Positions 1-18,048 of a stretch of 18,048 nt of DNA are shown here, in pieces (within the stretch, counting starts at the first letter, position 1; every line of letters begins with the position of its first letter). The stretch is taken from assembly GCA_000388065.2 (NCBI GenBank), contig KB932216.1; one strand, given 5' to 3'. This DNA comes from Fonticula alba ATCC 38817. Lineage: Eukaryota; Protista; Nucleariida. A program made the position numbers and the translations under genes. The notes beneath the pieces were generated by a model. It had not been told where the DNA came from. It saw nothing but the letters and a program-made list of their open reading frames with translations, and searched no databases.

Positions 1-1534
1 CCAGCGCCAGGAAGAAGTACTCCGGCGCATACCGGTACAGCATGCCGAACAGCACATCCGGCTGCTGGCCCATCTCCGCGGCCAGCTCCCGCACCGTGAA
101 GCGCATCCGCCGGCCGGACGGGTGCACCTGCCTCGCCAGCCGCCGCAGCCGCCGGATGTCCTCATCCGCCAGGGCGTACTTCAGGAATGTCGGTCGCGGA
201 TCCCAAAAGCCCTCGGGCCATCCGAAGGAGGACATCGCACTCATCAACGTTTTGAGGGGCATGCCCAAATACTCACACATTTCCCGTATTGACACGATGG
301 GCCGCAGCCCAGCCAGACCCCGGGTCTCGACTTCCAGGTCCCGACTCAACGTCAGCGCCAGCATCGGCACATTCGTCCCCGGACCGGACCCATGCACCTG
401 CGGGTCGAAGTATACCGGCCGATTGGCCGCCGATGGCCCGGCCGGCGCATGGCTCCCCTCGCCCGCCGGCGACCCTTCACCCGGGGGGGCCTGGTGCACC
501 GGCGAAGTGGCCGGCAAGAAGCGCCGCGTGTACTCGGCCAGCGTCAGCCGGGCCACACCCTCCGGCCGGGTGAGTTGCCACACCGGCCGTTCCTCGGAAT
601 AGGGTAATACCACCCCCGGCTCGTAGTAGCTGATGTACCAGCGGAGCTGATCGGCCAGTATCCCCAACTGCCTGCCCATGTCCCGGAGACTGTGCCGGCG
701 TTCTTGCAACAGCTCTCGCATGCGGGCCACCTTCTCCGCCGGCATCGGCCCCCGCAGGTGGACCATGTACTCCGGGCAGAGCTCCGGGCCGTGCCGGATG
801 ATCAAGCCATAAGACACACCGAACGACTTGCGGATCATCTCCAGCGAGGGCACCGGCAACATCTGCAGCCCTGCCACCAATGCGTCTCGCAGGACTTCGA
901 TCTTCGCGGCTGGAACATCGGACGCCATCACATCTCCATGCTCCGGGAAGTGCTTGTCGATGGCCTTCGACAAGGATGTCATGTCGCTCGAAAGGAGCAA
1001 CGCCATTACCCTCCTCGACAGGGGNNNNNNNNNNNNNNNNNNNNNNNNNNNNNNNNNNNNNNNNNNNNNNNNNNNNNNNNNNNNNNNNNNNNNNNNNNNN
1101 NNNNNNNNNNNNNNNNNNNNNNNNNNNNNNNNNNNNNNNNNNNCAAGCCGCAGGAACAGCCGGAAGTGCGCCACATCGTCGAACCCCTGCGGCAGGGGCT
1201 CCTCCCCGGCCTCGATGGCCCGGCAGAGCCGCGCCCCGGCGCACTCGGCGTCGTAATTCGCACACCCGGCGGACGTGGCCACCTTGGTGGTCGTGCTCCC
1301 GGCGGCCGAGGAGAATGCCCGCATATGGAGCAGCGACATGCCCCCGGGAGCCATGACCTGCGACGTTGTCGCATACACGCCGCTGACGGTGGCCAGGGGG
1401 GACGCCTGGCCCCGGTTGGCCGGTGTATGGCCCCCGGCCAGAGACCAGCCCCGTCGGGCCGCCGTCGCCGCCGTCGCCAATGCCGGCGAGCCCCACGCAC
1501 GCAGGGCTCGCACGGCCGTCCTTGAAGCCAACAT
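1..1534 (-). CDS. Putative mitochondria-targeted tandem HTH-repeat protein, paralog A (3'-truncated by window edge; contains assembly gap 1025-1143)
   Basis: Hand-translated stop-free minus frame from ATG at 1534: MLASRTAVRALRAWGSPALATAATAARRGWSL...RLCRAIEAGEEPLPQGFDDVAHFRLFLRL[gap]PLSRRVMALLLSSDMTSLSKAIDKHFPE...MPAEKVARMRELLQERRHSLRDMGRQLGILADQLRWYISYYEPGVVLP...QVHPSGRRMRFTVRELAAEMGQQPDVLFGMLYRYAPEYFFLAL>. Colinear with the 14322-16283 protein (26/43 identical in block 2-130 vs 14676-14804). Third codon positions are mostly G/C, and a pyrimidine tract lies directly upstream of the ATG. Confidence 0.88.
   Translation of the reverse strand, partial: MLASRTAVRALRAWGSPALATAATAARRGWSLAGGHTPANRGQASPLATVSGVYATTSQVMAPGGMSLLHMRAFSSAAGSTTTKVATSAGCANYDAECAGARLCRAIEAGEEPLPQGFDDVAHFRLFLRLXXXXXXXXXXXXXXXXXXXXXXXXXXXXXXXXXXXXXXXXPLSRRVMALLLSSDMTSLSKAIDKHFPEHGDVMASDVPAAKIEVLRDALVAGLQMLPVPSLEMIRKSFGVSYGLIIRHGPELCPEYMVHLRGPMPAEKVARMRELLQERRHSLRDMGRQLGILADQLRWYISYYEPGVVLPYSEERPVWQLTRPEGVARLTLAEYTRRFLPATSPVHQAPPGEGSPAGEGSHAPAGPSAANRPVYFDPQVHGSGPGTNVPMLALTLSRDLEVETRGLAGLRPIVSIREMCEYLGMPLKTLMSAMSSFGWPEGFWDPRPTFLKYALADEDIRRLRRLARQVHPSGRRMRFTVRELAAEMGQQPDVLFGMLYRYAPEYFFLAL
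1025..1143. other. Assembly gap (119 N) inside paralog A coding sequence
   Basis: Run of n from 1025 to 1143. Confidence 1.
1313..1534 (-). other. Predicted mitochondrial presequence of paralog A (aa 1-74)
   Basis: Rich in R/A/S/T/L with no D/E in the first 94 aa. It ends in M-R-A-F|S-S, matching the established R-3 (R-x-F/Y/L|S) MPP/Icp55 processing motif. Confidence 0.7.
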
Positions 1535-1594
1535 ACGATGAGAGGGGCCGAGGGAGAGGACGAGAAGAAAAGAGAGACGCGCGCACAGACAGAC

Positions 1595-1614
1595 AGAGAG
1601 AGAGAGAGAGAGAG
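1595..1614. repeat. (AG)10 microsatellite, part of the coding-strand CT tract upstream of paralog A
   Basis: Read directly from the sequence. Confidence 0.95.
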
Positions 1615-1733
1615 GGAAGGAGAGATGCAGCATGTCCAGCTGGCCGGACGGTCGGATGTAAGCGCGCTCGCTCTTGACCGTGGCCGCCCCAGGAGGAGGG
1701 CCCCGGCGCAGGCCGCACCGCTCGTGGCGCCCC

Positions 1734-1738
<5 letters not shown>

Positions 1739-1764
<26 letters not shown>
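1739..1764. repeat. (CA)13 microsatellite
   Basis: Read directly from the sequence. Confidence 0.95.
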
Positions 1765-1955
1765 GGCCGGTGCGGGCGGACAAGCGAGAGCCAGGCCCCG
1801 TTTGCATTGTCGGGGGCCGGCGCTCGGACGCTTTTAGTCGCGTGACGCGCACGTGCCCCGGGGCCATAATGTGACCACTCATGGCTCGCCGCCCCTTCCC
1901 CACAACACATTGACCCGTCCCTCCGCCCGAGGACGAGGACACATGCTGCTCTGTA

Positions 1956-1977
1956 TGTGTGTGTGTGTGTGTGTGTG
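1956..1977. repeat. (TG)11 microsatellite followed by a G run
   Basis: Read directly from the sequence. Confidence 0.95.
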
Positions 1978-2514
1978 GGGGGGGGTTCTCAGCAACAGCA
2001 CGGCCGGCGCGGCGGCGCTGCTCCACAGCGCGGGCTTTCCCCCCGGCCCCTGGACTGGCCGCTGCCCCCGTCCTGCCCGGCACGCACGCGGGCAGCATGT
2101 CCCCGGATCTTGCTCATGCGCGTGCCCGACATGAGCCAAAGGCCCACCGGCGGGCGGTGGCCGCGGTGGTGTTCGTTCCATCCTCTGGGCCCCGGCCGCT
2201 GGCACATGGCCCCGCCTGTGCGCCCAGCCGGGGTTCTGGGCCCGGCGTGGCGGGCGTCGCACACGCACGCTGTCGGCATGACGCGGCCGTGGGCGATCAA
2301 ACGCAAGCCCGAGGCGACAAGTCCTCACGCGCGTGCCTCCTCGCGCCCGGCCGGCGTAGGGAGCTTTGGTGGGGAGCCCGGCATGGCAGGACAAGTCGGC
2401 TGGATCCGCCTAAGTCCGCCAGGCTCATACTGCCCCCGGGAGGTGTGTCATTGTCACACGCCGGCATGTGAGCACGCATATGCATGCACAAAGGCGGGCA
2501 TAGCGAGAGAAAGA

Positions 2515-2547
<33 letters not shown>

Positions 2548-2585
2548 ACCAAGAACAAGACCGAGACCGAGATCGAGATCGAAAT

Positions 2586-2624
<39 letters not shown>

Positions 2625-2699
2625 AACCAAGACCAAGACCAAGACCAAGACCGAGACCGAGATCGAGATCGAGATCGAGATCGAGATCGAAATCGAAAT

Positions 2700-2766
<67 letters not shown>

Positions 2767-2808
2767 AAGGCCGAGATCGAGACCGAGACCAAGGCCGAGA
2801 TCGAGATC
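2515..2808. repeat. Degenerate hexamer tandem array, 49 units, consensus GAGACC
   Basis: Units GAGCCC x5, then GAGACC/GAGATC/GAAATC/GAAACC/AAGACC/AAGAAC/AAGGCC. The 6-bp phase is never broken over 294 bp. Confidence 0.95.
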
Positions 2809-3995
2809 GAGAGACAGGGCGTCTCGCCCGCGGGTACCGACCTCTCCGCGCGAGCAAAGGGCGCAGCGGCCGATGCGCCCTTGCGATCCGCGAAGTAGGT
2901 CCCCCCCCCCCCCCCGGCCCTCCGCCCCCTCCCCCTCCCCGGCGGAGATGGCCACAACCGAAAGGAGCACAGCCAGAGCAAGAGCGGGCGAGGGACAGAT
3001 CGGCCACCGGGGAGGCGATCGACGCTGGGGCCCGGCGCCGTGACGCGCGCGCGAGAAGGACCCAGGGCGCCCCGGAGCGCCGACCATAGCCGGCCAGCCC
3101 CGCCGCATGGCCATATGCACGCGCACGCGCACACGCGCGACAGGGGTGCGCCCAGTCACCACGGCCGGCGCGCATGGCATGCTGACCAGGAGGGGGCCTG
3201 GACTGGCCCGGCCGTCGGCTACGGGGCCGTGCGCATCGCCGCCGCCGCCGCCGCGGCCACGGCCAATGGCCAACGGCACACACATCCCGGCCGGGCGGCG
3301 CCTCGATCGGCCCCGGCCCCCAGGGGGCAACCTTCGACGGGCGGCCACGCAGCAAGCGAGCGAAAGAAAAGAAAAAGAAACACGGCTCCCCGGGGGGCGG
3401 GCCACTGTCCTGCCCACGCGCGTGGCATGGCAGAGCCAGCCATGGGCAAGAGACAGGGGCGCGGGCCCTGGCCGAGCAGGGGTGTGCGTCGCTCGCCGGA
3501 CGCGGCGGGGCACCCCCCGACCCGAGCACCGGGTCGCGAGGCGGGGCGAGAGCTGGGGGACTGACGCGCCCCGGTGCATGTGTGCCAGGCCGGTCAGCCG
3601 GCCGCCGCGGGTGGCAGACCCACCAGGAGGCCGCAGTCATGCGCGCACGCACATACACACACACAAACACAGGCCGAGGAGGCGCCCGGCCGACGGGTCC
3701 CTTCGGTGCGGCGGAGTCGCGGGCTCCCCCAGGGACACGTGTGCCAGCGCGCCGGCGCTTTGCCACCGTGGCTCGCCGCCACCCGTGCTCGCCCGCGCGC
3801 CGGCGGCGCAAGTGCCCTCCGCGAACCGCCCTCTGGCCAAGCCGTGCCCCGGCCACCGGCCCCCGCCCCCCTGCCCCCTCCCCTCCCCTGCCGCAACGCC
3901 AAGCAGCCAGCACAAAGGGCACACACCTGCCGGCAGCCCCGGGGCCCGGCATCGGGTCCCGACCGAGACGGGCGCGCGGGCCGAAGCAGGAGATC

Positions 3996-4001
3996 TTTAT
4001 T
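3996..4001 (-). terminator. Candidate polyadenylation signal (AATAAA) for the asparaginase gene
   Basis: TTTATT on the plus strand, ~330 nt downstream of the stop at 4329, in otherwise very GC-rich DNA. Position is the only support. Confidence 0.35.
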
Positions 4002-4328
4002 GACCGGTGCAAGTGAATGCTTTCCCGGCGAGACATCTCGCACGGGCTCCACACCCTCACGCCCCTTGCACGAGCGGCTCGGTGCGCGGCGGCGGCGAGG
4101 GACGGCGAGGGGCGGCAAGGGAATCCCCATGCAGGGGAAAGAACGAGACAGAGCGAGCAGGGCAGGGAGGCGCCGAGGGGCCCGAATGGCGTTCTCAAAG
4201 GGCGATGCACGTTGCCCGAGCGCCTCGCCCTGGGGCAGACACTCCTGCCAAGGGGACCGCCCGGCGTGTGACTCGCCCTATCGAGCAGGACACGCCCCCC
4301 CCCCCCGCGCTCCCCCCTTCGACCGCCC

Positions 4329-5958
4329 TCATTCGAGGGGGCTGGGCACAAGCAGCGGCGTGGCCACCTCGGCCGGGGCCTGCTCCGCGGACTCTCGGGG
4401 ATCGGGCTGCCGGCCATGGATCTTGTGCTTCTTCGAGTGGCTGATCTCCCCGCGGAGGTTTGTGGTCATCAGGAAGCTGATCTCTTCGTGGATGAGATCC
4501 CCCTGGCCGAGGAGCAGCGCAAGCTTGACGTACGCCGCCTCGGAGGTCATGTCGCCGGTGTGAATGCACCCGCTGGCATTGAAGTCCGAGCCGGCGGCGT
4601 AGCTGCCGATGTCCACCCGACCACCCAGGCACTGCGACGTGATGGCGATGACCGTCTTCTTGGCCTTGGCCTCCATGAGGAGCTGCTTCAGCAGCGGGTT
4701 CCCTTCCGGCACATTGCCACTGCCAAAGGCCTCGATGATGATGGCCCGGGTGGGCACAATGCGCCGGGCATTGCCATCGACCTGGGCCTCCAGCATGGCC
4801 TTCCGGCTGAGCGGTGTCCGGTCCAGCGACTTGCGCATCTTGGACTTCCGGCCCGGGGGATGGCCCTCGGGGGCCTGCCCCGGGCGGGTGCCGGCGTCCT
4901 GCCCCCGCGGCTGGCAGGGCGGCAGGGCCGGCGGAGGGGGCAACTGCACCACCGACGGCTCGCCATCGCCGTCCATGATGAACCGCATGAGGGCCAGCAT
5001 GGCGCGCAGGTCCTGCGACGGCTCCAGGCGCAGGACATAGATGTTGTTGCTGAACTTCCAATCGAAGCGGTAGTGGTCATAGTGCTCGATCTTCTCGTTG
5101 CCCGGGAAAATGTCCGGGTCGACGGCCAGGCGGATCAGAGGCTGGCCATTCGGCGACGTGAAGGCATTCATCTGCGTCGAGCTGAACTTCGTGCTGCGGT
5201 TCCCCCGGTGGAGGGCGTCATGGAAGAAGATGCTCACCTCCCTGTGGGTCTTCGAATGGCCGGCCAGGTAGATGGCCGCCAGCACATTGCTGCGGCCATC
5301 GCTCATCGGCTGGCTGAGGGGCACCTGCGCCCCGGTGATGATCACCGGGCAGTGGAGGCTGTGCAGCAGGAAGGACAGGGCCGCCCCCGTGTAGGCCATC
5401 GTGTCTGGGTGACCGGGCCCGGCCCCCGCCCCCCACCCCCGGCGATGGTCGCCGAGTCAGTCTCCGGTCAGCGGTTCTGCCAGCGGCCCGGCCCAAGCGC
5501 AACCTACCTGTTCCATGGGTCACCACGAAGCCCTGGTACTTGTCCTTCTTCGAGTGAATGTACTCCGCAAGGGAGAGCCAATCTGCCATATGGGGGGGGG
5601 GAGCGACGCGTCAGCGCAAGGTGCCACCCCTGGGGGGGGGCGATTGCCAAAGGCTTCAGTGACACGCACGCAGGGGCTTCATGCTGGAGGAGTCAATCTG
5701 CTCGGTGGCCTGCACCCAATGGACAACCGGCATGTTAGGGTGGTCCAGCTCGAACAGCCTGTCCAGCACATCCAGCACGGAGTCGGCCGAGTTGCACAGG
5801 GCCCCGGTGGCATCCTTCTGCATGAAGATCGTGCCGCCGGTGTTGATCACCAGCACGGTGCGCGTGTTATTCCGGGTCTTGGGGTCATGGTAGTGGCGCT
5901 GGTGCAGCTCGCTGTTGAGCGGCAGGAACCGCGCGCATGTATCACTCTCTGGAGACAT
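4329..5958 (-). CDS. ansA: L-asparaginase type I (AnsA-like / asparaginase-lysophospholipase domain); join(complement 5958..5670, 5582..5508, 5404..4329), 479 aa
   Basis: The spliced product carries the family motifs in order: VINTGGTIFM, IDSSSMKPL|HWLSLA, VVTHGT|DTMAYT, PVIITGAQVP, SDGRSN, HRGNRSTK, AFTSPN, IEAFGSGNVP, ITSQCLGGRV, YAAG, GDMTSEAAYVKL, MTTNLRGEIS. Splicing of two phase-1 GT-AG introns restores the HGTDT motif, and 289+75+1076=1440 nt is in frame. The start at 5958 (MSPESDTCARF) is preferred over 6075 because the intervening DNA is a poly-C tract. Confidence 0.95.
5405..5507 (-). other. Spliceosomal intron 2 of asparaginase (103 nt)
   Basis: Donor ACAG|GTAGGT, acceptor CACCCAG|AC, and GCTGAC/ACTGAC branch-like motifs. 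Its removal joins HGT to D-T-M. Confidence 0.92.
5583..5669 (-). other. Spliceosomal intron 1 of asparaginase (87 nt)
   Basis: Donor CCCTGC|GTGCGT, GCTGAC branch-like motif, poly-C tract, acceptor GGCAG|AT. Its removal gives DSSSMKPLHWLSLA, matching the DSSxMxPxxW pattern of asparaginases. Confidence 0.88.
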
Positions 5959-6100
5959 AGGGGCAGCTGGGGAGCGGGGGAGCGGGGGGGGGGGGGGGGG
6001 GGGACAGAGGGCTGAGTGTCGTGCAAAAGGGGCCAAAGAAAGGAGTGGCCATATTGGACCATGGGGAAGGGCCACGCCAGCTGCCGACCAGGCCCGGTCC

Positions 6101-6110
6101 CCTTATATCC
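6101..6110 (-). promoter_or_regulatory. TATA-like element (GGATATAAGG) upstream of asparaginase
   Basis: Isolated TATAA in a ~75% GC background, ~145 nt upstream of the ATG at 5958 and just upstream of the pyrimidine-rich leader. Confidence 0.35.
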
Positions 6111-6781
6111 CGGCCGCCAGAGGCGCCGGCCAGTCGGCCGCGACACACCAGCGCGCACTCCCCCCCCCTCCCCGGCGAGACACATGCTGGAGCGCCTGGG
6201 GCTTGGGGGTGTCCTGGTGCCGGGGTCCTGTGCGCCCCGGGCGCTCCTGTGCAGCGCCCCCCGCCCCTGCTGTCCGGCTGGGCAGCATTCGGGCGTCAGG
6301 CGCCCCTTGCGCCCCGCCCCGCGCCCGCCCTCGCTGGTGGCATGCCCAGGAGCTGCACCATCCATGCCAAGCCCGAGCGCCCCCAGCGGGCAGCCGCCAA
6401 CGCCGGAACGGACCACAGCCCTGTGGCCGCATCCCGAGCCATGCACACCCGGCAGACGGCCACGCTCCCCGCGCGCAGGCCAGCGCCCCCGCCCGGCCTC
6501 GGCCCCGATCCGAGAAAAGCACCCCTCCCACGACCCGACCGGGCCATCTCGGACGAGGGACGCCCCGGGGTCCTATCGCCAGCCGGTCCCCCAGCAAAGG
6601 CTGGCCCTGCCGGAATGTGCGCCCTTCGCGGGCTGGCGTGTTCGCTCGCATGACCGCCCGCGTCGCAAAGCCCGGGTCCCGGCCCTAGCGCCACGCCGGC
6701 TGCCGTGACCGAGGCCTCCCCTGCCCGGCCCCGGCGAATTGTCCCCCCTCTGCCGACGCCCCCAGGCGAGGGGACGGCCGC

Positions 6782-6794
6782 AAAAAAAAAAAAA
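6782..6794. repeat. A13 homopolymer
   Basis: Read directly from the sequence; no target-site duplication seen. Confidence 0.9.
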
Positions 6795-7392
6795 CGCCCT
6801 CCGATCGCACACAGCCCCTGGGGTCTTGCTTTCCCGGCGCTCGTGGCATCTGGCAAGTGGCTCGCCCCTCCTCCCCGGCGCAATCGACCACGCGCTTGGG
6901 CGGGCCACCGGCGCCACGATGCGGCCCCGGGGCCGGGCCCGCTCACGCCTCGTCGCCATTGTGGCCCTCGCCACAGGCATGCCGCTCCCGAGGCAGACCG
7001 AGGCTTTTCCCCGCCCCGCCGCGGCTACCTGCCTCTGGCTCTCCCTCTTTCGCGCACACAGGCTCGGGGCCGGCCCCGAGAGCCCACGGCCCGCGGCCGG
7101 CCCGGCTGCCTCGGCAGGGCGTGACGGCCGGTGCTTCGGGAGCCTCGACCCGAGGGGGATCCCGGCGAATCGGGCCTCTCGCAGCGGCGCGGTCGGGCGG
7201 GCGCGTGCCTGCTCGCCGAGCCCCGGCGCCCGATCAAGCATCCATCTCGCCGCACCGCCCCAGGCACCATCGGTCGAGCAGGGGCATTGGCCCTCCGCTG
7301 GGGCGGCGGCGTGCGTGTGCGACCGCCTCGGGAGGCCCACCTCGCACCCCCCAGTAGCACGCCACACTTGAGCACCGGGCACACGCCTACGG

Positions 7393-7474
7393 CTCTCTCA
7401 CTCTCTCTCTCTCTCTCGCTCTCTCTCCCGGTCTCTCACTTTTGCGCTCTCGCTCCCGCTCTCTCTCTCTCTTT
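7393..7474. repeat. Imperfect (CT)n polypyrimidine tract
   Basis: Read directly from the sequence. Confidence 0.9.
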
Positions 7475-7964
7475 ATCCTGCACCCCGCCGTGCGCCTCCT
7501 CCGGTCCACATACACGCACATGCGTTTCGAGAGCCCGAGCCCCTGCCCACCCGGGCCACGCGGGTGCCCCTGTGTGGCGAAATGAAACACCCCGGGCCGG
7601 GGGAACCATGCCCGCCGCAGCGACCGCACGGGCATCGACATAACCATAGCCGGCAGCAGGGGGCATTCCATGCCGGTGTTGGGGCTGCGGCTGGGTTGCC
7701 GAGACGCGCCCGGGAAATGCCCACGCCCGCACGCCAGATTGCTCCCGAAAACATGGAACGCCGGCTCGAAACCCGAGCGTCGCCGGCGCGGCCGCCTGCA
7801 TGCCAGCCACCGGCCGCCGGATGCTGCCCACACCGGGGGCATGACCCGGCCGGGCACCGGCCCCGCCCCCCGCCCGGCCCCAAACACACCATCAGCCCGT
7901 GGAGCCGGCCCGACACGCAGCAGCACTGGCCCGGCAAACAACAAGGGTCGAAGCGAAACGGACC

Positions 7965-7989
7965 CACACACACACACACACACACACAC
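7965..7989. repeat. (CA)12 microsatellite
   Basis: Read directly from the sequence. Confidence 0.95.
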
Positions 7990-10900
7990 GGGCCAGCTGC
8001 CCGCGCATGCTCGCCCTACTTGCCGGGGAAGGTGCCCGGAGCGGCCACATCGCCCTCCGGTTGGCTGCGGCCCGGCGGCGCACCGGACGAACTTCACATG
8101 GCTCTTGTGGGCGCAGGAGCCATGGCTCACACACGGGCCTCGGTCACAAGGGGCGTGGTAAATCGGCGACCGCCCCAGCCCTCTCCCGGCTGGCCCGCCG
8201 CCAAGCGCCCGGCCCGCGGGTTGAGCGTGAGCATGCGCCCCCCCCCCCCCCCCCCCCCGTCCCTCCTCCTCCATCGGCCCAGCCTGCCACCGGGGGAGGC
8301 GGAAGATTGCCCGTCACATGCGATGCCGGATGCATTTTGCTGCCCGGCGATGGCGCCTCACTCGGGCACATTCACTGGGCCACTGGCATGGGTCGGCTGC
8401 AGCGGGGGTGCCCGATCAGACAGATCAATGGCCAGCACCCGATGTCGGGCCCGCCTTCCACGGGGCTCTCACCGGCCGGGCGCCCACCCAAAGGAAGCCC
8501 GGCCCCGGGGGACACCACTCCGAGAAAGGCGCCCCCGGCCGGGACCTTTCTCCTTGTGCCACCAGGCGGCCCGGCAGCCCGGCATCCGGGGAGCCGGCGG
8601 GCAAACAACCGCGAAGGGCTGCCCCTCCCTTCAAAGGGGGGCCCCCGTGGGTACCATCGAGCGGCTGCTCGCCAGCCCGACTGAAGCCTCGACCCGGCTC
8701 GCGCATGTGTTCCCCGGCAGCCGTGTGCTGGGGCCTTCGCCCGCGGCAGGCACGCCAGAGGGGGCGGGGGAGGGGGCGGACTTCCTTCGCCCGTCGAGTG
8801 CCATGGCACCCCCCGGCCCCGGCGGCCACAGGGCCGTCGTCGTCACGCGCGGGACGCCTCTCCAAGGGGAGCCATCCCCGAGGCGGCACACCGTCCCGCG
8901 GCTTGGGGCAGATCCTACCAGCGGCTCAGGCAGCAACTCGGCCCCCACATGCCCTCTCGGCCGGCCTCGCCGCCATGCGCCCCGGCTTCCCCTCCATTCA
9001 TCCACATCCCCGAGCACGCACGAAGGCATACACACACACAACCCGGCCTTGCCTCTTTCACATCCCCGACCGATGGACCCAGCCAAGGAGCAGTTCAGTC
9101 CCACCCACCGCTCGACGCCAAAACCCAGGCACCCCGGCACCACCGGCCCCGGTGCACCGAGCAGACCGCCGACATGCGGCCTGCGTGGCCCTGCCAGTGG
9201 CTGCCCACCTCCGAGCAGACCGGGCGGAACACCCGCATGATCGACCCCTTCTTCCGCGCGACCCGCAGAGCGCCCCCCCCCCCCCCCAGGACACACGGTT
9301 CCGAGGCCCCTGGGCACGCTTTTGCTGGGGCTCGCCGTGATGGCCGGCGGCGGATCTTCGCCTGGGCGAAGGGAGTTGGCTGCTTGCCGCGCCAGATGGC
9401 CTCGTGTTTGCTTCCCAGGACACAACCAAGATGACCCCCGCCATTCGCCCGCCCCTGGGCCCCCCTTCCGGGCAACATCCGCCGCGCGCCACATCCCAAC
9501 GGCGAGCGGTTCGATTAAATCCCACTGCCCCGGGTTAACCGGGCCGCCCTCCCATTCCGGATGCCGGGCGCCGTGCTGCGGCCCGCGCCGAGGCCCCGGC
9601 CTCTGGACTCGGTGCATGGATCCGCCGTCACATGCGCCATGTCGCCCGCATGACGCAGCATGATCGTGTCACGGCACGGGCCGCTCGCCGGCGGCCCCGT
9701 CGCCTTCCCGCCACAGCCATCGCTCCTCGGCCTCGGCCTCCTGCCGTCTCCTAGCCTCCTCCCAGTGGCGACCCCCCCCCCCTGCCGCGGCCTTCCGCCG
9801 GCGGGACTACAGCGGCCCCGTCGCCTGACGCAGGGGATGCCGAAAAAAGGATCGCCCCCTCACGGCCGACACATGGATCGGCACACAGGGCGGGCCCGGA
9901 GCCGTGGAGCCACCGAGGAAAAAGGCGGACCGCCTGCCGGGCGCCCCTCCCTCCGGCGCCTCTCCTGCCGCCGGGCCCACAGCGTCGGGCGGCCACCGCC
10001 AAACACACCGGCCAAAGCCCCGGGGAGGGGGCTCCGCACCGGCCCAGGGCGCAAGAGAGCATGCCGAGGCCAGCGTGCAGCCTATAACCATTAGCTGGGG
10101 CCACCTGCCGAAGGGAGCCAGCCGCCCCTTCGACGCTGCGCGGCGGTGCGGCACAGCTCTGTCCCCCCCCCCCCCCCCGCCCCGCCCCGCCCCGCCTCCT
10201 GAACAGGACCAGTCCACCTGCCGACAGGATGCGGCTGACACATCGCGCATCCACTCCGGCCACTTCGCACACCTGGCCATGCCACCGCAGGGGGCAGGCC
10301 AGCCAGAGCCCTGGCCAGGCCCCCGCCCCGGGAGGTGAGCGACTCGCGAGAAGGCGCAGCCGCGAGCGCTCGCCAAGCGACACACCAAGCGGCCCCGGCC
10401 ACCTGGGCACACCTCGACGCCCCAACAGCCCAGACCCTCGCCCTCCGTGAAGCAGGCCCCTGGCGCCGCGCAAGCTGCCAAGCAGGTGCCGGGGCAGGGG
10501 CGAGGGGACAGCCTTTCGCCCGCACCCCGGCAAACGCGTGTGCCCACGCTTCGGAGGGGACCGGCCCCAGCCAGAGCGACCGCAGCGACAGCCCCTCGCT
10601 CCCCCGGCGGCCGGCCGGCAGGCGAAGGAGGCGCAGGACGCCAAAAGGCCGGGCCCCGCCCCGTGCGTCGCCGCTGCCACCACATTATACTATTGCCGCG
10701 GCCGGGCGTACCAAGGCACACCAACACGGCCAGGGCACCTCGAGCGCGCATGCGGACGCCCGAAGGCCAGAGGCGAAGCGGGAGAAGGCCCGAAAGGTGG
10801 CGAGACGGCACATGCACCGGCAGAGGGGCAGGGCCCCGGGCCGCCCAAGCCGCGAGTCACCCCGACCCCCACGCCCTCCCCCCAGGGCCAGACTGCGGCC

Positions 10901-13900
10901 CGGCGGCCACCGGGGAAATGGCCGCCACGGAGGGGCGCCCCGGCTGGCGCACGGCCGAATGGCCGCGCGGCCGTCACCCGGAGCCGGAGGCCCCCCCCCC
11001 TGGCCGGCGCACCCTGGCCCGACCACGGCCGACCCCAGGCCGCCGGGGGGGGCTGGCGGTCGGGCAGGCGCGCCCGGCCCCCTCCCCCCCGGCGAGCAGG
11101 GCCGCCAATCGCTCCAGCCGCCCCGGGACTGCCCTGCAGGGGGCACATCACAGCGAGAGGGGCATGAGGCGGGGGGGGGGGGGGCATGTACCCCGCGCGC
11201 CGCGCTCTCTCCCGCGGTGCATGCCGGCCCGCCTGCACACAAGGCCGGGGGAAGTCCCGCGCCCAGGACCGCCCCCCCACCCCCCCGGCCCGCGGCGTCT
11301 CTTCCATGCATGGCCCGCACGCTGGCGCATTGTGCCCGGTCCCGGCCGCCACCAGCCGCGCCGCCTCGGCCGCCGGGGCCCGAGCCAGGGTCGCCCCACC
11401 GGGCGGCAACACGCACCCCGGCACATGGGCCCCAGCGCGCGACGGCACCCGACCCCGGGACCGGTCCGTGCCTCCGGCCCCGGAGAAGAGGCCGCAAACG
11501 CATGGTGCCCGGCCTGCTCGCTGCCCGGGCACACCCTGCGCGATCTTGGCCACCCGCCCCGGCCTCCGCGCGAGGCGCTTGCCCGGCGCGTCGGGCCTCG
11601 CCATGTCCGCCTCGGCGGCTCCGTCGCCACCGGCCCCGGTCGCACCTGCCCGCCACACCTCGCAGCCGGCCTTGGCGGTTCGCACCGCGACTGCGCCTCC
11701 CCCCTGGCCCCTTTCCCCCGGGGGGGGGGGGGGGGGAGCATGCCTGTCTCTGCGCCTTGCCCTGGGTCGGCGCCCCGGACCGTCGGCGCCTGGCCCCGGC
11801 CGTCCCCTCCGCGCCCGGTCCGCCGCACACACCCAAGCACACGTGGATGCTGCCACCTCGGCGCCCATGAGCCAGCCAAGGCGGAGGGGGGCGGGGCGAA
11901 CAAGCGCACGATGCCCGGCTGCTGGCTCGTGCCTGGGGCCCGGCACCGGTGGCCGCGCTGGCCAGGGCGCGCCCCAGCCGGGGACCGAGCCATGGGCCCG
12001 CGAGCCGGTCCACATGCCCCGCCCGCCTGCCGCACAGCCGGCTCGACCGGCGCCGCCATGCCCGCACCAGGGGGGGCCACGAATGGGTTGCCCGCGGGCG
12101 CACCCCCTCACTCGGCCACCCGCCCCTCCTCCCGTCGGAGCACCACCGACACAGTGCCTGCCGAGGAAGCACGCGCCAACCCCGCCCCGCTGCCGGCCAC
12201 CATGGCAAGGCCCGGTAGCCCGGCCCCCGGGTGAGGAGGGGCCCCGGCCCCGGTCGCCGCATGCCAGCCGCGCACATCGGCCAAGACAGCGGCACCCGGC
12301 GCACGCCGGCCCGGCCGGCCGCCATACCCCCCGAGCCCGGGCCCCGCACACGCCACCAGGCGTCCCGATCCCCGGAGCAGGGCCCCCGGATGGACCCTTC
12401 GCCGCGGCCTGGCCGGCGCCCCGGCAGGGCATGTGCGAGTCCGCCGCCAGGCACCTCGCGGTCGCCCGCCGCACGGTGCGCTGGCTGTCCCGGGGCGCCG
12501 GCCCCAGCCGGCCCGAAGAGGCCCCGTCGCAAAAAGCAAAAACACCGCCCGCTTGGCCCGTGCCACGGCCCCCCGAGGGACACCTCGCCGCCGCCGCCGC
12601 CGCCGCCGTCGAGGCTGCCCCCGGAGCCGGGTCGCCGGGTCTAACAACATTGCCTCGGAAGTGCCGGCGAAGACGCGGCGAGGGGATCCGCCATGCGACG
12701 CGGGCCCGGGCAGCCTGACACACAGGCACCGGTCGCGCGGCCGGGCGGCGCCCGGAGCATGGGCCCGGCCCCTCCCTCGCCCGGCCCGATCGACCCGGCA
12801 AAGATGCCCGAGCAGCCGGGGCCGCCCAAGCATGTCGCACCGCCCGGCGCCGGCCCCCGGCCAACCCATGCCCCCCACGGCGGTAGCATGTCGCCAGCGC
12901 ACGGGCATCTGGCCAGGAGGGCCGCATCGGCCCGGGCCCGCGAGCGCCATGCCTTCGGCGCGCCCCCGGCCCAACACCTGCCCCACGGCTTGGGGACAGG
13001 CCCGCGGGCGCGCTGGCCGGGCGTCGTCGTCCGGCACCGACCACGCAGCAGGGGCCGCTGCACCATCGGCATGGCCCGGCAATGAGAGCCGCCGGCGCCA
13101 AGCCCCCGGCGCCAGGCTGGCGACCGACACGCAGGCATGCCAAAGCGCGATCCCCGCACAGGCGTGGGCCCCCGGCCGCATGCGCGCACGCGCCTCTCCG
13201 GAAGCGAAGGCCCGAGTGGCTTCCACGCTGGCATAGCGGCCCCGGCATCGGAGCAGCCATCCCGGCTGCCGGGGGTGAATGGGCCACCACAAGCCCGGCG
13301 CGGCCAGGACCTCGGCAGCGGGCCACACGAGGCGCGCCCCTGCGCCCGGTGTGCCGGTGGCCGCCTGCCGCCCGCCCGGCCAGCCGGGGAGGGCCGCCCA
13401 CGCCATCGCCAGCATGTGCGCTGCTCCGGGCAGCCCCGGCGACCTTGGCGCACACCGCCGGCACCGGGCCGGGGGCGGGCGCTCGGCGGCCGTCTGGGCC
13501 GGTGAGGCATGCGCAGCCGGCCGCCATCGCATGCCCGGCATGCGCACCCGGCGACTGGCCATCACGAGCCCCCCTGTCCTGGAGTCGCCAGGCGTGCACG
13601 CCCGATGGCCCGTCGAAGGTCGGCGCATGGCCGGGCCCGGGATGTGGGTGTGCGGTTGCCGGAGGCCGCTCCAGCGCCGGGGACGCCGACCGGGCAGAGG
13701 CGGGCGCCTGTGCTGGCCCGCCCGGCTACTGGCCCGCCCGGCTGCTGGTCCGGTCGCCACGCCCCCCCCCCCCCCGGATGCCCATCGGGACTGATGCACA
13801 GCATCGCACGCCGGCCCAGGCACACAGGGCGGCCATTTGCCGGCGGGTCGGCCACCCGGGGAGAAAGCTCAAAAAGGGGGAAACCGTGTCCGGGCGAGGG

Positions 13901-14321
13901 ACAAGGGGAACACGACACCGCAAGTGCCAGGGACACGCACGCAGGGTGGCCAGTCGCCGGATGATCGGCCACCCCGGCTCGGGAGAAATGGACCACCCCC
14001 AGAAAGGGAGCACCCGAGACAGCATCGTCGTCGCGGAAGGGGAGATGAAAATGGAGAACTCAAGCGAAAATGGCGATGAAAATGAAAACAAAAAATACAA
14101 CACATAATGAAGATCAAGGACAACACACGGCGGTGCATTTTGCCCGTGCGGGGACACACAGCGAGGCAACAGGGGGCATAGTAAAATACAGTCGGCAGGC
14201 ACACGGCACGGCCGGGGAGAGAAGGATGCACACCCGTGGCGCCATGTGTGCCCGCACAGACACACAAGAGAAAGAGGCCGCAGGCGCCTGGTACACCACA
14301 CGCACACACACGCACACACCA

Positions 14322-16283
14322 TCACCGGCTCGCCGCCGCGAGATAGGGCTGGGCAAGCTTCAGCAGGTTCTCCTCCCAGCCATACTGCCGGGCGATGGCG
14401 GAGGCCGGCATCTGCGGATGCAGCCGCAGGAGGGACTTGATTTCGAACAGCCGGCTGGCCACATGCCGGTAGTAGGACGGCGCCCGGAAGGGCACCTTTC
14501 GGCAGGTCGCATCCGCCCGGAGGGAGTTCACCACCTGCGGCAGGGTGCAGCCCAGGTCCACGGCCACCTGGTGCAGCAGCGGGGCCGTGGCCTGGTCGGC
14601 GACCTTCGCCAGCAGCGGGGCCACCTTTTCCACGGGCACATACATGCCCCCGGGCCCGGACCCCGCCTCCGGGGCCAGGGCCAGGAAGAAGTACTCCGGA
14701 CAGTAGAGGTGCAGCAGGGAGAACACCATGTCCGGGCACATGGCCAGCTGCTCGGCAATCTGCCTCACGGTGAAGCGCATCCGCCCGCCGGCCGGGTGCA
14801 CCTGCTCGCCGAGCTGGCGCAATCGCTCGATCTCCGAAAAGGACAGGGCGCCCACCGCCGGGACCGTCCGGCGCAGCTCCGCCAGCGACCCGGCCCCGAC
14901 GAAACGCTTCCGCACCTGGTACAGCGAGATGCCCATCCGGTCGGACACATCGCGCAGGGTCAACGGCGGCCGCAGGCTCCCGAGCCCCTGCAACATCGGC
15001 AGCATGTCCCGGTCCGCATCCACATGGCCCGGCCGCCGGATGAGCCCCAAGTGCCGCAGGGTGATCAGGCTCTTCGGGTCCACGGCCGGCTCCGGGCAAA
15101 GGAGCGCCCGATACAGGGGAGACACCGGCGGCAGGAATGCCCGCACATAGTCCCTCAGGGTCATCGAGTTGGAGCCGGGCCCGGACCGGCCGTCCAGCTC
15201 CAGCGGCCGCGGCACCGACCGGTCGGCCGGCACCGGCAGCACCATCCCCGGCTCATAGTACTTGATGTACCACCGGATCCGGTCCAGCGGGATGCCCGTC
15301 CGGCTGGCCAGCTCGGCCAGCGTCCACCGGCACTCCTGCAGCAGGGCCCGCAGGTGGGCCAGCCGCTCGGCCGGCAGCTCGCCCCACCGGCGGACCCCAT
15401 ACGTGGCATGCAGCAGGGGCCCATGGCAGTCGAAGGTGGCCCGGTCGACGCCGGCCCGCTGGCACACCGTCTCCTCCGACAGGCTGGCGTCGCTGCCGGC
15501 CGGCCCGGCGGCGGCCAGCACCGCTCGCAGGGCGTCCAAGCGCACCGACGGCACCCGCGGCGGCTGGTAGTCCCCCAACTCCGGCACATAGGTGGCCAGG
15601 TCCCTCGCCACGGACTTCGGCGAGGAGGACAGCAGCCAGGCCATCTGCGACAGGGTCAGCCGGGGGGTCACCGATGCCAGGGCCCGGAGCCGGTCGACCG
15701 GCACATGCGGCCGCCGGGCCGCCGGGCCACACGCCTCCGGCAGGTACTCCAGCAGCAGGGACCCCAGCTCCCGCGAGGGGAGCCACACCAGCCGCGGCAG
15801 CAGGTCCCCCAAAACCGGCGGATCCCGCCGGACCAGCCTCGACACATCCTCGAACACCGGATGCCCGGGGCCCAGCCCGGCCAGCGGGCCGCGCCTGGAT
15901 CGCCGCCCCGGCGGGCTCCCCACGCCCAGAGACCCATAGTGCATCATCAGCGCCTTCACCGACAGCCGGTCCAGCCCCAGCAGCCGGCCAATGGTGCAGA
16001 TCGGCGCCAGCGGCCGCCGCACTTGCGGGTCGCCAAGCAGACGCAGAAACAGCTGGAAGTCCTCGATGGTGCTGAACCCCAGTGGCAAGCCCTGCCCATC
16101 GGCCTCGATGTGCCGGCGGCGCTCCGCCCCGGGGGTCGGCTGGTCGGGCCGGCATCGGCCCATGGTCTGCGCCTGGGCGGCCGGCGGTATCGAGGACAGC
16201 CCGGCCCCCCGACACCCGGCGCCGGGAGCGAAGGCCGCCTGCGCCAGGCGCCGGTGTGGGAGGCGCCGGATCGCGCGGAACAT
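14322..16283 (-). CDS. Putative mitochondria-targeted tandem HTH-repeat protein, paralog B (653 aa, intronless)
   Basis: Part of the 14322-16496 ORF. The start is placed at MFRAIRRLPHRRLAQAAFA (16283) because 16284-16496 is a pyrimidine/poly-C leader. It has normal globular amino-acid composition and ~93% GC3 in a hand count of ~345 codons. HTH-like segments include WTLAELASRTGIPLDRIRWYI, LTLRDVSDRMGISLYQVRKRF, FTVRQIAEQLAMCPDMVFSLL, LTLSQMAWLLSSSPKSVARDL and MPASAIARQYGWEENLLK. Homologous to paralog A along its length. Confidence 0.9.
   Translation of the reverse strand: MFRAIRRLPHRRLAQAAFAPGAGCRGAGLSSIPPAAQAQTMGRCRPDQPTPGAERRRHIEADGQGLPLGFSTIEDFQLFLRLLGDPQVRRPLAPICTIGRLLGLDRLSVKALMMHYGSLGVGSPPGRRSRRGPLAGLGPGHPVFEDVSRLVRRDPPVLGDLLPRLVWLPSRELGSLLLEYLPEACGPAARRPHVPVDRLRALASVTPRLTLSQMAWLLSSSPKSVARDLATYVPELGDYQPPRVPSVRLDALRAVLAAAGPAGSDASLSEETVCQRAGVDRATFDCHGPLLHATYGVRRWGELPAERLAHLRALLQECRWTLAELASRTGIPLDRIRWYIKYYEPGMVLPVPADRSVPRPLELDGRSGPGSNSMTLRDYVRAFLPPVSPLYRALLCPEPAVDPKSLITLRHLGLIRRPGHVDADRDMLPMLQGLGSLRPPLTLRDVSDRMGISLYQVRKRFVGAGSLAELRRTVPAVGALSFSEIERLRQLGEQVHPAGGRMRFTVRQIAEQLAMCPDMVFSLLHLYCPEYFFLALAPEAGSGPGGMYVPVEKVAPLLAKVADQATAPLLHQVAVDLGCTLPQVVNSLRADATCRKVPFRAPSYYRHVASRLFEIKSLLRLHPQMPASAIARQYGWEENLLKLAQPYLAAASR
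16194..16283 (-). other. Predicted mitochondrial presequence of paralog B (about aa 1-30)
   Basis: MFRAIRRLPHRRLAQAAFAPGAGCRGAGLSS is Arg-rich and amphipathic-looking, with no acidic residue before D47. Confidence 0.65.
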
Positions 16284-16984
16284 CGCGAAGGGAGAGGAGC
16301 GGGCGGCGGGCGGCGGAGGAGGGCGGAAAGGAAGGGAGGGGGCAAAGTGGAAAAGGGCCAAGACTAGGGGGGAGGGGGGGGGGGGGGGAGGACGATGCCG
16401 TCGTCGTCCGGGGCGCACGCACGCCGCCGGGGCCGCCGAAAAAGATGGAAAGAGCGGCCGACGCCCCCCCCCGGGACCGAGGCGGCGCAGGCACATGCGC
16501 GAGCGATTGCCAACGCATCGCTTCTCGGGTCACCTGCGCCGGCGTTCGGCACGTGGTCCAGGGGCCCGTGAATGCGCGCGTCGCCCGGCTCCCCTCGCGC
16601 CGGCCCGGGCCGCCGGGGGTGTGCCTGGTTGACGCCGACCACGATGCGGGCAATTGCCGGCCCCGGCCGGCGTGGATGTGTTCTTTCATTGGCTCCGGTC
16701 CAGGGCGGCGGCCGGGCCACTGGCGCATGCCTGCGGCCTGGTCCCCACACGGGTGTGGGGGCGTGCCTCTCGCCCGTCGTCGGCGCCGCACGCGCGGCCG
16801 GCGCTCTGGACAGCACTGGCCAGGTCGCTGGGTCGTGCGCGAGGCAGGCCGCCCCCCGGGCCCGGCGATCGCCGCCCCTTCGGTGGCCAGAGCCAGGCCG
16901 GCCTTCCTCGCGTGCCCGAGCATGACCGGCGGAGCCGACTCCCGGGCGTGCCGCGGCATCCGGCCTGGCTGAGGTGGTGCGTAT

Positions 16985-17274
16985 GCCGCGGATCCTGCCA
17001 CTCTGGCCGTGAAGCAGGTGGCCGTGGATCCTGCCACGTTGGCCGTGAAACAAGTGGCCGCGGAGTTTACCACGTTGGTCGTGAAGCAGCTGGCCGTGGG
17101 TCCTGCCACTCTGGCCGTGAAGCAAGCGACCAGAGGATCTCGCCGCGCCACCCCCGAGACAAGCGGCCGCGGCGTTTACCACGTTGGCCGTGAAGCAAGC
17201 GACCAGTGGATCTCGCCGCGCCACCCCCGAGACAAGCAGCCGCGGATCTGGCCGCACCGGCCAGGAGACGTGCC
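16985..17274. repeat. 36-bp degenerate minisatellite (8 units) containing a 73-bp higher-order duplication
   Basis: Units start at 16985, 17021, 17057, 17093, 17129 (37 bp), 17166, 17202 (37 bp) and 17239. The core is GCCGYGGATCCTGCCACKYTGGCCGTGAARCARGTG. 17112-17164 matches 17185-17237 with 1 mismatch in 53 bp. Confidence 0.9.
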
Positions 17275-17583
17275 CCCAGTCGGAATGCCGACCTCGGCCA
17301 TCCATGCCGAGGGCGCTGCTCGCGGGAATGCGCCGGGGGGCGTGGCCGCGCGCCCGCCGCAGCTAGGCCCCCAAGCCGACGGCAGGCCCCGCCCTCCGCC
17401 CTCCGCCATGCCGCGCAGGCCGGCCCCGGAGAGGGGCGCTTCCTGCGGGGGCACCCGCGAGCGCGCCGCGAAGCCCCACCCCCAACACCCAACGCACGCC
17501 CCCCCCCCCGATCGGCGGCCCAACAAACAAACACCCATGAGCGCCAACTCGGTGTCCGGCGCCGAGACGCGCCCAGGGCCGAC

Positions 17584-17604
17584 AACAACAACAACAACAA
17601 CAAC
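17584..17604. repeat. (AAC)7 microsatellite
   Basis: Read directly from the sequence. Confidence 0.95.
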
Positions 17605-18048
17605 CGCGTGTCCGCAGGCCACCGCTCTCAGGCTCCGTCGGCTGGTGGCCTGGCGCGGGGCGACCGACTCAAGTGTTGGCTTTCTCCCCGGGCCTCTCAC
17701 GGCCCCCCTGAAACACGGCCCTCGCGTCTGGGCCATGTTCGATGGCGAATGCCCGGCCCCAGCCGCAGCCCGCCCGGCGGGCCCGCACGTTCCGGTGGTG
17801 TCGCGGAATAAATGCCCGATCCGCGGCGCGGACACGCGCATTCCCGCGCCTCTCGGCCATGGCGTACACACACACAGCATCGCACAAACGCCCGACCGCA
17901 CGATCGCGCGCGCGCAAGGCGCACGGACAGTCACCTTACGCCCCCCCCGCCCCCGGGCTCCAACGCGGGCCACCCGCCGGCCGAGCATGGCCAGGCCGGC
18001 AGAAGTGGCCCCGGCCCGTCGACAGCCGGCACGCTGGCCCACAACACC

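What the first reader, a model, noticed from the sequence alone, without database searches (positions are those of the whole stretch)
14322..16283. Unrecognised mitochondria-targeted protein built from ~8-9 tandem HTH-like modules
Seen: after an Arg-rich acid-free N-terminus, the 653-aa protein parses into ~45-50-aa modules at about aa 73-117, 143-183, 194-235, 244-295, 303-346, 424-462, 480-531, 549-590 and 608-647. Each has a leading helix ([VL]P-x2-3-[RK][LV]..LR.L, e.g. VPVDRLRAL, LPAERLAHLRALL, VPVEKVAPLL), then T/S-L-x-x-[IMLV]-A-x-x-[LMT]-G-[IM], then a third helix. Established: this three-helix pattern is that of tri-helical HTH DNA-binding domains (Xre/HTH_3, AsnC/Lrp, sigma-70 region 4, Tc1/CENP-B types). 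It differs in length and pattern from PPR (35 aa), OPR (38 aa) and mTERF (~30 aa) organellar repeats. Inference: a modular sequence-reading mtDNA or mtRNA-binding family (nucleoid, transcription or RNA-processing factor) that could be a functional analogue of PPR proteins in this lineage. I do not recognise it as any named family.
Basis: partly seen in the sequence, partly recalled or inferred. Interest (0 to 1): 0.85.

Follow-up and report, generated by a model that had tools for sequence, protein, structure and literature searches.

The report
Fonticula-only tandem helix-turn-helix array protein
An expressed, intronless gene of the amoeba Fonticula alba encodes a basic protein made of nine or ten classic DNA-binding helix-turn-helix modules behind a leader that looks like a mitochondrial import signal; it belongs to a family of at least 14 genes found only in this species and may be a new kind of organellar nucleic-acid reader, but its location and targets are untested.

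Summary
Window 14322-16283 (minus strand) is a real, unspliced, transcribed gene of Fonticula alba (scaffold KB932216.1) for a 653-aa protein with pI 10.

AlphaFold2 gives ten consecutive three-helix units. Nine carry the canonical HTH core. Support comes from four tests:
- Pfam hits, in this protein and its relatives, are exclusively HTH families.
- Profile-profile comparison relates modules 1-7 to each other far above column-shuffled controls.
- All 50 best PDB matches by VIA-align are HTH or winged-HTH domains.
- The HTH core motif occurs 6 times against 0.3 expected.

An exhaustive search of 1.84 billion representative proteins found only 13 relatives, all F. alba hypothetical proteins. 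A further copy sits at window 1-1534, broken by an assembly gap and the scaffold end.

The mitochondrial leader is a family trait: 8 of 10 N-termini are acid-free and basic, against 3 of 23 neighbouring genes. Import itself is unproven, and nucleic-acid binding, DNA versus RNA, and PPR-like modular reading remain inference.

The scan had already noted this family on other DNA of the same genome; follow-up s1-065373 reached the same reading.

Verdict: a new variant of a known kind (HTH array).

The parts
14322..16283 (-). Coding sequence (653 aa plus stop) of the HTH-array protein, identical to database protein P0001
   Evidence: GC3 0.92
14119..16369 (-). Extent of colinear, unspliced RNA contigs (about 200-nt 3' UTR and at least 86-nt 5' leader). 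The contigs break at a poly-C/G run near 16370-16390, so the true 5' end may lie further upstream.
   Evidence: with silent flanks
16146..16283 (-). Presequence-like leader, aa 1-46: Arg-rich, acid-free, predicted disordered
15930..16067 (-). HTH module 1 (aa 73-118), highly conserved among paralogs
15744..15860 (-). HTH module 2 (aa 142-180), ends in a YLPE cap
15588..15698 (-). HTH module 3 (aa 196-232), ends in a YVPE cap. Best structural match is the mariner/SETMAR transposase HTH.
15411..15548 (-). HTH module 4 (aa 246-291)
15255..15371 (-). HTH module 5 (aa 305-343), with Pfam HTH_23, HTH_24 and Sigma70_r4 sub-threshold hits
15051..15158 (-).
14895..15017 (-). HTH module 7 (aa 423-463), with Sigma70_r4 and FaeA hits. 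Its third helix is the most variable among paralogs.
14703..14840 (-). HTH module 8 (aa 482-527), highly conserved
14634..14702 (-). Near-invariant family linker (CPEYFFLA...PEAGSGPGGMYVP, aa 528-550)
14499..14633 (-). HTH module 9 (aa 551-595), the most conserved module. Best winged-HTH structural matches reach Z 6.9 (rmsd 1.8 A).
14328..14462 (-). HTH module 10 (aa 608-652), with Lrp/AsnC-type structural matches
16494..16496 (-). Alternative in-frame upstream ATG (would give 724 aa). The extra 71 aa are also Arg/Pro-rich and acid-free. Its use is undecided.
1..1534 (-). Second family member, 49% identical to paralog P0003. It is interrupted by an assembly gap (N run 1025-1143) and cut by the scaffold start inside the conserved PEYFFLA segment. 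Its leader is acid-free for about 95 aa.

Best explanation
The locus is a functional, intronless, expressed nuclear gene of Fonticula alba. It encodes a basic protein (pI 10) made almost entirely of nine canonical tri-helical helix-turn-helix modules plus one degenerate unit, arranged head to tail behind a 30-60-aa leader of mitochondrial-presequence type. It is one of at least 14 paralogs restricted to this species.

The most likely mechanism is as follows. The precursor is imported into the mitochondrial matrix. The mature array lays its HTH modules along an extended stretch of mitochondrial nucleic acid (DNA slightly favoured over RNA). The modules that are nearly constant among paralogs (1, 8, 9, and the invariant CPEYFFLA...GGMYVP linker) provide a shared function, such as docking to a common partner. 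The variable modules (2-7 and 10) give each paralog its own target.

Shown: the gene, its expression, the HTH-array architecture, the species-restricted family, and the leader as a family trait.

Inferred: import, nucleic-acid binding, and paralog-specific targets.
For: - Gene and transcript.
- HTH identity: P0001 hits only HTH families (HTH_32 at 3e-6, Sigma70_r4 at 2e-5 and 24.4 bits against a cutoff of 24.1, HTH_23, HTH_24).
- Across the 14 members, all 15 families hit are HTH families. HTH_23 is hit in 6 members, best E 9.4e-9.
- AF2 gives ten three-helix units. The fragment aa 190-350 reaches pLDDT 88.3.
- All 50 best VIA-align PDB matches of the whole model are HTH or winged-HTH DNA/RNA-binding domains, with Z 5-6.9 and rmsd 1.6-3 A over 41-59 aa for single-module matches. 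The fragment's matches are likewise almost all HTH-type domains, led by SETMAR/Mos1, Reb1 and c-Myb, GcrA and resolvase HTH.
- AFDB Foldseek places multi-HTH proteins directly after the paralogs.
- Internal repeat relation sits above controls. The HTH core motif is enriched 20-fold.
- Family range: 13 relatives in 1.84 billion representatives, all F. alba.
- Leader: 8 of 10 family N-termini are acid-free with at least 4 basic residues in the first 30 aa (7 of them), against 3 of 23 neighbouring genes and 4% of internal windows.
- Basic pI of 9-10.6 in all long members.
- Conserved versus variable modules.
Against: - There is no localisation predictor or experiment. The leader test is heuristic and the control sample is small.
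- Individual modules fall below Pfam's curated cut-offs. Structural Z scores of 5-7 are in the tool's 'middling' range. Foldseek PDB E-values are not significant.
- Several third ('recognition') helices are hydrophobic and poor in basic or polar residues (modules 2, 8, 10).
- pTM 0.57 and 0.67 suggest fixed packing, which would also fit a protein scaffold.
- The family sits preferentially near scaffold ends and is intronless. Its best single-module matches are transposase HTHs, which would also fit a nuclear, transposon-derived DNA binder.
- No orthologs exist to support a conserved housekeeping role.
Confidence: 0.45

Rival explanations
1. It is a nuclear DNA-binding protein family, such as lineage-specific transcription or chromatin factors. 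It may derive from the DNA-binding part of Tc1/mariner-type transposases. On this reading the N-terminal leader is not an import signal.
For: - The best single-module structural matches are SETMAR/Hsmar1 and Mos1 transposase HTH (28% and 21% identity), then Reb1, GcrA, DosR, Tn3 resolvase and c-Myb, with Tc3 lower down.
- AFDB neighbours include 'Mos1 transposase HTH domain-containing' multi-HTH proteins.
- The genes are intronless, species-restricted, sometimes in tandem, and 5 of 8 loci lie within 45 kb of a scaffold end.
Against: - The acid-free basic leader is conserved as a property, not as sequence, in 8 of 10 members against 3 of 23 neighbours. A nuclear factor has no reason to keep it.
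- There is no DDE or other catalytic domain in any member.
- No repeat termini were found around the gene (window only).
Confidence: 0.2
2. It is a mitochondrial helical scaffold or assembly factor. The HTH-like modules pack into a rigid superstructure and mediate protein-protein contacts, for example in the mitoribosome or a respiratory complex, rather than reading nucleic acid.
For: - pTM 0.57 for 653 aa, about 90 of them disordered, and 0.67 for a three-module fragment.
- TM 0.57-0.60 to the AFDB model of a 38%-identical paralog over 650 residues.
- Hydrophobic third helices in modules 2, 8 and 10, and strongest conservation in modules 1, 8 and 9.
- A recurrent [HY]xPE cap after helix 3: 24 occurrences against 1.4 expected. 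This looks like a packing element.
Against: - pI 9-10.6 throughout the family.
- Canonical HTH core with Gly/Ala at the turn in nine modules.
- No significant match to any solenoid or toroid: Foldseek E 0.3, TM 0.07-0.1.
- Both AF2 models rest on the same shallow family alignment, so their agreement is not independent.
Confidence: 0.15
3. It is not a gene: a chance long ORF in very GC-rich DNA.
For: ORFs of 300-900 codons occur in all six frames of this window, including a 765-codon antisense ORF over the same DNA.
Against: - RNA coverage is confined to the gene.
- GC3 is 0.92 in this frame only.
- There are 13 protein-level paralogs down to E 1e-117.
- The fold is confident.
Confidence: 0.01

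Closest known systems
Homeodomain-like / simple tri-helical HTH domains of Tc1/mariner transposases (Mos1, SETMAR, Tc3), Myb repeats and serine-recombinase HTH
   Same: Single modules superpose at rmsd 1.6-2.5 A over 40-47 residues with up to 28% identity. Pfam HTH_23, HTH_32 and HTH_28 (homeodomain-like) are the commonest hits.
   Different: Those proteins have one to three HTH units joined to a catalytic or other domain. Here nine to ten units fill the whole protein, there is no DDE or recombinase domain, and a presequence-like leader is present.
PPR, OPR, HPR and mTERF organellar helical-repeat proteins
   Same: They are nuclear-encoded multigene families of basic, all-helical tandem-repeat proteins with organellar leaders, and some paralog clusters evolve rapidly.
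   Different: Those repeats are 30-38-aa helical hairpins forming a continuous solenoid that binds single-stranded RNA (mTERF: DNA). Here the units are 47-71 aa apart, have three helices with the classical HTH turn, and no Pfam hit to any of those families appears at E<=10. Papers that speak of mitochondrial 'HTH repeats' (FASTK review PMC12687428; mtTF1 preprint 10.1101/2025.05.22.655275) apparently mean helical repeats of the solenoid kind: the review says so explicitly, the preprint only names them.
SelB C-terminal domain (four tandem winged-helix domains binding SECIS RNA)
   Same: It is a tandem array of HTH-type domains that reads an RNA. It appears among the top Foldseek and VIA matches.
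   Different: The match is not significant (E 0.2-0.4, Z 5.3). SelB has four winged domains attached to a GTPase, and there is no sequence relation.
Uncharacterised bacterial, phage and fungal multi-HTH proteins (AFDB clusters such as A0A4U1CKX9 and A0A137PA50; homing-endonuclease-associated HTH arrays)
   Same: They are long runs of HTH units in one chain. Foldseek aligns 500-600 residues at E 1e-5 to 1e-3. The ESM Atlas neighbours are of the same kind.
   Different: TM is only 0.1-0.17 and there is no detectable sequence homology. None is known to be organellar, and their functions are also unknown.

Membership tests
Helix-turn-helix superfamily (Pfam clan HTH; tri-helical / homeodomain-like / winged) | Sequence match to curated HTH profiles | tested here: met
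   In P0001, Sigma70_r4 scores 24.4 bits against a cutoff of 24.1, while HTH_32 and HTH_23 fall just below their cutoffs. Across the family all 15 Pfam families hit are HTH families, with HTH_23 in 6 of 14 members at best E 9.4e-9. Single modules alone are sub-threshold.
Helix-turn-helix superfamily (Pfam clan HTH; tri-helical / homeodomain-like / winged) | Three-helix unit with a short (3-4 residue) turn between helix 2 (7-8 aa) and helix 3 (10-15 aa) | tested here: met
   AF2 DSSP shows nine units with exactly this geometry. The tenth unit (aa 376-411) has a 7-residue loop.
Helix-turn-helix superfamily (Pfam clan HTH; tri-helical / homeodomain-like / winged) | Canonical core pattern: hydrophobic at positions 4, 8, 10 and 15; small residue at 5; Gly/Ala/Ser at 9 | tested here: met
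   There are 6 strict matches in P0001 against 0.31 in shuffles (0 of 2000 reach 6). Eight paralogs have 2-8 matches.
Helix-turn-helix superfamily (Pfam clan HTH; tri-helical / homeodomain-like / winged) | Superposition on solved HTH domains | tested here: inconclusive
   All 50 top VIA matches of the whole model, and nearly all of the fragment's, are HTH or winged-HTH domains, with rmsd 1.6-3 A for single-module matches. However, Z is 4.5-6.9, which is within the tool's 'middling' range, and Foldseek PDB E-values exceed 0.1.
Helix-turn-helix superfamily (Pfam clan HTH; tri-helical / homeodomain-like / winged) | Binds nucleic acid through helix 3 | not testable with these tools
   Only indirect evidence is available: pI 9-10.6. 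Some third helices are hydrophobic.
PPR / mTERF organellar repeat families | Match to PPR or mTERF profiles; 30-35-aa two-helix repeat | tested here: not met
   No such Pfam hit appears even at E<=10. The repeat spacing is 47-71 aa with three helices per unit.
Tc1/mariner transposase | DDE/D catalytic domain after the bipartite HTH | tested here: not met
   No transposase catalytic family is hit in any of the 14 members. The chain is filled by HTH units.
Mitochondrial matrix precursor (N-terminal presequence) | Acid-free, Arg-rich, hydroxylated N-terminal 20-60 aa, poorly conserved in sequence | tested here: met
   In P0001 the first acidic residue is at position 47 and there are 6 basic residues in the first 30 aa. 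The trait holds in 8 of 10 family N-termini, against 3 of 23 neighbour genes and 4% of internal windows. Residues 1-46 have pLDDT below 50.
Mitochondrial matrix precursor (N-terminal presequence) | Actual import and cleavage | not testable with these tools
   No predictor (TargetP, MitoFates) or proteome is available here.

The most novel reading that the evidence does not exclude
The family, together with the other poly-HTH genes the scan has noted in this genome, is a new class of organellar nucleic-acid-binding repeat proteins. It would consist of mitochondrion-imported arrays of classical HTH domains in which each paralog reads its own extended site on mitochondrial DNA or RNA. In this lineage they would take the gene-specific roles that PPR, OPR or HPR proteins play elsewhere.
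Probability: 0.3. Interest if true: 0.85.

Novelty: new variant of a known kind. Interest (0 to 1): 0.62.

Why it matters
Every known expanded family of organellar gene-expression factors (PPR, OPR, HPR, mTERF, PUF-like) is an alpha-solenoid of helical hairpins. A mitochondrial family built from classical HTH DNA-binding domains would be an independent solution to the same problem. It would show that modular organellar readers can be assembled from a quite different domain.

It could also offer a new programmable scaffold, and it would say something about mitochondrial gene expression in nucleariids, the sister lineage of Fungi, where almost nothing is known.

Even on the conservative reading, it documents an undescribed, expressed, species-restricted family of at least 14 genes with an unusual architecture of nine to ten HTH units per chain.

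Tried and rejected
- The word-indexed homolog search returned only the query itself, both with the single protein and with the family alignment, because low-complexity words saturate the candidate list. The exhaustive phmmer search was needed.
- BLASTP self-comparison found no internal repeats. The modules are too diverged, and only profile-profile comparison relates them.
- A PDB sequence search with the family profile gave nothing below E 0.16.
- Foldseek against PDB and Swiss-Prot models gave no significant whole-chain match.
- The ESM Atlas fold search returned only generic HTH clusters.
- Literature searches found no description of this family or of tri-helical HTH arrays in mitochondria.
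- Helix 3 is not globally more variable than helices 1 and 2 (entropy 1.63 against 1.51 and 1.56). A simple 'hypervariable recognition helix' signature is therefore not seen; the variability is by module instead.
- I first read the 33-nt high-depth unitig at 14670-14702 as summed paralog expression. The 33-mer is not identical in the fetched paralogs (1-6 mismatches). It shows only that a near-identical paralogous transcript is present.
- No terminal repeats or direct repeats flank the gene within the window.
Full report
**Origin and gene.** The window is the first 18,048 nt of Fonticula alba scaffold KB932216.1 (assembly GCA_000388065.2), and window coordinates equal record coordinates. All relatives are F. 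alba proteins.

In DNA of 65-80% GC, long ORFs occur in every frame, including a 765-codon antisense ORF over the same DNA. ORF length alone therefore means nothing here. Three results show that this frame is the gene:
- GC at codon positions is 0.74/0.52/0.92, while the antisense ORF has the mirror pattern.
- It has protein-level paralogs down to E 4e-117.
- Four small 2012 runs, which behave as RNA assemblies, carry colinear gap-free contigs over 14119-16369. In the same runs 12491-14018, 16884-18000 and the whole of 6300-12290 are essentially uncovered.

The gene is thus transcribed and unspliced. Contigs break at a poly-C/G run near 16370-16390, and weak coverage continues to about 16880. 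An in-frame ATG at 16496 (724 aa) therefore cannot be excluded as the start. The extra 71 residues would also be Arg/Pro-rich and acid-free.

**The modules.** AlphaFold2 on the 14-member family alignment gives mean pLDDT 72.5 and pTM 0.57. Residues 1-46 are disordered. Ten consecutive three-helix units follow, at aa 73-118, 142-180, 196-232, 246-291, 305-343, 376-411, 423-463, 482-527, 551-595 and 608-652. The unit at 376-411 is additional and degenerate: it has a 7-residue loop, no HTH core and no Pfam hit.

A fragment model of aa 190-350 reaches pLDDT 88.3 and pTM 0.67, with three clean units.

The units are HTH domains by several independent criteria:
- The only Pfam hits of the protein are HTH families: HTH_32, Sigma70_r4 (just above its cutoff), HTH_23, HTH_24, FaeA and others.
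- Over the 14 members, all 15 families hit are HTH families. HTH_23 is hit in six members, best E 9.4e-9.
- The classical core (hydrophobic 4/8/10/15, small 5, Gly/Ala/Ser 9) occurs six times against 0.31 expected, and no shuffle of 2000 reaches six. Paralogs have two to eight.
- All 50 best matches of an unbiased VIA-align scan of 48,161 PDB chains are HTH or winged-HTH nucleic-acid-binding domains. They include the BirA N-domain, ScpB, PurR, Lrp/AsnC, SpoIIID, NtrC1, SelB, SETMAR, GcrA and Sin. Z is 5-6.9, and the single-module matches superpose at rmsd 1.6-3 A over 41-59 residues. The matches fall on five different modules.
- The fragment matches SETMAR and Mos1 transposase HTH best (Z 6.3 and 6.1, 28% and 21% identity), then Reb1, GcrA, DosR, Tn3 resolvase and c-Myb, with Tc3 further down.

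The Z scores are in the range the tool calls middling, and Foldseek E-values against PDB are not significant. The structural evidence rests on the uniformity of the hit class, not on any single score.

**Are the modules related to each other?** BLASTP self-comparison finds nothing. Profile-profile comparison of module sub-alignments gives nine of 36 pairs at 87% probability or more, in register: 1-2, 2-3, 3-5, 3-6, 4-5, 4-6, 4-7, 5-6 and 5-7. Fifty-three column-shuffled controls reach at most 8.8%.

A family-specific cap, [HY]-x-P-E directly after helix 3, recurs 24 times in nine members against 1.4 expected.

**The family.** An exhaustive phmmer search of 1.84 billion representative proteins finds 13 relatives and nothing else at E<=0.001. 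The ten that were looked up are all single-member clusters: nine are named as F. alba hypothetical proteins, and the tenth is the unnamed fragment from this same scaffold.

One further copy lies at window 1-1534 on the minus strand. It is 49% identical to P0003, is interrupted by an N gap at 1025-1143, and is cut by the scaffold start inside the conserved PEYFFLA segment.

Tandem pairs occur. Five of eight loci lie within 45 kb of a scaffold end.

Among paralogs, units 1, 8 and 9 of the ten, and the linker CPEYFFLA...GGMYVP, are nearly constant. Units 2-7 and 10 vary, most of all helix 3 of units 3 and 7.

All long members are basic, with pI 9.1-10.6.

**The leader.** The first 30 residues of P0001 hold six basic and no acidic residues, and the first acidic residue is at position 47. 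This is not merely GC-driven composition:
- Only 4% of internal 30-aa windows of the family are acid-free.
- Eight of ten N-terminally complete members, including the window-edge copy, have an acid-free first 30 residues, and seven of them also hold at least four basic residues.
- Only 3 of 23 neighbouring genes have this property, and one of those three is an obvious signal peptide.

The leaders are not alignable in sequence, as expected of presequences. I put mitochondrial import at about 70%. No predictor or experiment was available.

**What it most likely does.** The safest statement is that this is an imported, basic, multi-HTH nucleic-acid-binding protein. The division into constant and variable modules suggests a shared docking function plus paralog-specific target choice. 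HTH domains favour duplex DNA. However, tandem winged-helix arrays can read RNA (SelB), and organellar paralog families are usually RNA-directed, so I do not decide between them.

Several points argue against simple modular reading:
- Helix 3 is not globally more variable than helices 1 and 2.
- Several third helices are hydrophobic.
- The pTM values suggest a packed arrangement rather than free beads.

A nuclear, transposase-derived DNA binder is the other serious rival. It is supported by the transposase-type module matches, the lack of introns and the positions near scaffold ends, but it does not explain the conserved leader.

**Comparison with what is known.** No Pfam, PDB or literature entry describes this family. 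Where papers speak of mitochondrial 'HTH repeats' (FASTK, trypanosome mtTF1), they apparently mean solenoid-type helical repeats rather than the tri-helical DNA-binding domain; the FASTK review is explicit on this, the mtTF1 preprint is not. Long HTH arrays exist in uncharacterised bacterial, phage and fungal proteins, so the architecture as such is not unprecedented.

The scan had already met this family on other DNA of the same genome. Follow-up s1-065373 describes a Fonticula-only tandem-HTH family with import-like leaders, and many first-reader notes point to further poly-HTH genes. My results were obtained independently on this locus and agree. An unchecked note (s1-065381) proposes a multipartite mitochondrial genome. 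If that is true it would be an obvious place to look for targets, but I did not test it.

**Verdict.** This is a new variant of a known kind.

Noticed in passing
window 1-1534 (-): A second family member is broken by an assembly gap (N run 1025-1143) and by the scaffold start, which falls inside the conserved PEYFFLA segment. This suggests the assembly broke on paralogous sequence. Its leader has no acidic residue for about 95 aa.
   Followed up: yes
window 6300-14018: About 8 kb of 72-80% GC DNA has no called gene, no Pfam hit in its long ORFs and essentially no RNA contig coverage. It lies between the asparaginase gene and the HTH-array gene.
   Followed up: partly
scaffolds KB932206, 208, 210, 214, 215, 216 (loci L001, L003-L007): Family members lie preferentially near scaffold ends: 0, 6, 9-13, 14, 40 and 42 kb from an end, with another at 72 kb. 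Neighbours often include large cysteine-rich VSP/Furin-like/GF_recep_IV proteins. The family may be subtelomeric and fast-evolving.
   Followed up: partly
window 14670-14702: A 33-nt unitig with one mismatch, at 3-6 times the depth of the gene's own contigs, maps on the CPEYFFLALAP codons. This indicates a more highly expressed paralog with near-identical DNA here. The closest fetched paralog (L005) differs by 1 nt.
   Followed up: partly
window 16370-16496: A long poly-C/CT tract lies in the 5' leader, and an in-frame upstream ATG at 16496 would add 71 Arg/Pro-rich residues.
   Followed up: partly
window 2515-2812: A hexanucleotide microsatellite (GAGACC, about 50 copies, 90% match) lies inside a long minus-strand ORF.
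   Followed up: no
window 16985-17280: Tandem repeats of 36 nt (nested 73 and 109 nt periods) lie upstream of the gene, in untranscribed DNA.
   Followed up: no
L007 about 14800 (scaffold KB932214.1): The conserved CPEYFFLA codons (4 mismatches) lie about 100 nt beyond the annotated end of the 'partial' paralog P0010. That gene model is probably truncated.
   Followed up: no
L002 7465-9561 (scaffold KB932217.1): A tandem copy directly upstream of paralog P0002 is annotated as two genes (252 and 369 aa). It is either a frameshifted or decayed copy, or a split gene model.
   Followed up: no
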